Both the position numbers and the translations under genes were made by a program. From the IMG/VR virus record IMGVR_UViG_3300011441_000007: a stretch of DNA of 64,000 nucleotides. One strand, written 5' to 3'. A model generated the notes under the pieces. It was not told the origin of the DNA, searched no databases, and saw only the letters and a list, made by a program, of their open reading frames with translations. Each line of letters starts with the position of its first letter. Positions within the stretch are counted from its first letter, which is position 1. Shown one piece after another: positions 1 through 64,000 of this stretch. The stretch comes from a virus.

Positions 1-338
1 TGATACCACATTGGAATACTAACAAGGCCCGTAACTGTTGCAGATTGGCCAGCGAGAAGATCATTGATAAGTGGATTGGTTGTATCCCAAGTAGTTCCGC
101 CCGCTGGATCAACAAGAATATCTATGAGAGTAGCTGTGTTGGTTCCTGTGGTATTGTAATTGAGAAAACCAAACATCATCATTTCAACGTCAAAAGGCAC
201 AGCTGTTAAAAGTGTGCCTGTTGAACCATCAGCATTGGAAGCGCCAGCAGTTACAGCTGTTCCGGGAGTATTAGATGGAGTCCCTGTAAAATTATCAACG
301 TAACGACCCCAAGATGGAGGGTTGAGAAGTAGTGCCAT
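1..338 (-). CDS. hypothetical virion-associated protein; start in window, 3' end runs off the window
   Basis: Minus-strand ORF starting with ATG at 338 (MALLLNPPSWGRYVDNF...), open to the window edge. Gly/Thr/Asn-rich like neighbouring structural genes. Confidence 0.35.
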   Translation of the reverse strand, partial: MALLLNPPSWGRYVDNFTGTPSNTPGTAVTAGASNADGSTGTLLTAVPFDVEMMMFGFLNYNTTGTNTATLIDILVDPAGGTTWDTTNPLINDLLAGQSATVTGLVSIPMWY

Positions 339-347
339 TCATAGCCC

Positions 348-758
348 TTATGGACCGTTATTGTCAGTGAGTGTGAATGTATTGATTGTGATTGACTGAC
401 CAGCTGCAACAACAGCATTATCCAAAGTCATATCCCCACCACCACCTGTGGCAGTTACAGAACCTTGAATATGTTGAGTTGTTCCATCTGTAGCATAGAT
501 ACGAAAGTGTCCGACAGTGCCAGCGGCATCAGCAGAAGCATCCTGCCAAGTGCCAGTCTTTGATTTAGCGCCAGAGCCAGCCGCAGCCATCCAGTCTGAT
601 GGTAAGTTAAGCGTGGCAATAACTGTTCCTGAATCAGCATCAGCAATATTTGTTGGTACGGTGCCAGTACGAAGTTTTAGAACCGCAGAAGTACCGATAG
701 CGGTTTCAATTGCATCAAGCTTGGCATTACGAACAGTTACAGAGTATTTTAATGGCAT
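348..758 (-). CDS. hypothetical structural protein (Gly/Thr/Ala-rich)
   Basis: 136-aa ORF in the same orientation and tightly packed with the tail-fiber-like genes. No recognisable motif. Confidence 0.4.
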   Translation of the reverse strand: MPLKYSVTVRNAKLDAIETAIGTSAVLKLRTGTVPTNIADADSGTVIATLNLPSDWMAAAGSGAKSKTGTWQDASADAAGTVGHFRIYATDGTTQHIQGSVTATGGGGDMTLDNAVVAAGQSITINTFTLTDNNGP

Positions 759-803
759 TTAATATTATCCCTCAAAAAGAGTTTGTTTTATTTGTATTTA
801 GTT

Positions 804-1817
804 TTATGCAGAAACAGCGATAGCTTGACGGAATCCTTTAACGGTTGTATTGTTTGTCGCGCCTGTATATCCCAAAATAAGATGGGTAGTATTTACTGTA
901 GCTGTGAAAGATGCGATATCTGTATTTGTAAAGATTGTCGCATATTCAGTCATATATGCTTGTCCACCAGCATGAATGAGAAGAATTTCGGTTGTTTGAT
1001 AAGCATTTGCTGTGTTATCTTTAATAGATAATTGATACTTTGCAGAACGATAGTCAGCTAGGAAGAAACTATCCAACACAATTTCAGTAAGCACAGATGA
1101 GTTGGCATAAATCTGAGACATACGACCTTCGCCAAAATTCAAAATGTTCAAAGTAAGTGTATTGGCGAGACTGGCGTTGTTTGTGGTTTTATCAAAGACA
1201 AACCCAGATGAGCCTCCAAAAGTCCCAGAATCATTGAATTGAACAGTTGTATTGGAACCAGAAGGCACACCATTACCAGAACCACCAGTTGATGAAATTG
1301 TGATATCAACTGTGTTGTTTGCGACATTATCAACAACAGCAATAGATGTGGTGCCGCCTTGAAGAAAATTAACTCGGGGTCTATCCCCGATATTTACATT
1401 ATTGTTTGCGACAACAACATGCGGATCAAGATTGGAATAAGTTTTACTATTCAAACGGATAAGCGTTGTATTGGCCATAAAGCCAACAGTTGTGTTTCCG
1501 AGTGTGATATTAAGAGCAGTGATTTGTGTTGAGTTGGCAACAGTATTAACGGTAGAGTTACCAAGACTCCAAGTATTTGCAAAAATCGCGAGAGTACCAT
1601 TGGCTTGAACGTTACCGCCTCTAATTACGTTCGCCGCAAAGGTATTTGAAGCAAAAATACCATTGACAAAGCCATTACCTGTAGATACTGAACCATTAGC
1701 AGTAAGGTCTACTGTAACTGCATACTGGTTAGCTAAGTCAATAAGCAGATTGATTTTTGTAAAAACACTAAGGAAGTTTTCAATAGCAGTATTAACGGGA
1801 ACGATAGTAACTGTCAT
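804..1817 (-). CDS. tail-fiber-like protein with Asn-rich GNSTVN repeats
   Basis: 337-aa ORF with repeated GNSTVNTVANST / NTTV motifs. It is a paralog of the 16344..17006 protein, which carries the same repeat. Confidence 0.5.
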   Translation of the reverse strand: MTVTIVPVNTAIENFLSVFTKINLLIDLANQYAVTVDLTANGSVSTGNGFVNGIFASNTFAANVIRGGNVQANGTLAIFANTWSLGNSTVNTVANSTQITALNITLGNTTVGFMANTTLIRLNSKTYSNLDPHVVVANNNVNIGDRPRVNFLQGGTTSIAVVDNVANNTVDITISSTGGSGNGVPSGSNTTVQFNDSGTFGGSSGFVFDKTTNNASLANTLTLNILNFGEGRMSQIYANSSVLTEIVLDSFFLADYRSAKYQLSIKDNTANAYQTTEILLIHAGGQAYMTEYATIFTNTDIASFTATVNTTHLILGYTGATNNTTVKGFRQAIAVSA

Positions 1818-1822
1818 TTAAT

Positions 1823-2038
1823 TTATGTAATCCAGTTCTTTCCTATTGGCCCCAGATGAGAATCTTTGTATTCTAGTGCTACTATTCTTTTTTCCAATTC
1901 TTCTACTCTTTTTTCAAGGCGTCGTCTTTGAAGAATTGCTTCTTTTTGTAATTTATATCGCTCTAATTCATGCTCATTTTTATTTATGATGACTTTTGTA
2001 ATGTCATCTTTTATGAAACCTTCTTTATCAGTTTTCAC
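1823..2038 (-). CDS. small coiled-coil protein
   Basis: 71-aa charged, heptad-like ORF (RRRLEKRVEELEKRIVALE). It overlaps the upstream gene by 4 nt, suggesting translational coupling. Confidence 0.35.
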   Translation of the reverse strand: MKTDKEGFIKDDITKVIINKNEHELERYKLQKEAILQRRRLEKRVEELEKRIVALEYKDSHLGPIGKNWIT

Positions 2039-4776
2039 GCTGTCACTCCAACTGCGCGTATGTCATCAATCTTTGGAACAATATAGTCATTAGGTGATAG
2101 TAAAATAACTTTCAACTGCCATGTATCAAATGTGTCATATTCCACTTTTGTCTGAGAGTAATAACGAGCAACATTATCATTGGTGATGTTCTTGAACACT
2201 TGGAGTGGATAATAAACCTTAGCGATCTTCATACCTGAAGCTACCAGAGAGTTGTTAGAAACTGGTGATTTGATTGTGAGAACAGTGTTGTTGACGATAT
2301 TGTTTACCACAGCAATCATGTAATTAGAATTTGGAAATAGAGGCTGGTAGATTTTCACCAAATCATTTGTCGCTAGATTGGAGGAAAATGTTGTGCCAAC
2401 TCCCACAATGGTTGTATTGTTCAACTCAGTCGCAACCACGCCAGCGAGCAACCCCGAGGTAGGCGTTGCATTTGTGGTATTAGCTGCAAAAGATGTATTT
2501 GGATAAGCAGGGAACCCAAAAGTCATCTCAACCCGATCTTCAGGGTTTGTCAGAGAAGAGAACACACCGATACCATCAGTTTGCTCTAAGAGACTCCAAT
2601 CCTTATCATCAAAAGCTTCTGTATCAGTTGAGTTATGAATACGCGCATAGACTTTGATATCTGTATTTTGGGGGCGATAGGCTTGAATGAAAACAAGTAG
2701 GTCTTCAGCCGATTGACCATTTGCGAAATTGATTTTCGTAGTTACATGCTTAGCAAAAGCATTACCATAATTCGTATGCTCATTTGTATAATCATTATTG
2801 ATATTGTATTTTGCATAGTAAGAATTCAAATCATTGGGAGCAAAAGAACAACCAACGAAGTCATTATTTGAGAATGCATCAATATAGAATGTAGCTGTAT
2901 TAGAAAAATATGTTCCAACAATAGATGTATTCGGAATAGAACCATTTGCATAGCCAATAACGAACTGATTGGAGCGAGAGACGATAGAAGGTTTCTTACC
3001 AGCTATGAAATTATGTAGAATATTGTTTCTAACATCTAGTTCAACTGCGGCTTCTGCAACGGAATCAACAAGCCATGTTCTACCAGAATTGACATTAGCC
3101 GAAGCAATAGAATGGTACAGTGATTTATATTTTAGAGAATACACTGTACCCATTGGATTGTTGATTTTCAAAACAGGAAGCATTTGCTGTGCATCAAAAT
3201 TGACGATTTTGGCAACCTTGAAATAGTTGTTTTGATTCTGGAACTGAGGATAGAGAACCGTATTCACTGTGAAGGAAAGGTTTGCTCCTGTTCCTGTTGA
3301 GTTTTGGGCGCTGCTGTTCTGAACCAAAAATGTAATAGCTGAAGTGTTGACGAATCCAGCGCCGACATTGGAAAAATAAAGAAAGCGAATCGTTCCATTG
3401 GCATAGGTTTCTACATTAGCTTTAGCTTGGTATCCCCCCATAACTTCATTGGGAACAGCCTCAAATCCATTCACCAAAACATAATCTGAGTTAGCATAAG
3501 CCGAACCGCCTGAAACAACGCTATAGGACATGATACAATCATTAACGAAGCGGCAGCTGGAGTTGGCATTTGATTCAGAAAGGACAATCAAATCCTTTGT
3601 ATGACCTGAGATATAAGGACGTGATTTTGAATAGAGCCGCGCTACTGGAGATTTGAAGAAGTAAGCTGCATTGTTAGTAAATGTAAATGCTTCTCTAACA
3701 ATCATAGAGTTATTGGATAGATTTCTAATCATGCGCACATTCACCATATGTGCATTGGGACCATTATGATTCAAACTAACAACTGTGATATATTCAGGAT
3801 ACTCCCCAAACTCAAAGAGCTTAGTAAAATTAAATGTTGTGTTGTCGCTTAGAATATAAGATAGATTTGTATTCACCATCACAGAGTTGTTTGTTACCTG
3901 AACCGTAGCGGGCGTTGCTTTTGATCCAGGATAATAAGGCTGGTGTTGATAAATGAAGTCCCCATAAACAACATCATCATTGAGAGAAGTTTTCTTATCA
4001 AAATAGACATATTCCATTGGATAAGCAGGACAATTGATCCTGATCGTATTGTTTGATAGGATCGTGATGTTATTGGATGTGAGGATGCTAATGAAATTGT
4101 TGTCTAGAATATCATCATTGGCAATGACTGGAACGCCCTCATGACAATAGCGTGCAACCTCTACTTGGAATTTTAGATCAGTGTCATTGACAGGCTTCCA
4201 TGCACTGAGGAGATAATCTAAAGACGGGGCATCTTCCCCTAGAGGGTCTTGATTAGAAGTTTGGTCTGTCCCATCATCTATTGAGGGAAAAGCCACATTA
4301 CTCATAAACAGAAATAGCTTGCCAACATATCGCCCGCTCGGCCCTGGAGAAATGATTGTTGTACCAATCAAATAATCTCCTTCTCTAGAATCCCAAAGTT
4401 GGAAGTCTTCATCACCATCGTATTTGATGATGATAGCATATTCCTGACCTGACTTAACTTTCACATTTCTTTGAAAATCAAAGACTGTTGGGGATACTGC
4501 GGTAGAAGACACATTTATTTCATTATATTCTTTACGTGAAATTTCTTTGGGCCATAGTTGTCCTAGAATGCTGCCTTGATTATCAACCACAGGCACCCCA
4601 AAATATGTAGGAGAGATAAACACTTCTACTCCAGGATTACTGATGCCTGATCTATTACCTGTGATCTTTGGTTTGTTCTTAAAAAACAAAGTAACTTTAG
4701 TTATAGCAATTTCAGCAGCCCGATGAACAAGATCAGGATCAATAAAGAATGTTTGGGCGACGGCAAAACGAGTCAA
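2035..4776 (-). CDS. large virion structural protein (tail fiber / baseplate-associated, 913 aa)
   Basis: Long uninterrupted ORF, Asn/Thr/Ser-rich, co-oriented with the other fiber genes. Confidence 0.55.
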   Translation of the reverse strand: MTRFAVAQTFFIDPDLVHRAAEIAITKVTLFFKNKPKITGNRSGISNPGVEVFISPTYFGVPVVDNQGSILGQLWPKEISRKEYNEINVSSTAVSPTVFDFQRNVKVKSGQEYAIIIKYDGDEDFQLWDSREGDYLIGTTIISPGPSGRYVGKLFLFMSNVAFPSIDDGTDQTSNQDPLGEDAPSLDYLLSAWKPVNDTDLKFQVEVARYCHEGVPVIANDDILDNNFISILTSNNITILSNNTIRINCPAYPMEYVYFDKKTSLNDDVVYGDFIYQHQPYYPGSKATPATVQVTNNSVMVNTNLSYILSDNTTFNFTKLFEFGEYPEYITVVSLNHNGPNAHMVNVRMIRNLSNNSMIVREAFTFTNNAAYFFKSPVARLYSKSRPYISGHTKDLIVLSESNANSSCRFVNDCIMSYSVVSGGSAYANSDYVLVNGFEAVPNEVMGGYQAKANVETYANGTIRFLYFSNVGAGFVNTSAITFLVQNSSAQNSTGTGANLSFTVNTVLYPQFQNQNNYFKVAKIVNFDAQQMLPVLKINNPMGTVYSLKYKSLYHSIASANVNSGRTWLVDSVAEAAVELDVRNNILHNFIAGKKPSIVSRSNQFVIGYANGSIPNTSIVGTYFSNTATFYIDAFSNNDFVGCSFAPNDLNSYYAKYNINNDYTNEHTNYGNAFAKHVTTKINFANGQSAEDLLVFIQAYRPQNTDIKVYARIHNSTDTEAFDDKDWSLLEQTDGIGVFSSLTNPEDRVEMTFGFPAYPNTSFAANTTNATPTSGLLAGVVATELNNTTIVGVGTTFSSNLATNDLVKIYQPLFPNSNYMIAVVNNIVNNTVLTIKSPVSNNSLVASGMKIAKVYYPLQVFKNITNDNVARYYSQTKVEYDTFDTWQLKVILLSPNDYIVPKIDDIRAVGVTA

Positions 4777-4797
4777 ATGATTTTCTCTTTTCTGAAG

Positions 4798-7700
4798 TTA
4801 TCTACTGAATAGATATTTATTAGGCAATATTAATGGAACATCGTCATAGGCTATTGAATTTACACCTTTTAGTTCAAACAGAGCATAAGATGGAACGAAA
4901 TTATACTCATATCCTTCCGAAAGTATTGGATCACCACTGTTACCTATTTGAGTAGTACCAGGAAACTGATATGGAACAGGGAATTGTGGTAATTTAGCAT
5001 TTTTCACCTTATTAAACCACAGATCATCAGGATAGAAGTATATAGTAAGCGAGCCGCCAACATCTGTTACGAGAGGATCACCCAATTGTCCGCCCAAAGG
5101 TTTTACATTTGAGCTTTCTCCAATACCATCCAAAAATAGGTTATGCCTTGTTCTTGGCTTCAAGCCAGTGCATTTCATTTCAATCAGATCAAATGCCCCT
5201 GAATCTGGGGCTGGTGCTCCATTCATCAGGACTTTGATTTTCATAGTGCCCCAATAGATTGTTGGATTGGCATTAGGATCAGGATCAATAATCAAACCAG
5301 TGTTGATAGTAACGTCCATTGGATATCTTAGCATCCACCGATAATAAAGGAAGCCATTACCAGCTACACCTTCAGTCACAAATCTATAGTTGGTGCCAAA
5401 AACTGGATTATGATTAAAGTTCAACTTATTAGTTTTCTCTTGAATCATCCATGTGAGATTGTCTAGATCAAATTGTTCCATAACAGGATCAACAAAGAAA
5501 CGACGTGTATATGGATCAAGTAGCAACGCTCTTGATTCTGCCATAGTAATAGCTTCTTCAGCTACATTATCAGCAACAAGCACATCGTCTTGATAGACTT
5601 TGATATTCGCCCCGCCAGCATATTCCTTGAAAGTCCAAATTGTAGCTTTACCAGCAGATGTAGAAAATTCTAGATTAGAGACATGTCTACATAGTCCTGG
5701 AATAAAGGTCATTCCATCGCCATAATTTACGCCGGTAGTACCAAGATTCCAATCAAAATGACGATAATAGAATATTGAATTGGTCTGTAAAGAGACTTCT
5801 GCGATGCCAGTGTTTGGAGTGGTATTTGGGGTAGTATTTGGATTTGTGTTTGGTTTAGACACAGTTGCATTATTCTGATCAATCAACAAGAAATCAACGT
5901 GGGCTGGTCCAAAGCCGGCAGTAACATGTCGTAGCGGCCAATGAAACCCTGGAGGCACAAGTAAATTACTCTTGAGCATGGGCAAATCATTAGCTGTCAC
6001 AGAATTATTAGCTTGGTCTACAGTTTCAATGCCAGCTGCATATTGTGGATTTTCTATATCAGAGTAAATCGTTGTTGAGAAATCATCAACAAACATACCA
6101 AACTTAAAACGATTCAGAGAACCATCAATAGAGCTTGGAATAATCTTGTTGGTTAAGTTTGTTTCCAGTAGAGAAAGTGATGTATAATATTCTAGGTTCT
6201 CAATACGCCGCTCCAGCTGGCCGATCTTGGCCATATTATAACCACGCGGCTGAGTATATTTGACGCTGGTAATATCTATGATTGGAGTGATAGTATGTTC
6301 TCTAAGACGTGTATTGAGGTTGCGTTCATTCCAAACGCCTGTAGAAATGATTTGGAGAACATCAATGCTCATGTTCTTAGCCACATCGGGATAAGGAGGC
6401 ACATTGATGATCTGAAGTTTTAGAGTGTCTTTGGGTTGGTTGACTTCAAAGCGTTTGGCGGGATCAGCACTTGACATGCCACGAATCACAACAATGTTCT
6501 TATCAGACCCGACAACAATACTGTCAACTCGCCCCATATATTGTTCAATATCGGCTGTAAACAAGCTGTCTGACAGAGGAAACTTCTTATCGTTAGCAGG
6601 ATCAGCGGTATTACCAAAGGAGATTGTATGAACAGGGTTTATTGGGGCTGTAGCTGCATTTGTTGTTGGGGTAGCTGAAGCATTTACTGAAGGCCGAAAG
6701 TCAATGCAATTCAAAAGATCAAAATGCTCGCCTTTGGCTGTATAAAGTTCGGGAACCTCAAAAGAAGCCGCTGCACTTGATAGATTGGCTAGAGGTAATG
6801 AATCCAAACTTGCAATCTGCTCAGAATTAGCAGTATGAAGATAGGCAACTGTATCAAAATAGCCAGCACCAGCTGGAGTAAAGTAATCAAATTCAATAAG
6901 CAGATAATCCGCAGATGCAAGAGAGAGTTCACTTCTTGGTTTTTTGTAAAGGAAACTCAGATCAAAATAGTTCTTGTTTTGGTTATGATCAATATAAAAG
7001 TCATCAGTGACAGCGATACTAGCTGTATTGACTGTGGAATCTCCAATATAAACATTGCGTAGTCTGAAAATATCGGAAACACCAAGGCACCAGGGACCGA
7101 CTGTGTTTGCAGTATTGTTTGCCAGCCTCAATTTCACTAGCTGTGAGCGATTGGCTGTCTTAGAAGTAGAGGTTGCAGCCTGACGTAATATATTGACGCC
7201 AAGGGCTGTGTTTGTGCTTGTGGTGGCATCAAATGTCATGCCGAAGTTGAGTGTTAGAATGTTTCCATTGGCATCAACATTGGCTGTTAGACCGGAGCGA
7301 GGCCCAAAAGGAACAGGGAGATTTTTTGGGAACGTGCGCTTGTAGTTTGTGACAGCGTTGGCAAAGGTGAAAGGCGCTTCAAGAACAAGCATCGTGTTAT
7401 TGACAACAGAAACGACTTTCTTGATATCAAAAACTGTGTTGTTGGGGAAGAAATAGAGATAATCTCCAGCCGCAACATCAGTTAGGAATGTTGTCGCTGT
7501 TCCAATAGCTTGGTTTGATGTGGTATTGACTGTAACGTCGCCAGCATAATTATTAAAAGCAACGAGATTATTTGCAAGAGGCACGACATAAAGCTCTTGC
7601 ATCTGAGAATTAGAAAGAGTTCCGCTATAAGGGAAAAACTCGTTTGGGTTGCCAGCAATAGATTTAGTCAAAATACCATTGTTGCCAGTAGCCGTTGTTT

Positions 7701-9750
7701 GATCAATAGTGCGATAGATATATGTGGCCTGATTGGAGTTTTTTATGGACTCCAAACCTGATTTGAAAACCAGACCATCGTTCTGTTGGCTTGAAACTTT
7801 GGCAATATTGGCTTGTGTTGTCGGATCAAAGCTTAGAATAACGTCAGCAATGCCTTTGTAAGTCCCATCATACCCAATGGCACGAATATCTTTGAAGTTA
7901 CGGCCTGTATCCATAGTAATATCAAATAGATAAAGTCTGTAAATGGCCGCAGGGTCGCCAGCAACACCATCCTCCAGATTCATGGAACGAATGCGTGCTG
8001 TGCCAAACTGTGTTCCGACCGGCGTTGTGTTGCCAGCCTTCACTAAAGCTGTGTTGGAACAAAATCCTTTGGCTGTGTTATAGAGTTGAACCGTGTCGCC
8101 TGTGGAAAACTGAAAGAGCCCCCCGACTTCTTTACAACGCACAAAGGCATCGTAATTCAAGCTGACTTTATGTGTATTAGCAATTTGTGTATCTAGACCT
8201 TTGGGAACATCAATACGGAAGTTGAAATTGGTCTTGACTTTTCTTCCTGAGATGTAGCCAGCGCCAGCGTCCACAACAGCTGTATAAAGCAAACCTTCAT
8301 TTTGCATGTTGGCTGTTGAAACTGTTGTGACAAGGAAAGGATCAAGAACGAAGTTACCAGCGGCATCAAAAGTGCGCTGTGACATTTCATCCCCGATCTT
8401 GGAATAATCAGAGAGTTGGTTTTGTTTATAGGGATTACCATCGTTCCATTCAACAAGCGTGTAGAATTCTGGAGTTTGTTTGGCTTCAACAATATCAAGG
8501 ATTGTGAGAACGGGCGTGAGTTTCAGACGATTGGCGCCGGGCGCATTTTCATCTTCCAACCCGATAGAATTATCCAAAAGCGAAGGATCAATATTGGAAT
8601 CAATAATCTCTTCTACTGTTTGGAAACCAACAGCCACAGCATTAGGAGTTGAAGAATACTTGTCAACGATAACGACTTGATTGGCAACTCTTTCAAAGTA
8701 GCCCTTCTGGAAAATAACACCATTAGAAACACTAAATGCATAACCATTGCCAACCGAATCACCAGCCGCCGCAACTTTGACTTGGGCTAGAAAATTCAAG
8801 GCCGTGAGTTCCAGCGTTGAAAGTCCTGTTGCATTGTTGGGGGAGAAAACTGTTACCGTAGGTAGATAGATATAGCCCACGCCGCGCGAGTTGATGATGA
8901 TTTCTGTGATACGGCCTGAGGAGTTTGTGCGTAAGAATCCCCCAGCGCTAACACCAGCAACCTTGTCAATAATAGCTTCAGCTGTGTTTGCTTCGTTCTT
9001 GATGGAGTCTTCAACAGCGAAAGTCCAGGTATTGGTGTTGGCCGTGTCCGCTGTTAAGTCTTCAATGCGCGGAGAGATATAAAGAATGCTCTGATTGGAA
9101 ACAGCAAGTGTAGATGTATCTATTGAGAGAATTTCAACGTTGGCGCCAGTTATTGGATTGATAATAAATTCACCAGGAGAAAATGTTCCACTTTCATAGC
9201 TGATAACCAAAGCTGAAAGGAAAACTAGACTGTCGCTGTTAGAAAAGCCCAGACCACCATTGTCAATATCAACAGAGAAAATAGAGTTGTTGGAATCATA
9301 GATGGTCAGAAGATCGCCGGGCGTAAAACCTTCGTCTTGTCCTGATGTTCCTGAGTTGATAAGATTGACATAAATCGTTTTCAGATCAGGTGCCGCAGCC
9401 TCAAAGCCATCAACGCTATTAATAACATAAGCCACAAGACCATTGGCGTTGTTCGCAAACATGCCCACATAAAGTGAAGGATCAACTGTTGTTCCTTTTT
9501 GTGTGTTGTCAACAAGTTTCACATAGTTGTAATGCTTATGAAAATTGAAAGAGCAGCCATCAACAATCGTGCCTTGCTTGAAGATGTTCAGGCCGAAACG
9601 CTCAATCTGTGCTTGTACCAGGGTTTGTAGTTGATTGAGTTCGCGGACCTGAACACTTACTCCAGGGCGAAAGAGAATCTTATAGAAATCTTTTTTGGGA
9701 TCGTAATTATCGTTATAGGGACTGATTGAAAGGTCAGTATTAATAGGCAT
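4798..9750 (-). CDS. giant tail-fiber-like structural protein (1650 aa)
   Basis: 4.95-kb ORF with beta-rich Asn/Thr/Gly composition and an internal PNTNPNTTPNTTPNT peptide repeat. The size class matches T4 long-tail-fiber or gp7-type proteins. Confidence 0.55.
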   Translation of the reverse strand: MPINTDLSISPYNDNYDPKKDFYKILFRPGVSVQVRELNQLQTLVQAQIERFGLNIFKQGTIVDGCSFNFHKHYNYVKLVDNTQKGTTVDPSLYVGMFANNANGLVAYVINSVDGFEAAAPDLKTIYVNLINSGTSGQDEGFTPGDLLTIYDSNNSIFSVDIDNGGLGFSNSDSLVFLSALVISYESGTFSPGEFIINPITGANVEILSIDTSTLAVSNQSILYISPRIEDLTADTANTNTWTFAVEDSIKNEANTAEAIIDKVAGVSAGGFLRTNSSGRITEIIINSRGVGYIYLPTVTVFSPNNATGLSTLELTALNFLAQVKVAAAGDSVGNGYAFSVSNGVIFQKGYFERVANQVVIVDKYSSTPNAVAVGFQTVEEIIDSNIDPSLLDNSIGLEDENAPGANRLKLTPVLTILDIVEAKQTPEFYTLVEWNDGNPYKQNQLSDYSKIGDEMSQRTFDAAGNFVLDPFLVTTVSTANMQNEGLLYTAVVDAGAGYISGRKVKTNFNFRIDVPKGLDTQIANTHKVSLNYDAFVRCKEVGGLFQFSTGDTVQLYNTAKGFCSNTALVKAGNTTPVGTQFGTARIRSMNLEDGVAGDPAAIYRLYLFDITMDTGRNFKDIRAIGYDGTYKGIADVILSFDPTTQANIAKVSSQQNDGLVFKSGLESIKNSNQATYIYRTIDQTTATGNNGILTKSIAGNPNEFFPYSGTLSNSQMQELYVVPLANNLVAFNNYAGDVTVNTTSNQAIGTATTFLTDVAAGDYLYFFPNNTVFDIKKVVSVVNNTMLVLEAPFTFANAVTNYKRTFPKNLPVPFGPRSGLTANVDANGNILTLNFGMTFDATTSTNTALGVNILRQAATSTSKTANRSQLVKLRLANNTANTVGPWCLGVSDIFRLRNVYIGDSTVNTASIAVTDDFYIDHNQNKNYFDLSFLYKKPRSELSLASADYLLIEFDYFTPAGAGYFDTVAYLHTANSEQIASLDSLPLANLSSAAASFEVPELYTAKGEHFDLLNCIDFRPSVNASATPTTNAATAPINPVHTISFGNTADPANDKKFPLSDSLFTADIEQYMGRVDSIVVGSDKNIVVIRGMSSADPAKRFEVNQPKDTLKLQIINVPPYPDVAKNMSIDVLQIISTGVWNERNLNTRLREHTITPIIDITSVKYTQPRGYNMAKIGQLERRIENLEYYTSLSLLETNLTNKIIPSSIDGSLNRFKFGMFVDDFSTTIYSDIENPQYAAGIETVDQANNSVTANDLPMLKSNLLVPPGFHWPLRHVTAGFGPAHVDFLLIDQNNATVSKPNTNPNTTPNTTPNTGIAEVSLQTNSIFYYRHFDWNLGTTGVNYGDGMTFIPGLCRHVSNLEFSTSAGKATIWTFKEYAGGANIKVYQDDVLVADNVAEEAITMAESRALLLDPYTRRFFVDPVMEQFDLDNLTWMIQEKTNKLNFNHNPVFGTNYRFVTEGVAGNGFLYYRWMLRYPMDVTINTGLIIDPDPNANPTIYWGTMKIKVLMNGAPAPDSGAFDLIEMKCTGLKPRTRHNLFLDGIGESSNVKPLGGQLGDPLVTDVGGSLTIYFYPDDLWFNKVKNAKLPQFPVPYQFPGTTQIGNSGDPILSEGYEYNFVPSYALFELKGVNSIAYDDVPLILPNKYLFSR

Positions 9751-9760
9751 TTATTAGCTT

Positions 9761-11773
9761 TCAGAAGTTGAAAATGAGTTGGAAAACTTCAGTTTGATTC
9801 TCTTGGCGTTCAATAGCATCCATGTTCTCAAGATAAATGATGACTCCTGTGTTATAAACAAGTTCGGGTAGTAAGGCATTATTTATGAGAGCAATCGCCC
9901 CGGAATTGACGCCCATGACTTCTCTATTTATCTCAAAAATCCCAACTTGGTTAGAAGTATAGATTGTAATATTACCTCCATCAACGATAGCAGTATGCAG
10001 CAAACCATTGGCTGAAGGATCAGACTGAGTAACAATCTCATTCTCTTGGAAGTTATTGAAAGTCAACTCGCCTGTGAATTTATAAAGCTGGATGAAAGTT
10101 TCATAATTCTTGATTACATCATTATGAGAAACTGCATTGATAACAGCTGTTGCGCCAGACTGTAAACCTATAATAAAATCGTCTTTGACCATCTGTTGTG
10201 CTCCGCCAACGTTTGTACAATGAATCAGTGAAGATGTAATAATATGATCAACCCAAGCGCAAGCTAGAGTATTTGCTGTCATAATCTCAATAGTTGAGCA
10301 GGAAAAGAAACCATTCACTGTGAGATTGAAAGCTGTGGCATTTATGACATTATTCACAATGCCAAGTTGGTTTCTTGTAGCGCCATCAGTCAGATATACA
10401 TAATCGTTGGCTGAAAGTCGTTTTGTAAATTGGCCATTGGAAGCTGAAACCATATGTGATGTGGTGTTCATGGTGGCATTCAAACAAATTGAGAATGGAT
10501 TGATCTTCTCTACTTGCTCGCCCACCAGAAACAGACCGACTGTGTTTGCCAGTTCAAAAGCAACGTTAGAAAACTTTGGATTCTTGATAACCCCGACCTG
10601 TTGAAACTTGTTGGTGGTCAGGATCGTATTGAATTCAGAATTGGAAAGCTTCAGGGATATTTCAGCCGCAGACGACATGAGTTCAGCCGCAGCATCATAG
10701 CCATGACCTTTTGGGGGAGAAATAATGGGCCGCAGTTCAGCCGTTCTAGTTACGCCCACAACAGCATTTGCTATCACATTTGCTATCATATAGTTGTAAT
10801 CGGCCCCGCGCTCAAACATTTCAACACGGAAAATACTATTTCCTGAGAGGGAATTCACCAGCGCTCTAGCTTCTGCTTCAACTGTTTCTGAGCCCGAGCC
10901 TGTAATTGCAACGCGCGGATAGATTTCATAAGCCGTGCCATTGAAAGGCTGGATTGGAAACACATCTTCCAGAACGATAAAGTTGCCCGAAGCATTGCAG
11001 AAATAGTTATTGACAGTCATATGCTGACCTGAACCTGGACCAGAAGCCAGATATAAAGAGCAGCCTGTATAAAATCCATTAACCTGGGAAGCAACACTAT
11101 TCACAAGGCGATAAGTCAAGTCATCATCAATACGACAATCCAAGGTGGCGAAAGTTCCAGTAAGATAATTATTGTATCTCAGACCGGGGTTATCAATTTT
11201 GATAACGTCAATGGCACCTACGATAGCTCCATTTGTAACTTCAGTATTTGCAATCACTGGAAAGTATGTACCAGTCTTCCATTTTAATACCCGCGCATTG
11301 GATATAGAATACATATACTTCCAAACATAACCATCACTCGTTCTATAGAAATCAGTATTGGCCCCAGAAATGTCAGCGAAATTTGGTTCAATTGTAGAGT
11401 TGGCATCCATGTTATTGTCTAAGCATTTGAAAACATGATAGAAAGAGGATGCATTGACTACGGCATAGAAGTCTTTTTCTTTGAGTTCCACAAGATCGTC
11501 ATACATATCATAGACTTTATTGGATTCATAAGGAATATGACGAATCATCAAAGCTACGTCTTCTTGTCTTATGCGCTTGCCTTCAATCATGTTGCGCCGC
11601 GCATGGTGCTCAACAAGCTGAATATCTTCTAGAGGCTGTAGTTCTGTATTGGAATGGTTTGTATGATCGGAAATAAAGACATAGTAGGAATCATCAGCAA
11701 AGGACGCAAGAAAGTTTTCAGAGGTTTGGTGTTTCCAATTGTTAGGAATAAGCTGAGTGTTCGTGCTTGACAT
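9761..11773 (-). CDS. virion structural protein (670 aa)
   Basis: Long ORF contiguous with the fiber genes. No specific motif recognised. Confidence 0.5.
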   Translation of the reverse strand: MSSTNTQLIPNNWKHQTSENFLASFADDSYYVFISDHTNHSNTELQPLEDIQLVEHHARRNMIEGKRIRQEDVALMIRHIPYESNKVYDMYDDLVELKEKDFYAVVNASSFYHVFKCLDNNMDANSTIEPNFADISGANTDFYRTSDGYVWKYMYSISNARVLKWKTGTYFPVIANTEVTNGAIVGAIDVIKIDNPGLRYNNYLTGTFATLDCRIDDDLTYRLVNSVASQVNGFYTGCSLYLASGPGSGQHMTVNNYFCNASGNFIVLEDVFPIQPFNGTAYEIYPRVAITGSGSETVEAEARALVNSLSGNSIFRVEMFERGADYNYMIANVIANAVVGVTRTAELRPIISPPKGHGYDAAAELMSSAAEISLKLSNSEFNTILTTNKFQQVGVIKNPKFSNVAFELANTVGLFLVGEQVEKINPFSICLNATMNTTSHMVSASNGQFTKRLSANDYVYLTDGATRNQLGIVNNVINATAFNLTVNGFFSCSTIEIMTANTLACAWVDHIITSSLIHCTNVGGAQQMVKDDFIIGLQSGATAVINAVSHNDVIKNYETFIQLYKFTGELTFNNFQENEIVTQSDPSANGLLHTAIVDGGNITIYTSNQVGIFEINREVMGVNSGAIALINNALLPELVYNTGVIIYLENMDAIERQENQTEVFQLIFNF

Positions 11774-11799
11774 TAGTTTCCTTCAGAAGAAATAAGAAT

Positions 11800-12216
11800 T
11801 TATATCTTATTTATCAGGGGATTTTCAAGGATAGTTCTTAAAGGTTTAGTTTTATTTTCTATACTTTCCCCGCGTGCTTTCAGAGCTTTGTAATTATGAT
11901 AGATGACTTTGCCCTTGTTCTTCCAGTGATCCACAGCGTCAACCCCCACAGCTGTCCCATAGAAGGCCGCTGGTAGGGCGCCAGCCGCCAAAGCTCCCAC
12001 AGCCGCCCCCTTCAAACCCGTGCCTGTGGCGGCCCCTGTGCCAGCTCCAGCGGTAGCCATAGAAAGAGTCCACCCTATCCCTTCAGCAGCACGGTGCCGC
12101 CAACGATCAGAAGAGCGTTGAACATCCCTGTTGTTATTGGCCATCGCGTTGGCTTTTTTGATTCGCTCCCAAGTTGAAAGCGGAGTTGGTTTTGGCGTTC
12201 TTGGTCGTCTTGCCAT
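11800..12216 (-). CDS. glycine-zipper membrane-like protein
   Basis: 138 aa with the segment MATAGAGTGAATGTGLKGAAVGALAAGALPAAFYGTAVG (GxxxG zipper) and basic termini. Confidence 0.5.
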   Translation of the reverse strand: MARRPRTPKPTPLSTWERIKKANAMANNNRDVQRSSDRWRHRAAEGIGWTLSMATAGAGTGAATGTGLKGAAVGALAAGALPAAFYGTAVGVDAVDHWKNKGKVIYHNYKALKARGESIENKTKPLRTILENPLINKI

Positions 12217-12228
12217 TTGTTTTACCTC

Positions 12229-13230
12229 TTAAAAATACCTATGATAAATGTCCCCAAGTCTATGAAGATCGCCATGAGAATTAGAAATATCTTTTTCTAC
12301 ATATTCTCTAGCGTGTAACCAACTTGGATGAGAAGACTTATGTTGAGGACCAAAATGTTTATCCATTATTTGCATAAGACTTTCATGTAAACCTGGACTG
12401 AAGTCTTTGGACAACACAACTCTTAAATTATGATGAATAGCGGCAGCTAAGTCTAGAAAATGTTCTTTAGAACCAGGTTTTCCTTTTTCTAATGATATTG
12501 GTTTCTTGGTTTTGGCAGCATCCATCGCGGCCATGTGATTATGAAACAAACCACCAATACCATGATAATGAGAACGATTGGATATAAGGGAATCAGCTGT
12601 TTGTTTATCAGAAGTATTCATGTTTCTATAGTGTTTAGCAGCTTCATCGTAATCTTGATACATAAAGGCATGGCCAAGCTTATGAAAATGACTTTCAGGA
12701 TTCACATTTAGTCTTTTCAAATCGCGCCCAATTTCTCTATGCACATCCCCAATGGATTCTGTAAAAGAAGATTGTTTCCAATCTTCTGTAATATCTCTGA
12801 GCTTCTTTCTTTTCCTCAGAGAGTGTTTAATTTGACTTACAGTTAAGTTCAAATCGCTGGACATTTTTGGATAGAGGCTTCTGGATCGTGTTTGCATTGA
12901 TTTATACATTGAAATTTCTCTATCCCCGCCGCCTTTTTTGTAGTTCTTGCGGGCGGCTTCAACTTCAGCATCGCGTTTTGTATTCAATGGGCGTCTTTTT
13001 CCAGACTTTAAACCAAGCTTATCTTTATGTTTCGTCAAGAATACTCTAACGGAGCCATGAGCAAGCCCTTCTTTCTTCGCTATATGTTTTCCAGGCAGAC
13101 CATCGCGAATATAGCCTTTCCATCTTTCAATTTTGTCAGCGTCGTTCCAACTTGATCCTTGGGGATTAGCTCTTAAAGCTTCCAGAGAGTTTGGGTGTTT
13201 ACCAGGGCGGTGTTCGCTTTTCTTACGTGG
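12229..13230 (-). CDS. His-rich repeat family protein with N-terminal HTH
   Basis: The ORF is open to 13284. A start at MPRKK (13230) avoids a 61-nt overlap with the upstream gene. It has an HTH-like GLPGKHIAKKEGLAHGSVRVFL and His-rich modules (SHYHGIGGLFHNH, KEHFLDLAAAIHH). Confidence 0.55.
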   Translation of the reverse strand, partial: PRKKSEHRPGKHPNSLEALRANPQGSSWNDADKIERWKGYIRDGLPGKHIAKKEGLAHGSVRVFLTKHKDKLGLKSGKRRPLNTKRDAEVEAARKNYKKGGGDREISMYKSMQTRSRSLYPKMSSDLNLTVSQIKHSLRKRKKLRDITEDWKQSSFTESIGDVHREIGRDLKRLNVNPESHFHKLGHAFMYQDYDEAAKHYRNMNTSDKQTADSLISNRSHYHGIGGLFHNHMAAMDAAKTKKPISLEKGKPGSKEHFLDLAAAIHHNLRVVLSKDFSPGLHESLMQIMDKHFGPQHKSSHPSWLHAREYVEKDISNSHGDLHRLGDIYHRYF

Positions 13231-13768
13231 CATGGAAATTACTGTCCCATATTCTAGGAAAATGTTGGGGATCATCAGTTGCATCCGTCATAACACCTTC
13301 CATGTGAGGCCAAACATGATCATCGTGCTTGAATTTGGATCGGAAGTGAGCTTTTAGTTCATGATGTAGATTAGCAAGCTTCTGAAGATGTGTGGTTTGA
13401 TTCATGTCATCTTTATCTATCCCCAATTGTCGGTATTTGTGAGCTAGTTCAAAGAAATGCTCCTTGGAACCTAATTCTGCCTTGCCCCATGATTTGTTTA
13501 TTCTGTTCTGCCATGTTTTGTGCTGGTCATGATAAAGCTTATGCACATCATGATAATGGGAATGTGCCAATAGATGTGTATTAAATTCATCTTTGGTTCT
13601 AGCATCAGACATATTATAGTGTTTGTTGGCTTCATCCCAATTCTGATAGCGTAAGGCATGAGCGAATGGTTTGGCTTTAGAGGATGTGGCGTTATTTTCA
13701 ATATTCCGGGCGACTTCTCTCCAAACATCGCCAATAGATTCAACAATTTGTCTGAGATTCTTAACCAT
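13223..13768 (-). CDS. His-rich repeat family protein with CTS-like N-terminus (MVKNLRQIVE)
   Basis: 181 aa. It carries the modules AHSHYHDVHKLYHDQHK and KEHFFELAHKYRQ shared with its neighbours. The first 10 aa resemble the T4 internal-protein capsid-targeting sequence and end in I-V-E. Confidence 0.55.
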   Translation of the reverse strand: MVKNLRQIVESIGDVWREVARNIENNATSSKAKPFAHALRYQNWDEANKHYNMSDARTKDEFNTHLLAHSHYHDVHKLYHDQHKTWQNRINKSWGKAELGSKEHFFELAHKYRQLGIDKDDMNQTTHLQKLANLHHELKAHFRSKFKHDDHVWPHMEGVMTDATDDPQHFPRIWDSNFHAT

Positions 13769-15971
13769 TTTTGTGCCGATAATAGATATCTTCTAGTTTG
13801 TCATGATCGCCGCCTGAGTCCATTATCTCTTTATGAACGTCTGCTTGTTTCTTATGATTCTGTTTTGGATAATGAGAAGGGAAATGATATTCCAAATCAC
13901 TAGCATAATTGCCCCATCTTGGAGAATTTATATCATGATAGGAATGAAAGTAACCTGTAGCAAGCTCAATGAAATGCTTACGCTTAGCTGCATGCTCATT
14001 ATTCTCGGGCTCTGCTACTTTGGGTTTGGACCGATTTTCCATATCTGCCATGTGTTGATGAAATTGCCCATGGATATCATGATAATGGGAGTGCAACTTT
14101 AGAAGACCATCAATTAGAGGCCGCGCTCCGGAATTTGATTTGAAGTGATGAGCAGCGGCATCCAGGTTTCCATATTGATAAGCATCATGAAATCCTTTAA
14201 GAGCTTGATGTGTTTGTGGTTCTGTAATTCCGGGGAGAATAGTTTTGATTTTACGCACGACTTCATGACGCGGATCGTTGATGCCTTCAGAAATGCGCTG
14301 TTGTTTCTTCTTAGCTTTATTGGTTTTATTAACAACAACACTGATAAGTTTTTCTGTATGACCTAACTCTTCAGCTGTTTTTGCTCTGAAGTTTCTATGA
14401 ATGTTTCTATATCTATCAAGAGTTCCTATAATCTCAGCATTTCTAGCTGTGTTTCTTGGGCGCTTTTGTCCTTTGGGTTTGTCCCCTCGGCCTAGAGCAT
14501 CTTTATTCTGTGTAATAATGTTGGCAACTGTTTGATAATGATAACCAGTAGCTCGCCCAATCTCTTTAGCAGATTTTCCATCGGCTATATGTTTCTTCCA
14601 GGCTTCAATTTCATGAGGTTTGAGAGTACGTGCTGCTTCATCAATTTCATTGGATTGGGTCATTTCAACAAATGCTGAAAAGCCTCGTTTGGATTGTAGT
14701 TGAAGACTTTCCTTAATATCGTCATAATCAATAACATGACCGCGAACATGCGTCATATTGCGCCAAGCTCTGACTTGGGTGCGATGATTCCCATCCACTA
14801 GGAAATGCTTACCGCTGGCCAATTTAATGAAAACAGGGAACCTTGGCTTGTTCTCGCCCCAAGTGCGCATGATCTTGGCTTTGACAATATGGGAAAAAAC
14901 ATTGGTTTGACCTGAAATAATGGAATCAAGCGGAACATTTGAAATTGGGTAATCTTTTTGGAACAGGCGGCGTCTTGAAGTTTCATGGGCCGCATCTACA
15001 GCATGTTGATGACCTTTGGGATGGAATAGCTTTGCATTGGGAAACTTGATAGCTGTTTTAACAAAGCCCGATGGATTGTTTGGAACAGCATTGGCAACAG
15101 TATCAACCCGCGCCGCTGCTTTCTCTTTGGATAGAATCTTCTTAGCTTCCCCCAATTGAACATTATGAATATAGTCGCTGTATTTGGCTTTTTTCTCTGT
15201 AGATTTGCCCCCGAATTTTTGAATCAAACCTTTCGCTGCTCTTCCTGCGAGTTTATGTCTGTCTTTAGATAATGAATCAAACTCCAGTTGTTTGGGTTTA
15301 ACTCTGGACACAAAACGATGAAGAGTGCTGTTTATATGATGAAGGATTGCTAGTTTATGTTCTCTTGAAACTATGGAATGCTTACCATGTCTTCCATTGA
15401 CTTGATAATCTACATGATATTTCTTAGGTTGATCTGAATATTCTCTAAAAGCAATATCAATCTTATGAGGACCGATTTGAGTGCTATGTTTTACAGCATT
15501 TATATCAGATTCAGGTCTTTTATGTATTTCGCGTTTCCAAGCTTCTTTTATTCCAAATAATTGTTTCCCAACTTTATCGCCGCGCTCCATGCGTTTGTCA
15601 TCAGCAGCCATTTTATCAAGTCTGAGTTTATCACGATGCCAATGTCTGTCATTTGGATGAGGTTTGTAATCTTTATCACCTCCCCCACGCATGTCTCGCA
15701 TTATATGACGCCGAAATACTCTTGATTCTTTGTTAAACTGACCCCATTTGGTTGCAATCGGAGCTTGTGTTAATTTCTCTTTGAAACCAAGTTTACCTTG
15801 TTTGACTTTGCGAGCATGACGCCATTGGTCTAGTTTTGATCCGCCCATAGCACCAGCCATCGTTAAAACCCCGCTGGTATTAATGCCATGTCTGGTTTTC
15901 AAGTAAGCATCGGCCGCAATACCAGCTGTTCCTAAAAGTCCCATTCCAGCATTGCGACGAAATCTACCCAT
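13761..15971 (-). CDS. multidomain protein: Gly-zipper N-term, ParB-like nuclease motif, HTH, C-terminal His-rich repeats
   Basis: 736 aa. The N-terminus is GMGLLGTAGIAADAY...MAGAMGG. The middle has KHFLVDGNHRTQVRAW (ParB/Srx-type DGxHR motif) and an HTH (GKSAKEIGRATGYHYQTVANII). The C-terminus has HSHYHDIHGQFHQHM and KRKHFIELATGYFHSYHD. Confidence 0.6.
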   Translation of the reverse strand: MGRFRRNAGMGLLGTAGIAADAYLKTRHGINTSGVLTMAGAMGGSKLDQWRHARKVKQGKLGFKEKLTQAPIATKWGQFNKESRVFRRHIMRDMRGGGDKDYKPHPNDRHWHRDKLRLDKMAADDKRMERGDKVGKQLFGIKEAWKREIHKRPESDINAVKHSTQIGPHKIDIAFREYSDQPKKYHVDYQVNGRHGKHSIVSREHKLAILHHINSTLHRFVSRVKPKQLEFDSLSKDRHKLAGRAAKGLIQKFGGKSTEKKAKYSDYIHNVQLGEAKKILSKEKAAARVDTVANAVPNNPSGFVKTAIKFPNAKLFHPKGHQHAVDAAHETSRRRLFQKDYPISNVPLDSIISGQTNVFSHIVKAKIMRTWGENKPRFPVFIKLASGKHFLVDGNHRTQVRAWRNMTHVRGHVIDYDDIKESLQLQSKRGFSAFVEMTQSNEIDEAARTLKPHEIEAWKKHIADGKSAKEIGRATGYHYQTVANIITQNKDALGRGDKPKGQKRPRNTARNAEIIGTLDRYRNIHRNFRAKTAEELGHTEKLISVVVNKTNKAKKKQQRISEGINDPRHEVVRKIKTILPGITEPQTHQALKGFHDAYQYGNLDAAAHHFKSNSGARPLIDGLLKLHSHYHDIHGQFHQHMADMENRSKPKVAEPENNEHAAKRKHFIELATGYFHSYHDINSPRWGNYASDLEYHFPSHYPKQNHKKQADVHKEIMDSGGDHDKLEDIYYRHKNG

Positions 15972-16339
15972 TATCGTGGTTCTTTTACCAGCTTGTAGTT
16001 ATCATGGCCGAGTTTACGCTTTGCAACATTATGAGCTTGGGTTGTATCATTATCAAGGAAGCGATCAGCTAAACGCTTGTCGCTGGTCCATTTGTCTTTA
16101 TCGGGCTGAGCAGTATAGGCAAGGTGATGTAGATATTTGCTGCCTGATTTCACAAACAGATGATGTGTTGTGCTAGTTGAGGAAGTTTCAGGTTCAGTAT
16201 TATTACCAATAGAGTCAATAAACTGTTGTTCCTTAGCTGACAAAGCGGTATTAATTTTTTTTGGTTGTTTAGGTTTTGGGGCCATTGTCTCTGGTTCTCT
16301 TCCTAGAATAGATCGGATAAACTGGCGAAAGGACTTCAA
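15971..16339 (-). CDS. small basic protein with CTS-like N-terminus (MKSFRQFIRS...)
   Basis: 122 aa. The N-terminus MKSFRQFI parallels MKTFKQFIDE of 19066..19452. Confidence 0.45.
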   Translation of the reverse strand: MKSFRQFIRSILGREPETMAPKPKQPKKINTALSAKEQQFIDSIGNNTEPETSSTSTTHHLFVKSGSKYLHHLAYTAQPDKDKWTSDKRLADRFLDNDTTQAHNVAKRKLGHDNYKLVKEPR

Positions 16340-16343
16340 TTAA

Positions 16344-17006
16344 TTACACCATTATTCCAACGCGCCGGGGAGTACCAGACGCATCATTCACGATAATATA
16401 GCCAGCGAGTGTTGTTGTGGTGTTGGCAACAAACGTGCCAAACTGCAAAGTTCCTGTGGTTTGAATGAGAGAAGAATTAACTGAAGAGTTGACTGTGCTG
16501 TTTCCAACTTTCAATTGTATGGCAGAAATACTCAAGTTTCCATTGAGAGTAACTATACTGGAGTTCATAAAAGCATTGACTGTGCTGTTACCAACGCCAA
16601 TAGAAATAGAATTGATAGAAAGATTAGCAAAGGAAAGCGTAGAGCTATTCGCAACGGCATTGACTGTTGAGTTTCCAATAGAAAATCCAGTCAGGGATAC
16701 TTGAACATTGAGGCCAAGAGCTAAAGTAGAGCTATTGATAGAAGAATTGACTGTGCTGTTACCAATTCTCAGATGCGTGGAGTTTCCAAAGAGATTAGAA
16801 GATGTGTTACCTAACCAAAGCGAAGTAGCAAAGAACAAACCATCCATTCTTCCGCGAATGATGCTGTTCTCAACATTACCCATGCAGAAGTTGAAGAAAT
16901 TGGAATTGGCATCTGCGCCCCCATCTTCAACTTTAATACGAATGGAGTTGAAAACCGAGGAGTTCGCCCAAACATCTGTGATATCATAGAGAAATGTGTT
17001 AGCCAA
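16344..17006 (-). CDS. tail-fiber-like repeat protein (GNSTVN repeats)
   Basis: 220 aa with at least 5 copies of a G-N-S-T-V-N-[AS]-x-x-N-S-S unit. It is a paralog of 804..1817. Confidence 0.5.
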   Translation of the reverse strand: MANTFLYDITDVWANSSVFNSIRIKVEDGGADANSNFFNFCMGNVENSIIRGRMDGLFFATSLWLGNTSSNLFGNSTHLRIGNSTVNSSINSSTLALGLNVQVSLTGFSIGNSTVNAVANSSTLSFANLSINSISIGVGNSTVNAFMNSSIVTLNGNLSISAIQLKVGNSTVNSSVNSSLIQTTGTLQFGTFVANTTTTLAGYIIVNDASGTPRRVGIMV

Positions 17007-17062
17007 TTAATTTGTGTCCTTTTGTCATAAGTTAGCCGTAAGTCCCGATATTATGTAACATT

Positions 17063-19138
17063 TTAGTCTCTATATGTGATAATTGGGTTTCCAGCCCGAT
17101 CAAATATAATGTCACCTTCATCTCTATCAAACAGCCAATCATTCACACTTGTCTTGGTTGTTATAATCGTCTCATCAATAGTCAAGTTCGCTGCGATTTC
17201 AGTTTGATGCAAAAGCGCGCCAAACATCTGCGTTCCAGCAAAATGCATGACTTGCCGCATGATTTCTTTATATTTATCCAGAGCGATAGAGCTACGAATC
17301 TCATAAGAATACTCCTGATAATAGAAACCATCATAGAGTTTTTTCTGATCGGAGAGAAAACCACCCTTCTCTCTATAATAGCCCGAGCCTTTGCCCTGTT
17401 TGCCAAGAATAGCAACGCCTGTGGTTTCAACGCCTGGATTGGTATTGGAGAAGATCATAACATTCTCCTGCTCAATATAACCAAATCCTGAATCAATGAC
17501 CTGGAGGCCAGCAATAGCTCCGTTGCCAGTCTTCAGCTTGGTTTCTACATCAAAATTCAAACCGACAGCATGCGTGTTTTGATCCACGATCTGTAATTGA
17601 ACATTGGCTTCGGCGCCGGAGTTTTCCCCAACGATAGTAGTTGTTGAGTTGATTGTTGGAATGAAATGCTCATGGACTCGCAACCTTTCCAGGAATAATC
17701 CAGAAGAGTTATTGGTTTTTACGATTCCCCTGGCATTCGTAGCTGCTTGGGTAACAGTTTCTCCAATCTGAAATATACCATCGGGAGTGTCAATTTTTAA
17801 TATAATATCTTCATTGTTGACACCAGCCGTAAGTTGATCATAGATGCGAACATAAGGCGCAATGGAATATTCCCTTCCGGGGTTTATGTTTGTGATTTCA
17901 ACAAGCTTGCCAACAGTTTCAGAAGCATAAGATAAAACAGCAGCCACGAAAGTATTGGTAAGATTAGCAGTAGCATTAGCAGGGAAACCATAAGCTGTAG
18001 CTTCCAAAGGAACAAAAAAGTAATCGCGACAAAGATCAGAATTAACATTTGCTGACTCCGTGAAGATGATATTGTTGACGGATACATTGATAGATGCATC
18101 AATACCTGAAGATATAAAGCGTATTACTGCATTTGTATTTGAAACATTACCAGTAATATAATTGAACTCATTATTAACGAAGGCGCCGCTGATATCAATT
18201 ACAGCTACATCCATTTCAATTTCAGAAAGTATGCCTGTGGTATCTGATGATAAACCTATGATCGTTGCATTTTCCGCGAAGAAACCACGATGGTTGATAA
18301 TTTCCAGAGTCGCGTTGCCGCCCAGAATATTTGAGATATCTGCAATCGTTGCCCGGCCGATAACAGTATTGTTGGCATTGCGCGCTTCAATATTCTCATT
18401 GATTAAAAAGCTACTTGAGGAATTAGAAATATGCAAGGTGCGCTCAGAGCTTGTCGCCATAACATTCGCTGTGGCATATTGATTGACATAAGCATTGGAG
18501 GCGGCTTGGTTTGCAACAATCGCATTGGCTTCAGTGAATATCTGAGCTGAATCCAGATTACCAGAGTAAACGAAGACTTTCAGTTCGCCCGTTGTGGAAT
18601 TGGCCGGCGTGACCTGGAATATCTTACCAAAGCCTTTCTGATCGTTATTGGCATGGTAAGTATAAAGATTGGCGCCGACTTGTGCTGCTAGATTACCTGA
18701 GGCCGAACGATAATTGATAGCGACTTTAGGTTGTGTTATGGTTTCAAACAACTGCCAATAATGTTTCGGGGTAGAATTGGGCTGAAGATTAGCAACAGAC
18801 AAAACAGATTCAGAAATAAGAACGTTGGCGACATTGGAATAAGCATAGCCGAAGTTGATTGGATTGAAGATAATGAGGCCAGCGATATTGAGGACTTCGG
18901 TGATAATAGCCTTGCCGCCGATGCCCTGTAAGCCTGTCAGTTCAACGATATCGCCTTTGGCATAGCCCTCGCCTACACCATCGGAATCAACGACTACACC
19001 TGTCAAGGAACCTGTAATGTAGGGACAAATCTCAATATCAAGAGGAACAGAATTAGATGTCATTATTATAAGGCCGGTGGCATTCCTTTGTGTTTGAAGA
19101 TATAATGTAACACATGCAACGCTTCCATATGATGCCAA
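17063..19138 (-). CDS. virion structural protein (691 aa)
   Basis: Long ORF rich in N/T/S/G, in the structural gene orientation. Confidence 0.5.
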   Translation of the reverse strand: MASYGSVACVTLYLQTQRNATGLIIMTSNSVPLDIEICPYITGSLTGVVVDSDGVGEGYAKGDIVELTGLQGIGGKAIITEVLNIAGLIIFNPINFGYAYSNVANVLISESVLSVANLQPNSTPKHYWQLFETITQPKVAINYRSASGNLAAQVGANLYTYHANNDQKGFGKIFQVTPANSTTGELKVFVYSGNLDSAQIFTEANAIVANQAASNAYVNQYATANVMATSSERTLHISNSSSSFLINENIEARNANNTVIGRATIADISNILGGNATLEIINHRGFFAENATIIGLSSDTTGILSEIEMDVAVIDISGAFVNNEFNYITGNVSNTNAVIRFISSGIDASINVSVNNIIFTESANVNSDLCRDYFFVPLEATAYGFPANATANLTNTFVAAVLSYASETVGKLVEITNINPGREYSIAPYVRIYDQLTAGVNNEDIILKIDTPDGIFQIGETVTQAATNARGIVKTNNSSGLFLERLRVHEHFIPTINSTTTIVGENSGAEANVQLQIVDQNTHAVGLNFDVETKLKTGNGAIAGLQVIDSGFGYIEQENVMIFSNTNPGVETTGVAILGKQGKGSGYYREKGGFLSDQKKLYDGFYYQEYSYEIRSSIALDKYKEIMRQVMHFAGTQMFGALLHQTEIAANLTIDETIITTKTSVNDWLFDRDEGDIIFDRAGNPIITYRD

Positions 19139-19452
19139 GCCGCTGGATGATGATCACGAAACTTACTTATAGCTTCTCCTACATGGCGCATTGAATGTGT
19201 TATTCTTTCATTTTCATTTGGAATTCTCAGGGAATCTCTTGTTTTAACAAATGCATCTGGATTATTTTCATGAGTCCAGTTTATGAAGTGCTTTAGGATT
19301 GCAGCCTTATCCTTAGCCGATGTTGTTTCTTTCTCAGGCGCATTATCTTTATGAAATGCTGGTTTCTTTGGCTGTTCTTCTGGCGCAGGGGCTTTCTTCT
19401 TCCTCCACCACGAGAATATACCTTCATCTATAAATTGCTTGAATGTTTTCAT
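19066..19452 (-). CDS. internal-protein-like packaged protein (CTS MKTFKQFIDE)
   Basis: The N-terminus MKTFKQFIDE|G is nearly identical in pattern to the T4 IPIII CTS MKTYQEFIAE. It is His-rich (HHPAAWHHMEALHVLHY) and contains a KHF motif. Confidence 0.55.
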   Translation of the reverse strand: MKTFKQFIDEGIFSWWRKKKAPAPEEQPKKPAFHKDNAPEKETTSAKDKAAILKHFINWTHENNPDAFVKTRDSLRIPNENERITHSMRHVGEAISKFRDHHPAAWHHMEALHVLHYIFKHKGMPPAL

Positions 19453-19453
19453 T

Positions 19454-19828
19454 TTACTTCCGTTTTGGTCGTCGTTTTAGAGCTTTGTTTATCATATGGA
19501 TATTGTTGTAATGGTAATATAGATCATCAACAACACCAGGATTATGAATTAAACGAGTTGCTAGTTTACCTAGTTTTTCCCCTCGCTCGCCTTTTCTATT
19601 TAATGCTTGCAATTTACGACCAAGAGGGGCAGTTAATGCTACTGTTGCTCTTGAAATAGCTCCTTTTAGTCCTGGAGAATTAACACTGAAATGCTCATTG
19701 TCTCCTTCCCCACTTTTAGCTACACGTTTATTATGATGATTATAAATTTTTTGAGCACGGAGCCAATCCTTATCGCCCCAAGTCTTTCTTATTGATTCAT
19801 TAATGATTTCGCGTAGTTTCTTAGACAA
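19454..19828 (-). CDS. internal-protein-like basic protein (CTS MSKKLREIINE)
   Basis: 124-aa basic protein. Its N-terminus parallels 28029..28505 (MKKLREILTE). Confidence 0.5.
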   Translation of the reverse strand: MSKKLREIINESIRKTWGDKDWLRAQKIYNHHNKRVAKSGEGDNEHFSVNSPGLKGAISRATVALTAPLGRKLQALNRKGERGEKLGKLATRLIHNPGVVDDLYYHYNNIHMINKALKRRPKRK

Positions 19829-20423
19829 TGTTTATTTTCTCCCCCGTTACGAAATTACCAACGATGGTAGAAATATAGATTACATCAATAAATTTACCTT
19901 GGACCGTGCGACGAATAACTCTCTCAACAAACGCTGTTGCCCCCGAAGTCAAGCCAACGATTTGCTTGCCAATGAACTTGATATTATGCTCGGAAAGAGA
20001 AACTTCCAGATATTGGGGAATCACCCACTTGCCATCGGACAATCTGAATATGTCTTCATGGGGAAAGTAGACTTCAGCGCCAACGCCAAAGACCAACTTG
20101 AAAAGAAGATCAACGCCGCGCTCTGTTCCCTTTGAGCGATAAAGATCAAGGGAATGCTTTACGAGGTTTCTGACGTTGGTATGCGATGTGATTGGGATAT
20201 TCTTGAGGTATTTTTCCTTGAAATGGACCAGAAACTCTTCCAAGGATTCATCAATGTCTTTGATTTCAGGGAGACGGCGTGTATACCAGAGAGGATTATT
20301 CGTTTCCTCCAGCCATTCATAATAAGCTTTAACAAAGGCAACGAAAACAGGCCCATCTTCTCTGACATGGGCTGGAAACTGTGATTCAATTAATGGCGAT
20401 AAGAACTTCTCTAATGTATCCAT
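19821..20423 (-). CDS. hypothetical protein (200 aa)
   Basis: Clean ORF between the internal-protein genes. No motif recognised. Confidence 0.45.
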   Translation of the reverse strand: MDTLEKFLSPLIESQFPAHVREDGPVFVAFVKAYYEWLEETNNPLWYTRRLPEIKDIDESLEEFLVHFKEKYLKNIPITSHTNVRNLVKHSLDLYRSKGTERGVDLLFKLVFGVGAEVYFPHEDIFRLSDGKWVIPQYLEVSLSEHNIKFIGKQIVGLTSGATAFVERVIRRTVQGKFIDVIYISTIVGNFVTGEKINIV

Positions 20424-20440
20424 CTATTACTTATTAATAC

Positions 20441-21061
20441 TCATTCTCCTTTTGTAATGGGAACGCTGGTCGTTTTACCTGTTCTAAGTCTGTTCCAATG
20501 CTTAACGAAATGGTTTTGCATATTGGAATCAAGGTGTTTTTTGTAAGCATCATGGACATGGGCTCTGAATACTGGAAGAGCTTGTTCGCCACTCAAATGA
20601 TGTAGGTCAGGATTATCGGAATGCCATTTATTGACAGAAAGTCGTTTTGTTTCTCTACCTCGCATCGTATTCCATTTCTGATATAATGTTCTTTTTGTGG
20701 TGCGCAGGAATTGCTTGATATCCTGTATTTCTTCTTCATCTGATTCATTGACTTTTGGTTTTATGTGCCGGTCATAAACTCCTTCCAATTCATGATCTTC
20801 AGCGTCTACAATACTTGTTCCAATATGACCATGCTGCACATTGAAATGTTTATGAATATGATCGTCTATTTTATCTTGCTCATCCCAACATTTTCTAGCT
20901 TCTCCAGGAGATGGAGCATCACAACCTCTTTGATTCCAATATCTGAAGCTTTTAGCAAGATCAACAAAATGCTTTTTAGAACCAACATATGAGTCTATTG
21001 GTTTTTGTGTAGCTGGAGCAAAATGCTTTCCAAATACATCATCAAATGAATCTCTTGTCAT
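20441..21061 (-). CDS. tandem paralog 1 (MTRDSFDDVFGKHF family), His-rich
   Basis: The N-terminus MT[RK]D.FDD.F.KHFG.P is shared with the next two genes and conserved at DNA level. It has a KHFVDLAKSFRYW motif related to the KEHF.ELA module. Confidence 0.55.
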   Translation of the reverse strand: MTRDSFDDVFGKHFAPATQKPIDSYVGSKKHFVDLAKSFRYWNQRGCDAPSPGEARKCWDEQDKIDDHIHKHFNVQHGHIGTSIVDAEDHELEGVYDRHIKPKVNESDEEEIQDIKQFLRTTKRTLYQKWNTMRGRETKRLSVNKWHSDNPDLHHLSGEQALPVFRAHVHDAYKKHLDSNMQNHFVKHWNRLRTGKTTSVPITKGE

Positions 21062-21432
21062 GGTCGCCCTGTCATGGGCATCTTAGGCAGGACTTTCTTC
21101 AAATACATATCATCTAGTTCTTGGTCGGAATCATTTCTATTTGCTGTGGAATGGACATGAACATAATCGCTGGAAGATAGTTTCTCAGTGAAAATATCAT
21201 GCATTTCCCCATGGGCATCCTCGCAACTCTTCTCATGAAATTTATATTGGGGGGAGCGATCAGGATATTTCTGTTTCTCTACATGATGATAACGAATGTT
21301 CTTGGCGAGATACTTGAAGTGATTTGGCGAACCTGGAATGGTGTTTGTGTCCCACTGCGGCGGACCAGAGTGACTTTGTTGTGGTGTTCCGAAATGCTTA
21401 GCAAAAGCGTCGTCAAATATATCTCTTGTCAT
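21058..21432 (-). CDS. tandem paralog 2 (MTRDIFDDAFAKHF...)
   Basis: Overlaps its neighbours by 4 nt. Shares the N-terminus and an NHFKYLAKNIRYHH motif. Confidence 0.55.
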   Translation of the reverse strand: MTRDIFDDAFAKHFGTPQQSHSGPPQWDTNTIPGSPNHFKYLAKNIRYHHVEKQKYPDRSPQYKFHEKSCEDAHGEMHDIFTEKLSSSDYVHVHSTANRNDSDQELDDMYLKKVLPKMPMTGRP

Positions 21433-21830
21433 GGTAAATGACTTTCTATATCATGGTTGTGCCAAATATCGTGAATGGATTGAGTTGAAAGATGACTGCC
21501 TTTTCTTACACTTCTTCTTATAGTTTCATCTAAGTGATCATAAGCATCATCTGCATCAGAAGAACCCATGTGATTGAAGAAATGGTAATTCAAATCATGA
21601 TGAGCTTGATCTAGTCCAACACTATGAATATCTTGAGTTTGTCTATGACCCGCTGCATCTGAAAATCCTTTGTGATGAAAATGCAGCTTTCGCGCCAGAT
21701 AAGTGAAATGCTCTAAATTACCTGTCTTTCCATGATATTCGCGATAATGATGCTCGGAAGATGAAGGTTCAGAATGTTGTGGTGCTCCGAAATGCTTCCC
21801 AAACACATCATCAAATGCGTCTTTTGTCAT
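21429..21830 (-). CDS. tandem paralog 3 (MTKDAFDDVFGKHF...)
   Basis: Shares the N-terminus and an EHFTYLARKLHFHH motif. His-rich. Confidence 0.55.
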   Translation of the reverse strand: MTKDAFDDVFGKHFGAPQHSEPSSSEHHYREYHGKTGNLEHFTYLARKLHFHHKGFSDAAGHRQTQDIHSVGLDQAHHDLNYHFFNHMGSSDADDAYDHLDETIRRSVRKGSHLSTQSIHDIWHNHDIESHLP

Positions 21831-22140
21831 TAGCCTTTAGTTTCTTTCTAATATCTCTTATGTGATTGATATGCTCAATTGAAGCTCCCCCAAGTGCTCC
21901 AAGCATCATAGGTCCAAACATTTTCCTATCACCTGTAGCTGATGCTGCTACGGCCCCCAAACCAGCACTGACTCCTACCCATGCTCCCGCATCTCTAACA
22001 GCAATTAGACTAGCGTTGAGTTTAGAGCGCAGTCTACCTGTGGAAGTAACAACTTGGCGGTTTTTTACATGATTACGAACATGAATCCCAATAGCTTTTC
22101 CCCAATATTTTTCTTTTAGGATTATTCGCAAAGCTTTCAT
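21811..22140 (-). CDS. glycine-zipper protein with CTS-like N-terminus (MKALRIILKE)
   Basis: GAWVGVSAGLGAVAASATGD...GPMMLGALGGASI is a GxxxG zipper like 11800..12216. The N-terminal 10 aa end in L-K-E. Confidence 0.5.
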   Translation of the reverse strand: MKALRIILKEKYWGKAIGIHVRNHVKNRQVVTSTGRLRSKLNASLIAVRDAGAWVGVSAGLGAVAASATGDRKMFGPMMLGALGGASIEHINHIRDIRKKLKANDKRRI

Positions 22141-22325
22141 TTCTTAGTATTATCTTTGCGATTGCTGATTCTTTTTCTATTAGCATCTTCCATTTCTTTT
22201 CTAACTTCAGGCTTTACTTTATTCTTGATATCATAGAACCTTGATCTGTCGCCAGCATGCATCCATTTGAATTGATGACGTTTTTGTTGCTGCTGTTCAA
22301 GAATAATAAGCCTTAATGTTTTCAT
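22137..22325 (-). CDS. small basic protein, probable start at MKTLRLIILE (CTS-like)
   Basis: The ORF is open to 22367, but the internal Met at 22325 gives a CTS-like N-terminus. Very basic (KRHQFKW...RKRISNRKDNTKK). Confidence 0.4.
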   Translation of the reverse strand: MKTLRLIILEQQQQKRHQFKWMHAGDRSRFYDIKNKVKPEVRKEMEDANRKRISNRKDNTKK

Positions 22326-22600
22326 CGCTTTTCGGCTAGTTCCTTTTTGATTTGTTCCCGAGCCCAAGTTGTATATTCTTTACTCAGTTTCTCATTTGGG
22401 AACTTCTCTAGTAGTTCTTGATATAAAGTAGGATCATCAATACCAATAGTCACGAGAGAACTAATGGTATCTTTGATTCGGACATGATGTTGATCTTTCT
22501 TGTGTATAATATATTCTTTAAGCGATTGTGATTCATGAGCGCAACGTTGACAAAACATCCATATGTCATGATTCGTTTTGGAGAAACGAATATTGCTCAT
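22322..22600 (-). CDS. hypothetical protein (92 aa, Cys/His pairs)
   Basis: ORF with CQRCAHESQ...H...H. Overlaps its neighbours by 4 nt. Confidence 0.35.
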   Translation of the reverse strand: MSNIRFSKTNHDIWMFCQRCAHESQSLKEYIIHKKDQHHVRIKDTISSLVTIGIDDPTLYQELLEKFPNEKLSKEYTTWAREQIKKELAEKR

Positions 22601-22845
22601 GCTACTTCCCCATCCCGATCAAAACAACGCATACCTACCAGTTTATATTTGCTTTTTTTAGAGAACTTAGCTAATTCTTTTTTTGTCATTTTTTGAATTT
22701 CAGCCAAGCCATATTCAATACATCTTTTATCAGAAGTATGGCGAACAGGCACATAAGCTCTAAGCTCCTCATAGCAAGTTTTTTCGGAGTATTGAGCAGG
22801 CTGGACATTGGCTAAACACATTAAAAATACTAACTCTTTGAACAT
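22597..22845 (-). CDS. hypothetical small protein, possible signal peptide
   Basis: 82 aa with a hydrophobic N-terminus MFKELVFLMCLANVQPA. Confidence 0.35.
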   Translation of the reverse strand: MFKELVFLMCLANVQPAQYSEKTCYEELRAYVPVRHTSDKRCIEYGLAEIQKMTKKELAKFSKKSKYKLVGMRCFDRDGEVA

Positions 22846-22849
22846 AATA

Positions 22850-23260
22850 TTACCTTAATACTTTTAATTTACCATCTTTAAGAACACATTTCTTTACAAC
22901 TTCTTTAGAGACTTTGGAAACTTTCTTTTTGGCTGCTTTAGCTGCTTTTAGGGGTTTCTTAGTTTCTTTCTTTGGGGCATGAAGTTGTGTTTCAAAGCCT
23001 GGGGGAACAGGGGTAACGAATTCCTTTGGCTCTGCTTGCGCAACCTTTGATGGTGGTTCTGTTGGCGGTTCTATTTCAGTTGGTTTTGCAACGGGTGGGG
23101 ATACTATAACAACAGGTGGTGTTTCAGAACGAAACTGAGGTGGAATAAAGACTTTTGTTAGAGCAGCTTTTGTTGGATGCCATGGATTGAAATTCAAAGA
23201 ATAACATCCGACACCAATGGCAAGCACAGCAGCAGCAATAGTTGGATAACGTTTTTTCAT
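22850..23260 (-). CDS. lipoprotein with Pro-rich linker and Lys-rich C-terminus (o-spanin/Rz1-like or TonB-like)
   Basis: Signal peptide plus lipobox (AIGVGC), then PPQFRSETPPVVIVSPPVAKPTEIEPPTEPP, then KKPLKAAKAAKKKVSKVSK. RBS AAGGAG 9 nt upstream of the start. Confidence 0.5.
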   Translation of the reverse strand: MKKRYPTIAAAVLAIGVGCYSLNFNPWHPTKAALTKVFIPPQFRSETPPVVIVSPPVAKPTEIEPPTEPPSKVAQAEPKEFVTPVPPGFETQLHAPKKETKKPLKAAKAAKKKVSKVSKEVVKKCVLKDGKLKVLR

Positions 23261-23336
23261 GGTTTAGACTCCTTTTTCGGGTTCTTGTTGATTGTTATTG
23301 TATTTATTCGTTATAAGTTCCAGGTATCTAGCCACA

Positions 23337-23549
23337 TCATTCTTTCTCCCAGATACAAGCGTTTTGCTTCTGGACAAAAGTTTCTGCAACATCTTGATCG
23401 GCTCCGGTTTCATTCATTATTCTGGCTACTATCTCCCAATACCGTAGCGAATAAATCTCAAACTTGCGTGCGAATCTCGGGTCTGGTAGCGGGATCATAG
23501 ATAAGTTTTTGCGCCGTCTCCTCATCATTATGTTCCCGGTATGAGCCAC
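23337..23549 (-). CDS. hypothetical small protein
   Basis: 70-aa ORF. Weak evidence. Confidence 0.3.
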   Translation of the reverse strand: MAHTGNIMMRRRRKNLSMIPLPDPRFARKFEIYSLRYWEIVARIMNETGADQDVAETFVQKQNACIWEKE

Positions 23550-23676
23550 AGACTTTCATTCGGTGCCCAGTTAGTTGGTAAGCGAATAATATATTTTAAT
23601 CCAACTTCAGAAAAGTGAGGATTTCCACTATGATATGGGGATTGACCGGGACAAAAATGCCAAGTTAGGTTATAGA

Positions 23677-24054
23677 TTACCCACATTGTTGATCAGCCGC
23701 TTCTGAGTTTTTAACTGCTTGGTCAAAAAGCGTCAGTATTTCTTCATGGGTTCTTTCAGGTTTATCATTATATTTAACAAGCATACAGTCACTTAATCTA
23801 TTTGGAAACATGGGAAATGCAGACCAATAAGCATCATAAACTTCCTTATGACGATGAGGTGCAATTTCTCTTTGTAATTGATTTCTAGCTGTTTTCAAAG
23901 CACCAACAGCACAAAAACGAAAATTTGTTTCAAAGCTAATATAGTGACCCTTAATCCAATTTTCTGGATGTTCAATCAGCTTGCGAGCATTCTTGATTAT
24001 CGTTGTTCTGAAAGAGTCGGTCATTTTATTTCCTCCCTTTTCAGCGGTTTCCAA
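23677..24054 (-). CDS. KxHW...CxxGA family protein (paralog family member 1)
   Basis: Motifs HPENWIKGHY...FCAVGAL...YNDKPERTHEEILTLFDQA are shared with 31649..32017, 32010..32417 and, more distantly, 55161..55601. It overlaps the upstream DUF2384-like gene by 14 nt. Confidence 0.5.
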   Translation of the reverse strand: METAEKGGNKMTDSFRTTIIKNARKLIEHPENWIKGHYISFETNFRFCAVGALKTARNQLQREIAPHRHKEVYDAYWSAFPMFPNRLSDCMLVKYNDKPERTHEEILTLFDQAVKNSEAADQQCG

Positions 24055-24571
24055 GATAGCGAATGTACTGATCCACTATCTCTAAGTTTCCTTCTAGCAG
24101 CTTTTCTCTGGGTGATTTGTTTCCTAGTTCTGTGGCTTTCTGATCCAGCCAAGATATGATTCCTTTATCCTCTACAAAGAGTCCATAGGCATCACAGAAA
24201 ATGCGCAACAGAAGGCGCATTCTTTTACCTGTATCATCTTGCTCAATTGTATCGCCACGAGTGAATTTACCAAGATAACCAACAGATTCTTCAATCGTCG
24301 TAAAGCCTAACATTGTCGCAATATCAAGATCAGAGAAGTTCCAATCTCGCGCGCAACGTACCAGCAACTTTGGAGCACCATGTTCGGGCTCATGTAATGT
24401 TCTGTTATTTAAGCGATCTATCTCATCACAAAGATCATAAACTAAACGATGAGGTTTATCACTCCAATCATAACCAAGCGACCCCATCTTGCCTTCTCCA
24501 GACAGCGCTTTGCGATAGTCGTCAGTTGTGCTTCCGAACCGCATTGGCATTTTCTTTTTCTCCAAGACCAT
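24041..24571 (-). CDS. Xre-HTH / DUF2384 (MbcA/ParS antitoxin-like) domain protein
   Basis: The C-terminus IISWLDQKATELGNKSPREKLLEGNLEIVDQYIRYLG fits the remembered DUF2384 toxin-binding-domain consensus (WL..pn..Lgg.sPl.ll.t..G...V...L.ri..G). An HTH-like segment lies upstream. The start is set at an internal Met; the ORF is open to 24658. Confidence 0.45.
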   Translation of the reverse strand: MVLEKKKMPMRFGSTTDDYRKALSGEGKMGSLGYDWSDKPHRLVYDLCDEIDRLNNRTLHEPEHGAPKLLVRCARDWNFSDLDIATMLGFTTIEESVGYLGKFTRGDTIEQDDTGKRMRLLLRIFCDAYGLFVEDKGIISWLDQKATELGNKSPREKLLEGNLEIVDQYIRYLGNR

Positions 24572-24728
24572 CTTTGAAGTTTTTAAGAAACGATACAACT
24601 TGTCACGGTAACAGATATCCAAAATGAAATAATGTGGATTTGAACCTCCTGATACCATTCAAAATATCGTAACACAATTTCATGTGCTGTTTCAGGCTCT
24701 AGATAAAGGAGTAGTTTGTGCATTGGTT

Positions 24729-26531
24729 TTAGGCGTTCAGAAACTCTATATCTGCGTTGATGCCCGCTGGCTCAATACCAAGGATTGTGTTCTGAGCAGC
24801 TTTGATATCCATGTCTTTGGGCCGAGCATATATTCTTAGACTACCTTCATCATAGCTGTCAATGATAAAATTCGCTAGTGTGATTTTTCCCATCTTATAA
24901 TCAATAGTTCCAATATTTCGTATTGTTGTATAGTTCTTTCCATCATTCTTTACAATGCGAACCACACCATTACCATCATCTGCTAAAGTTACTACTTGAC
25001 CATTAAAGCGAAAAGCAGAAGACCTAATGGTAGTTAAATCATCAATTGAATAAGTGTTTTCGGAATGAGAGAAAGAATCATCCAGTTCAGTTGCAAAGTT
25101 TACTACCATATTTTGAGGTGTTGCAAGTAATGGAGTAGTTTTCTTATAGATTTCTAGTTTCGTAATATTAGAAATGATAGAAGGATCAACTGAATTGATG
25201 ATATCTATTAGTGTAGAAGATCGCAAAACAACATTGAAGTTATTGAGTGATTCAAGATGATAATCATTGATTGCTGAAACAACGATGGTTCTGATGTTCT
25301 CTTCTGAGATGCTAGAAATATTGATATTATAGCGAACTAAAGTATCAACTAAAACATAAGTGAATTCAGGTTGAACAAAGATAGGTTTAATTGATAGATT
25401 GCAACGCCGTTTGAGGAAGTTGTAATATTCAGTCTTTTTGGAATCGGGAAGACCATCAGTATCAGCAATGTCAACTGAAACGAAGATTTTACCAAAGCGC
25501 GGAGGGTCCACATCTTCTCCCCCGAAAACTGCAACCGCTGTAATTTCTGGAAACTTCTCTCTCAAGAGGACTTCAGCATCTTGAGCAATGACAAGCCTTT
25601 CTTGAACTTGGAAATGACGAGGGGCAATGAATTTAATGGACTCATTCGTTTCAGGGTCAGAACCACCAGAAGAAATAGACACAATTTGCACATTTGGGGA
25701 ATTTGTGAGTTCCCCCGAAATGCCAGTCGGATCAAAGTTAATTGTGAAATGTCGTGCTCCAGCAGCTTTTGGGCCTTTAGTAACACGATAATCAAGAATA
25801 ACTGTTGAACTGGCTTTAGGTTTTTGACCAATTATACCATTACCAAAAAGAACTTCATAGAAACCAGCTTCGGAAGCCTGTAGAAAGAAGACTTTAGAAG
25901 TTGCGCCCAAATCTAAGAGCGTTGTGGCTAGAGTATATTTCTGACCAATACTTGAATTATCCTCAAAGACAACTACCGAAAGACTTTCAGTGTCAACATT
26001 TTTATTGGTAATTCTGAATCTTTCATTTTCAATATTATGAGTAATGACATAGGAATCTTTCAAATAAACTCCCTCATATATATCTGTTTCAAAAGAGAAA
26101 GATGTATTTGGAGATGCAACTATGATTGTTTCAGGAATAGAAAAAATAAATGATTCATTTTTAATAAGAGTAGAGAAAGAGGAGCCCTTAGGTACGATGT
26201 AGGGCTGAGTTTCGCTTGTAGCCTCAAATGTGACGGTTATAGTGGCCTTTGGTGAGCGAGCCGAGCGGGCCGTATAGTTCAAATCCTTGGCATGGGAAAG
26301 GATAGAATCACGAAGTTGAGCAGAATCCAGAAAAGACTCGGCAACGTTCATGTTTAGATAGAAAGCATTCTTTTGGGTATTGATGGCAAGAAGGTCCAAA
26401 AGCACAGCCATGGCCGAACCTTCAAAATCATAGTCTTTGAAAATAGATTGATTCCTAAGGAATGTCTTAAGAGCATTTCTTTGTAGATCAAAATCTAGAT
26501 CAATGAGATTTAGAGAACTATTAGATGGCAT
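24729..26531 (-). CDS. baseplate wedge protein, gp6 / baseplate-J-like
   Basis: 600-aa ORF immediately downstream of the gp25-like gene (conserved gp25-gp6 synteny). Size is comparable to T4 gp6. Confidence 0.55.
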   Translation of the reverse strand: MPSNSSLNLIDLDFDLQRNALKTFLRNQSIFKDYDFEGSAMAVLLDLLAINTQKNAFYLNMNVAESFLDSAQLRDSILSHAKDLNYTARSARSPKATITVTFEATSETQPYIVPKGSSFSTLIKNESFIFSIPETIIVASPNTSFSFETDIYEGVYLKDSYVITHNIENERFRITNKNVDTESLSVVVFEDNSSIGQKYTLATTLLDLGATSKVFFLQASEAGFYEVLFGNGIIGQKPKASSTVILDYRVTKGPKAAGARHFTINFDPTGISGELTNSPNVQIVSISSGGSDPETNESIKFIAPRHFQVQERLVIAQDAEVLLREKFPEITAVAVFGGEDVDPPRFGKIFVSVDIADTDGLPDSKKTEYYNFLKRRCNLSIKPIFVQPEFTYVLVDTLVRYNINISSISEENIRTIVVSAINDYHLESLNNFNVVLRSSTLIDIINSVDPSIISNITKLEIYKKTTPLLATPQNMVVNFATELDDSFSHSENTYSIDDLTTIRSSAFRFNGQVVTLADDGNGVVRIVKNDGKNYTTIRNIGTIDYKMGKITLANFIIDSYDEGSLRIYARPKDMDIKAAQNTILGIEPAGINADIEFLNA

Positions 26532-26548
26532 TTATGTTTAGAAACTCC

Positions 26549-26968
26549 TTAACGCAATAAGCTCACAGTGACATTGACAGAAAAAGTTTGATTGGGGATG
26601 TTTACAGATGTGAAAACAACAATGATAGTGTAAGTGTGTTGAATTGAATGCGGTGTAACTTCAACAGCAAGAAGATTGATTCTTGGCTCTAGTTTTAAGC
26701 TGGTTTCAACTGTTCTTTGTATGATACTTTCTGAACCTTTATCCATCATCTCAAATAAAGAGTTCTTTATTTTGGACCCTAAAAGCGGATGATAAGGACG
26801 TTCAGTGAAAGTTGTTAGAATCAAGTTCTTTATGGATTGCTTAATGGACTCTTCATTTGTGACACGCGCCAGCAATCCAGTAATTGGATGCATTGAGAAA
26901 TCAAGCATAAAATCAGAGTATAACTCTAATTGTTTTTCAGAAAATGTAAACTTATCTGCGCGGGTCAT
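26549..26968 (-). CDS. baseplate wedge protein gp25 / GPW family
   Basis: 139 aa; MHPITGLLARVTNEESIKQSIKNLILTTFTERPYHPLLGSKIKNSLFE matches the GPW/gp25 lysozyme-like family signature (I..I...L.T..GER...P.fG). Confidence 0.8.
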   Translation of the reverse strand: MTRADKFTFSEKQLELYSDFMLDFSMHPITGLLARVTNEESIKQSIKNLILTTFTERPYHPLLGSKIKNSLFEMMDKGSESIIQRTVETSLKLEPRINLLAVEVTPHSIQHTYTIIVVFTSVNIPNQTFSVNVTVSLLR

Positions 26969-27009
26969 TTTTGTCCTGTTTTTCTTTGTATTTAGATGAA
27001 AAATTCATG

Positions 27010-27038
27010 TTGACAAGAAATAGAAACACGGTTAATGA
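27010..27038 (+). promoter_or_regulatory. candidate sigma70-like promoter (TTGACA-N17-TAATGA) in divergent intergenic region
   Basis: Perfect -35 TTGACA at 27010-27015. The -10 is weak. It is followed by an AGAGAGG...CCTCTCT stem and a GGAGG RBS before the 27182 start. Confidence 0.3.
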
Positions 27039-27181
27039 TGATATGCCTGCTTTTCAGTTGTTCGTTTTTCTACTCCTTTTTGGGCAACTGGATGGGTGTC
27101 AGGCGTCCTGTGTCGGGGAGAGAGAGGTTAGCGCAGAACCGCTGGCCTCTCTTTCTTTCGCAAACAAATGGAGGAATGAAT

Positions 27182-27526
27182 ATGTCATTTCAAAATCCTG
27201 AAATAAAGACATTTGAGGAAATTAAACGTCCATCTATAAGCACGTTTGAAGAAGCAATAAAATATTTAAGAATGTTTGCACAAGATTTCCCATGGGTAGT
27301 TCATATGGGTTACAAAGTTGATGACAACAATCCTGATGTAATGAAAGGTCGTTATTATATTGGTATGAATATATCTAAAGAAACACGAGTTTATATATTT
27401 GACACGGAAGCTGCGAAAACTCGTGAACTAAAAAACAGCAGATCATTTAAGGATGGTTGGCCTCCAGAAATGATAACCAAAAAGCCTGATTTTATGGCTA
27501 TTGTGCGTGAAATGGTAAGGAGATAA
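27182..27526 (+). CDS. hypothetical protein (114 aa)
   Basis: ATG at 27182 preceded by GGAGG at 7-nt spacing. The longer 27035 start lies inside the promoter/leader region. Confidence 0.45.
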   Translation: MSFQNPEIKTFEEIKRPSISTFEEAIKYLRMFAQDFPWVVHMGYKVDDNNPDVMKGRYYIGMNISKETRVYIFDTEAAKTRELKNSRSFKDGWPPEMITKKPDFMAIVREMVRR

Positions 27527-27532
27527 AATGCC

Positions 27533-27742
27533 ATGAAAACTTTCATAGGGGTTGTCATTTATGTTAATATGATTGCTATAACTGTCGTGTTAGCGGGGCG
27601 TGAATATGGTCCACCTATTGAATCAGGTCAAGGTAAATTACAAGAATATCTGGCATATAGTGAATGTCGGCGCGAATTACCCTTCAAAGGAATATTCTGG
27701 CCTATCTATTGGACCTATCGTTTTTGGGATAAAGTTCTTTAG
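27533..27742 (+). CDS. small membrane protein
   Basis: 69 aa with a TM segment FIGVVIYVNMIAITVVLAG. Confidence 0.3.
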   Translation: MKTFIGVVIYVNMIAITVVLAGREYGPPIESGQGKLQEYLAYSECRRELPFKGIFWPIYWTYRFWDKVL

Positions 27743-28032
27743 TCATCCATCTTACAATAATCATTTGCCGCAGCTGGATCGGGAGCATGCACAATCACGG
27801 GGATTCCCGCGATAAAAACTGTGTGCCCTGTGTTGATCAACTGTCCATTACCATGCGTGCAAACATCACCTCTTACAGCCCATAGTTTGGAATTCACAAA
27901 AACTGAAGACTGACCGATAACAATTGTTTTTGCTCCACAAACTCTTGAATGCCCATGAAGATGATCCATTTTGGAATAGCAAAATGTGTTGTCAGAACCT
28001 TGTGCAGTTTTTGGATTGCAATGTAAACTCAT
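27739..28032 (-). CDS. PAAR-repeat spike tip protein
   Basis: 97 aa with PAAR-like motifs (AVRGDVCTHGNG; IAGIPVIVHAPDPAAAND) and Cys/His residues for Zn. Its stop overlaps the start of 27533..27742 on the opposite strand. Confidence 0.75.
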   Translation of the reverse strand: MSLHCNPKTAQGSDNTFCYSKMDHLHGHSRVCGAKTIVIGQSSVFVNSKLWAVRGDVCTHGNGQLINTGHTVFIAGIPVIVHAPDPAAANDYCKMDD

Positions 28033-28505
28033 AATCCTGGCTTCCTATTCCAACTTTTCTGTTGAACTTTCATGCGTCCGCCTCTTGCTTTGAATGACGC
28101 AAGCCCGCCTTGTTGTTTGTGATGACTAATAATATCTCTTGCTATAGATGATGTTTTTCTTAGGCGCGGTACATAGTTTCCAGGTTTGCGATTGTAATTG
28201 GCTTGCCCGCCCCCGCCTGTTTTGAACACACCAAGGGGAGTTTGTACTGGAATATTACCTTTCATAGATTGACGAAGCATTGTCATTTTTGGATTGTTAT
28301 ACAGTCCAATTTTTTGATATACGGATTGTTTCATCGCTCCTAGATTATAGTATTTTCTAGGAAGACCAGCGCGTAATCTCTTGAAAACACTTTTTTTAAG
28401 ACCAGTAAGACCAATAGCTTTGTTTGTAGAAATACCAATATGTCTCATTGGCGAAATATTAGTGCCTAAAAATCCTTCTGTTAGTATTTCTCTAAGTTTT
28501 TTCAA
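28029..28505 (-). CDS. basic internal-protein-like protein (CTS MKKLREILTE)
   Basis: 158 aa, highly basic and Gly-rich. The N-terminal 10 aa end in L-T-E like the T4 CTS. Confidence 0.5.
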   Translation of the reverse strand: MKKLREILTEGFLGTNISPMRHIGISTNKAIGLTGLKKSVFKRLRAGLPRKYYNLGAMKQSVYQKIGLYNNPKMTMLRQSMKGNIPVQTPLGVFKTGGGGQANYNRKPGNYVPRLRKTSSIARDIISHHKQQGGLASFKARGGRMKVQQKSWNRKPGL

Positions 28506-28512
28506 TGTAATT

Positions 28513-28641
28513 TTATGCTATCCAAAGAAGTGTTATTGTAACTGCCATAAAGAAGGATACTTGTATGGCGACCGAAACGTCACTTCCTGTTTTCTTGAAA
28601 AAATAAAAGAAGAACAGGTAAACGCCCAGAAACAATAGCAT
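28513..28641 (-). CDS. small hydrophobic ORF (about 42 aa) directly downstream of a TATAAATA motif
   Basis: MLLFLGVYLFFFYFFKK...VSFFMAVTITLLWIA has two hydrophobic stretches. AGGA lies 5 nt upstream and a T4-late-type TATAAATA (28658-28665, minus) just upstream. Confidence 0.25.
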   Translation of the reverse strand: MLLFLGVYLFFFYFFKKTGSDVSVAIQVSFFMAVTITLLWIA

Positions 28642-28657
28642 ATATCCTAGCATTATT

Positions 28658-28665
28658 TATTTATA
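28658..28665 (-). promoter_or_regulatory. T4 late-promoter-type motif TATAAATA
   Basis: Exact 8-mer on the minus strand, upstream of the small ORF and the CTS protein gene. Confidence 0.35.
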
Positions 28666-28736
28666 AAGACAAAGCAATAAGCTGAGATTCTGCCTTAGAT
28701 TTGCCATAATAGTAGATGTTAGATGTGAGAATAACC

Positions 28737-28767
28737 CCATACACATCCAGAAACATGATGTGTATGG
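28737..28767 (+). promoter_or_regulatory. perfect 11-bp inverted repeat CCATACACATC-N9-GATGTGTATGG upstream of REC gene
   Basis: Seen directly. It lies about 50-70 nt upstream of the REC start, with GATGT(T/G) half-site-like direct repeats just upstream at 28716-28730. Confidence 0.45.
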
Positions 28768-28813
28768 AATCATACTTACGATTGCCGCAATGATGATGGA
28801 TGGTTGAAAGAGA

Positions 28814-29233
28814 GTGTGGGGAAAGAAGGGATCAATGAAACTTCGTGGTGAAACTGTGCTCATCGTAGAAGATGAGCCCATAATCGCTTTGGAAATTCAT
28901 GCCATCGCCAGTGAGGACGGCGCCAGCGTGATTGCTGCGCTATCTTGTAAAGAGGCAAAAAAAATGGCTACATCCTGTGATATTTCAGTTGCAATCCTTG
29001 ATGTCAGATTGGATAACGAGGATTGCACGGAATTGATTTGCCATCATTTAAGAGCGCGAAAAATACCTTTCATGTTCTACACTGGTTTTAATAAACATGA
29101 GATAATGTCAATGTGGCCAGATGTTCCAGTTATTGAGAAACCGGCTTCACAAACTTTAATTTTGGAAGGAATGCGGCAATTGTTGTTTTCCAAAAAGGTT
29201 AACGCAAACAGAACACAAAAGGAGCAAGTCTGA
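28814..29233 (+). CDS. stand-alone response-regulator receiver (REC/CheY-like) domain protein
   Basis: VLIVEDEPIIALEI...AILDVRLDN...FMFYTGF...IEKPAS carries all the conserved REC residues (acidic pair, phospho-Asp, Thr, Lys). It is the only plus-strand gene in a minus-strand block and looks slightly GC-richer. An alternative start lies at 28835. Confidence 0.7.
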   Translation: MWGKKGSMKLRGETVLIVEDEPIIALEIHAIASEDGASVIAALSCKEAKKMATSCDISVAILDVRLDNEDCTELICHHLRARKIPFMFYTGFNKHEIMSMWPDVPVIEKPASQTLILEGMRQLLFSKKVNANRTQKEQV

Positions 29234-29530
29234 TGGGCTGATCTTGTTCACATCATTAGAGAGTCTGTAGGGAAAATACCCTGAGACTTCTAATCCAGCT
29301 GCAATCAATTCGGAACAGAACCAAGAGTCATCTGCGCGCCAATCCCTATTAGCGGCATATGCAATCAAAGACCAATAATCATATTTCTTTCCACATTGTT
29401 CATAGAGAAAGTCATAAAAATCGTCATGAATTCTTTTTGTCGTTGGTAAATAAACGATTTTTTTGCGCCGGAATGGCATATAGTTTGATGGTCGCACACA
29501 AACACCACTCCAAGGTCTTGCACCAAGCAA
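29156..29530 (-). CDS. YiiX/YaeF-like permuted papain-fold (peptidase C92 / DUF830) protein; possibly frameshifted or non-ATG start
   Basis: EQCGKKYDYWSLIAYAANRDWRADDSWFCSELIAAG resembles E. coli YiiX (GKPYDFSFSW.DDRQYCSEVV). The conserved region (GSLIISFGTHGWAAHVD) extends upstream of the TTG start to a TAA with no in-frame ATG. A 53-aa ATG ORF sits in another frame just upstream (29683..29838). Confidence 0.4.
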   Translation of the reverse strand: MLGARPWSGVCVRPSNYMPFRRKKIVYLPTTKRIHDDFYDFLYEQCGKKYDYWSLIAYAANRDWRADDSWFCSELIAAGLEVSGYFPYRLSNDVNKISPSDLLLLCSVCVNLFGKQQLPHSFQN

Positions 29531-29841
29531 ATCACCATTGGAGTTAACGACAGCATCAACGTGTGCTGCCCAGCCATGTGTTCCAAAACTGATTATTAAT
29601 GATCCTGGAGTAAATTCAGCAGCAAATTGAAGAACTATTTCGTGTATTTTATTTTCCCCTTTCTTATCCCTTTTTAGTAAATATTTTTACATCACGCCCC
29701 AATAATGAAACGTAATGAATGCGTTTTCCTAACTTGTGATCAAACTTAGTTGTCGTTCCTGGAATCCTTTTCCATATCCTGCTTATCCAGCATAGAGGAG
29801 GTATTGTTTCACCACGCATCCGCATTTGTATTTATTCTCCC

Positions 29842-30423
29842 TCAGTTGCAAGAGCACGTAAAGAAGTTTATGCCTTTATCTTCTATTTTCGTGCCTGTTA
29901 CCTTTTCATAGTGTTCCCAAAAGATTTTCGGGGTGTAGTCTCCTTCATATCTTCCACCCTCACAAAGATATTCACCATGTTTTATTCGGTCTTCAGCAAC
30001 CTCCATTATTCTTTCATAAGAAAGCCCATGAGATGAAGCAAAATCTTCAAGCCATCGTTCACTAAAGGTTTTATCATCAACCGGACCAAAAGCTGGATGT
30101 TCCCAAACGTGTTTCAGAGATGTAACTGTTTTGGGATAAAGAAATAAGAAGCACCATTGCCCTTTATCTATGGAATGTTCTAGATAAGGATCAATGATAC
30201 CAATAAAAGATGTTGGTTTGGCGAAGACAGTTGTAATGTCTCCTATTCTTCCAAATCCTACATGTTGTCCTGGAAAAAGTCGCTCGCCAGCTTGTACAGA
30301 AGCAAGAGCGACATGTATTGCGTCTTTTTCAACTGGAGCTTCAAGAATTTTACCAATAAGAGAATGTGCATCCGTCATTTTCTCATGATCCTCAGTCTTT
30401 TTGGTTTTGGCTTCTTCCGCCAT
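29842..30423 (-). CDS. hypothetical protein (193 aa)
   Basis: Clean ORF. No motif recognised. Confidence 0.45.
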   Translation of the reverse strand: MAEEAKTKKTEDHEKMTDAHSLIGKILEAPVEKDAIHVALASVQAGERLFPGQHVGFGRIGDITTVFAKPTSFIGIIDPYLEHSIDKGQWCFLFLYPKTVTSLKHVWEHPAFGPVDDKTFSERWLEDFASSHGLSYERIMEVAEDRIKHGEYLCEGGRYEGDYTPKIFWEHYEKVTGTKIEDKGINFFTCSCN

Positions 30424-30620
30424 TCGCGGATTGCTTCAGCGAGTAGCCATATCGTATAGATTGTTAAGAAAGGAATTGCAAGCCAAAAGATGATACGATT
30501 CTGAAAAAATTCAACGAAATCTACAGTAGAAAGACTCTCAAATAGATCAAAGACGAAAGAAGTGCACAAAATAGCCCAAACGGAAAGACCAGTTACAATG
30601 AGTGCTTTCCGTATGTGCAT
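30375..30620 (-). CDS. holin-like small membrane protein (2 TMDs, charged C-terminus)
   Basis: MHIRKALIVTGLSVWAILCTSFVF...IIFWLAIPFLTIYTIWLLAEAI...KKPKPKRLRIMRK. It starts just after the endolysin stop. The longer frame, open to 30767, overlaps the endolysin 3' end. Confidence 0.45.
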   Translation of the reverse strand: MHIRKALIVTGLSVWAILCTSFVFDLFESLSTVDFVEFFQNRIIFWLAIPFLTIYTIWLLAEAIREWRKKPKPKRLRIMRK

Positions 30621-30633
30621 TTGGTTCCACCTT

Positions 30634-31446
30634 TTATTGGACCCATTCTTTTGCCAGTTGTTCGGCTGTTCCGGGATAGCTGTTGATATCACATGGTCCA
30701 GCTTTGTCTTCCTTTTTCTTGCCAGCGATTCCAGGGATAAGGTGTGGTAGTGGTCCATAGCGTCCATCCGTAAACTGCCAGAGCCAATAGTTGTCCCATG
30801 TTATGGGAACAACTGCTTTAGGTCCATACTGAGCAACCCAGAGGCGATGTAGAGCTAAAAACTCATCTTTAGTTTTTCCAAGTTTTTCCTTTATAAGACT
30901 GCCTGAATAAAGAACTGGTCTTTGGCCTGTTCTTTCATAGACTTGTTTCAAGAATTCTTTTGCCTGAGAAAGCGACATTGTTCCGCCGCTTGTTGTATTT
31001 GGCTCATAATCCAAGCAAAGTAGAGTTCTTTTACCATTAGCCTCATAGTCAACAGTTTTTAAGAAATTAATGACTTGGCGAGAAACGCTGCCAGCATCAC
31101 CGAAATGGTAAGCGCCAACGAGAAGTCCAGCAGCAATAGCTTCTTTTCTTCGGGCGGTAAACGTCTTGTCCACATAGCCTATTCCTTGTGTTGACTTCAG
31201 AATCACTCCCACAATACCAGCTTTCTTTATTTCAACAAAAGAACGAACTACATTGTGGTGTGATAAGTCTAGAACTAAAGGATTAACCTTTGTATGGTCT
31301 TTCTTAACTTCTACAACCACTGGAGGCGGTGCTGGTGTGGGAACAGGTGGTGTAGGTGTTGGCACAGCTATAACAGGTTCAGGTTTGTTGTCAACCCCTG
31401 AAAATGCTTTAACTATATCTTTTATTAAGTCAATGAAAGTAGGCAT
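30634..31446 (-). CDS. GH25-family lysozyme (endolysin / muramidase)
   Basis: Motifs LVLDLSHHN, GAYHFGD and LWVAQY...WQFTDGRYGP match the GH25 signature (D-x-S-x-x-Q; AYHF; WQYT). The N-terminus has a Pro-rich linker. RBS AGGAG upstream. Confidence 0.75.
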   Translation of the reverse strand: MPTFIDLIKDIVKAFSGVDNKPEPVIAVPTPTPPVPTPAPPPVVVEVKKDHTKVNPLVLDLSHHNVVRSFVEIKKAGIVGVILKSTQGIGYVDKTFTARRKEAIAAGLLVGAYHFGDAGSVSRQVINFLKTVDYEANGKRTLLCLDYEPNTTSGGTMSLSQAKEFLKQVYERTGQRPVLYSGSLIKEKLGKTKDEFLALHRLWVAQYGPKAVVPITWDNYWLWQFTDGRYGPLPHLIPGIAGKKKEDKAGPCDINSYPGTAEQLAKEWVQ

Positions 31447-31569
31447 TTTTTCTCCTAAAGATGTAAAGTGTTTATTAAGTCAATCATAATAACCAAAAAG
31501 AGGACTAATACCAAAAAAAGGATAAACAGACAAAACAATTGCCCAACTCCTTTGATGTTATTCCTCTAT

Positions 31570-31577
31570 TATTTATA
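31570..31577 (-). promoter_or_regulatory. T4 late-promoter-type motif TATAAATA upstream of the endolysin gene
   Basis: Exact 8-mer on the minus strand about 124 nt upstream of the endolysin ATG. Confidence 0.3.
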
Positions 31578-31586
31578 AGAAGTGAC

Positions 31587-31615
31587 TTGACAAAAAGGCT
31601 GTTACGATATATTAA
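31587..31615 (+). promoter_or_regulatory. sigma70-like promoter TTGACA-N17-TATTAA
   Basis: Perfect -35 with 17-nt spacer and a 4/6 -10. It is followed by GGAAGAGG and the ATG at 31649. Confidence 0.45.
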
Positions 31616-31648
31616 TGGCTGAGTCTTATGGAAGAGGTAAACTCGTAA

Positions 31649-32017
31649 ATGACCCGCACCGAAATCTTACAAAAGACCAGAGAAATCCTTGCTGATGAAA
31701 AGCATTGGACTCAAAAAGCTTTCGTCATAACAAAGTTTAATGAAGGAAAACCGTTTTTTGTCTGTTGTCTTATGGGAGCCATGAATATGGCAATTGCCGA
31801 TAGCTATGCGCTATCGGTTAAGGGTCATCAAGAAGCGCAAGTTATATTGTTAAACATTATTAAGAAAAAATATGTCAAAGGCTATGCTAGTCTTATACCT
31901 TTTAATGATGACGAAGAACGCACCCATTTAGATATTATAGAATTGTTGGATGAGGGAATTGTAAAGTCCCTTGCAATGAACCATGATGAAGCTGCGAAGG
32001 AGAACCACAATGTCTGA
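31649..32017 (+). CDS. KxHW...CxxGA family protein (paralog 2)
   Basis: Has EKHWTQKAFV...FFVCCLMGAMNMAI...FNDDEERTHLDIIELLDEG. Confidence 0.5.
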   Translation: MTRTEILQKTREILADEKHWTQKAFVITKFNEGKPFFVCCLMGAMNMAIADSYALSVKGHQEAQVILLNIIKKKYVKGYASLIPFNDDEERTHLDIIELLDEGIVKSLAMNHDEAAKENHNV

Positions 32018-32417
32018 CCGCAAAATCTCGGAACGCACAAAAGTCCTGATGTGCGCCAAGAAGCTTATCAGTAAAGAGGAGCATTGGACTAAACACGCTT
32101 CATTTAGAACCGAATCTGGTCACACCGTAATAAGGAGGCTTGAAGATATAGTTTCATATTGTATGTCTGGTGCTATACAGAGAGCACATGGTTGGAATAC
32201 ATCATCTTATAATTGTAATGAAGCTATGGAAACATTTCGTTTTGTAGCAAACATTATGATACTACCAATAGCCACATTCAACGACAATCATAATACAACT
32301 CATACTGATGTGTTGAGAAAGTTTGATGAACTTATTGGACTTTCTTTAGCTGATGATCAAAAAACGGAGGGGAACCATGCAGGAACCAAAGTATTCGCGG
32401 CGGCAAACCATTGTTAA
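32010..32417 (+). CDS. KxHW...CxxGA family protein (paralog 3)
   Basis: Start at MSDRK. Has EEHWTKHASF...YCMSGAIQRA...FNDNHNTTHTDVLRKFDEL. Overlaps the previous gene by 8 nt. Confidence 0.5.
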   Translation: MSDRKISERTKVLMCAKKLISKEEHWTKHASFRTESGHTVIRRLEDIVSYCMSGAIQRAHGWNTSSYNCNEAMETFRFVANIMILPIATFNDNHNTTHTDVLRKFDELIGLSLADDQKTEGNHAGTKVFAAANHC

Positions 32418-32700
32418 GTTCCATGATCTTCATAGCTGGAATTGGGAAGAAATCGCAGAACTACTATTAATGAACAAACGAGACGTTCAGAATGCCTATT
32501 GGAAAGCAAAACATCCTGAACAAACAAAAGCACAATTAGAACGTTGGCGCCAAAGCCATCATGAGTATATGATAAAATATGGCGGGAACTGGAGGAGAAC
32601 GAACCGAGTAAAACGACGGATGCATGAAAAAACCTATCGCGACAAAAAACGCATGAAACGGAAATATGGAGGAATCTATGCCACGCGATATGCTACTTGA
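32377..32700 (+). CDS. small basic HTH-like DNA-binding protein
   Basis: WNWEEIAELLLMNKRDVQNAYWKAK is HTH-like. The C-terminus is very basic. Confidence 0.4.
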   Translation: MQEPKYSRRQTIVKFHDLHSWNWEEIAELLLMNKRDVQNAYWKAKHPEQTKAQLERWRQSHHEYMIKYGGNWRRTNRVKRRMHEKTYRDKKRMKRKYGGIYATRYAT

Positions 32701-32762
32701 GGCCGAAGTTCTAGAAAAAGCAGATCACTCACACTATCAACAAATTTAAGGAGCGCGATCTA

Positions 32763-32924
32763 ATGATTCCGCCATGGGTTGAAATGACTGCATTGGGTCT
32801 GATTATGATGGCAGCTGTCGTATTTCTTTTCTTTTGGGGTCGTAGTATGTGGTTGTTCCCAAAAGAGCATCAGCAAATCAAAGAGCGGGCTTTGTCTACT
32901 TCACGGGAAGAACAAAAAGGATAA
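32763..32924 (+). CDS. small membrane ORF (53 aa)
   Basis: MIPPWVEMTALGLIMMAAVVFLFFWG... preceded by AAGGAG. Below the ORF-track size cut-off. Confidence 0.25.
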   Translation: MIPPWVEMTALGLIMMAAVVFLFFWGRSMWLFPKEHQQIKERALSTSREEQKG

Positions 32925-33038
32925 AATAGGCCGCGACTACAAAAATCACCATGACGCCCCAATCACGGAGCCATTCAGGGCCTTGAATGGTGAATGGCTC
33001 AAAGATTGTGCGTGAGCGTAGTTTGAACCATCTTCTTC

Positions 33039-33266
33039 TCATGTTTTATATTTCCTTATTGATGGTAAACTGTCTCTATTGCGCCGTTGTTTCTCTTGTA
33101 AATCGGATAGTTCAAGCTCTGGTCCATAAACCGCTAAGACGTTCCATAAACCCGCTTCCCCTTTCAAAACAATCCTCGCCCCCATTTTAGCTCCACGCTT
33201 TTCAATCCATCCTACCGTGCGCTGGCCATCCTGCTCAAACAAACACTGTAAGTGAGGATTCTTCAT
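33039..33266 (-). CDS. hypothetical small protein
   Basis: 75-aa ORF contiguous with the gene cluster. Confidence 0.35.
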   Translation of the reverse strand: MKNPHLQCLFEQDGQRTVGWIEKRGAKMGARIVLKGEAGLWNVLAVYGPELELSDLQEKQRRNRDSLPSIRKYKT

Positions 33267-33269
33267 ACG

Positions 33270-33842
33270 TTACTCCTTCTTTCTGGCAACGAACCTACTA
33301 TTTTCATATTCAGGCCGATAGTTATTTCCCCACTTATCTCCAGTATGCAGTGTGAGACGCCCACGGAATAACCCCCCAAGGATTCCAGGCCCCATGTGTT
33401 GCATCTCAATATCTGAGTGTTGCTGGAGAATTCGCCAAGTCTCGCGGCCTCCCTTAGTCTGTATATCAGATGAGTGTAAAGTCAAGTTGTGATTTGGGTG
33501 TGTGATCAGATGGTGATAAAATTCATGAGCCTTGATAGATGCACCTTTTCGGCCGCGCAATTCATTTACTTTCAAAATACCGTTTTTCTCAAATCCATTT
33601 ACATGCATATCAACCTTCTTTGTTTTTGGGTTGAAAGCTGAATAACTTCTCACTCTGATACCTTTACAGAAAATTTGATGCCCAGATGGCATAGTTGACA
33701 TAGGTTTATTCCAACGCCAAAGATTTATACCACTATCATTGTCTCTGAAGGTATGTGTATCTCTTGACACATTCTTATCATTCATTGGATAAGGTGTTTC
33801 AAGTAAAAATTCTTTGAAGCGAAGGATTAATTTGGTCATCAT
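33270..33842 (-). CDS. His-containing protein with CTS-like N-terminus (MTKLILRFKEFLLE)
   Basis: The N-terminus ends L-L-E. Contains AHEFYHHLITHPNHN. Confidence 0.45.
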   Translation of the reverse strand: MMTKLILRFKEFLLETPYPMNDKNVSRDTHTFRDNDSGINLWRWNKPMSTMPSGHQIFCKGIRVRSYSAFNPKTKKVDMHVNGFEKNGILKVNELRGRKGASIKAHEFYHHLITHPNHNLTLHSSDIQTKGGRETWRILQQHSDIEMQHMGPGILGGLFRGRLTLHTGDKWGNNYRPEYENSRFVARKKE

Positions 33843-34375
33843 TATGGATTCATTGAAATGATGCCAGCTTTAATAGTATGTGTTCCACCAGTTTCAGTTG
33901 TTAAATTACCAGCAACTTTTAGATTCATGTTGCCTTTTACATTCATATTGTGATTTCCTTTAACGCCAGTATACATATCCCCAGCGACAGCAACTTTGGC
34001 GTTTCCCCCAACAATTACGTTAGTATGACCACCAGTCACGCTATCAGAATCTCCCCTAACGGTAATTATTGTGCCACCATTATTATTTTCTCGTTTATGC
34101 CCATGGCCTTTTTTATCCTCATTCTCATCAATCGTAATCGTTACGCCCCCTTTATTATATTGTTGATAGTTTCCAACAGTAAGCTCAACTTTACGACCAT
34201 CGGGAGAGATTTCAATATATGTTCCCTTTTTATGAGCGAACCGAATGCGTTCTTTTCCTGGAGTGTTATCAACATGAAACTCATGCCCAGCTTCAGTTAA
34301 CCAAGCTTGGTTAAAAGGATACTTTGATTCATATGACGTTTTAGCAATACGTGTCTTTTTATCTTTACCGGCCAT
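33842..34375 (-). CDS. central spike beta-helix needle protein (gp5 C-terminal-like)
   Basis: Gly/Val/Asn repeat segments (VIVGGNAKVAVAGDMYTGVKGNHNMNVKGNMNLKVAGN) typical of a triple beta-helix. PAAR and hub genes lie nearby. Confidence 0.45.
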   Translation of the reverse strand: MAGKDKKTRIAKTSYESKYPFNQAWLTEAGHEFHVDNTPGKERIRFAHKKGTYIEISPDGRKVELTVGNYQQYNKGGVTITIDENEDKKGHGHKRENNNGGTIITVRGDSDSVTGGHTNVIVGGNAKVAVAGDMYTGVKGNHNMNVKGNMNLKVAGNLTTETGGTHTIKAGIISMNP

Positions 34376-34376
34376 T

Positions 34377-34766
34377 TTATTCTATTTCCTGCTCCAATTG
34401 TTCTAATTCTTCTTCTAGTAATTTAATTGTTCTTCTAATCTCTTCTTCAGCTGCAATGAGTTCTGGTGTCTGTGGATCAATAGCTAACATTTCTTCTAAC
34501 ATTTTCCGAAGTCTTTCCAACTCAGCTTTTATTTCTTCAATTCTTTTTTTCTTCGCCGTATTATTTTGATTAGGGGGGTTTGAAAAAGCTTGAGCTACTT
34601 CAGACATCATACTTGCAAGATTACCAGCCCCAACAGCTTGTTCCATTGTTGGATTTCCACTAGATTCTCTTAAACTCTTAACTAAATCTAAAGCTTTCTT
34701 AATAGAGCCTGAGACATTATCAGGGGTTTTAGCCTTTGTAAAATCTGTAGCAGACTTCTTACTCAC
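34377..34766 (-). CDS. acidic coiled-coil protein
   Basis: The C-terminus KKKRIEEIKAELERLRKMLEEM...LLEEELEQLEQEIE is a heptad coiled coil. Confidence 0.4.
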   Translation of the reverse strand: MSKKSATDFTKAKTPDNVSGSIKKALDLVKSLRESSGNPTMEQAVGAGNLASMMSEVAQAFSNPPNQNNTAKKKRIEEIKAELERLRKMLEEMLAIDPQTPELIAAEEEIRRTIKLLEEELEQLEQEIE

Positions 34767-34892
34767 TTACCTATTTTTCCTCTAATAAATTTTTTCCAAC
34801 ATCTTTTACAAAGAAATCGTGTAAAAGACTCGCCTGGATATCTCAAGTTATAATATCTAGTTGTAGGTTTATCACAATAATAACAATCAACA

Positions 34893-35453
34893 TCAAGCGT
34901 AAGCATACTCGGCAATGGAATGATTTTGTTTTTCATCTTCATCTACTTCTTTTCCCTTTTTCTTTCCATAGGGGTTCTCACTTTTCTTTTTCCCATAGTC
35001 TGTTACACTTTCTTGATCATAGTCTTTTTTGTCAGAGGCATAACGAAAGTCGCCGCCTCCTTTTTCTTTGTCGCGGGAATGACGATTCAAGTCATGTTTG
35101 CGACCTTGTTGATTTAGTTCCCCTTCACCTTTTTGATCCTCACCAGATTTACCGATTGAGCCTATAATCATAGGTTTTTGTTGATCACCATCAAGATAAA
35201 ACCCAATCATATAAGAATTTTCTGTAGCACCTGTGAGCGGTCCACCAAGGCCACCGTCTTGGGGATTTGTGCCAGGGCCAATCATTCTAGCCCAATGCAA
35301 TTGATCGTCTGGGATGCCTCCCTTGTCGTCCTGATAGCCTACAGCCCGCACACGTAGGCGGCCAGCCTGTTCTGGATCACCCTTGCGATCTACAACTTGT
35401 AAAATAACGTGACGGCCGGCGCCACCATATGCACTCTTAGATGGATGTGCCAT
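34893..35453 (-). CDS. baseplate hub/spike OB-fold protein (gp5 N-terminal / gpV-like)
   Basis: VILQVVDRKGDPEQAGRLRVRAVGYQDD...IPDDQLHWARMIGP matches the Phage_base_V / gp5 OB-domain pattern (GRVRVR motif). The C-terminus is a charged low-complexity tail. Confidence 0.55.
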   Translation of the reverse strand: MAHPSKSAYGGAGRHVILQVVDRKGDPEQAGRLRVRAVGYQDDKGGIPDDQLHWARMIGPGTNPQDGGLGGPLTGATENSYMIGFYLDGDQQKPMIIGSIGKSGEDQKGEGELNQQGRKHDLNRHSRDKEKGGGDFRYASDKKDYDQESVTDYGKKKSENPYGKKKGKEVDEDEKQNHSIAEYAYA

Positions 35454-36341
35454 TTATTGTATTCTTCCTCCTCGTCTTCTAAATGGAAGGAAGAATTGAC
35501 GATATGTTCCTCTTCCTTCTCTTTCATCGTGTGGAATTTCTGGTTTTGGATGCGGTTTATTTAGGGGTCCGCCTGAAAGTCTTTGTTGCATTATTTTTCT
35601 AATATGAGGATCATGATCATGGACCATATGTTGAATGGTGTGAGGCTCAGCATAAGATGCGACATGCGCTCTAACGGAAGGATCAGGATCGTCTGAAAAA
35701 TGATGTAATTTGATACCAGCATCATATAGATGATCATGCACCTCTTTAGTATAATGTGTATCATCATGGTCTGTTCCTGGAATATGATAATTTAGAGTGT
35801 GTTTGGTTCCATAAGAATGTAAATGATAGATATGTCCTAATCTATCCGAAGCTTTTGGAAGAGATTTAATATGATGAATAAGCTCATCATGAGACATTCT
35901 TACTAATTTATGAGAAGGACGCTTCCATTGTTCATCAAATCCTGTATGAGGAATATTTTCCATTTTCTCATGCCATTCTGGAGGCATTTCATGAGATGAT
36001 AAAGCACCTTGGGTTTGTGTTTCATGATCCTCCACATGATGTTGCACCCAATGCTGTGTTCTTTCATTATCATGATGAATTACAAACAAATTTCCATCTC
36101 TTAGATAATCATGAGCATTTCCAGTTGATCTATTAGGAGTATTTGTGCACCAGTTTTTTCCTTGCCCAAAATCATAGCAAGCTTGTGGTGTTTTCATATG
36201 ATAGATTTTCACATTTGACTCAGAATGAACCAAATCGGCTCCTGGATGTTTCAATTCAATACTTCCATCTGGATTAGCCAAATAATGATCTAATGTTCGT
36301 TTTGACATAGATTCATAAAGATATTCTAGAAACGTTATCAT
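35454..36341 (-). CDS. His-rich protein with CTS-like N-terminus (MITFLEYLYE)
   Basis: 295 aa, extremely His-rich (HHDNERTQHWVQHHVEDHE; HIYHLHSYGTKH; HMVHDHDPHIRK). The N-terminus ends L-Y-E. Confidence 0.5.
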   Translation of the reverse strand: MITFLEYLYESMSKRTLDHYLANPDGSIELKHPGADLVHSESNVKIYHMKTPQACYDFGQGKNWCTNTPNRSTGNAHDYLRDGNLFVIHHDNERTQHWVQHHVEDHETQTQGALSSHEMPPEWHEKMENIPHTGFDEQWKRPSHKLVRMSHDELIHHIKSLPKASDRLGHIYHLHSYGTKHTLNYHIPGTDHDDTHYTKEVHDHLYDAGIKLHHFSDDPDPSVRAHVASYAEPHTIQHMVHDHDPHIRKIMQQRLSGGPLNKPHPKPEIPHDEREGRGTYRQFFLPFRRRGGRIQ

Positions 36342-37534
36342 CTATTTCCTCTTGCGCAATTCATTGTTGTTGTAGCTTGAACTGATTTATTTACCAATTG
36401 CAACTCATGACAAACTTCAGTTACAAGATATTGTCCTGACATATCTGAACTACCATACCCATCAAAATCACCCATCGGTGGCAACAGATTCAATTGTACC
36501 CCTTTTCCAACAGTAACATACATCCCAGATTGAACAGGAACTTTCACACGCATCATTGGACCATTTTGAAACAAGGCGGAAGAAAAGCGTTCTTGAGGGC
36601 TCTTTTGGTTAGGATCAACAGAAGTTGGTTGTTGCGCCCCATCCATTACACCATAATTAGGAAACCCACCTAGCTTACCTCCAATACCTGGAATGCTCCC
36701 AAGAATTGACCCCATACTTTTAGCTTGAATCTTATCAATAACTCTGTTCTTTGTGCGCATGTCAAAGATAGATTGTCCAGCCCCTTGCGCGCCGGATACC
36801 GCGTCTGTTCCGCCACGTCCTTTATCATCAACATTAGCTTCAGCAACAATAATAACGTTTCTTTCTCTTAGAATATCTATAGGCCAAGACGCCCCAAGGG
36901 TTTGAATCTGATTAAACGTTTCTTGAATACCCATTGTAGCAAACAACGTTTCCAAAGGAGAAAGAACATGTTGCTTGGCGTCCTTGAAAAACATACAGTT
37001 ACCAGAGCTACCAAAATTACAATGCTTCTTTATATCATCAATAGCTTTGAAGGGTTTCACAGCCGATTTAATGTATCCTTCTTTTGAAATAGGGCCATTG
37101 GAAGGCTGCTTAATATTTAAAGACCCTCCAATATATTGATTAAAAATTTGTGAAATAGCTGCTGTTGCTGGAATATTTTTAAAAGAATTTTGTACAAGGT
37201 TCTTTTTATCACTGTAATATTCTGCGCCAATCAACTCAATAGTATAACGTACCGTGCGCGGACTTTTGCTTGTTTTTTGGCCATGAACAGAAAAAACATA
37301 AAGTGTCGTTTCATAAATTTTTGGCTCATCGCAATCCCAAGCAAATGAACACGGCTCACCGCCTCTGAGATTCATGTTCTCAACGATATTGTTATTATCC
37401 TCCACAATTAGTTTGGCTGTGTGATAAGGTTTATAGATACTTTCATAGATAGAAAGAGATTGAAGTTGAGGAAGAATATTCCATCCATTTAGATGGAAAG
37501 AACGAATATTAACCTGAATTGGAAAATCTGTCAT
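36338..37534 (-). CDS. baseplate hub protein (gp27-like, tentative)
   Basis: 398 aa (T4 gp27 is 391 aa). It lies between the gp53-like and gp5-OB-like genes. Assigned by size and synteny only. Confidence 0.35.
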   Translation of the reverse strand: MTDFPIQVNIRSFHLNGWNILPQLQSLSIYESIYKPYHTAKLIVEDNNNIVENMNLRGGEPCSFAWDCDEPKIYETTLYVFSVHGQKTSKSPRTVRYTIELIGAEYYSDKKNLVQNSFKNIPATAAISQIFNQYIGGSLNIKQPSNGPISKEGYIKSAVKPFKAIDDIKKHCNFGSSGNCMFFKDAKQHVLSPLETLFATMGIQETFNQIQTLGASWPIDILRERNVIIVAEANVDDKGRGGTDAVSGAQGAGQSIFDMRTKNRVIDKIQAKSMGSILGSIPGIGGKLGGFPNYGVMDGAQQPTSVDPNQKSPQERFSSALFQNGPMMRVKVPVQSGMYVTVGKGVQLNLLPPMGDFDGYGSSDMSGQYLVTEVCHELQLVNKSVQATTTMNCARGNR

Positions 37535-37537
37535 GGT

Positions 37538-38416
37538 TTATTCTTGTAGTTTCTTCCGGCGCTCTTCAATTAAAGGCATAGTAAATCTGCTATCAATCAG
37601 ATAGATATTCTTGTTGTTTTCATTACGTTCTCTTTCCCAATCATAATAATATGTTGGACTCCAATAAACGAATTCTTCATCTGGAATAACTTTATCTAGA
37701 ATATCCTGGTTAATTACATTCGCAAAAGCATTAGAGGAAAGACCAGTTAGTGTTTGGTTTGCGGATGTATTGCCTGTGATATGCTGAATCTTTACGACAG
37801 AAGAGTTAGCTATAATAATTTCTCCGTTTCCTACTGTAGCCGTTGTGGCAGCATTTTTGACTAGAACACGCTCACCATTAGAGAAACTTGTATTTCCATT
37901 TAGAGTAATTTCCAAACGAACAAGTTGATTGGTATTAATAATCCAATCTTCAGGTCGGCGTCTATAATGAAGTATCTTTGTTCCTTTACCAAAATGAGCA
38001 GTATAATATTTTTTCAAAGCCTCTGGTAGGATATTTTCATAGTGAGAAACTGGAATCTCCTTGGTATCATCAGGCCAATTGATCGCATAATGTCTTACTT
38101 TTTGTTGTGATTCCTCAATAGAACCATACTTTTTCTTGAGAAATTCATTAAACTCATCGTCAGAGAGATACCAATCGTAATAAGGATCAAGGATGCCATT
38201 AGCTAAGAAGATTAGCCATTCCAGATAAGAATCGTTATAATAGGCATAAGATAGCACATCTGGACGCATATTATGCTTAATTTCATGAGGATAGAAGAGA
38301 ACAGGGCGACCGGAAATATTTGGGTTTAGCGCAATATTTTTAGTTATATCCACACACTGAAGTTGATCATCGCCATATTCAATTTTTGGCATTCGGGAAA
38401 AATAAAATTCAGCCAT
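37538..38416 (-). CDS. baseplate wedge protein gp53-like
   Basis: YLEWLIFLANGILDPYYDWYLSDDEF resembles remembered T4 gp53 (YWVLLMCNDNYDPYYGWITSQE). Confidence 0.45.
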   Translation of the reverse strand: MAEFYFSRMPKIEYGDDQLQCVDITKNIALNPNISGRPVLFYPHEIKHNMRPDVLSYAYYNDSYLEWLIFLANGILDPYYDWYLSDDEFNEFLKKKYGSIEESQQKVRHYAINWPDDTKEIPVSHYENILPEALKKYYTAHFGKGTKILHYRRRPEDWIINTNQLVRLEITLNGNTSFSNGERVLVKNAATTATVGNGEIIIANSSVVKIQHITGNTSANQTLTGLSSNAFANVINQDILDKVIPDEEFVYWSPTYYYDWERERNENNKNIYLIDSRFTMPLIEERRKKLQE

Positions 38417-38424
38417 TTATGACA

Positions 38425-39348
38425 TTATTCCCCAAAATCAGAAGGTGGTTCCCCAACAAATGGGGCTGATCGCGCGCTAGTATCGCGTGGATTATTATTG
38501 TCTTTAAAATCTCCAGCGAGCCAGTATTCTAGTTCAAGAAACTGCATCTGAATTTCCAGACCTTCTGGGGCATTACCATTCCCATCTCCGCTTGTGCCGC
38601 CCGTGAGTTTCGTCTGATTAGATTCACGATAAAACGCAGCCTGTCCTCCCGGTGTATAGTTAACAACAAAATTTTCTAAAACAGCAGGCTTGAATTTATA
38701 CATATATTGCGAGTTGGGGTGAATTTCAGGAAAGAATACTTTTGGAAATTTGAACCAAGAAAGTAATCCTAAACCAAAAAGACTTGCAACAGTAATATCT
38801 GGAGACATAGAATTATTTAACAGTAAAACAATTTGTTGTAAAGACCTGGCTTCAGCAGGATTCTTTGGAGAAACACGCCAACTCAATTGGTATCTTTTAT
38901 ATTTCGGACCTTTAAGGAAAATAGTTAGAATACTATTTGGACTATAACCTAGTTTTGATCTAGCTATGTTTATATCTGTAAGAGAAATAGCCCCAGATAA
39001 CACTTGATTTAATGGTTGCTCTTCATAATCTACGATATGGTTATCAATTAGACCTATAGGTAAAGGTAATCTAATTATCTTTTCTGGGTTCATTTGTATT
39101 CTACTTGAAATTGGTCCATCATCTCCAGAAATCAAATCTCGTTGATACTGCGAAACAATCAATTGAAAATAATATTTTGGAAGATCGCCTGGATATTGAA
39201 AGTAATCCGTAGAATTAATCTTTTGAAATCTCTCATCTATAAGACTTGTTGGAGATTGAGGTGGATCGTTGAAGCTTCCATTGTTCCACCAAGGCTGAAG
39301 TGGCGATATAGTAGTATTTGCGTTTGATAAACCGGGAGTTGTTGCCAT
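38425..39348 (-). CDS. baseplate-associated structural protein (307 aa)
   Basis: ORF heading the minus-strand baseplate block. No motif. Confidence 0.4.
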   Translation of the reverse strand: MATTPGLSNANTTISPLQPWWNNGSFNDPPQSPTSLIDERFQKINSTDYFQYPGDLPKYYFQLIVSQYQRDLISGDDGPISSRIQMNPEKIIRLPLPIGLIDNHIVDYEEQPLNQVLSGAISLTDINIARSKLGYSPNSILTIFLKGPKYKRYQLSWRVSPKNPAEARSLQQIVLLLNNSMSPDITVASLFGLGLLSWFKFPKVFFPEIHPNSQYMYKFKPAVLENFVVNYTPGGQAAFYRESNQTKLTGGTSGDGNGNAPEGLEIQMQFLELEYWLAGDFKDNNNPRDTSARSAPFVGEPPSDFGE

Positions 39349-39397
39349 AAAGGTTCCTAAATAATCAGTGTTTCTTGGTATTTAGTATAGGAATCAG

Positions 39398-39916
39398 ATG
39401 CCCAAACGGGGAGAACAACGAGTCATCTATGAGAAGAACAGCAGCCATTTTTACAAAGGGCTGTTCAAACCTCGTAATCCCAAGAAATATAGAGGAAATG
39501 CTAAGAACATAGTTTTTAGAAGTCATTGGGAACTAGAATACATGCGCATGCTAGATGAAAAGGATAATTGTATTTCCTGGGCCTCGGAAGAGTTCTCAAT
39601 CAAGTATTATCATCCGATCAAACTCTGTTATAAACGCTACTTTCCTGATTTTTTTGTTGAAATGCGCCAGAAAGATGGTAAAATATTCAAAGCGATTGTA
39701 GAAATCAAGCCGGCTAACCAAATCGCACAGCCAAAACGAAAAAAGAACGGCAAGATGCAAAGATTCATCTATGAGAGTATGACTTTTGCAGTGAATCGGG
39801 CGAAATGGGAAGCGGCAGTAAAGTTCTGCAAGGAGCATAAATTAAAATTCTATGTGGTAACCAAGGATAATAAAGAACAATTTGTCCTATTGAATGAGGA
39901 ACAACTACACTTATGA
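39398..39916 (+). CDS. PD-(D/E)xK nuclease-fold protein, head-completion-nuclease (gp4)-like
   Basis: PDFFVEM...AIVEIKP fits a PD-ExK motif. Positioned next to baseplate genes as in T4-like phages. AGGA RBS. Confidence 0.4.
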   Translation: MPKRGEQRVIYEKNSSHFYKGLFKPRNPKKYRGNAKNIVFRSHWELEYMRMLDEKDNCISWASEEFSIKYYHPIKLCYKRYFPDFFVEMRQKDGKIFKAIVEIKPANQIAQPKRKKNGKMQRFIYESMTFAVNRAKWEAAVKFCKEHKLKFYVVTKDNKEQFVLLNEEQLHL

Positions 39917-40098
39917 CCATGAAAAGAATTGATCCTGTAACAGGAATAGAAACAGAAATAAATGAAACTACATTGTTCCAAGATTTGAAAGCTCTTCGGG
40001 GTATAGACCCAATTCAAACTTTGATTGAGATTCTAATAACTTATGATTTAACTCCTGAAGAAATGGATGAAATTATAGAGAGATTCAAGCGTTATTAA
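39913..40098 (+). CDS. small hypothetical protein (61 aa)
   Basis: Translationally coupled (ATGA overlap) between two genes. Confidence 0.35.
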   Translation: MTMKRIDPVTGIETEINETTLFQDLKALRGIDPIQTLIEILITYDLTPEEMDEIIERFKRY

Positions 40099-40736
40099 TG
40101 CCTAATCCTTTTATTGACCAACTTAAAAGACTAGCTGCTTCTATTGGTATCACCAATCAAAACTCTTGGGCCGCGCGTAAATGGTTTCAATCCATGGCGC
40201 AGCGCGTTGTTACTATGGATGGTAACGCATATATGCAATCTCAACCAGATCGTCTTATGAAATCAAGAAGCTTGAATCAATCAATGATTGGGAAGATGGT
40301 TATGTATTATTATGATCCGAAAACAAAAGAAAAACTCCCTTATTATGATAAGTTTCCTTTAGGATTTGTTGTAGATATGGCGCCAAAAGGACATTATATG
40401 ATAAATCTACATTATCTTTCTCCTTTTCAAAGAGCTAGATTATTTGATGCTCTTTATCAAGGCACTTTACAAAATGCTGGAACTGAAAAACAAAAATTGA
40501 AGATTTCTTATGGAATCTTGAAAGGTGCAACTAAATTCCAAGCTTATAAACCATGCTTCAAGCGTTATTTGAATAACCATGTTCGCTCCCGTTATCTTGT
40601 TGTTGATCCAGCTGATTGGGGAACAGTTATGATGCTGCCTCTAGCACGCTTTGAGCGCGGCGGTAAAGGGGGCGGCACGGTCGGTTCCCCCATCTCACAA
40701 ACCAAAGTTTGGTCCGAATCTAGAAAGAAGTTTTAA
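40098..40736 (+). CDS. baseplate hub-associated protein (212 aa)
   Basis: ORF in the hub/tube block. No motif recognised. Confidence 0.4.
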   Translation: MPNPFIDQLKRLAASIGITNQNSWAARKWFQSMAQRVVTMDGNAYMQSQPDRLMKSRSLNQSMIGKMVMYYYDPKTKEKLPYYDKFPLGFVVDMAPKGHYMINLHYLSPFQRARLFDALYQGTLQNAGTEKQKLKISYGILKGATKFQAYKPCFKRYLNNHVRSRYLVVDPADWGTVMMLPLARFERGGKGGGTVGSPISQTKVWSESRKKF

Positions 40737-40742
40737 GTAAAT

Positions 40743-41447
40743 ATGGCGCGAGAAGGTTTCAATATCCAGGAATTCAAATCTACTGTTGAAAATCGTGGAA
40801 TACAAAAGAATAACAAATTTCTCGTTAAGTTTTTTATACCTCCATTAATGAGAGAAAGTATTTCGTCTCAAATGGGAGGTAATCAAGTGCAATTGGCTCA
40901 AAAGGCAAGCAAAGAAATGCAATTTTGGTGCGATACAGCTGTGTTGCCTGGAATCCAACTTTCATTACGACAAGTTATAAGATATGGCTATGGTCCAATT
41001 GAAAAAAAACCGTTTGCTCCACTTTTCAATGATGTCACTTTCACAGTTATGCAAGATCAAAAAAATATAAATTGGTCTTGGTTTCATTCTTGGCTAAGCA
41101 CTGTTGTTCTTTGGGATGCCAGACGTGGTATTCTAGGAAGCCCTGAGCAAAAGATAAAGCCTTTTGAGATTTTCTATAAAGAAGATTATATAGTTGATCT
41201 AGATGTTACCTGTTTTAATGATATGGGCAATCCTGTCACACGCATCGTTTTACGTCAAGCCTATCCTTTCACAATGGGAGATTTACCTTTGAATTGGGCA
41301 GATAATAATACATTTATGAAAATGCCAATTTCTTTTACATTCCATGATTGGTATTGGGCTCCATTTCCAGAAAATGAAATGCTGCCTATTCCAACACCAG
41401 CCCCGAACCCTGATGTGAGTGGCGACCCTCCAACACCCCTGAAATAA
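40743..41447 (+). CDS. tail tube family protein (gp19/gp48/gp54-like), baseplate tube
   Basis: NKFLVKFFIPP...QFWCDTAVLPGIQL...NDVTFTVMQDQ parallels T4 gp19 (NLFQVEISYLG...FQCKATALPAGIV...DDWTVTVMNDE). Confidence 0.55.
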   Translation: MAREGFNIQEFKSTVENRGIQKNNKFLVKFFIPPLMRESISSQMGGNQVQLAQKASKEMQFWCDTAVLPGIQLSLRQVIRYGYGPIEKKPFAPLFNDVTFTVMQDQKNINWSWFHSWLSTVVLWDARRGILGSPEQKIKPFEIFYKEDYIVDLDVTCFNDMGNPVTRIVLRQAYPFTMGDLPLNWADNNTFMKMPISFTFHDWYWAPFPENEMLPIPTPAPNPDVSGDPPTPLK

Positions 41448-41463
41448 AAACTAAGGAGATATT

Positions 41464-42168
41464 ATGCTACCTAAAATTACAACCCCAACTTCCAAAATCA
41501 AAATCCCAAGCACAGGTAAGACTGTTTCTGTGCGTCCGTTCCTTGTGAAAGAGGAAAAGATTCTGTTGATGGCCAAACAATCTGGAACCTATACAGATAT
41601 ACTAACTTCAATCAAACAAGTTGTGACCAATTGTCTTCTTGAAAAAATAGATGTTAATAAGCTTGCGCTATTTGATGTTGAATATCTGTTTCTCAAGCTA
41701 CGTTCCATTTCTGTCAATAATATCGTCAAAGTCACATACAAAGACAACGAAGATCAAAAAGAATATCCTTTTGAAATTGACTTGGATAAAATAGAAATCA
41801 AATTCCCTGATAAAGTAGAGAAAGTTATTGTTTTGAATGACGAATACTCTCTACTAATGAAATGGCCAGAAGCTTCTCTTTATTCAGAAAAGGAAGTTCA
41901 ATCTGACGATCCAGCATTGAATATTGAATTCTTTCTTGCTAATACCATTGATAAGATTTGTCAAGGTGATAAGATGATTGATTTGAAAATGGCATCCAAA
42001 CAAGAAATCACAGAATTTATTGAAGGTATTCCAGCAAAGGCTTATGAGCAAATCAAAGAGTTTTGGAATACTATACCTAAATTACATTATGAAATCAAGT
42101 ATACAAATGCCAATGGAACAGAAAGAAGTATTGTCATGGAGAAGTTGACCGATTTTTTTACTTTTTAA
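41464..42168 (+). CDS. baseplate hub subunit-like protein (234 aa)
   Basis: Sits between the tube-like gene and the tape-measure-like gene. No motif. Confidence 0.4.
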   Translation: MLPKITTPTSKIKIPSTGKTVSVRPFLVKEEKILLMAKQSGTYTDILTSIKQVVTNCLLEKIDVNKLALFDVEYLFLKLRSISVNNIVKVTYKDNEDQKEYPFEIDLDKIEIKFPDKVEKVIVLNDEYSLLMKWPEASLYSEKEVQSDDPALNIEFFLANTIDKICQGDKMIDLKMASKQEITEFIEGIPAKAYEQIKEFWNTIPKLHYEIKYTNANGTERSIVMEKLTDFFTF

Positions 42169-42323
42169 TGACGCATAATAGTCTAGAGAACTATTATCGC
42201 ACTAATTTTATGATGACTTTTTACCATCATTATGCTTTGAGTGACGTAGAGAATATGTTGCCTTATGAACTGAACATATATTCCGATATGATAAAAGAAG
42301 CACTCAATAGTAAGAAATAAAGA

Positions 42324-45300
42324 ATGGCAGGACCAGTAATTTTAGGGAGACTTTTAGCCGGTGCCGGAGGATTAGCCAAAGACGCAGCTCAACTCGGCGC
42401 CGCTACATTTATGAGCAATCATGGAGGCTTGATTGGTCAGGCCGCAACCATGAAACTTTTAGGTCACCAGTGGAAGGATATCGGCAAGACCATGGCCGTT
42501 GGTATTGCCTATCAAACTTTTGGGCGAAGTGGTGTTGTTGGTGATTTGATTATGCTTGGTATCATGGCTAACCTGACACGTCAAAATCTCAAAGGTATTG
42601 AAGATGAAATAAAAAAAGTTGAAGTCACTAGGATTGATCCAAAGACTGAAACTAAAGATATCCTTGGCATTATCCAAAAGATTGATAAGAAGCATGTTGA
42701 GTCCGCGAATCAGATTCGGCAAACGATGCAGAAAACTAATACTTTCTTTTTCAAAAAAACTGAAGAACATACTAAGGGATTTGAAAGAGCGAAGAAGCAG
42801 TTTATTCAGCATCAACAGCATTTAGATAGACTTGATAAAAGAATTCAAGAATTAACAAAACTTGCACACCTTACTGGAGCACAAAAACAATCTACACCGT
42901 TACAACAATCGGTTTATAATCAAAATCAAATAACACATAAATCGCCTGTTATTGATGCTGAGTTTGAAGAAATAGGTGTAATAAGACAACTAACTGGCGG
43001 CGGAAGCTCAAAAGGCGCTCATAAGATGCTTCCAAGCCCACAAACAATGTCTAAGTTTCGTGAAAACATTACAAAAGAAATATTTGAAAAACCCATGCAA
43101 ATGGGCGGCGGCTCTTTACAAATGCTTCAAGGGTTTATTGGGAAACTTGTTGGAGGTTTACCGTTAGCTATTCTTGGGGCTGTTGCTGGCACGATTGGAG
43201 GCGCAATAGCTGGTGGAATAGCTGGAGGCAGAGGCAGAGGAGGTGGCGATTTACCTAAGCAAGTTGATTGGACTCCTGATTATTTTAATCTAAGAGTAAC
43301 AAGTAATATCCATATTGAAAGCCGTAAGGATATAGTAATCAGAGGACGAAATGTAACGATTAGAGCCGATGATACGCTTAGATTAATTGGAAGAAATATT
43401 ATTGGAGTTCCTGGAACTGCTGGAACTGGAGGCGGCGGCAGCGGATCAGGATTAAACACTACACATACTCCCGGTAAAATTGGAAGTGGTGTTGGTCAAG
43501 GTATGATTGGAGAGCCTGATAATCGTTCCCGTTTTCAAGCCATGCAAGATAGAATATTTAAGAGACAACCGGGCGCAGCACCAGATACCAGTGTTCCCGG
43601 CACGTCAACACCTGGAAGCACGCCAACTCCTCAAGGCCATTTACCATCCCCAAGAATAGGTGGATCACAGTATAATATTCCTGGATATACACCACAACCT
43701 AGTTTTCCTGAAGGACCAATGACGCCTGGAAAATCATTACAAAGAGGTAATTCCCCATTTTCTGGAATAGGAACACCCTCTACTCCTTCAATAGATTATG
43801 GTCAAGGATCACAAGTTCCTGGATTTATGGGAAGGCAACCAGTGATGCCTGGAACACAAGGAGGAATCGGATTTCAAACTCCTACAATGCAAACTGGTCC
43901 TTTAACAGGAAATGAGTCTGGAAAAATTGATCCTGTCGCTTTTTATCATAGAATGAAAGAGAAAGTTGCAAACGATCCAAAAGTTTTGGGGCATGTGCCA
44001 GAATGGGGACCGAAGGTAGGAATTACTACTGGAAGTGCGCATGAATGGGCGCGTTTTTGGACAATGACTCAACAACAAGAATCAGGACATAGACAAGCAA
44101 AAGTAAACCCAGATGGTAGTCTAGCAAGATTTCCAACAACTCCAGCTGGTGAACAATCCTATGGTCCTGGACAATTCAAACCTGGAGAATATGGATTAAA
44201 AACTTGGGCAGATGTTAATAATCCAGAAAAGGTCATGGACGCCTATTTGAATACTGTGAAAAAAGGTAAAACTCATGCTTATTTTGGTTCTCTACAACGT
44301 CCTCATGAAATTACACAACATGGTGCATGGTTTGATAAACTAGATATTAGTAACCAACAAGCACCTATCATGAAAATGGCGCCTCATGAACCATCTTCAT
44401 GGGGAAGAAATGTAGATTTTGGTCAATCAACTCCAAAATCACTGTTACCTGAGGGTGTTCAACCATCAGCCGGCCCCTGGCGTAATTTTCATGGTGGACC
44501 AGATCAACAAGCTCCTTCTCCATTTTCATTACAAAAAGATTTATCAGAGCGTGCACCAGAAAAAGGACTTGGAAATAAAGTTCCGAGTGCTACTAAAGTG
44601 TTAAGTGGAACTAATTATACAGAGAAATATCCTTCAAATACAGAACGATTCTTTCATTCAGCTGGAAATATACAAGGTGTTGATCCTCGTCTAATTCAGT
44701 CAATGCGCGAAGCGTCTAAAGATTTGCCGGCCGGTTATCGTGTTCAAATGATTTCGGGAAAAGATTCACGTAATACTGGCACAACAAACCATCCAAGTGG
44801 TATTGCTGCTGATGTTGTTATCTATGATGATAAAGGAAGAGCATTAACTAATCTTGGAGGTCAAACATATCAAGGTTCTCATAGTCATCCAGCAACAAAT
44901 GAAGGATCATTTGGAATGTATGAGAAATACTATCATTCCATTCGTGAAAGAGTGAAGAAAGACTATCCTGACGAAACACTACTCTGGGGTGGTGGATTCA
45001 CTAGCGGTGCTAAAAATGACAAAATGCATTACCAATTTTTACGTCGTGGTTTAGCAGGATCATCCCAAGGTTCTGGTGCTTACAATCCAATAACAGGTCT
45101 TGATCCTCGTTATCAAGATCATGCTCCTGATAAAAGTAATATGAGTCCTGATCAAATCAAGGAATATCAGGCTTTGGTTCGGAAACGGATGCAAGATACA
45201 ACAAAATCAGATGAAATTGCAAAAGCTCAAAGAAAATCTGATTTATATAATAGATATAGAAAAGAAACAGGGCAACAACCATCACTTCCTGGAATGACTG

Positions 45301-46328
45301 GAAAAGAGACAGAAACCAGTGCTTATAAAGCGTGGGAAAGTAAACAACTACCTCCCGGAGTATCATTGGAAGGTGATGGATTACGTGTTCCTGGGCAACC
45401 AGATGCAACTAGATCAGATAGCCCAACTATAAGCACTGGCAATCCAGATACTAGATTCTATAAAGATGGGTCTGTAGGAAACAGAATTATTGAAGAACAA
45501 AGAGATATATTAAATAGAGCTAGAGATACTTCTGAATCTCCTAGACCATGGGAACCAGGAAAAAATCCAGACGAAACAAAATCTCTTCCTGGAATAATTG
45601 AAGGAACAAACCATCCAATGGATAAAGTTCCTTATGCTAATCCTTTTCATTCTGATTCAAAAATTCCCGATATAACAGCTATTCCAAAAGAAGAAGGTTC
45701 TCTTAAAGATGTTAATCCTCTTTTCCAACAATTTACAACTTGGGAACAGCGACGTGAAGAGATATATAAAAAAGAGCGCATTCAAGAGCAAGCTAAAGCT
45801 GAAGGTATTGCAGCGGCAAGGCGAATTGAAAGCCTTGCCAAAGGATGGAGGCCAGGAGAAAGACCATCTGATAAGCTTGAAATTCGTGCTAAAGAACCGA
45901 CTAGCAAAGAATTAAGTGCTTGGCGTGAAAAAGAAGGCAAACAATTTGGAAAAGATGTTAGAGATTCAATTGCTAGAATGCGTGCTGATCCTGAAGGTTA
46001 TTCTAATATCATGGATAGTCATGAAAAACAAGCTAAATCTATCACAAAAAATGATTTACGATTTTCTCCTTCAAAGAATCCATCTACTGATGATCTTAAA
46101 CCACCTGAGTCTACATATGAAGAGAAAAAAGAAGATGAGAACATTACCAAACCTTCATCAGAAGAATTGAACAAACGAATTGACAGAAGAATAGAAACGT
46201 CCGATGCTAAGGACGATGCTGCTGACATTAAAGACCCACGACATAACCCAGAGGAGGCACCGGCCGGCGTAGCAGATAACGGGTATGGTAAATCTAGACA
46301 AGGGAACCTACCAAATGCATCGGACTGA
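42324..46328 (+). CDS. tape-measure / gp29-like protein with SLT-like and peptidase M15-like (LAS) domains
   Basis: 1334 aa. N-terminal Gly-rich hydrophobic segments (LAILGAVAGTIGGAIAGGIAGG). A mid-region TQQQESGH...GPGQF is SLT-like. NHPSGIAADVVIYD is an H-x6-D LAS/M15 zinc motif (SxHxxGxAxD), and WGGGFTSG...MHYQF follows it. Confidence 0.55.
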   Translation: MAGPVILGRLLAGAGGLAKDAAQLGAATFMSNHGGLIGQAATMKLLGHQWKDIGKTMAVGIAYQTFGRSGVVGDLIMLGIMANLTRQNLKGIEDEIKKVEVTRIDPKTETKDILGIIQKIDKKHVESANQIRQTMQKTNTFFFKKTEEHTKGFERAKKQFIQHQQHLDRLDKRIQELTKLAHLTGAQKQSTPLQQSVYNQNQITHKSPVIDAEFEEIGVIRQLTGGGSSKGAHKMLPSPQTMSKFRENITKEIFEKPMQMGGGSLQMLQGFIGKLVGGLPLAILGAVAGTIGGAIAGGIAGGRGRGGGDLPKQVDWTPDYFNLRVTSNIHIESRKDIVIRGRNVTIRADDTLRLIGRNIIGVPGTAGTGGGGSGSGLNTTHTPGKIGSGVGQGMIGEPDNRSRFQAMQDRIFKRQPGAAPDTSVPGTSTPGSTPTPQGHLPSPRIGGSQYNIPGYTPQPSFPEGPMTPGKSLQRGNSPFSGIGTPSTPSIDYGQGSQVPGFMGRQPVMPGTQGGIGFQTPTMQTGPLTGNESGKIDPVAFYHRMKEKVANDPKVLGHVPEWGPKVGITTGSAHEWARFWTMTQQQESGHRQAKVNPDGSLARFPTTPAGEQSYGPGQFKPGEYGLKTWADVNNPEKVMDAYLNTVKKGKTHAYFGSLQRPHEITQHGAWFDKLDISNQQAPIMKMAPHEPSSWGRNVDFGQSTPKSLLPEGVQPSAGPWRNFHGGPDQQAPSPFSLQKDLSERAPEKGLGNKVPSATKVLSGTNYTEKYPSNTERFFHSAGNIQGVDPRLIQSMREASKDLPAGYRVQMISGKDSRNTGTTNHPSGIAADVVIYDDKGRALTNLGGQTYQGSHSHPATNEGSFGMYEKYYHSIRERVKKDYPDETLLWGGGFTSGAKNDKMHYQFLRRGLAGSSQGSGAYNPITGLDPRYQDHAPDKSNMSPDQIKEYQALVRKRMQDTTKSDEIAKAQRKSDLYNRYRKETGQQPSLPGMTGKETETSAYKAWESKQLPPGVSLEGDGLRVPGQPDATRSDSPTISTGNPDTRFYKDGSVGNRIIEEQRDILNRARDTSESPRPWEPGKNPDETKSLPGIIEGTNHPMDKVPYANPFHSDSKIPDITAIPKEEGSLKDVNPLFQQFTTWEQRREEIYKKERIQEQAKAEGIAAARRIESLAKGWRPGERPSDKLEIRAKEPTSKELSAWREKEGKQFGKDVRDSIARMRADPEGYSNIMDSHEKQAKSITKNDLRFSPSKNPSTDDLKPPESTYEEKKEDENITKPSSEELNKRIDRRIETSDAKDDAADIKDPRHNPEEAPAGVADNGYGKSRQGNLPNASD

Positions 46329-47655
46329 TGGCAATCTGAAAATTGTGATTTGTCCAAGTAGAACAAGTCACATCTTTGGGCCGCAAAAAAAAAGCGGACT
46401 TTCAACCTCTAATACACTTCTCCTAACAACGCTGGCAACTGGTGTCTGTCTTTGTTCTCCAGCTGCAATTTCAGCGATTCATAGAGAAGTATTTGTTATG
46501 CCTGGAAAGTTAACAGGCGATGATGTGCGCGCGGGCAAGACCAGTTGGTTTGGCCAATATGGTTATGGAAAATACCGTGATGGTATGAATAACCATGTCT
46601 GGCGCGACAGAGGAGACAATGGGCAGACAGCTTCAGGAATGCCTCAAACTACTCCTGGAATTGCTTTGCCTACCAGAAAGCATCTAAAACATTGGTTTGA
46701 AGTAGAATTGAAAGGGAAAAAATATACAGTTCAACAAACTGATGTTGGACCAGCGAAATGGACAGGACGAAAAATTGATATAAATGCGCCGCTGGCAGAT
46801 ATGGCTGGCTGGACTCCAAAAAACTTCCCAACTGATTCTGTTGTCAAGTATCGCTATCTTGGGCCTCCTGGAAAAATGCCCCAACAAGATTTGCCGGCTA
46901 ACGTTGCCGGTGTAACTGCGCCCAAACTAGCGTTACTGGAAAAGCAAAAGCAATCAGTTGATCTAGCCGAAAAGGCTGTGACAGCTGGAATGGGTAAACA
47001 ACATATTGATGACATGAACCTTGGGCTTCCGCCTCCAGTTCCCAAAGTGAAAACCCTGAAGGATATTCCAGCAAAGATTGTTGGTAAGATTCCTTATGGA
47101 ATGCATCCGGTCATTCTAAAAAGCATGACCGAAGCAAGTAAGTTGCTCCCAGATGGATGGAACGTTCGCTTTGATAATGCGAAACGTAATCATTCCTCTG
47201 TTGGAAGCCGTTCTTATCATATTAAAGAGGATCAGTATGGAGCGCTCGCCGTTGATATCCAGTTAATTAACAATGGGAAAAAACTCCCTATGTTGCAGAG
47301 TCCTAAACACTTTGCGGTATATCGGGACTTCATGCACTATACGAAAAAATTACAATACGAACTATTCCCTGATTATCGCGGGCGCGGGCGATGGGGTGGT
47401 TACTTCACGTCTGGTGTGTCTCAAGACTTGATGCACTACGATCTAGGACCGGAGCGCGGCACACAAGCCGGCAATTGGGAGAAGGGGCTAAAATCGGGCT
47501 ACAGACACTTCGGGCTCCCTGGCGACGTGGGCAAGGGGATGGGCACGCTCGCCGGTTTCAGCCTACCCATGCCGATCCCGCCTGAGATGCGCACGGCCTC
47601 AATTGACTTCGTGCGCGAGGGCAGGATGGGTGGTAGACGACATTCGCGCAGGTAA
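46315..47655 (+). CDS. peptidoglycan hydrolase: RlpA-like DPBB domain + peptidase M15-like domain
   Basis: GKTSWFGQYGYG...GQTASGMP...PGIALP...KYTVQQTDVGP matches the RlpA/DPBB pattern. The C-terminus SYHIKEDQYGALAVD...WGGYFTSGVSQDLMHYDLG is paralogous to the M15 motif of the previous gene. AAGGGA RBS. The last 270 nt are markedly GC-rich. Confidence 0.5.
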   Translation: MHRTDGNLKIVICPSRTSHIFGPQKKSGLSTSNTLLLTTLATGVCLCSPAAISAIHREVFVMPGKLTGDDVRAGKTSWFGQYGYGKYRDGMNNHVWRDRGDNGQTASGMPQTTPGIALPTRKHLKHWFEVELKGKKYTVQQTDVGPAKWTGRKIDINAPLADMAGWTPKNFPTDSVVKYRYLGPPGKMPQQDLPANVAGVTAPKLALLEKQKQSVDLAEKAVTAGMGKQHIDDMNLGLPPPVPKVKTLKDIPAKIVGKIPYGMHPVILKSMTEASKLLPDGWNVRFDNAKRNHSSVGSRSYHIKEDQYGALAVDIQLINNGKKLPMLQSPKHFAVYRDFMHYTKKLQYELFPDYRGRGRWGGYFTSGVSQDLMHYDLGPERGTQAGNWEKGLKSGYRHFGLPGDVGKGMGTLAGFSLPMPIPPEMRTASIDFVREGRMGGRRHSRR

Positions 47656-47679
47656 CAACCCGCACCTTACTTGCGCGAT

Positions 47680-47737
47680 CCGACTGACAGGGAGCCCTGC
47701 GTTACCCCCCAAGCCCTGTCAGTCGGACTTTTTTTCC
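47680..47737 (+). terminator. rho-independent terminator
   Basis: 13-bp stem CCGACTGACAGGG/CCCTGTCAGTCGG followed by ACTTTTTTT, 25 nt after the stop. Confidence 0.6.
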
Positions 47738-48034
47738 TTTCGTGTTAGCTTTTTCTCTTTACGCCAGTTTACAAGTTGGCCTCTATAGAGCCGTACACCT
47801 TTCCCATGTAATAGAATATGTTGAGGGTGCGCATTTAGCCATTCTCTCAACCACCTTGCGTGATTTGATCGCCTTTCTCCCATGCATCAACTCCCGGTCC
47901 TTTCATCTCAACAGGTCCGAATTTTTCTCTTTCTTTTTCTTGCTCTTCCCGAACGATAGCGCATAGATGGCTACAGTTTCCTTTACAGACTGCATTTAAA
48001 TCTACGCGGCATTTCAGAGTCACAGATTCTTTAT

Positions 48035-48646
48035 TCATGTCTTCACCGATGAATCTGAAGCTGCCTGTGCGACTTGCGTGTCTTTATCTACTTTTAAATC
48101 TTTGAAATGGCGCCAAGCGATGGCATCATATATCTTACCCAGACGCCTAACCACAAAATCAACAAAGTCAGTGATCAGGTCTGAGAAGACATACCAAAAC
48201 ATACTGGCCCACCAAAGAACGATCCATGTCATAAACTTTCTTTTGTTTTGAAGAGCAATAGGAACATACTGTTCATATTTTGGTATTGGGTAGTTGGGAG
48301 TTTGTGGGTCTTTATTTACATTCCAACGAGCAACCCTTTCTATTTCTATATTATATTTTTTTCGGTTTTCGGCACCATATCGGTCCCATTTAAACATACT
48401 CCAAAGGATGCCAACTAAAATATAACAAACGGCATATACCAAAACCAGAGTTAGATTAGCCCAAGCAAAAGTAATAACATTTACGCCATGGAAAAACCAA
48501 AGAGCAACTGCTCCGATTACGAGTGGAAAAAAGGCAAATTCAGGTTTTTCAAATTCAGCCAAAATAATAGCGACAGCTAAAATAAAGAATATTGCAAGCC
48601 AAGCGAGGATGCCTAAAGCAAATAATGCGACGATAGGTTCAAACAT
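48035..48646 (-). CDS. polytopic membrane protein (203 aa)
   Basis: Four or more hydrophobic helices (IVALFALGILAWLAIFFILAVAIILA; LVIGAVALWFF; LTLVLVYAVCYILVGILW; WIVLWWASMFWYVF). Confidence 0.5.
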   Translation of the reverse strand: MFEPIVALFALGILAWLAIFFILAVAIILAEFEKPEFAFFPLVIGAVALWFFHGVNVITFAWANLTLVLVYAVCYILVGILWSMFKWDRYGAENRKKYNIEIERVARWNVNKDPQTPNYPIPKYEQYVPIALQNKRKFMTWIVLWWASMFWYVFSDLITDFVDFVVRRLGKIYDAIAWRHFKDLKVDKDTQVAQAASDSSVKT

Positions 48647-48667
48647 AATACTTTCTCCTATTTGAGG

Positions 48668-48994
48668 TTAGGTTTGTTTGCGGATGATAAGGTAATCAAC
48701 CCGCTTTTTTTCTTTGGTACGGTAGTTTTTAACTTTACTTTTCAAATAAATGCGTAATTTAGCATCATCCCATTCAACGATATTGGACACTTCCCGGATG
48801 ATTTTGTATTTTTCATTATCAAAAATGTTGTTGCCGGTATCTGTGAAAAATTCTTTTATTTCTTTCTCAATTTGTTTAAGGTGACGTAAACGGGCACGAG
48901 TTTGAATAAAAATATCAATAATTTCGTCCAGTGAAGCGCCATCTAGCTTATGCCGTAGCGAGTAGTCTCGCGAAGTTCTTACGCGCTCTTGCAT
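48668..48994 (-). CDS. hypothetical protein
   Basis: 108-aa charged ORF. Confidence 0.35.
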   Translation of the reverse strand: MQERVRTSRDYSLRHKLDGASLDEIIDIFIQTRARLRHLKQIEKEIKEFFTDTGNNIFDNEKYKIIREVSNIVEWDDAKLRIYLKSKVKNYRTKEKKRVDYLIIRKQT

Positions 48995-49166
48995 CCCCGT
49001 GATCCTTCAGTTTTAGGAGTTCCCCAGAATGGAAGCGTAGCACATGTCGGATGTAGACTTCAACCGACATTTCATACTTGGCTGCAAGAAAACGAAGGTC
49101 TTTCATATCCTCCGCATCCATCTCTAGTTTAAGATGGACTTTAGATATGTTTAATTTCTTTTTCAT
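48948..49166 (-). CDS. ribbon-helix-helix (CopG/Arc-like) candidate
   Basis: From MKKKLNISKVHLKLEMDAEDMKDLRFLAAKYEMSVEVYIRHVL: a beta-strand plus two helices typical of RHH proteins. The ORF is open to 49190. Confidence 0.35.
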   Translation of the reverse strand: MKKKLNISKVHLKLEMDAEDMKDLRFLAAKYEMSVEVYIRHVLRFHSGELLKLKDHGDARARKNFARLLATA

Positions 49167-49173
49167 GGTTCTA

Positions 49174-49542
49174 CTACTCCTGATAGACATAATATGGCAT
49201 TCCTCCTGGGAGCGCTGCCCACATGGCTTTTGGTAGGCAAAGCTTTACTTTACCAGCTGCCATACCTAATAGAAACAATTGAGACATTGTTTGATGTAGT
49301 CCTGTCCATTGCTCATCGTTTCTATCTTGACATGCAGCTAGAAAGGAGCATCCACCTCCACCAGATTGACGGAATGAATCTGGTAATCCATCCAGCATTT
49401 TGATAATCTGCTCTTCTTTACCTTTCACATTCAATAAAGCATCAAAAACAATTCCTTCCACTTTTACAGCATCTTTGTCTTCTGGATTCCGAAGACAGCT
49501 TTCAAAAAGCTCTACAACTTCGGTTGGATTGATCAGTGGCAT
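49174..49542 (-). CDS. hypothetical protein
   Basis: 122-aa ORF. Confidence 0.4.
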   Translation of the reverse strand: MPLINPTEVVELFESCLRNPEDKDAVKVEGIVFDALLNVKGKEEQIIKMLDGLPDSFRQSGGGGCSFLAACQDRNDEQWTGLHQTMSQLFLLGMAAGKVKLCLPKAMWAALPGGMPYYVYQE

Positions 49543-49543
49543 A

Positions 49544-49744
49544 TCATTCCTCCGTTCTAATCACGGCAACTAAACGATAGTTATCCGGTCTGCCGCTTTG
49601 TTGGGTATGGGTGTTTACATAGGCTTCAGCTTCCTCTTTAGTAAACTCATAAGGCAAGCCTCCAGTAGGCTTTACCTTAGCCCAATGCCTATTACTCAAT
49701 TTCACTTCTACATTGTATTTCATCACACTTCTCTCAATTTCCAA
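49544..49744 (-). CDS. hypothetical small protein
   Basis: 66-aa ORF, tightly packed. Confidence 0.35.
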   Translation of the reverse strand: MEIERSVMKYNVEVKLSNRHWAKVKPTGGLPYEFTKEEAEAYVNTHTQQSGRPDNYRLVAVIRTEE

Positions 49745-49905
49745 GATTTTTGCATGGCAGCAATTACTCCAGATACAATAAACGTCTCATACCAATATGA
49801 AGGATAACCACCTTTATGGGCAGCTTTTACTTTATCACAATTTTCGTTCCATTGTTTTTCTGTTTTGGAACTTGTCATTAATTTGATTACTTCATCTTTT
49901 GTCAT
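49723..49905 (-). CDS. hypothetical small protein
   Basis: 60-aa ORF. Confidence 0.3.
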   Translation of the reverse strand: MTKDEVIKLMTSSKTEKQWNENCDKVKAAHKGGYPSYWYETFIVSGVIAAMQKSWKLREV

Positions 49906-50161
49906 TTTTTTTCTCTTTTACCAGCCTAATTGTATCAAGGTGGACATGATAATAACCATAACCCTCAAAACAAACAATGCTATGATTGGGGCCGAATGGT
50001 CTAGACTTGCCAACCTTTCCGATACTTCCCTTTGGTATCGGAACCATATGTTCTCCGCGCGAATGTTCCTTTACCAAACACACCATTTTACCGGGTATTT
50101 GTTTCGGTTTCCGCACGACACGGAGTTTGGACGCATAGTCTATGAAACTCATGTGGTTCAT
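49892..50161 (-). CDS. hypothetical protein
   Basis: 89-aa ORF. Confidence 0.35.
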   Translation of the reverse strand: MNHMSFIDYASKLRVVRKPKQIPGKMVCLVKEHSRGEHMVPIPKGSIGKVGKSRPFGPNHSIVCFEGYGYYHVHLDTIRLVKEKKNDKR

Positions 50162-50175
50162 TGTGCCGTTTAGTT

Positions 50176-50279
50176 GTGGACCGGGGCAATCCCCTGTCTG
50201 CGATGGGTTGTCCAGCCGGCCCGTGTGTGAGGCTTACCCAGAGAACCCGAATATGGGGAAAGGAGCATCCCCGGTCCAC
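50176..50279. other. GC-rich long inverted repeat (GTGGACCGGGG ... CCCCGGTCCAC, 82-nt spacer): candidate structured RNA
   Basis: 11-bp perfect arms seen directly, in a GC-rich noncoding stretch between genes. Confidence 0.35.
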
Positions 50280-50287
50280 AATTCCTT

Positions 50288-50446
50288 TCAGCTGTTGAGG
50301 ACGATGGCAGCGATCAGCGTCACTACAATCACGGCAACCGATAATAGAGCAGTTATCCCGATCTTATCGGACTCGCGTAAGTGCCGCAACGTATACACAT
50401 CATCAACACCTCGGTTGAAGTGTCGTCTGTCAAACCTTTTTACCAT
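50288..50446 (-). CDS. small C-terminal-TM protein (52 aa), toxin-like or holin-like
   Basis: MVKRFDRRHFNRGVDDVYTLRHLRESDKIGITALLSVAVIVVTLIAAIVLNS with a strong SD GAAGGAGG 4 nt upstream. Below the ORF-track cut-off. Confidence 0.35.
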   Translation of the reverse strand: MVKRFDRRHFNRGVDDVYTLRHLRESDKIGITALLSVAVIVVTLIAAIVLNS

Positions 50447-50594
50447 CGGAACCTCCTTCTAAAGTCCAGCCCATTCCGTCTAGAATCATATCCCAAATCA
50501 TCCCCATATGATATTGGAAATGGGCACCATATATCTTGACACCAATGTTATTAGCCAGTTGTAGATGTATCAGGATTTTTTGAGCATCAGACAT
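50430..50594 (-). CDS. small ORF (54 aa) overlapping the start of the TM ORF
   Basis: MSDAQKILIHLQLANNIGVKIYGAHFQYHMGMIWDMILDGMGWTLEGGSDGKKV. Its 3' end contains the SD of the downstream ORF. Confidence 0.25.
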   Translation of the reverse strand: MSDAQKILIHLQLANNIGVKIYGAHFQYHMGMIWDMILDGMGWTLEGGSDGKKV

Positions 50595-50703
50595 TAGCCT
50601 GCTCCATATCTGCCGACTGAGATACCAGTGCCGCGCACTTGATTGCGATAAGTCGCATGATGAAACTTGCCTGCGGACCGCAATGCTTTAAGTTCCACAA
50701 TGG

Positions 50704-51471
50704 TCATGACACGTTTCCGATCACGCCTTGGCGGCCAACTTGAGCGTCCTGGCGCAAGGCTACGTTGTTACCAGCTTCCTGCCCAGCGGCATAAGCGTTC
50801 TGGTCCTTAATCCTCTTGATAGATTGGCCTCCAGACGTGATATTGTGTGTCTGAGAGAGTTTGGCAAAGATGGACGTTACAACGTCATTCCGAATCACCA
50901 TCAGGGCATTGCGCGAGGGAACGGCAGCGGTGCGCTCTTTGATGATTTCTTCCAGCCGCTCATTAATCCGATCAGCCATTCCGATCAGAAAAGACGCGCG
51001 CAGTTTCCGACCATGAGCAACACCACGGTTTTTGTGAAGATAGCTGGCAAACTCAGTTTCCATGGCAATGCGAATCATATCGGTCATGGCATGGGCGAAT
51101 TCCGTATCAGTTTCCGAACCCAAATAAATAAGTTCTCCGCCGTCACCATTATTATTGAATCTCATGGTCCAAACTTTGCAATCAAAAAACGTCGCAATCG
51201 TCACAATGCAATCATGAACCTCATGAAAAGAACGACGACGCTTGGAACCACGCACATAACCTTTCTTGCCGCGCATCCCATAACGTTCCGCACGCACCTC
51301 ATTTTCAATGTCGGTATAGGTTAGATCGTAGTCGGCCATAAGTTTGCCAGCTAATGCAGCGGCATTCATAGCTTCGCCTTCTGTCGCGCCGCGCTCAACT
51401 GTTAATGATAGGAGCGCACGAATACGCTTCTTAATCTGTTCTCTTTTTGTGCTGTTTGAATCGGTCATCAC
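50704..51471 (-). CDS. DUF2786-like N-terminal domain protein (phage/plasmid family)
   Basis: REQIKKRIRALLSLTVERGATEGEAMNAAALAGKLMADYDL fits the DUF2786 consensus (kIrkLLala...neaEA..A...A.eLm.ky.l). Lies in a GC-rich island. Confidence 0.5.
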   Translation of the reverse strand: MMTDSNSTKREQIKKRIRALLSLTVERGATEGEAMNAAALAGKLMADYDLTYTDIENEVRAERYGMRGKKGYVRGSKRRRSFHEVHDCIVTIATFFDCKVWTMRFNNNGDGGELIYLGSETDTEFAHAMTDMIRIAMETEFASYLHKNRGVAHGRKLRASFLIGMADRINERLEEIIKERTAAVPSRNALMVIRNDVVTSIFAKLSQTHNITSGGQSIKRIKDQNAYAAGQEAGNNVALRQDAQVGRQGVIGNVS

Positions 51472-51550
51472 ACGGGCCTTTCAGTTGGGTAGTTTGCTCA
51501 AGACATACCCTAGACTAAATAAAGTCCCATGTCTAATCACATCTTTGTGA

Positions 51551-51790
51551 TCAATGTTTCGTCTCATTTTTTTCAGCCATTTCTTCCATTTCTTTTAGAA
51601 TTTCTTGATACATTTTTTTTGTTTCTTCAATAATATTTTCAGAATCATGTTCAAGAATAATCCTTACAATATCAGATATGGTTTTTGGAACAATATCATT
51701 CAAAGCTTCAATTGTAAGTTTATTTTCTCTCTCTAAATTATGTGCTAGTTTCATAATAATCAAAAAAATGAGGGTGCAGCCCACATCCAT
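51551..51790 (-). CDS. hypothetical acidic protein
   Basis: Start at MDVGC. The ORF extends to 51922, but its 5' part overlaps the next gene and shifts composition. Confidence 0.3.
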   Translation of the reverse strand: MDVGCTLIFLIIMKLAHNLERENKLTIEALNDIVPKTISDIVRIILEHDSENIIEETKKMYQEILKEMEEMAEKNETKH

Positions 51791-51864
51791 ATCGGAAGCA
51801 GACTGCCCCTGAATTTGGCCAGCAATTCTGGAAGCTAATTCCAGTTGCTTCTGCGATAGAAACT

Positions 51865-52287
51865 TCAATTGGATTTGGGCCTCAAGACGAATTCCATTCC
51901 CATGGCATCGGCTATGGCGCACGTTGTTGTCATATAGGGGCCATAGACATAATACATATACTTTCCGCCCCGACCGTAATTGAGAAAACGGTCCACCGTA
52001 TTTTTGCTGATTGAGCAGGCCGGCGTGGAATTGATTTTCTTGGTGATTTCTTTTGTTGTTGTTTTCAAATGAATGTTGCGGCGAGCTAATTCGTCTTGAA
52101 CATCGCGGACCATTTTCTTGTATTTGTTTGTGTCCTTGAAAGTCCGTCTTGGAATGTCGTGTTGGGATGGCGGTTGATGTTGGTTTTTTTTGACACGGTA
52201 TGTGGTGACAGCTTCATTCTGCTTGAGCATGGTATTCTCCACTTGGGCGTTGGTATTGATTCCCCGATAGGCTTTAGGTTTAGTCAA
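51865..52287 (-). CDS. hypothetical protein (140 aa)
   Basis: ORF in the GC-rich island. Confidence 0.35.
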   Translation of the reverse strand: MTKPKAYRGINTNAQVENTMLKQNEAVTTYRVKKNQHQPPSQHDIPRRTFKDTNKYKKMVRDVQDELARRNIHLKTTTKEITKKINSTPACSISKNTVDRFLNYGRGGKYMYYVYGPYMTTTCAIADAMGMEFVLRPKSN

Positions 52288-52577
52288 AACAGGTTAACGG
52301 GAAGAGGGCATTTGGGGAAAGCTAAGCTGTGCAGGATATACGCCAAACCACCTGGAGGCTCCCGGAGGTCTTCCCGGAGTTTTAGAGATGGTTGTGTACC
52401 GATTCGCGCGAACCTCTTCCCGCCCCTGCCTGAATCTCACATTGCACACCTCCAATAGCTTGGAACATAGAAGGAGACGAGTGGACGCTACCATGATCGG
52501 TTGACAATAGCAAGCCCCTTCCTACCATCCTTCATGAAAAAGATGCAAGGTGAAAGAACCCCAAACAAAGTCCCCTA

Positions 52578-52606
52578 TTGACAAGCCATTGTTTTGTCTC
52601 TATATA
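52578..52606 (+). promoter_or_regulatory. sigma70-like promoter TTGACA-N17-TATATA for the H-NS-like gene
   Basis: Perfect -35 with a 17-nt spacer. GGAGAAG and the ATG at 52639 follow. Confidence 0.45.
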
Positions 52607-52638
52607 GAGTGCTCTGTTCCAACTCTGGAGAAGTCCGT

Positions 52639-53004
52639 ATGAACAAGAATGACATAGAGAGGTTTGTGAAGCTGGCGAAAGGCGCCGATCTTGCTGCTCT
52701 GGATAGCGCTCTTGAGCAGCTAACTGGCATCGCGGAAGAGATGCGAGTGAAAGAACGTGAAGGACTGAAGGAAAACATTGAGGCCATGGCAGCTAGGGCC
52801 GGCACCAGCATTGCCGAGCTTTATGGCAAGGTCAAAGCTCCTGGCGTCCGCGCTGCCAAATACCGCAACCCTGCCAATCTGTCTCAAACCTGGACCGGCG
52901 CCGGCCGTATGCCGGGCTGGATGACAGAAGCCAAAACGAAAGGAATCGACCCCGAAACATTCAAGATCAAGGATGTAGCGGCGGCAGAAGCCGAAACCGA
53001 ATAA
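52639..53004 (+). CDS. H-NS family nucleoid-associated / xenogeneic-silencer-like protein
   Basis: The C-terminus KYRNPANLSQTWTGAGRMPGWM matches the H-NS DNA-binding motif (TWTGQGRTP core; the KYRNP.N...TW.G.GR.PGW form recalled from alpha/beta-proteobacterial H-NS/HvrA/BpH3-like proteins). The N-terminus is a predicted coiled coil. Start taken at MNKND downstream of the promoter. Confidence 0.7.
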   Translation: MNKNDIERFVKLAKGADLAALDSALEQLTGIAEEMRVKEREGLKENIEAMAARAGTSIAELYGKVKAPGVRAAKYRNPANLSQTWTGAGRMPGWMTEAKTKGIDPETFKIKDVAAAEAETE

Positions 53005-53029
53005 ACAACAATCCGTCACAGCTGCCATA

Positions 53030-53076
53030 AAAAAGGGTGCTTCCTTTTTAATCCGGGAAGCACCCTTTCTTTTTCT
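53030..53076. terminator. bidirectional rho-independent terminator
   Basis: Stem GGGTGCTTCC/GGAAGCACCC flanked by A5 on the 5' side and TTTCTTTTTC on the 3' side, between convergent genes. Confidence 0.6.
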
Positions 53077-53110
53077 AAACAAGGCTTGGTTTTCTGTGTT
53101 TAGAAAAAAA

Positions 53111-53971
53111 TTATTGATTAACTAATTTCTGAAACAGGCTTACAGTTTTTTGATGCTCATCGTCTGTTTCATCAACATCAAAAGGAGGAGCATCATCAAC
53201 CACAGCTGATGTTACTCGTTTTCCAGTTGTTCCTAGAACACGATCCAAACGCGCTTTTAGATCATCATATGTTTTGAAGTTCTTTCCAGATAGAAATTCC
53301 TGAAGAGAATATTCCTGATTCCAAATCTTCTCTAGTTCCTCATCGTTTTCAGTAAGAGGAGAAGGTGGTTTCACAAACTCTGATTGATCATAGTTCCGAT
53401 AACCTTCAACCGTACAGATTTTCAGACGCAATGGAACACCCGCCCAAAAATCAAAAGGATTGATTGGTGGTTCATCTGGAAACTGCGGAATCATTAGGTT
53501 GTTAAGTTTATCAAAGATTTTCTTACCATAACGGAACAAGAAAACTTTACCTTCGTTTTCAGGATGTGCGATATCCTTCATAACTAGGACATTAGAAATA
53601 TATGTTAGCTTGCGCTTTTGTTTACGGGCGACTTCCTTATCGGAATCTAAACCGCTATTCCAAAGAACGGAATTGTGCTCGCTAACAGGATCAGGTTTGC
53701 CAAGTGTAGTTAGAGAGTTTTCAATATACCAACTGCCAGTTTTGCCTTGAAAAGAGTGGGACCAAATGCGGACAAAAGGAACCTCTTCCCCTTTGGGTGC
53801 TGGTAGGAAACGAATTACAGCATAACCATTTCCAGCTTTGTCAACATCAGGATACCAAATCCTGTCATCTTCAACGAATTTTGGGGCAGCTTGTTTTTGA
53901 AGTTCGGTAGTAAGAGTTTCTAAAGATTTTTCTCTGTTATTCTTTAGGTCTAAGAAAGATGTAATAGTCAT
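53111..53971 (-). CDS. ssDNA-binding protein gp32
   Basis: [14 protein letters not shown] and [20 protein letters not shown] match T4 gp32 ([34 protein letters not shown]). Acidic C-terminal tail. Cys residues of the T4 Zn site are absent. Confidence 0.85.
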   Translation of the reverse strand: [286 protein letters not shown]

Positions 53972-54006
53972 ATATTCGTATTTTTCTCCTGTTTTATTAT
54001 TTGTTT

Positions 54007-54014
54007 TGTTTATA
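54007..54014 (-). promoter_or_regulatory. late-promoter-like TATAAACA 36 nt upstream of the gp32 ATG
   Basis: 7/8 match to T4 late TATAAATA on the minus strand, with appropriate spacing. Confidence 0.35.
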
Positions 54015-54134
54015 TGTTTTTGGCGGCCGGATCAGGTCGCGAATCTGAATCTCCCAGCTAAAAACTTCTTCCGAAGTCTCTGCTCTACTAGGGCTTTACT
54101 TTAAGCTATCCAGCCATGTTTGTATTTAGACAAC

Positions 54135-54494
54135 TTATGTCAAGTTTATACCATAAATTCCAGCAATCGCTTCCTCAATGTTATTGTAAATCACCACGCC
54201 ATTAATTTCTGTGATATAAGATACTTTTTTGTTTTCCAAAATTGTGGCCGAGCGTTTGTTATCTACATCAATCAAAACATTTCCTACAATAGTCGTAAAA
54301 CCAGCTTTTCTGGCAAGATCAGTCATAAATTTTATATCGTAATCTCGCCACCAATCACGTAATTGTAAAATAGAATAAATGGAACGAAAAGCCTCAGATG
54401 GCCCATGCGTCAGTTCCCTAACATTCAACTTCAACGACAAGCTTGAAACAGGGATTGCCAAGAGCGAAATGGTAAATGTGCGACGGTTTATCAT
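54135..54494 (-). CDS. hypothetical protein with N-terminal signal/TM
   Basis: MINRRTFTISLLAIPVSSLS... Confidence 0.4.
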   Translation of the reverse strand: MINRRTFTISLLAIPVSSLSLKLNVRELTHGPSEAFRSIYSILQLRDWWRDYDIKFMTDLARKAGFTTIVGNVLIDVDNKRSATILENKKVSYITEINGVVIYNNIEEAIAGIYGINLT

Positions 54495-54600
54495 TCATCT
54501 GCTCCATGGCATGGTTTGTTTAGTTCTTTTTGAGTTGGTTTATTCCTTACTGCTATAATCCCACATTTGATACAATAACGCCAGTTCAGAAAATGTCCAC

Positions 54601-55164
54601 TCAATTTGTGTGGTTTTCCTTTTGCCATCGGTTGATGATCATTTCTCTGAACTTTGACCAATCATACTTGATAAACGGCGCATACTTCTTGAGACGCGAC
54701 ATATAGAGAGGATTGTTCAGATTGAGATTATAATACTCCCAAATCTGTAGCTTGTCAACTAGAATTGTTATTGTTTCGGGAGAAATTTCTTTTCGTGTAT
54801 AGAGTTCTTGAATATATGGCAATCTTCCACCAGATGGTTGAAAATTGGTATCTAAATCTTGTTGTAGTTTACCCAAATCTTCTTTGAATACATAGGCCAA
54901 GGATTGTTGCCGGCGCTGCCAATCCAAATATCTATCTTCCGTCATATCTCTTATCCAACGGTCCTTATCAATGAGATTCGCTAGAAGAAAATTATGTGGG
55001 TCTTTATGCTTGGAAAGTTTTTGAAATGTGAATTTTTCTGGTCGCTTCTCAAATGAGGATGGGGATGCATTTATCTTTCCATTGTATTTAAAATAATCGT
55101 AAGCCTCATGATTGAAGTGTTGTTTCAAAGCGAGATAATCAACATATATCTCAAAGGAGTTCAT
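54601..55164 (-). CDS. helicase loader gp59
   Basis: YDYFKYNGKINASPSSFEKRPEKFTFQKLSKHKD parallels T4 gp59 (YDVIKYNWCMRVSDAAYQKRRDKYFFQKLSEKYK). Adjacent to gene 32 as in T4. Confidence 0.6.
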   Translation of the reverse strand: MNSFEIYVDYLALKQHFNHEAYDYFKYNGKINASPSSFEKRPEKFTFQKLSKHKDPHNFLLANLIDKDRWIRDMTEDRYLDWQRRQQSLAYVFKEDLGKLQQDLDTNFQPSGGRLPYIQELYTRKEISPETITILVDKLQIWEYYNLNLNNPLYMSRLKKYAPFIKYDWSKFREMIINRWQKENHTN

Positions 55165-55601
55165 AGTTCTAGCCGAACTTTCCCTTTTTTTATGAGTTTA
55201 GCGATTTCAGGAAACGGCACACTGGTATCGTTTGCATCAACTAGGCTGAATAATGCCTCATTATCATCGCTTGTATTTACTATTGATAAAATCAGCATAC
55301 CATTGTTATCAGCAAATCCAAGCCACTTCCTTACTTCATATGGTAACACTCCGGTAAGCTTTTGACCATTGGAGCCAATGTAATAATAAACGCCGCTAGT
55401 AGTATCCTTTCTCTTTCCGAGGTTAATTCCGTTCTCCATTGCCAATTCACAGGCAACTCCTAAACAGCAATAATACATAGTTTTTTCTTCTTCATAACAC
55501 AGGTATCTTCTACCTTGTTTGAATCTATTTGATTCCAAAGCATCAGCTAACAGTTTACGATTAGCTGCTGTTTCTTTCTTTGTATATTCTGTTCTGTTCA
55601 T
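55161..55601 (-). CDS. diverged member of the KxHW...CxxGA family (paralog 4)
   Basis: RYLCYEEEKTMYYCCLGVACELA and a C-terminal SDDNEALFSLVDA echo the family motifs. Confidence 0.35.
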   Translation of the reverse strand: MNRTEYTKKETAANRKLLADALESNRFKQGRRYLCYEEEKTMYYCCLGVACELAMENGINLGKRKDTTSGVYYYIGSNGQKLTGVLPYEVRKWLGFADNNGMLILSIVNTSDDNEALFSLVDANDTSVPFPEIAKLIKKGKVRLEL

Positions 55602-56005
55602 GTGTTTGTTTCATCCCATGGACGCGGATAGTTGTTGATATAGGCAAAGGCTTCCACATTTTCTGGCATATGCTCTATATGCCCGCGAGCAAACGCCACA
55701 TAACCTACCCAAGGTTGTTCATTTCTGATTAACGTTCTGACGAATTTGTTCATGCTGGCGCCTGTGGTCCAAACATCATCCACAATCAGCCATGTGGGTG
55801 CCCCAACGGTCACATAAGGCAAGAAAGCATCCCGCAGAGCCCAGCCGCCTGAAGGAACGCCATAGACCTGTCCAAACGCCCCAATCTTCACATGAGACGT
55901 ATGAGCGATGCAATCCCAATCCTCTTTTGTGAGGGCATCACACTCTATCTTCCAATCCAGCAACAAGCCGGCAGCGGAAGTGAATTGTCCAAGTTTGAAA
56001 AGCAT
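55598..56005 (-). CDS. phosphoribosyltransferase (type I PRTase) domain protein
   Basis: The PRPP-binding motif TWLIVDDVWTTGASM matches VLIVDDVLTTGGT. Confidence 0.55.
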   Translation of the reverse strand: MLFKLGQFTSAAGLLLDWKIECDALTKEDWDCIAHTSHVKIGAFGQVYGVPSGGWALRDAFLPYVTVGAPTWLIVDDVWTTGASMNKFVRTLIRNEQPWVGYVAFARGHIEHMPENVEAFAYINNYPRPWDETNT

Positions 56006-56235
56006 CAGTCTTCCTCTATTTCAACAAGACCAGTTAGATTCACCGCATAACAAGGTAACAGAATGCCGCCAAGTCCAGGTGCACAACAATGGATTTCTTG
56101 TTGAGGATAATCGCTTATTACTTTATGAATAAATGTGGCGCGGCGGCCATGACTATTACACCACCAAAGCTCTCCAGATTCATCGCGCCAATATTTTACT
56201 TCTGGAGGATGGCGATTATTATCATCCATCAGCAA
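56005..56235 (-). CDS. hypothetical small Cys-containing protein
   Basis: 76-aa ORF. Confidence 0.3.
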   Translation of the reverse strand: MLMDDNNRHPPEVKYWRDESGELWWCNSHGRRATFIHKVISDYPQQEIHCCAPGLGGILLPCYAVNLTGLVEIEED

Positions 56236-56549
56236 GCCTTACAAGCAGCTTCATAATATTCATTTTTATAAATTTTCAAAGATGATCCATCAAGACTTAA
56301 TTCTAATATCATATCCTTATTGCGAACTTTGATAGATTGTTGTTCATGAATATTTATTAAACATATATCATTCTTGTATTTCAAACAATCATCTATTTCT
56401 TTTTTTCTTTGTTCCTCAGTTTCAATTTGTTTAGAATAACCTCCACCATTTAAAGAAATAAGACTTACGCTCACCCAAAAAGGTAATGTAGCTGTGCGCA
56501 TATAAGAGCGAGCCGTCAGAGCATCAGTGAAAGGACCATATGATTTCAT
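56229..56549 (-). CDS. hypothetical protein
   Basis: 106-aa ORF. Confidence 0.35.
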   Translation of the reverse strand: MKSYGPFTDALTARSYMRTATLPFWVSVSLISLNGGGYSKQIETEEQRKKEIDDCLKYKNDICLINIHEQQSIKVRNKDMILELSLDGSSLKIYKNEYYEAACKAC

Positions 56550-56800
56550 ATCGGGAGCCTGCTTGTTTTCTTCTTGATGAGGTTTAGGTTTTCAGCCTCT
56601 ATTTCCAACTGCGATTTGATCACATCGTTCTTACTCACGATTTCCGCCAAAACCTCAATCTCAATACCTGACACTTGAGCATAGTGCACAATACCATCAA
56701 TGTAAGAAATACCATTGGCCTTCACCAATTTTTCTATTTCTTTGATTACATTATTAGAGAGATTAAATCTATCTAAATCAACATCACTTTTCACTTTCAA
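56546..56800 (-). CDS. hypothetical small protein
   Basis: 84-aa ORF. Confidence 0.3.
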   Translation of the reverse strand: MKVKSDVDLDRFNLSNNVIKEIEKLVKANGISYIDGIVHYAQVSGIEIEVLAEIVSKNDVIKSQLEIEAENLNLIKKKTSRLPI

Positions 56801-57254
56801 ATCTTTCTAAAGCTATCAACGCTTCTTCAACTGAAGGAAAACACCCAATATGTATTTGTTTTTTGTTTACTGTTTTTTGAACCCGAAATGTGCGAGTGCT
56901 GCCACATACCGGATGAATATTGGAAGGTAGCTTGCATTTTCGTCTTGATACCTTTCGATTCTCATTTTGGGCAGACTTGGTTACTTCTCGCAAGTTATCC
57001 CATCTGTTATCGTCCGGTATGCGATTTTTATGATCTATTTCATATCCTAATTTTGGCCAACTTCCAGTCATCCAAAACCAAATGATATTAGCTTCCTGGT
57101 GCTGTTTTCCGTTCCATCTGACATAACGATATCCGGTTTGTTTATGGCGAAACCCAGCCCTATCACCAGCTTTTATTCTTCCGCCAGCATTTCTAATCCA
57201 ATATAATTTACCATTATCTGGATTATATGTCAACCATTCTTTTATATTCTTCAT
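56784..57254 (-). mobile_element. free-standing HNH homing endonuclease with AP2-like DNA-binding domain
   Basis: GKLYWIRNAGGRIKAGDRAG...GYRYVRWNGKQHQEANIIWFWMTG is AP2-like. YEIDHKNRIPDDNRWDNLREVT is the HNH motif (HNH_3). The arrangement is typical of T4-family Mob-type endonucleases. Confidence 0.65.
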
Positions 57255-57595
57255 TTATCTATAAGCATAAGCTCCATGTCTACTTCCGAAATAATATCTT
57301 GAGCGTTAGGCTGCACTCCATAAAACAGAGCGAGTGCAACACAAAACTCCTTATAAATTTGTGGGCGTGTTGCACTTCGGCGCGGTGCTTTTTCATACCG
57401 CTCAACAAAAGTGTCTTTCAGAAGTTGCAGCTTATCTAGCCACACTTTATGTTGGCCGATTGTTGTGGATCGTTGTTCCATTAGTGACATTTGGTTTTCT
57501 CTTCCCCTTTTATTCTTCAAGAAGACATTCAATAGATGCCTTGAGAGATTCAAGGTCGCCTTGTGCTTCCTCAATCCCATCCTTGGTATCATCAT
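57251..57595 (-). CDS. hypothetical protein
   Basis: 114-aa ORF. Start uncertain. Confidence 0.3.
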   Translation of the reverse strand: MMIPRMGLRKHKATLNLSRHLLNVFLKNKRGRENQMSLMEQRSTTIGQHKVWLDKLQLLKDTFVERYEKAPRRSATRPQIYKEFCVALALFYGVQPNAQDIISEVDMELMLIDK

Positions 57596-57740
57596 CCTCT
57601 ACTTCATCAAGATTGATGGTTTCAAGTTTTTCAAACGCCTGTTGTAGAAGAGCTTGCGTTTCCTTGACGATCTTAGTTTGGTCTTCATTCATTGGCTTTC
57701 CCCTTTCAGATACCACCATGATAGTGTCTGACTTCATCAA
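57510..57740 (-). CDS. small acidic protein
   Basis: 76-aa ORF rich in D/E (EVEDDDTKDGIEEAQGDLESL). Confidence 0.3.
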   Translation of the reverse strand: MMKSDTIMVVSERGKPMNEDQTKIVKETQALLQQAFEKLETINLDEVEDDDTKDGIEEAQGDLESLKASIECLLEE

Positions 57741-58173
57741 AGCCTTCTTCTAAGGTCGGCATTTGGAATTCTGCCAGATAATAATCACGGCTTCGTTTTC
57801 GCTTAGCCAAATTTTCCCTACTATCCCAATAATCCTTTGTCGGATGAGGAAAAACGTATATGGTCTTTCTATATCCAGAATCAATAAACAAATCAAGTAG
57901 AATCTTGCGATCAGTTGAAAAAATATTCAGATCGTCTATGACAATTTTCCGGTTACGACTGATTGCATATTTTATGTCTCTCTCCACTTGCCTTTTAATA
58001 AATGAAGTAAGCTCATCATGGACAACACTAATATCTTCTCCACACATTGTTCCAATTTTTTCCGCAATAGCATGGCCGGAGATATAGTTGTAATCAAATT
58101 GATCAAATGAATTTTCACCAAACTTTGTCTTACCGGAATATGGGATTCCGCACAGAAAATATACTAAAGACAT
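57706..58173 (-). CDS. P-loop NTPase / kinase-like protein
   Basis: Walker A CGIPYSGKT near the N-terminus; 155 aa. Confidence 0.45.
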   Translation of the reverse strand: MSLVYFLCGIPYSGKTKFGENSFDQFDYNYISGHAIAEKIGTMCGEDISVVHDELTSFIKRQVERDIKYAISRNRKIVIDDLNIFSTDRKILLDLFIDSGYRKTIYVFPHPTKDYWDSRENLAKRKRSRDYYLAEFQMPTLEEGFDEVRHYHGGI

Positions 58174-58309
58174 CTATAGTAACTCCATTATGAATATGCA
58201 AAAATATATAAGCTGCAACTAAAGAGATAATAACCAAAACAATAGATATAAGGGTCACAATTATACAAACACCACTAATTTCAAAGACCGGATGATAGAC
58301 CCTTTTCAT
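58130..58309 (-). CDS. small membrane ORF (59 aa) starting 5 nt after the tRNA CCA
   Basis: MKRVYHPVFEISGVCIIVTLISIVLVIISLVAAYIFLH... The GGAG of the tRNA 3' end is positioned like an SD. It overlaps the downstream gene start. Confidence 0.25.
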   Translation of the reverse strand: MKRVYHPVFEISGVCIIVTLISIVLVIISLVAAYIFLHIHNGVTIDVFSIFSVRNPIFR

Positions 58310-58313
58310 GGTT

Positions 58314-58389
58314 TGGCTCCTCAGGTAGGAATCGAACCTACAACCTCCACCTTAACAGGGTGTCTCTCTACCAATTGAGATACTGAGGA
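58314..58389 (-). tRNA. tRNA-Asn (anticodon GTT), CCA encoded
   Basis: Manual fold: acceptor TCCTCAG/CTGAGGA, D-arm TCTC-AATTGGTA-GAGA, anticodon loop CTGTTAA, T-arm GTAGG-TTCGATT-CCTAC, discriminator G, then CCA. One A·G mismatch closes the anticodon stem. Confidence 0.75.
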
Positions 58390-58501
58390 ATACAAAAGGC
58401 TTCCCGCCGAGTGATCAGTTCGGACACCATGTTGATTCATGGCTGACTGTTGGCCTGCTTTAGGCAGAGCAGTTTCGGGAAGAATCCTGATCATTCTCTA
58501 C

Positions 58502-59428
58502 TTAGTTTCCTGCTTGACGACGGGGCACGACTCCTTTTTCATCCACATTCATAAAGGGCACCGTGTTTGACAGCATGGTTGCTGGTAGAGCCCCATTCCA
58601 GTTCAGAGCCTTCGTATACTCTACCAATTGAGCAGCAGCGGCCAGAGCATCGTTCTTGGCTTTGATCGCTGTAGCTTCGGCCTTACCACGCATTTCTATG
58701 GCTTTGGCATCGGCAACTGCCAGAGCCAGTTTTGAGTCAGCTTCACCGTTGGCTTTGGTAACGGCTGTTTCTGCCTTCTTACGCTCTTGCTGTAGTTCTT
58801 GCTCGCGTGTTTCAACATTGGCCTTAGCAGAAGCCGCAGTATCTACTGCTTGTTGGAAGGTTTTGGAATATTCCAGGTTTGGCATCTGAAAATCCGTTAC
58901 CTCAACACCCAGCGTTTTTGCTTCTTCGGCAACGACATTTTTTATCTTATCGCACAATTCGCCGCGATGGGAAGCAACGTTTTGGGTATTTACTTTACCC
59001 ATTTCTCGCTTCAGACGATCCAAAACAATAGCCTGGAGCCGTTGTTTGTAGTCCTGTGCGTTCCGCCAAACGAAAGTGATTCTTTCTTCGTTCTTTGGAA
59101 CACGATAAAAGAGCTTATACCAAACATCCACTTCTTGGTTATCAATAGTAAATGTATTGGCTTTCTCCTTATTGGACATTTCTTGAATGTCGGTTCGGAT
59201 GAAATTCGCAGAGTGCACCCCTGGAATCTTAAAGTGCAATCCAGGTGCCATATTCACACTTTGAATCTGACCTAAACGAGTTAGAACAACAACTTCATAT
59301 TCTTCAATCGTATAGTACGTTGTGAAGAATAGAATTAGACCTAGAACACCAAAAATTCCTGTTAAGACGAGCTTCAACATGTTACCATTCTCCTGTTTTT
59401 CTTCTTTTGGTTTTTTGCGAGGAGGCAT
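58502..59428 (-). CDS. SPFH / Band-7 (prohibitin/HflC-like) membrane protein
   Basis: An N-terminal TM (LKLVLTGIFGVLGLILFF), an SPFH-like core, and a C-terminal Ala/Glu/Lys coiled coil (AKANVETREQELQQERKKAETA...). Moderately GC-rich. Confidence 0.65.
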   Translation of the reverse strand: MPPRKKPKEEKQENGNMLKLVLTGIFGVLGLILFFTTYYTIEEYEVVVLTRLGQIQSVNMAPGLHFKIPGVHSANFIRTDIQEMSNKEKANTFTIDNQEVDVWYKLFYRVPKNEERITFVWRNAQDYKQRLQAIVLDRLKREMGKVNTQNVASHRGELCDKIKNVVAEEAKTLGVEVTDFQMPNLEYSKTFQQAVDTAASAKANVETREQELQQERKKAETAVTKANGEADSKLALAVADAKAIEMRGKAEATAIKAKNDALAAAAQLVEYTKALNWNGALPATMLSNTVPFMNVDEKGVVPRRQAGN

Positions 59429-59528
59429 CTTCTTCTTTCTTAGTTATTCGTTCAAAATCACGGTAGACAAGTATAATAAAAAATGCCAAACAAAGTATAA
59501 ATAAAATAACTGCTAAACCAATCATTCC
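59386..59528 (-). CDS. small TM ORF (47 aa) overlapping the SPFH start
   Basis: MIGLAVILFILCLAFFIILVYRDFERITKKEED... with AAGGAG 6 nt upstream. Confidence 0.3.
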
Positions 59529-59534
59529 ATCTCC

Positions 59535-59816
59535 TTATCCTGTTTCTTTGTTAAATTTGGCTGACACAGCACCATGAAGACCGCTTTCTATGATTTCTTT
59601 TTGCCAAAAATCTGGCATTCTTCCACCATAAGAACGCTTCACCTTGTTGGAGTTTTCATCCCAATCAAATTGCGACCGGGATGATTTCATTAGCACGATG
59701 ACCTCACGGATAGAGAGAGGAGTCAGCGGGGTTCCCATAGGTTGTCCTTTCAGCCTTTGGATTACATAATCTACATCATTTTCTAGGTCTTGTAAAGCAG
59801 TATGTTGATTGCTCAT
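59535..59816 (-). CDS. hypothetical protein
   Basis: 93-aa ORF. Confidence 0.35.
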   Translation of the reverse strand: MSNQHTALQDLENDVDYVIQRLKGQPMGTPLTPLSIREVIVLMKSSRSQFDWDENSNKVKRSYGGRMPDFWQKEIIESGLHGAVSAKFNKETG

Positions 59817-60151
59817 TTATTTCTTTTCTCTCGTTTCTTTCTAGATTCTTCTCCCATTTTCACCCCCATCGCAAATGCTTCTACATCTGTGATTTTATTT
59901 TCAGTGACCTTTCCAAAGAAAGGATGTTCGCAATCAAAGAGTCGTTCAACCCGCTCCCTTGTATCATCAGTATAGTAGCCAGCAAAATATCCAAGATTGG
60001 ATTTCTGAATAGAGATACATTCTTCTCTTGATTTTCCAGATATCTTCACACAATTCTCCACCAACGCCTCAAAATATTGTTTGGCGTCTTCGGGCTCGGT
60101 GATTTTCATTGCCACCATATAGATTTGTTTATTTGGATCAAATGGGGTCAT
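59813..60151 (-). CDS. hypothetical protein
   Basis: 112-aa ORF. Overlaps its neighbour by 4 nt. Confidence 0.35.
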   Translation of the reverse strand: MTPFDPNKQIYMVAMKITEPEDAKQYFEALVENCVKISGKSREECISIQKSNLGYFAGYYTDDTRERVERLFDCEHPFFGKVTENKITDVEAFAMGVKMGEESRKKREKRNK

Positions 60152-60153
60152 TT

Positions 60154-60351
60154 TTATTTCCTCAGAATTTTTTCTTCTGGGGGCATACAGATAGCATCTT
60201 TAATATCTTGAGTTTCAATGCGCCCATTCCATGGATAACTGTCTCTGATTGCATTCGCCGCTTCTTGACATTTATCTTGTGAGAAGAAGTAAATGTGGTG
60301 AGTTTTTGAAGGTGAATGTATCGTTAGACTGATGTATAGTAAGGTCCACAT
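60154..60351 (-). CDS. hypothetical small protein
   Basis: 65-aa ORF. Confidence 0.3.
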   Translation of the reverse strand: MWTLLYISLTIHSPSKTHHIYFFSQDKCQEAANAIRDSYPWNGRIETQDIKDAICMPPEEKILRK

Positions 60352-60369
60352 TTGTTCCCTCCTTTTTTT

Positions 60370-60822
60370 TTAGGTGCAGAAGTTGCCACCACCAGGTCGG
60401 CCCCGGCCGCCTTGCATTCCCCTCTGAGCCACTTTTAAAAAAGAATCTTCATCGTATTCTATAATAACTTTCTGAGCAAGATATATATCCCAACATGGTA
60501 CACCTGGAACAATAGCACAATACTTGTTACCATTATCTATACATTGTATGTTCATACTTACACAGTTTGTATTAATACGATAAATCATTCCTGTTCTGCT
60601 ACCTTTTACAAGAAAATAACAGTATGTTTCAACCGACTTCTGTTGTTCTGGAGTAAGATGTGAAGTTAATAATAGTTTCGCTTTCTTTAGTATTCTTTTT
60701 TGAACGCGATTTGGATTAGATGCATCATAAATCTCAGCTATTATCCAAAAAAGAATACAACCGCATATTATTAAAAGAACGGCGCAACCAAAAATCCGAA
60801 TAGCATAACCAATAAACTCCAT
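60370..60822 (-). CDS. membrane-anchored protein with Gly/Arg-rich C-terminus
   Basis: N-terminal TM (AIRIFGCAVLLIICGCILFWIIAEI). The C-terminus is GMQGGRGRPGGG. Confidence 0.4.
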   Translation of the reverse strand: MEFIGYAIRIFGCAVLLIICGCILFWIIAEIYDASNPNRVQKRILKKAKLLLTSHLTPEQQKSVETYCYFLVKGSRTGMIYRINTNCVSMNIQCIDNGNKYCAIVPGVPCWDIYLAQKVIIEYDEDSFLKVAQRGMQGGRGRPGGGNFCT

Positions 60823-60886
60823 TAGCTACCCAAACGAATATCCCTCCTAGCCTTGTGAGCTAGGAGGGAGTATCCCCTTTCCGTTT

Positions 60887-61853
60887 TTAGTTGCTGCTAC
60901 CTGCTTTTGCCATCTCTGTTGCCAGTGCCATGGCCTTCAACTTCTTGCCTCTGTTGGCACCATACCAGTTGCTATTGAGGCGGGTTTCCGGGTTGCGGCC
61001 GATCACATGATCCAGGGTGAAAGTGACCGCATTGAAAGGTTGCCACCATGTTCCCTCTCCAAGTTCGGCGCCCGGTTGATTGGTGAGCGCCAGCGTGGCC
61101 ATCTCAGCCGCCCTAGAAATCTTCCTCTCGCTCTTCTCAGACACGGGGAAGATGGCATCAAAATAAGCCTTGACTTCCGCGTCTGTGAAACGCTTGCTGG
61201 CAAGGAATGCGGCAACTTCCTTATACTGGTCTGCACGGACATTGGCAAGCCCCATGGCCTCTTGTGCAGCACCCACATCAAAAGGTTTGGAGTGATTGAG
61301 GCGGACTTCATAATCCGCCTTTTCCCGCAAGCCCATCATGATTGTGTTTTCGCAGACAACGCGGGTTGCAATCAAGCGGATATCAACACGCTTACCATAG
61401 ATATGGGGATTAGAGAAGAGTAGATATTTGCGAAAAGTGTCTTTTCCTTTGAGGATAGAAAAATCACCTTCCAATCTGGCCAGCATCCAGATATGGGAGC
61501 CGCCATTCAAGGCGCCGGCCGTATCCATCTTGGCATGGCCTTCCACAACAAAGTCATGAAAAAAGTCGGCCACTGATTGATTTTGAACTGGATTCCATTC
61601 CTTGGAAGTCGTGCAGAATTCTTTCATGTCAGACTTGCGGACCAACGCCTCATCCATAGAGCGAAAGACCTTATCGCTGTTTGGATCGCCATAGAACAGC
61701 GGCATCTTTTCCACTTCCCAATCCAGCCCAGCCGCGATCAGCATTTCTTTGGCTGACAGGTCGTTAGAAACCTTGGTGCCAAGCCGATGCCAAGGCGTCT
61801 CGCCGGCATATGCCATCGCTGCCTTGCCACGGATCATTTCAAGATTGTGTGAC
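60887..61853 (-). CDS. conserved hypothetical protein (possibly DUF932-like phage/plasmid family)
   Basis: Start at MSHNLEM with an AAGGAG RBS. The ORF is open to 62173, but the upstream part looks non-coding. GC-rich. The family assignment is a guess from its size and composition. Confidence 0.35.
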
Positions 61854-62039
61854 ATTTCCAACTCCTTAGTTTGGTGAACGTCTCTGATGTATGAAAGATA
61901 GGGCATATCTAGAGTGAAGTCAAGTGCCTTGTAAAAATAATTTGTAGAACGTTGTTCACGTTCACGGAACGTTTGTTCATTGTTTGTTCCCGTTTTGTTC
62001 TCATCGCACAAAATGTGCCTGTGTGAGTTCCTACTTTGT

Positions 62040-62300
62040 TTAGGGCAGCTTGCTTTGCACGTTTGGGTCGTATTTCGCACTGAACATAAGCTTCGGATAC
62101 CGCGCGAATGGTTTATTATAACATTCAAATATTTTCTCTGTATGATTGTAATGAGCTTTGCCATAGGTAGCAAAGCATCTATCTGTTTGTTCCTGGAGCC
62201 AAATCATTTCTGGATTTTTTGCACAACTTGTTAATAACATTATCGCGCAAAAAATACAAATCCCAATCCAAACGAAAGTCAAAATTTTGAAAGTCATTTT
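62040..62300 (-). CDS. small lipoprotein
   Basis: MTFKILTFVWIGICIFCAIMLLTSC gives a signal peptide with an LTSC lipobox. GAGGAAAT RBS. Confidence 0.45.
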   Translation of the reverse strand, partial: KMTFKILTFVWIGICIFCAIMLLTSCAKNPEMIWLQEQTDRCFATYGKAHYNHTEKIFECYNKPFARYPKLMFSAKYDPNVQSKLP

Positions 62301-62473
62301 ATTTCCTCTCTGCCAATAAATGGTCCACCATAGATACATCTCCCATGAAACTCTTTAGGAGTTTTGGAATCTGCAACATAAATCCAACATTGCCGACAAA
62401 ATTCACATTTACCGCGCTCTATTATAAGTCCATTGTCTGTTCGTTTTTTAGAAGAATTTTGAGATACTTTCAT
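62297..62473 (-). CDS. small Cys-rich (zinc-ribbon-like) ORF
   Basis: A 59-aa ORF with CEFCRQC...C. Its stop overlaps the downstream start (ATGA). Confidence 0.25.
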
Positions 62474-62476
62474 ATA

Positions 62477-62809
62477 TCAAACATTTGACGGTCTTCTTCC
62501 TACAATATCATAAACAGCTTGCATACAATCCACTTTTGGTTCTGGCTTGAAAATACCGCACTGAAACCCTTTAGAATTGCGGTATTTTATACATGCAGTT
62601 ATATTTTCTTGTGTTTTCATTGCAATAATCATCATCGTATCTGTTACCGATGCATAAGCTTGATTATCATCTTCAAATTTATCATATGGTGTAGTTACAC
62701 CACTCCAGCAAGCATAAGGATAGATTGTCTTGATTTTATCCAATATCCAATTATAATTATCCTGATACTTTACATCAGGAACGAACCCAGCTAATGTATT
62801 ATTTACCAT
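62477..62809 (-). CDS. paralog A with conserved C-terminus ...DCMQAVYDIVGRRP
   Basis: 110 aa. The C-terminal 14 aa are nearly identical to those of the next gene. Confidence 0.4.
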   Translation of the reverse strand: MVNNTLAGFVPDVKYQDNYNWILDKIKTIYPYACWSGVTTPYDKFEDDNQAYASVTDTMMIIAMKTQENITACIKYRNSKGFQCGIFKPEPKVDCMQAVYDIVGRRPSNV

Positions 62810-63117
62810 GGACGCCTCCCGATGATATCATAGACGGCTTGCATATAATCCGTCTTTGAGTTAACGAAATCTGGCCAAGATATACCTATAAGATTCTTAT
62901 TCCCCCTACAATGATGATAATCTCTATCGCGGTTCATACTACTTTTATAGGCCCATAAGCGCACACCAACAGCAATATTGGCAGAAATACTAACATCGCC
63001 TGTTTTTCTATCACGATCATCCTGATCACTTAATTCTATCCATAATAAATATGGATATTCCTTCTCATGTTCCTTGAGCCATTGAACGTTTCTTTTATGG
63101 TCTTCTGTCTGTTTCAT
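62803..63117 (-). CDS. paralog B with conserved C-terminus ...DYMQAVYDIIGRRP
   Basis: Start taken at MKQTEDHK. The longer ORF would overlap the membrane protein gene. Confidence 0.4.
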   Translation of the reverse strand: MKQTEDHKRNVQWLKEHEKEYPYLLWIELSDQDDRDRKTGDVSISANIAVGVRLWAYKSSMNRDRDYHHCRGNKNLIGISWPDFVNSKTDYMQAVYDIIGRRPW

Positions 63118-63125
63118 ATTGGTTC

Positions 63126-63398
63126 TCACATGCTGGCAAAAAGATAAACAGAGGCCAACACCACACCTATACCGCCAAGAATGCGTATCGTCCACCACAA
63201 CATTGGAGGAGTTACTAATGCATAAGTAGCAACTCCAGACCAAACCATAATGAAAAACCAATATTCTAATTGTATTCGTTTTCCATATGAAAAGTTTTCA
63301 TTGTAATAGTTACCAAAAACATTGAATAGAAAGCTCCCAAACATAAAACCGAAGACAACTCCAACAGCAATACCATAGATAAAAAGAAACGTGCTCAT
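63126..63398 (-). CDS. small polytopic membrane protein
   Basis: 90 aa with three hydrophobic helices. Confidence 0.45.
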   Translation of the reverse strand: MSTFLFIYGIAVGVVFGFMFGSFLFNVFGNYYNENFSYGKRIQLEYWFFIMVWSGVATYALVTPPMLWWTIRILGGIGVVLASVYLFASM

Positions 63399-63616
63399 AT
63401 CTCTGCTCCTAGAGGCTTGAATTCTTCTTTGACGACTGTAAATTCCCCATCAATACAGAAGTTATGTTGAGCCAATAATTGTTTTTCAAAATAACAATGA
63501 GGATGATATACAACAGTTACATTAGAATTCATGAGAGAAAGCGTTTCTGTTGGGTAGTTTGGTTTGAGAAAAAATATGTGATGCTTGCAGTGATGACAGC
63601 GCAGAAGCCACTTCAT
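63395..63616 (-). CDS. small Cys/His-rich protein
   Basis: From MKWLLRCHHCKHH...HPHC. The ORF is open to 63712 through a GC-rich stretch. Confidence 0.35.
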   Translation of the reverse strand: MKWLLRCHHCKHHIFFLKPNYPTETLSLMNSNVTVVYHPHCYFEKQLLAQHNFCIDGEFTVVKEEFKPLGAEI

Positions 63617-63752
63617 ATGATTTCTCCCCGGTGTTATGGCTAAGAGTAATGTGAGACGGCGCTTGACAAGTCTACCGCAGTTCAGCTGTGCTTGAGGGTA
63701 ACCGACAGGCACCGCCCCACGATTGGAAGCTTAACTTAGACTACTAGGAGAA

Positions 63753-64000
63753 GTCAACTCGTTTTTTTATCGGCTTTGAATTTTATACCATATCTTTTGA
63801 TGAAGTCTCTATAGCGTTTATAGAGTCCATATTCGCGGCCATGTGCGTCAATTTCCCAAGGCCAATCAAAATAGTCTAATTTTGTTTCGTTTGTAAACTT
63901 ACGTTTCCATTTGGTGAGTGTCATACCTTTCTTTGTATAGGTATTTCCTAACTCGCCTTTCGCAAACTGCTTGCAGTGAACTAATTCATGAGCTAATGCA
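63753..64000 (-). CDS. SprT-like zinc metallopeptidase domain protein; C-terminal part in window, start beyond the window end
   Basis: ALAHELVHCKQF contains an HExxH motif in a SprT-like context. Confidence 0.4.

What the first reader, a model, noticed from the sequence alone, without database searches (positions are those of the whole stretch)
28700..29233. Stand-alone response-regulator receiver (CheY-like) gene with a perfect palindrome upstream, inserted in the baseplate/lysis region
The 139-aa plus-strand ORF has every hallmark of a REC domain (acidic pair in VEDEP, phospho-acceptor Asp in ILDVRLD, Thr in FYTG, Lys in EKP). It has no output domain. It is the only plus-strand gene inside a long minus-strand block and looks GC-richer than the surrounding sequence. 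It is preceded by a perfect 11-bp inverted repeat (28737-28767) plus GATGT(G/T) direct repeats. A phage-encoded single-domain response regulator could act as a phosphate sink or decoy for a host two-component pathway, for example chemotaxis or a developmental or cell-cycle phosphorelay. The GC difference suggests host origin.
Basis: partly seen in the sequence, partly recalled or inferred. Interest (0 to 1): 0.75.

Follow-up and report, generated by a model that had tools for sequence, protein, structure and literature searches.

The report
Phage-borne stress-pathway-type receiver protein
A T4-like phage carries a small bacterial signalling receiver protein of the type that alphaproteobacteria use in their stress-response phosphorelay, so it probably tampers with host signalling during infection, although this has not been tested.

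Summary
The gene is real. The protein most likely runs from ATG 28835 to the stop at 29233 (132 aa, not 139). It is a stand-alone receiver (REC) domain with all catalytic residues (E12/D13, D56, T83, K102).

It is not CheY-like in the narrow sense. It belongs to the alphaproteobacterial "FATGUY" class, whose motif is PFxFATG[G/Y]; here the motif reads PFMFYTGF. It has no aromatic switch residue on strand β5. Its best solved-structure matches are 2MSW, SdrG, Sma0114 and the PhyR receiver.

Cellular relatives are almost all alphaproteobacterial. In 32 of 80 loci they sit next to, or are fused to, HWE/HisKA2 histidine kinases.

The phage is a T4-like myovirus whose nearest isolates are Caulobacter phage Cr30 and Sinorhizobium phages. 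About 50 related phage contigs lack the gene. Only this lineage carries it (window, L001/L002, and L095 at 67% identity), inside a roughly 5 kb accessory island between gp5 and PAAR/gp25. dN/dS is about 0.14.

The 11-bp palindrome is real and rarer than chance, but it is not conserved in L095. The claims "GC-richer" and "only plus-strand gene" are not supported.

The most likely role is a host-derived phospho-acceptor that plugs into host HWE/HisKA2 kinase networks such as the general stress response. This is inferred, not shown. It is a new member of a known kind in an unusual, viral context.

The parts
28835..29233 (+). Gene for a 132-aa single-domain response regulator (REC) of the FATGUY class. 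Key residues are E12/D13, the phospho-acceptor D56, T83 and K102-P103. The motif P78-F-M-F-Y-T-G-F85 is on strand β4. The K-3 position is V99.
   Evidence: Pfam PF00072 at 32.8 bits. NCBIfam best hits are the PhyR receiver and PRK13435. PDB matches by sequence are 2MSW, 2LPM and 5IEB. AF2 pLDDT is 95 with a (βα)5 fold. Foldseek top hit is 2MSW. Conserved columns are shown. dN/dS is 0.14 against L095.
28814..28834 (+). 5' extension of the maximal ORF (GTG 28814). It is probably untranslated leader and contains the Shine-Dalgarno-like GAAGGGA at 28825-28831.
   Evidence: Sequence. GAAGGGA precedes the ATG in L095 as well. ENA gene calls give 132 aa.
28737..28767 (.). Perfect 11-bp inverted repeat with a 9-nt loop. 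It extends to 23-nt arms at 78% complementarity (28725-28779). It lies between the promoter-like site and the REC start codon, so it could be a leader hairpin or an operator.
   Evidence: rarer than chance. It is identical in L001 but absent from L095. The RNA fold z-score is only -1.5.
28682..28710 (+). Sigma-70-like promoter match: CTGAGA, 17-nt spacer, CATAAT with an extended -10 TG. It lies upstream of the REC gene.
   Evidence: This is a consensus match only. Such sites are not enriched in the region (2 found, 5.2 expected).
28715..28762 (.). Cluster of four GATGTK hexamers, three direct and one inverted. Two of them are part of the palindrome.
   Evidence: The hexamer is common in the window (92 copies) and the cluster is not conserved in L095.
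28513..28653 (-). Small hydrophobic 46-aa ORF transcribed divergently from REC. It is conserved in L095, and a TATAAATA (T4 late-promoter consensus) lies just upstream at 28658-28665 on the minus strand.
   Evidence: p46 is 69% identical in L095. TATAAATA is not enriched in the window (3 found, 3.9 expected).
29156..29650 (-). Convergent neighbour, a papain-like (permuted NlpC/P60-type) amidase candidate. Its 3' end overlaps the REC 3' end by 78 nt. It probably starts at an ATA codon (29650-29648) behind a strong Shine-Dalgarno sequence.
   Evidence: phrog_1128, E = 4e-12. The gene is 85% identical in L095. It was not called by the ENA gene caller in L001.
28033..33841 (.). Lineage-specific accessory island between the gp5 C-terminal domain gene (33842-34375) and the PAAR gene (27739-28032). 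It carries REC, the amidase candidate, the GH25 endolysin, DUF6197 paralogs and small ORFs.
   Evidence: Gene map. About 50 related contigs and Cr30 have gp5C followed by (PAAR), gp25 and gp6 within 1.3-3.5 kb and lack these genes.

Best explanation
The gene encodes a functional single-domain response regulator of the alphaproteobacterial FATGUY class, the class of SdrG, MrrA, Sma0114, LovR-type proteins and the PhyR receiver.

An ancestor of this small T4-like phage lineage captured it from an alphaproteobacterial host lineage. It has since taken on the phage's low GC content and has been kept under purifying selection.

No kinase is detectable in the window or in the related phage contigs. 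The protein is therefore most likely phosphorylated on D56 by host HWE/HisKA2-type histidine kinases, which are the partners of its cellular relatives. It would then act as an extra phospho-acceptor in that promiscuous network. It could drain or compete for phosphoryl groups (LovR-like sink, PhyR competitor) or shuttle them (MrrA/SdrG-like hub). Either way it would re-set the host PhyR-NepR-EcfG general stress response and linked behaviours during infection.

Shown: domain identity, class, intact catalytic residues, purifying selection, lineage-specific presence, alphaproteobacterial origin, and HWE/HisKA2 linkage of cellular relatives.

Inferred: phosphorylation by host kinases, the direction of the effect on the stress response, early expression from the sigma-70-like promoter, and any role of the upstream palindrome.
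For: - REC identity: Pfam above the gathering score; AF2 pLDDT 95 with a (βα)5 fold; Foldseek returns more than 500 receiver-type hits, with 2MSW at the top.
- Class: the PDB sequence search gives 2MSW at 5e-15, Sma0114 (2LPM) at 7e-11, SdrG (5IEB) at 8e-10, and then the PhyR structures.
- With a profile, those three score 1e-19 to 3e-18 and PhyR scores 2e-10. Classical regulators are far weaker at 3e-7, and no CheY appears.
- NCBIfam's best hits are the PhyR receiver and PRK13435.
- The motif is PFMFYTGF in the window and PFMFYTGY in L095. 139 of the 150 best representatives (152 sequences scanned, 11 without a match) carry a PFxF-x-[TS][GA]-type β4 motif, most often PFxFYTG[Y/Q/H/F].
- The K-3 position is Val, so the aromatic switch residue that FATGUY proteins lack is also absent here (PMC5964349).
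- Nearly all of the best 150 hits are 115-160 aa single-domain proteins.
- Origin: almost all of the 80 best genome loci are alphaproteobacterial, with Hyphomicrobiaceae best at 43% identity.
- Kinase partners: 32 of 80 loci have an HWE/HisKA2 H-box (E-x-x-H-R-x-K-N) on the same strand within 2.6 kb upstream, against about 0.01 expected per locus. Pfam HWE_HK was confirmed in L014, L029 (a LOV kinase) and L016 (a fused kinase).
- No kinase in the window or related phage loci.
- Phage context: the gp6 protein's nearest isolates infect Caulobacter (Cr30) and Sinorhizobium. Cr30 is also about 37% GC in the fetched stretch.
- The gene is present only in the window, L001/L002 and L095, and absent from about 50 relatives.
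- Selection: dN/dS is 0.14 and the catalytic residues are kept at 67% identity.
- Biology of the class: MrrA is a promiscuous hub phosphorylated by at least six kinases, LovK-LovR act as a phosphate sink, and SdrG is phosphorylated by most HWE/HisKA2 kinases (PMC5964349).
- Precedent for phages targeting several host kinases: PIT4 (PMC10714779).
Against: - No experiment or expression data exist. The host is unknown.
- The window covers only 64 kb of a genome that is probably 150-200 kb, so a phage kinase elsewhere cannot be excluded.
- The motif differs from the published PFxFATG[G/Y] at two positions in the window copy (A to Y, G/Y to F).
- The closest cellular orthologue group (48-51% identity) is an orphan gene next to SDR and luciferase-like genes, not next to a kinase. 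Its pathway is therefore unknown.
- FATGUY-like motifs also occur in CpdR and the CckA receiver, which serve the cell-cycle phosphorelay (PMC9981736). The target pathway need not be the stress response.
- The gene's dN is four times that of gp6.
- The promoter match is weak evidence.
Confidence: 0.5

Rival explanations
1. It is a protein-binding regulator rather than a phosphate sink or shuttle. In this reading the receiver, phosphorylated or not, binds and modulates a host or phage protein. Examples are CpdR gating ClpXP proteolysis, DivK acting on kinases, and FixT inhibiting autophosphorylation of its kinase without itself being phosphorylated.
For: Single-domain regulators often act by direct binding (PMC5964349 introduction). 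CpdR has a FATGUY-like motif (PMC9981736). FixT is a receiver that inhibits FixL without being phosphorylated and depends on cysteines (PMC7078487). The phage protein's subfamily has conserved C64/C69, and the two phage lineages share extra C37/C47. α5 is predicted as a long helix through residue 130.
Against: All phospho-chemistry residues are strictly kept between phage lineages that are only 67% identical. That argues phosphorylation matters. No candidate partner was identified. The nearest solved relatives are phosphotransfer intermediates.
Confidence: 0.2
2. It is the cognate partner of a phage-encoded histidine kinase or phosphotransferase located outside the 64-kb window, forming a phage-owned two-component pathway.
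For: The window is only part of a large T4-like genome. 40% of cellular relatives sit beside or are fused to a kinase.
Against: No kinase core is detectable in the window, L001, L095/L177 or any related phage locus. In 50,697 phage records, tblastn with this receiver finds only 17 weak matches (E >= 0.6), several of them in bacterial WGS or unannotated metagenomic records. The closest cellular orthologues are orphans.
Confidence: 0.1
3. It is a CheY-type chemotaxis decoy that binds the flagellar switch or drains CheA.
For: It is a stand-alone receiver, as CheY is. JGI auto-annotations of some relatives read 'CheY-like chemotaxis protein', which is a generic label.
Against: There is no significant similarity to E. 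coli CheY (E = 3.2). No CheY or CheA-related family appears among the top NCBIfam or PDB hits. The aromatic residue at K-3 needed for the CheY switch is Val. The relatives' gene neighbourhoods contain HWE kinases, not che genes.
Confidence: 0.03
4. It is a passenger gene without function in the phage, a decaying remnant of a horizontal transfer.
For: It lies in a variable accessory island. It evolves faster than its structural neighbours (dN 0.25 against 0.06 for gp6). Most related phages do without it.
Against: The ORF is intact in two lineages whose synonymous sites are saturated (dS about 1.8). dN/dS is 0.14, all catalytic residues and the β4 motif are kept, the Shine-Dalgarno sequence is conserved, and GC is fully adjusted to the phage.
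Confidence: 0.05
5. The upstream palindrome is a strain-specific hairpin with no dedicated regulatory role for REC. It could be chance, or a generic RNA-stability or terminator-like element between divergent transcription units.
For: It is not conserved in L095, where the whole 28654-28834 spacer cannot be aligned and only a 9-nt, 89%-complementary inverted repeat exists elsewhere in the spacer. The sequence is unique in the window. The leader fold z-score is -1.5. No T-run follows the stem.
Against: Perfect hairpins of 11 bp or more are about ten times rarer in shuffles than in the window. It sits exactly between a promoter-like site and the start codon.
Confidence: 0.5

Closest known systems
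FATGUY single-domain response regulators: SdrG (Sphingomonas melonis, PDB 5IEB), MrrA (Caulobacter crescentus), Sma0114 (Sinorhizobium meliloti, PDB 2LPM), Mext_0407
   Same: All are about 120-130 aa receiver-only proteins with an EDEP acidic loop and a PFxF-x-TG-x motif on β4. They lack the aromatic switch residue on β5 and have alphaproteobacterial relatives. Their cellular relatives are linked to HWE/HisKA2 kinases (PMC5964349).
   Different: This one is encoded by a virulent-type T4-like phage at about 41% GC. Its motif has Tyr in place of Ala, and Phe in place of G/Y in the window copy. It is only about 30-35% identical to the characterised members. No partner kinase and no phenotype are known.
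LovR-type regulators. PDB 2MSW is titled 'Ligand-induced folding of a receiver domain'. To my knowledge it is EL_LovR of Erythrobacter litoralis. Caulobacter LovK-LovR is the related system.
   Same: 2MSW is the best sequence and fold match. Erythrobacter and Qipengyuania relatives sit directly downstream of a LOV-HWE kinase. LovK-LovR is a documented phosphate sink that lowers the general stress response (PMC5964349).
   Different: The phage has no adjacent kinase. The sink function of LovR needs LovK as its phosphatase. The identity of 2MSW with EL_LovR rests on my memory, not on a tool result.
PhyR receiver domain (anti-anti-sigma factor of the alphaproteobacterial general stress response)
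   Same: It is the best NCBIfam hit (8.6e-12) and a PDB hit (2e-10 with the profile). It shares kinase specificity with SdrG according to PMC5964349.
   Different: PhyR has an N-terminal sigma-like output domain, which the phage protein lacks.
Phage proteins that interfere with host two-component systems, for example PIT4 of Pseudomonas phage LSL4
   Same: PIT4 is a phage-encoded early protein that acts on several host histidine kinases at once (PMC10714779). This is the same kind of host take-over proposed here.
   Different: PIT4 is not a receiver domain. It binds kinase domains rather than accepting phosphate.
CheY (chemotaxis)
   Same: Both are stand-alone receiver domains with the same fold and the same catalytic residues.
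   Different: There is no detectable pairwise similarity. The phage protein has no Y106-type switch residue, no che gene context and different partners.

Membership tests
Receiver (REC) domain, Pfam PF00072 | Profile score at or above the curated gathering score | tested here: met
   32.8 bits against 30.2. Precomputed PF00072 on P0001/P0002.
Receiver (REC) domain, Pfam PF00072 | (βα)5 flavodoxin-like fold | tested here: met
   AF2 pLDDT 95.2, with five strands and five helices in alternating order. Foldseek PDB gives 524 hits at E <= 0.001, and the top 50 are almost all receivers.
Receiver (REC) domain, Pfam PF00072 | Catalytic residues: acidic pair after β1, phospho-acceptor Asp after β3, Thr/Ser after β4, Lys after β5 | tested here: met
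   E12/D13, D56, T83 and K102(-P103). D13 and D56 are invariant, and E12, T83, K102 and P103 are at least 90% conserved in 34 relatives. All are kept in L095.
Receiver (REC) domain, Pfam PF00072 | Phosphorylation on the conserved Asp | not testable with these tools
   Needs acetyl phosphate or kinase assays.
FATGUY-class single-domain response regulators (SdrG/MrrA/Sma0114) | PFxFATG[G/Y] motif on β4 and the following loop | tested here: inconclusive
   The window has PFMFYTGF and L095 has PFMFYTGY. P, F, F, T and G are kept. Ala is replaced by Tyr, as in most of the nearest 150 relatives (PFxFYTG-x). The last position is F in the window and Y in L095. This is a variant of the published motif (PMC5964349).
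FATGUY-class single-domain response regulators (SdrG/MrrA/Sma0114) | Lacks the aromatic residue of Y-T coupling on β5 | tested here: met
   K102-3 is V99 (sequence). The family consensus there is V/P. The criterion comes from PMC5964349.
FATGUY-class single-domain response regulators (SdrG/MrrA/Sma0114) | Closest sequence relatives are the characterised members and the PhyR receiver | tested here: met
   PDB searches and NCBIfam.
FATGUY-class single-domain response regulators (SdrG/MrrA/Sma0114) | Receiver only, with no output domain | tested here: met
   132 aa, with the domain spanning residues 7-118 and an α5 tail.
FATGUY-class single-domain response regulators (SdrG/MrrA/Sma0114) | Works with HWE/HisKA2 histidine kinases | tested here: inconclusive
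   Met for cellular relatives: 32 of 80 loci have the H-box upstream, and Pfam HWE_HK was confirmed in 3. No kinase is in the window. Phosphotransfer itself cannot be tested here.
FATGUY-class single-domain response regulators (SdrG/MrrA/Sma0114) | Role in the PhyR-NepR-EcfG general stress response | not testable with these tools
   Needs reporter or phosphotransfer assays in a host.
CheY (chemotaxis response regulator) | Sequence similarity to CheY and an aromatic switch residue (Y106 equivalent) | tested here: not met
   BLASTP E = 3.2 against E. coli CheY (sequence from memory). K-3 is Val. There are no CheY hits at E <= 1e-6 in the PDB profile search.
CheY (chemotaxis response regulator) | che or flagellar gene context, with CheA as phosphodonor | tested here: not met
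   The neighbours are baseplate and lysis genes in the phage. In cellular relatives they are HWE kinases or SDR/luciferase-like genes.
PhyR (anti-anti-sigma factor) | N-terminal sigma-like domain fused to the receiver | tested here: not met
   The match covers only PhyR profile positions 139-256 of 258. The protein is 132 aa.

The most novel reading that the evidence does not exclude
A virulent T4-like phage of an alphaproteobacterium has domesticated a host FATGUY receiver as a molecular plug for the promiscuous HWE/HisKA2 phosphorelay. By stealing or re-routing phosphoryl groups from the MrrA/SdrG-PhyK/PhyT-PhyR chain, it would switch the host general stress response off (or on) during infection. 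This would be the first viral mimic of a phosphorelay component, and the first known phage intervention in the PhyR-NepR-EcfG pathway.
Probability: 0.3. Interest if true: 0.7.

Novelty: new member of a known kind. Interest (0 to 1): 0.5.

Why it matters
Receiver domains are among the commonest bacterial signalling modules, yet they appear to be almost absent from sequenced phages. A tblastn of this protein against 50,697 phage records gave only 17 matches, all at E >= 0.6, and several were in bacterial or unannotated metagenomic records.

The class found here is the one that alphaproteobacteria use as promiscuous phosphorylation hubs and sinks for their general stress response. A phage copy kept under purifying selection is therefore a ready-made natural probe of that network. 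It would show which kinases it drains, whether shutting down or triggering the stress response helps a lytic phage, and how the partner specificity of FATGUY receivers is encoded.

It also supports assigning an alphaproteobacterial host to an uncultured T4-like phage lineage. If the protein turns out to be an ordinary, dispensable accessory gene, the finding is of limited interest.

Tried and rejected
- Near-identity DNA search of 20 kb around the gene in the phage collection: no match.
- tblastn of the REC protein in phages at E <= 0.01: none. At E <= 10 there was only noise.
- PADLOC scan of REC and nine neighbours: no defence-system family.
- Rfam scan of the whole window: only one tRNA, and nothing at the palindrome.
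- Terminator scan: the palindrome is not terminator-like because no T-run follows it.
- Folding of the leader RNA: not significantly stable (z = -1.5).
- T4 late-promoter consensus TATAAATA: present on the minus strand at 28658-28665 but not enriched in the window. I do not claim late-promoter use.
- GC-based foreign-origin argument: rejected.
- Search for a kinase in the window and in related phage loci, by H-box regular expression and by tblastn with five HWE or hybrid kinases: none found.
- Other receivers in IMG/VR contigs (L005-L011, L178-L182): they are 25-39% identical, sit in 49-67% GC contigs, and lack the PFxFxTG motif (they carry PVIYxSGD and similar). They are unrelated acquisitions and do not belong to this lineage.
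- Literature phrase searches for phage-encoded response regulators: nothing relevant.
- Discriminating a LovR-like from an SdrG/MrrA-like role by PDB E-values: not possible, because the scores are equal within noise.
Full report
**1. What is in the sequence**

The plus-strand ORF 28814-29233 exists and is 139 aa from GTG. The likely start is ATG 28835. A Shine-Dalgarno-like GAAGGGA lies at 28825-28831, and the same heptamer precedes the ATG of the homolog in L095. Homology to all relatives begins at the ATG, and public gene calls for the 98%-identical proteins P0001 and P0002 are 132 aa.

The palindrome CCATACACATC (28737-28747) / GATGTGTATGG (28757-28767) is perfect, with a 9-nt loop. Perfect hairpins of 11 bp or more with loops of 3-20 nt occur at five places in the window. 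I counted 8 start positions against 0.6 ± 0.95 in first-order Markov shuffles. As a class these hairpins are non-random.

The sequence of this particular palindrome is unique in the window. It is identical in the near-clonal contig L001. It is absent from L095, where the whole spacer corresponding to 28654-28834 cannot be aligned.

A sigma-70-like site (CTGAGA-17-CATAAT with TG) lies at 28682-28710, just upstream. The hairpin would therefore sit in the leader or act as an operator. The promoter scan is not enriched, and the leader fold is not unusually stable (z = -1.5).

GATGTK occurs four times within 28715-28762, but it is a common hexamer (92 copies).

**2. Claims that do not hold**

The gene is not GC-richer. 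It is 0.411 against a window mean of 0.401 (sd 0.043), the 64th percentile. Only GC3 is marginally higher than in the neighbours.

It is not the only plus-strand gene. Plus-strand genes lie at 27035-27742 and 31649-32924.

**3. What the protein is**

Pfam Response_reg scores 32.8 bits against a gathering score of 30.2. AlphaFold2 with a 34-sequence alignment gives pLDDT 95 and a regular (βα)5 fold with a short α4 (residues 87-93) and a long α5. Foldseek against the PDB returns receivers only, with 2MSW first.

The catalytic set is complete: E12/D13, D56, T83 and K102-P103.

The protein is not a generic receiver. Only 6,768 of 1.84 billion representative proteins match at E <= 0.001. The best 150 are almost all 115-160 aa receiver-only proteins carrying PFxFYTG-x on β4.

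In the PDB, the three best sequence matches are 2MSW, Sma0114 (2LPM) and SdrG (5IEB), followed by the PhyR structures. With a five-sequence profile, those three score 1e-19 to 3e-18 and PhyR scores 2e-10. The best classical regulator, ArcA, scores 3e-7, and no CheY appears. NCBIfam's best hit is the PhyR receiver. BLASTP against E. coli CheY (sequence from my memory) gives E = 3.2.

The residue three positions before the conserved Lys is V99. The aromatic partner of Y-T coupling is therefore absent, as described for FATGUY regulators (PMC5964349).

The protein is thus a member, or at least a close variant, of the FATGUY class of alphaproteobacterial single-domain regulators. Its motif is PFMFYTGF in the window and PFMFYTGY in L095, against the published PFxFATG[G/Y].

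**4. Where its relatives live and with whom**

A scan of one genome per GTDB species returned 80 loci that are almost all alphaproteobacterial. They include Hyphomicrobiaceae (best, 43% identity), Sphingomonadales, Rhizobiales, Rhodobacterales and Caulobacterales.

In 32 of the 80 loci, an HWE/HisKA2 H-box (E-x-x-H-R-x-K-N) lies on the same strand within 2.6 kb upstream, so the kinase is adjacent or fused. About 0.01 per locus is expected from the flanks. Pfam confirmed HWE_HK in an adjacent PAS kinase (L014), an adjacent LOV kinase (L029, Erythrobacter) and a fused hybrid kinase (L016).

The closest cellular orthologue group is P0004, P0154 and P0156. These proteins are 48-51% identical to the phage protein and 83-90% identical to each other. 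They are orphan genes next to short-chain dehydrogenase and luciferase-like monooxygenase genes, in contigs of 64-65% GC.

**5. The phage and the insertion**

The window encodes T4-type baseplate proteins: gp6, gp25, gp7- and gp10-like wedge proteins, a gp48-like protein, gp5 pieces and PAAR. It also encodes a GH25 endolysin.

The nearest isolates by gp6 are Caulobacter phage Cr30 (37%) and Sinorhizobium phages phiN3, phiM12, phiM7 and phiM19 (36%). The fetched Cr30 stretch is 37% GC. A low-GC T4-like phage on a high-GC alphaproteobacterium therefore has precedent.

In Cr30 and in about 50 related IMG/VR contigs, the order gp5, (PAAR), gp25, gp6 spans 1.3-3.5 kb and contains no receiver. Only the window, L001/L002 (98% identity) and L095/L177 carry a roughly 5 kb island between gp5C and PAAR. 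The island contains the receiver, a papain-like amidase candidate, the endolysin, DUF6197 paralogs and small ORFs.

Between the window and L095, gp6 is 92% identical but the receiver only 67%. Even so, dN/dS is 0.14 (dS saturated at about 1.8) and every catalytic and motif residue is kept.

The gene is therefore an old, single acquisition that has been kept under selection. Its GC has been fully adjusted to the phage. That is why composition gives no signal of foreign origin, while homology does.

**6. No partner in sight**

Neither the H-box pattern nor tblastn with five HWE or hybrid kinases finds a kinase core in the window, L001, L095/L177 or any related phage locus. PADLOC finds no defence-system family.

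**7. Mechanism (inferred)**

FATGUY regulators are unusually promiscuous. MrrA is phosphorylated by at least six kinases and passes phosphate to PhyK and LovK. LovK-LovR drain phosphate from MrrA and lower the general stress response. SdrG and PhyR are phosphorylated by most HWE/HisKA2 kinases in Sphingomonas (PMC5964349). PMC9981736 regards the motif as a mark of receiver-only phosphotransfer intermediates, including CpdR and the CckA receiver.

A phage copy expressed in an infected alphaproteobacterium would most simply act as an additional acceptor in this open network. It would compete with PhyR or MrrA for phosphate (sink or decoy) or shuttle it.

The D+2/T+2 pair is N58/Y85 in L095. This is the same pair that PMC5964349 associates with stable MrrA~P. 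In the window it is R58/F85. That argues against a sink working by fast self-hydrolysis. It favours a stable competitor or shuttle, or a sink that relies on a host kinase's phosphatase activity, as LovR does.

Phage interference with several host kinases has a precedent in PIT4, although PIT4 is an unrelated protein (PMC10714779).

The alternatives are a binding-type regulator (CpdR-, DivK- or FixT-like; PMC7078487), a partner of an unseen phage kinase, a CheY-type decoy, and a functionless passenger. They are weighed in the rival list.

**8. Novelty**

No isolated phage among 50,697 records has a detectable homolog. The best tblastn E-value is 0.6, and several of the 17 weak hits lie in bacterial WGS records or unannotated metagenomic 'Bacteriophage sp.' records.

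Receivers found in other IMG/VR contigs are 25-39% identical, lack the PFxFxTG motif and sit in 49-67% GC contigs.

Phrase searches of the literature found no report of a phage-encoded response regulator. PHROGs does hold two receiver-containing families of unknown function.

The protein family itself is known, so I file this as a new member of a known kind in a new, viral context. Interest is moderate. The biological idea is attractive and directly testable, but nothing beyond sequence inference supports the proposed target pathway.

Noticed in passing
window 29156-29689 (minus strand): The gene convergent with REC has an open frame back to 29689. Its conserved protein begins at an ATA codon (29650-29648), 7 nt after a strong Shine-Dalgarno sequence (AAAGGGGA). 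The same ATA-plus-SD arrangement is present in L095. There is no ATG, GTG or TTG until 29530, and the ENA gene caller left the gene uncalled in L001. This is probably a non-canonical ATA start. The motifs AAHVD...WFCSEL suggest a permuted NlpC/P60-type amidase (my own reading), and the protein hits phrog_1128. Its 3' end overlaps the REC 3' end by 78 nt, and the overlap is kept in L095 (81 nt).
   Followed up: partly
window 33842-35453 and 30634-31446: The gp5 cell-puncturing protein appears to be split into separate OB-domain (34893-35453) and gp5_C (33842-34375) ORFs. A stand-alone GH25 lysozyme lies 2.4 kb away. In Cr30, by contrast, gp5 is a single hub-plus-lysozyme protein.
   Followed up: partly
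window 23677-24054 (-), 31649-32017 (+), 31983-32417 (+): There are at least three DUF6197 paralogs in the window. Two are tandem and lie in the same accessory island as REC.
   Followed up: no
window 32353-32700 (+): A 115-aa basic protein in the island has a weak Sigma70_r4_2 match (E = 0.0025, below the gathering score). A 45%-identical homolog is in L095. It is a possible small DNA-binding or sigma-related protein near a PhyR-type receiver. No link between them has been shown.
   Followed up: no
window 28513-28653 (-) and 28658-28665 (-): A 46-aa hydrophobic ORF is conserved in L095. It is preceded by TATAAATA (the T4 late-promoter consensus), which is also conserved in L095. A second TATAAATA (31570-31577, minus strand) lies upstream of the endolysin gene. 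There are only 3 copies in 64 kb, so the motif is not enriched.
   Followed up: partly
window 53032-53070, 53070-53108, 60841-60869, 62550-62588: Four other perfect hairpins with 11-13 bp stems. They are probably terminators or regulatory stems between genes.
   Followed up: no
REC residues C37, C47, C64, C69 (window 28943-29041): The subfamily has a conserved D-C-x4-C pair (C64/C69). Both phage lineages add C37 and C47, although C69 is Ala in L095. This recalls the 4-Cys Fe-S-binding single-domain regulator FixT (PMC7078487). No structural proximity check was possible.
   Followed up: no
L173-L176 (ENA ERZ27258601, ERZ27258587, ERZ25039599; JGI 3300073952): The closest cellular orthologues of the phage REC share a conserved neighbourhood of REC, short-chain dehydrogenase and luciferase-like monooxygenase in 64-65% GC contigs. 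This is a candidate donor or host lineage of unknown taxonomy.
   Followed up: partly
window 58314-58389 (-): A single tRNA-Asn (GTT) gene.
   Followed up: no

What the first reader, a model, noticed from the sequence alone, without database searches (positions are those of the whole stretch)
50160..53090. GC-rich accessory island carrying an H-NS-like silencer and a DUF2786-like gene
Between about 50.1 and 53.1 kb the composition is visibly GC-richer. It encodes a DUF2786-like protein, two small ORFs and a plus-strand H-NS family protein (KYRNPANLSQTWTGAGRMPGWM) with its own sigma70-like promoter and a strong bidirectional terminator. A phage H-NS could silence host or competing foreign DNA, or modulate host xenogeneic silencing. 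The KYRNP...TWTG.GR.PGW form of the motif resembles H-NS-like proteins of alpha/beta-proteobacteria as I remember them, which hints at the host lineage and at host-derived acquisition.
Basis: partly seen in the sequence, partly recalled or inferred. Interest (0 to 1): 0.6.

Follow-up and report, generated by a model that had tools for sequence, protein, structure and literature searches.

The report
H-NS gene module in T4-like phage
An uncultured T4-like phage carries a real, selectively maintained copy of the bacterial DNA-silencing protein H-NS beside its gp32 gene, but it sits in a gene block shared with related phages rather than in a freshly acquired island, and phage-borne H-NS genes are already known.

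Summary
Window 50160-53090 is the GC-richest 2.9 kb of the 64 kb (0.470 against 0.401 ± 0.020). It encodes a 121-aa H-NS family protein (52639-53004, +). Pfam PF00816 scores 50.8 bits against a cutoff of 25.6, and the C-terminal domain of the predicted structure best matches solved H-NS and Bv3F C-terminal domains. It also encodes a DUF2786+DUF7168 protein (50704-51471, -). The H-NS gene has a TTGACA-17-TATATA promoter-like site, a GGAGAAG ribosome-binding site and a strong two-way terminator shared with gp32.

The "recent host-derived island" reading is only partly right. A sister phage (gp32 87.5% identical) has the same gene order and the same GC-rich genes. At least eight lineages of uncultured T4-like phages carry an H-NS gene next to gp32. 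No cellular homologue exceeds about 50% identity.

dN/dS of about 0.2 shows the gene is kept under selection. The most likely function is an early-expressed protein that binds AT-rich DNA and interferes with xenogeneic silencing. Whether it silences or counter-silences cannot be decided from sequence.

This is a new member of a known kind, since phage-encoded H-NS has been described since 2011. Interest is moderate.

The parts
52639..53004 (+). H-NS family protein gene, 121 aa. It has an N-terminal helical region (residues 3-62) and a C-terminal H-NS DNA-binding domain (residues 73-110) with the motif TWTGAGRMPGW.
   Evidence: Pfam PF00816 50.8 bits against a cutoff of 25.6. PDB sequence hits to Ler, Bv3F, H-NS and StpA C-terminal domains. 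AF2 model pLDDT 77; best Foldseek PDB hits are 2L93 and 2L92, weak by E-value (0.08-0.14). dN/dS 0.20. The identical protein occurs on 19 metagenome contigs.
52578..52633 (+). Sigma-70-like promoter (TTGACA 52578-52583, 17-nt spacer, TATATA 52601-52606) and ribosome-binding site GGAGAAG (52627-52633) of the H-NS gene.
   Evidence: Read from the sequence. Both boxes and the RBS are conserved in L171 and L191. By my reading, a TTGACA box also lies upstream of H-NS in L221, L224 and L227.
53029..53071 (.). Two-way intrinsic terminator hairpin shared by the convergent H-NS and gp32 genes.
   Evidence: Inverted repeat I5. Fold energies -22.9 and -26.6 kcal/mol with U-rich tails on both strands. The hairpin is conserved in L171 and L191.
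52288..52577 (.). Conserved intergenic region between the divergent partner gene and the H-NS gene. It includes a 126-nt stretch (52297-52422) closed by the 10-bp inverted repeat CGGGAAGAGG/CCTCTTCCCG.
   Evidence: Blocks are conserved with L171 and L191. It folds on both strands. There is no covariation support (term -0.1) and no Rfam hit. Function unknown.
51865..52287 (-). Partner gene transcribed divergently from H-NS: 121 aa from ATG 52230, or 140 aa from TTG 52287. No known family.
   Evidence: Homologues in L171 (74%) and L221 (42%), in the same position. No Pfam, PHROG, NCBIfam or PDB match. GC3 0.53. dN/dS 0.23.
51551..51922 (-). AT-rich ORFan cassette (123 aa, or 105 aa from a later start) inside the module.
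   Evidence: GC 0.28-0.36. No family match. No homologue in L171, which has an unrelated 97-aa ORF at that place. Nothing lies between the two neighbouring genes in L221.
50704..51471 (-). DUF2786 + DUF7168 protein gene (254/255 aa), function unknown.
50430..50594 (-). 54-aa ORF, conserved in the sister phage.
   Evidence: 69% aa identity to L171. No family match.
50288..50446 (-). 52-aa ORF with a hydrophobic C-terminal stretch; coding status uncertain.
   Evidence: ORF list. L171 has no homologue there; by my reading of its sequence it has a shorter hydrophobic ORF at that place.
50162..50292 (.). GC-rich (0.59) non-coding element closed by a perfect 13-bp inverted repeat (50174-50186 / 50269-50281).
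   Evidence: I9. Fold -54.6 kcal/mol, z -2.9 on the minus strand. Absent from L171. No Rfam hit.
53111..53971 (-). gp32 single-strand DNA-binding protein gene (context; the conserved neighbour of the H-NS gene).
   Evidence: PF08804 150 bits, phrog_224 E 1.5e-108. The best cultured-phage match is cyanophage P-RSM6 at 62%.

Best explanation
The window comes from an uncultured T4-like myovirus. Between its replication genes (gp33, gp59, gp32) and its baseplate genes it carries an accessory gene block that is specific to its lineage but inherited, not newly inserted. The constant element of that block is a full-length, short-type H-NS family protein.

Shown here:
- The C-terminal domain is an H-NS DNA-binding domain that keeps the conserved Gly-Arg of the minor-groove loop (TWTG-A-GR-MPGW).
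- The N-terminal 60 residues are predicted to be helical.
- The gene is under purifying selection.
- It has its own host-type (sigma-70-like) promoter on the strand opposite to all its neighbours, and a strong terminator.
- An H-NS gene sits next to gp32 in at least eight related phage lineages.

Inferred:
- The protein is made early, by unmodified host RNA polymerase.
- It oligomerises through its N-terminal helices and binds AT-rich DNA through the C-terminal loop, as H-NS does.
- It thereby takes part in the host's xenogeneic-silencing system. The most likely role is to add silencing capacity on AT-rich host loci such as defence islands and resident prophages, as was proposed for phage EPV1.

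The GC-richness belongs to individual genes (H-NS, partner gene, DUF2786). It is most simply a lasting signature of origin from a GC-richer gene pool, probably alphaproteobacteria and their phages.
For: Family membership: Pfam PF00816 above cutoff. Sequence matches to solved Ler, Bv3F, H-NS and StpA C-terminal domains. The best Foldseek PDB matches of the AF2 model are 2L93 and 2L92, with target TM-scores of 0.63-0.68 but weak E-values. The whole-library HMMER search found 1390 relatives at E <= 0.001.

Full-length architecture: helices at 3-12, 16-53 and 58-62, a linker, then the C-terminal domain.

Selection: dN/dS 0.20 against both L171 and L191.

Own expression signals: promoter and RBS; terminator.

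Inherited module: same synteny and same GC-rich genes in sister phage L171-L173. The same phage with the same block was found on 19 contigs.

Recurrent gp32-adjacent H-NS: L221, L222/223, L224, L226/227, L228, L229.

Gene pool: the named cellular relatives are mostly Alphaproteobacteria. The only cultured phages with a homologue of the DUF2786/DUF7168 protein infect Rhodobacteraceae or, for DSS3_MAL1, have no host given in the record; one of them (MD18) also has an H-NS-like ORF.

Precedent: phage EPV1 H-NS and the defence-silencing hypothesis (PMC3097231); review of horizontally acquired silencers (PMC7074111).
Against: No experiment exists; DNA binding, oligomerisation and silencing are all inferred from family membership.

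The N-terminal domain does not reach the Pfam cutoff (PF22470 16.9 bits against 24.5) and has no significant match to solved H-NS N-terminal domains.

The host is unknown, so its GC content and its own silencers are unknown.

The phage genome itself is AT-rich (GC 0.40). An AT-preferring binder would therefore be expected to bind phage DNA at least as well as host DNA, which fits the rival readings better.

The best solved-structure sequence match is Ler, an anti-silencer.

The first position of the Q/R-G-R loop is Ala in this phage, although it is Gln or Arg in the other lineages.
Confidence: 0.45

Rival explanations
1. Ler-like counter-silencer. The phage protein uses an H-NS-type DNA-binding domain with a divergent oligomerisation domain. 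It occupies the AT-rich phage DNA, or forms mixed oligomers with host H-NS, so that host silencers cannot shut down phage promoters.
For: The best PDB sequence match is the Ler C-terminal domain (E 1.2e-5, 29 bits, against 14.8 bits for Salmonella H-NS). The loop reads A-G-R, with neither Gln nor Arg at the first position, as in Ler's V-G-R. The N-terminal region does not match H-NS N-terminal profiles or structures. The phage genome is AT-rich (GC 0.40), so it would be a target of silencers. From general knowledge, T4 (Arn, MotB) and T7 (gp5.5) invest in countering H-NS; MotB is covered in PMC7827196.
Against: Ala in the loop is peculiar to this phage; the sister phage has QGR and other lineages have QGR or RGR. 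The protein must first be transcribed from the very DNA that would be silenced. There is no evidence that the host has an H-NS-type silencer.
Confidence: 0.25
2. Self-directed phage chromatin protein. It coats or bridges the phage's own AT-rich DNA, either to time transcription (shut-off of sigma-70-type early promoters) or to organise and protect replicating DNA. This would explain why it is kept beside gp32, gp59 and gp33.
For: The position next to gp32 is conserved in at least eight lineages. In every lineage the H-NS gene has higher GC3 than gp32 on the same contig (0.57-0.80 against 0.25-0.64). That would keep the gene itself free of AT-directed binding. The upstream region is long and conserved.
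Against: 80 other T4-like loci with gp32 lack any H-NS ORF within 10 kb, so the protein is not needed for the T4-type replication or transcription programme. The GC3 excess is equally explained by foreign origin. Phage-only monophyly is not supported (2% bootstrap).
Confidence: 0.2
3. Recent host-derived accessory island: a block captured lately from the current host's chromosome or plasmid.
For: The block has a compositional and GC3 excess. Cellular relatives are mostly Alphaproteobacteria. Variant L191 shows that the H-NS cassette (about 52170-53140) recombines as a unit: it is about 88-90% identical there, inside flanks that are 97-100% identical.
Against: The same block with the same GC pattern occurs in a sister phage that is only 63-74% identical in these genes. 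The nearest cellular proteins reach about 50% identity at most. There are no border repeats, integrase or tRNA. All 19 contigs of this phage carry the gene.
Confidence: 0.07
4. Passenger gene without function in the phage.
For: It lies in a plastic junction full of ORFans.
Against: dN/dS is 0.20, and the ORF, promoter, RBS and terminator are intact and conserved across diverged phages.
Confidence: 0.03

Closest known systems
H-NS of phage EPV1 (podovirus of Candidatus Accumulibacter; Skennerton et al. 2011, PMC3097231)
   Same: A full-length H-NS homologue encoded by a phage, placed among early genes, known only from metagenomes, and with an inferred function (silencing of host defence loci).
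   Different: The EPV1 gene is closely related to its host's hns, which was used to name the host. Here no close cellular donor exists (about 50% identity at most). The phage here is a T4-like myovirus, and the gene sits in a locus that recurs in at least eight phage lineages.
Short (about 100-125 aa) H-NS family proteins of Alphaproteobacteria (Paracoccaceae/Rhodobacteraceae, Hyphomicrobiaceae) and Bv3F of Burkholderia (PDB 2L92)
   Same: Same length class, same AAKYRNP...TWTG-x-GR-x-P-x-W C-terminal motif, and an N-terminal long helix.
   Different: Identity is only 30-50%. The loop has Ala instead of Arg or Gln. The gene is encoded by a phage with a 40% GC genome.
Ler (LEE-encoded regulator of attaching and effacing E. 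coli; PDB 2LEV)
   Same: It gives the best sequence match among solved structures, and it also lacks Gln/Arg at the first loop position (VGR against AGR). Ler is an H-NS family member that acts as an anti-silencer (general knowledge; listed in PMC7074111).
   Different: The similarity is confined to about 40 residues of the C-terminal domain. There is no evidence for anti-silencing here, and the Ala is not conserved in sister lineages.
Plasmid-encoded H-NS homologues Sfh (R27), Pmr (pCAR1), Acr2 (IncA/C), Sfx (IncX) (PMC7074111, PMC11796372)
   Same: Full-length H-NS paralogues carried by mobile elements, which interact with the host silencing network.
   Different: Their proposed 'stealth' role protects the fitness of a long-term host. 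A T4-type phage, which is expected to be lytic, has no such need. There is no close sequence relationship.
T4 and T7 anti-H-NS proteins (T4 Arn and MotB, T7 gp5.5; PMC7827196, PMC6070864)
   Same: Phage early functions aimed at the H-NS system.
   Different: Those proteins are inhibitors or co-binders unrelated to H-NS in sequence. This phage encodes an H-NS homologue itself.

Membership tests
H-NS family (Pfam Histone_HNS, PF00816) | C-terminal DNA-binding domain matches the family profile above the curated cutoff. | tested here: met
   50.8 bits against a cutoff of 25.6, E 1.4e-13, residues 73-110 covering profile positions 1-38 of 38. A profile of 50 relatives hits the StpA, Ler, H-NS and Bv3F C-terminal domains in the PDB at E 8e-8 to 2e-6.
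H-NS family (Pfam Histone_HNS, PF00816) | Conserved core motif TWTG-(Q/R)-GR-x-P with the minor-groove Arg. | tested here: met
   The sequence is TWTGAGRMPGW. W85, G87, G89, R90 and P92 are invariant or nearly so in 21- and 50-sequence alignments. The first loop residue is Ala here; it is Gln in L171 and L221 and Arg in others. Ler has Val at that place.
H-NS family (Pfam Histone_HNS, PF00816) | Fold of the C-terminal domain: two short strands, a helix and a short helix. | tested here: met
   The AF2 model has pLDDT 84-91 over residues 71-110. The top Foldseek PDB hits are 2L93 (probability 0.97, target TM-score 0.63, E 0.08) and 2L92 (target TM-score 0.68, E 0.14), so the E-values themselves are weak.
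H-NS family (Pfam Histone_HNS, PF00816) | N-terminal coiled-coil dimerisation/oligomerisation domain. | tested here: inconclusive
   PF22470 scores 16.9 bits, below its cutoff of 24.5. There is no significant match to solved H-NS N-terminal domains. The AF2 model predicts helices at 3-12, 16-53 and 58-62, which is compatible with such a domain.
H-NS family (Pfam Histone_HNS, PF00816) | Preferential binding of AT-rich or curved DNA, and transcriptional silencing or hns complementation. | not testable with these tools
   This needs EMSA or ChIP and genetic complementation.
DUF2786/DUF7168 proteins (phrog_421) | Both Pfam domains above their cutoffs, in the usual order. | tested here: met
   PF10979 37.2 bits (cutoff 23.9) over residues 13-51. 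PF23771 68.6 bits (cutoff 25.5) over residues 74-184. phrog_421 E 2e-31.
Recently acquired genomic island | Deviant composition relative to the carrier genome. | tested here: met
   GC 0.470 against 0.401 ± 0.020. GC3 of the three genes is 0.49-0.56 against 0.34 ± 0.09.
Recently acquired genomic island | Absent from close relatives of the carrier. | tested here: not met
   It is present with the same order in sister phage L171-L173 (gp32 87.5%) and in all 19 contigs of this phage.
Recently acquired genomic island | Insertion signatures: flanking direct repeats, integrase or transposase, tRNA target. | tested here: not met
   There are no convincing flanking repeats and no recombinase family among the ORFs. 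The only tRNA is at 58314-58389.
Recently acquired genomic island | Identifiable close donor. | tested here: not met
   The nearest proteins outside this phage's own population are at most 49% identical in a library of 1.84 billion proteins. The sister phage's H-NS (63%) was found separately, by synteny. The best cellular loci are 46-53% identical over part of the length.

The most novel reading that the evidence does not exclude
H-NS next to gp32 is a long-standing, clade-wide early gene of a group of uncultured T4-like phages. It works on the phage's own AT-rich DNA, as a phage 'chromatin' protein that times early-promoter shut-off or shields phage DNA from host silencers. On this reading its persistently GC-rich coding sequence (GC3 0.57-0.80 in every lineage, always above gp32) is selected to keep the gene itself out of reach of its AT-seeking product.
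Probability: 0.2. Interest if true: 0.65.

Novelty: new member of a known kind. Interest (0 to 1): 0.4.

Why it matters
Phage-borne homologues of xenogeneic silencers are known, but none of the H-NS type has been tested. The best-known lytic coliphages (T4, T7) fight H-NS rather than encode it.

This work finds a full-length H-NS gene under selection at one fixed place, next to gp32, in at least eight lineages of T4-like phages. That gives a defined set of natural variants, with loops reading AGR, QGR and RGR and with or without the partner gene. These variants could be used to ask whether phages use H-NS to silence host defences, to counter host silencing, or to organise their own DNA.

For annotation, the result also shows that a compositional 'island' in a phage can be old and inherited.

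Tried and rejected
- Megablast of 49000-54500 against 50,697 phage records found no match. The phage has no cultured close relative.
- Rfam at E <= 1 over 47000-56000 gave only one chance-level hit.
- Structured-RNA idea for the 52297-52422 element. It folds in the three available variants, but RNAalifold gives a covariation term of -0.1 and the closing stem never varies, so I make no claim and built no covariance model.
- An 18-nt pattern scan of the metagenome collection gave 40 loci. Only three (L189, L191, L205) proved related; the rest had no similarity to the window and are probably chance matches.
- Idea that the divergently transcribed partner gene is a universal companion of H-NS. Rejected. 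Two unrelated partner families exist, other lineages have unrelated genes, and hhalign gives probability 0.1 between the two families. My impression that the partner has a helix-turn-helix is unsupported by Pfam, NCBIfam or PDB searches.
- Phage-only monophyly of the H-NS genes. A neighbour-joining tree of 89 sequences over 105 columns is unresolved: window+L171 84%, a five-phage group about 33%, all phage copies 2%. A first tree script timed out.
It was repeated with A2. That scan used a single motif pattern, so its taxon list is biased towards that motif.

Full report
CONTEXT. The window is part of a T4-like myovirus. gp32 lies at 53111-53971 (-), the gp59 helicase loader at 54601-55164 (-), and a baseplate hub at 41464-42168 (+), with several baseplate wedge proteins further left. 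A gp33-type late-transcription coactivator was called at about 56546-56794. Among cultured phages the best gp32 match is cyanophage P-RSM6 at 62%, and megablast finds no close relative. The same phage, at 98-100% nucleotide identity, occurs in IMG/VR and metagenome contigs. The identical H-NS protein is on 19 contigs.

THE OBSERVATION. Region 50160-53090 has GC 0.470. The mean of all windows of that size is 0.401 ± 0.020, only windows overlapping the region reach 0.470, and the highest value elsewhere is 0.443. The excess is patchy and gene-specific:
- IR element 0.59
- DUF2786 gene 0.49
- intergenic region 0.50
- H-NS gene 0.55
- the 123-aa ORF at 51551-51922 only 0.35, falling to 0.28 locally

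The excess is visible at third codon positions. H-NS has GC3 0.56-0.58, the 140-aa ORF 0.53 and DUF2786 0.49, against 0.34 ± 0.09 for 75 ORFs. Two genes outside the region are also outliers: DUF932 at 60887-62173 (0.54) and the ORF at 55598-56005 (0.49).

THE GENES.

H-NS (52639-53004, +, 121 aa):
- Pfam PF00816 gives 50.8 bits against a cutoff of 25.6.
- phmmer against the PDB aligns residues 72-113 with the C-terminal domains of Ler, Bv3F, H-NS and StpA. A 50-sequence profile does the same at E about 1e-7.
- An AF2 model built on 50 relatives (pLDDT 77) has helices at 3-12, 16-53 and 58-62, a linker, and a confident C-terminal domain. Its best Foldseek PDB hits are 2L93 (Salmonella H-NS C-terminal domain) and 2L92 (Bv3F), although their E-values are weak (0.08-0.14).
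- The N-terminal region is only weakly similar to the H-NS N-terminal profile (16.9 bits against 24.5). It has no significant solved relative.
- The minor-groove loop reads A-G-R here.

Other ORFs:
- a 121/140-aa gene transcribed divergently from H-NS (51865-52287, -), with no known family
- an AT-rich ORFan (51551-51922)
- small ORFs of 54 and 52 aa

EXPRESSION SIGNALS. TTGACA (52578-52583), a 17-nt spacer, TATATA (52601-52606), GGAGAAG (52627-52633) and ATG 52639 are read directly. They are conserved in the diverged relatives L171 and L191. A TTGACA box also precedes the H-NS gene in L221, L224 and L227. The hairpin at 53029-53071 is a good terminator on both strands, at -22.9 and -26.6 kcal/mol with U-rich tails. 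It is conserved in relatives. H-NS is the only plus-strand gene in a long run of minus-strand genes.

IS IT AN ISLAND?

Sister phage. Searching for relatives of the DUF2786 protein led to a sister phage (L171-L173). Its gp32 is 87.5% identical and it has the same order: gp32, convergent H-NS (63% identical), an intergenic region of about 390 nt, the partner gene (74%), an unrelated small ORF, DUF2786/DUF7168 (65%), and small ORFs. The same genes are GC-rich there: H-NS 0.53, DUF2786 0.52 and DUF932 0.52, in a contig of GC 0.42. The block therefore predates the split of these two phages.

More distant lineages. The best full-length hits of the window protein in a 1.84-billion-protein library are P0004, P0006, P0011, P0022 and P0040. 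With P0181, they all turn out to be encoded next to gp32 in further T4-like contigs: L228, L222/223, L224, L221, L226/227 and L229. Their gp32 identities to the window are 51-68%. L221 also keeps the partner gene and DUF2786, and it has a second H-NS copy beside DUF932.

Loci without it. None of 80 other gp32-bearing IMG/VR loci has any of the block's genes or any H-NS ORF within 10 kb. In those loci the gp32-baseplate junction is 3-6 kb long; in the window it is 10.9 kb. The junction is thus a plastic spot, and H-NS occupies it in one patchily distributed set of lineages.

Other tests. I found no border repeats, recombinase or tRNA. A neighbour-joining tree cannot decide between one old phage-borne gene and repeated captures at the same spot: window+L171 has 84% bootstrap, larger phage groups 33% or less, and all phage copies together 2%. 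In every lineage the H-NS gene has higher GC3 than gp32 on the same contig.

SELECTION AND EXCHANGE. dN/dS is 0.20 for H-NS, both against L171 and against L191. It is 0.17 for DUF2786, 0.23 for the partner gene, 0.056 for gp32 and 0.08 for gp59. The accessory genes are therefore functional but evolve faster than the core. Contig L191 is 97-100% identical to the window in the partner gene and gp32, but only about 88-90% identical across 52170-53140. The H-NS gene with its upstream region and terminator therefore moves as a recombination unit between related phages.

ORIGIN AND HOST HINT. The nearest named cellular homologues are mostly Alphaproteobacteria (Hyphomicrobium/Hyphomicrobiaceae, Paracoccaceae/Rhodobacteraceae). 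There are also some Massilia, Rhodocyclaceae and a few Gammaproteobacteria, at about 35-53% identity. The genome scan used one motif pattern and is biased towards it. The only cultured phages with a detectable homologue of the DUF2786/DUF7168 protein are Roseobacter phage CRP-738, DSS3_MAL1 and Phaeobacter phage MD18. MD18 also has an unannotated H-NS-like ORF. A 47%-identical DUF2786 homologue lies beside DUF932 and a MucR/Ros gene on a 60% GC contig. They do not identify the host.

MECHANISM. The following are shown:
- family membership of the C-terminal domain
- a full-length architecture
- purifying selection
- the gene's own promoter-like and terminator signals
- conserved genomic placement

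The following are inferred from what is established for H-NS family proteins (reviewed in PMC7074111 and PMC6936261): binding of AT-rich DNA through the Gly-Arg loop, oligomerisation through the N-terminal helices, and an effect on transcription.

For the biological role I rank three readings:
1. Added silencing of AT-rich host loci such as defence islands and prophages, the EPV1 hypothesis (PMC3097231).
2. A Ler-like counter-silencer that protects the AT-rich phage genome. Ler gives the best solved-structure sequence match, and the loop is AGR.
3. A self-directed phage chromatin or timing protein.

The AT-richness of the phage genome (0.40) argues that phage DNA is at least one of its substrates. 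That is why readings 2 and 3 together weigh as much as reading 1.

COMPARISON AND NOVELTY. Phage-encoded H-NS has been known since EPV1 (2011). It is also annotated in a few deposited phage records: Acinetobacter phage MD-2021a and Burkholderia phage BCSR5. The kind is therefore known. What I did not find in the searched literature is a T4-like phage group with H-NS fixed next to gp32, or any experimental test of a phage H-NS. The window's gene is a new member of a known kind. The recurrent locus and the persistent GC3 excess are the parts worth following up.

VERDICT. Interest is 0.4.

Noticed in passing
window 52297-52422: A 126-nt stretch upstream of the H-NS promoter is closed by an invariant 10-bp inverted repeat (CGGGAAGAGG/CCTCTTCCCG). 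The inner hairpin differs in sequence in the sister phage but still folds. There is no covariation support and no Rfam family. It could be a leader, a small RNA or a protein-binding region.
   Followed up: partly
window 50162-50292: A GC-rich (0.59) non-coding element has a perfect 13-bp closing inverted repeat (fold z -2.9). It lies between the 52-aa ORF and the 89-aa ORF and is absent from the sister phage L171.
   Followed up: partly
window 52170-53140 versus L191: Contig L191 is 97-100% identical to the window in the flanking partner gene and gp32, but about 88-90% identical across the H-NS cassette. It also shares with L171 a roughly 40-nt insertion after the terminator. This indicates cassette-wise recombination between related phages.
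   Followed up: partly
window 51551-51922: An AT-rich (GC 0.28-0.36) ORFan sits inside the GC-rich block. In L171 an unrelated 97-aa ORF takes its place, and in L221 there is nothing there. It is a small variable slot within the module.
   Followed up: partly
window 60887-62173 and 55598-56005; L221:11574-12977; L174:72-4809: DUF932 (TIGR03299) and a 135-aa ORF are also GC3 outliers (0.54 and 0.49), in the sister phage as well. DUF932 lies beside a second H-NS copy in L221. On a 60% GC contig it lies beside DUF2786, with a MucR/Ros gene about 2 kb away. This suggests a recurring association of DUF932, DUF2786 and a nucleoid silencer.
   Followed up: partly
window 56784-57254: An HNH_3 homing-type endonuclease gene lies next to the gp33-like gene. 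It is absent from the syntenic place in sister phage L171, so it looks like an insertion polymorphism.
   Followed up: no
L176 (Phaeobacter phage MD18, MT270409.1 23387-23686): A cultured roseophage has an unannotated H-NS-like ORF inside its tRNA array, and also a DUF2786/DUF7168 homologue at 79622-80344.
   Followed up: partly
proteins P0038, P0003, P0005, P0016, P0020: Some metagenomic proteins carry many tandem H-NS C-terminal-domain stretches: 11 in the 801-aa P0038, and 3 in each of the 277-396-aa proteins. This architecture looks unusual for the family to me.
   Followed up: no
window 53070-53108: A second, AT-rich hairpin (12-bp arms, -11.9 kcal/mol, z -5.1) lies directly after the gp32 stop codon, ahead of the shared terminator.
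   Followed up: partly
window 58314-58389: A single tRNA-Asn (GTT) gene lies on the minus strand.
   Followed up: no
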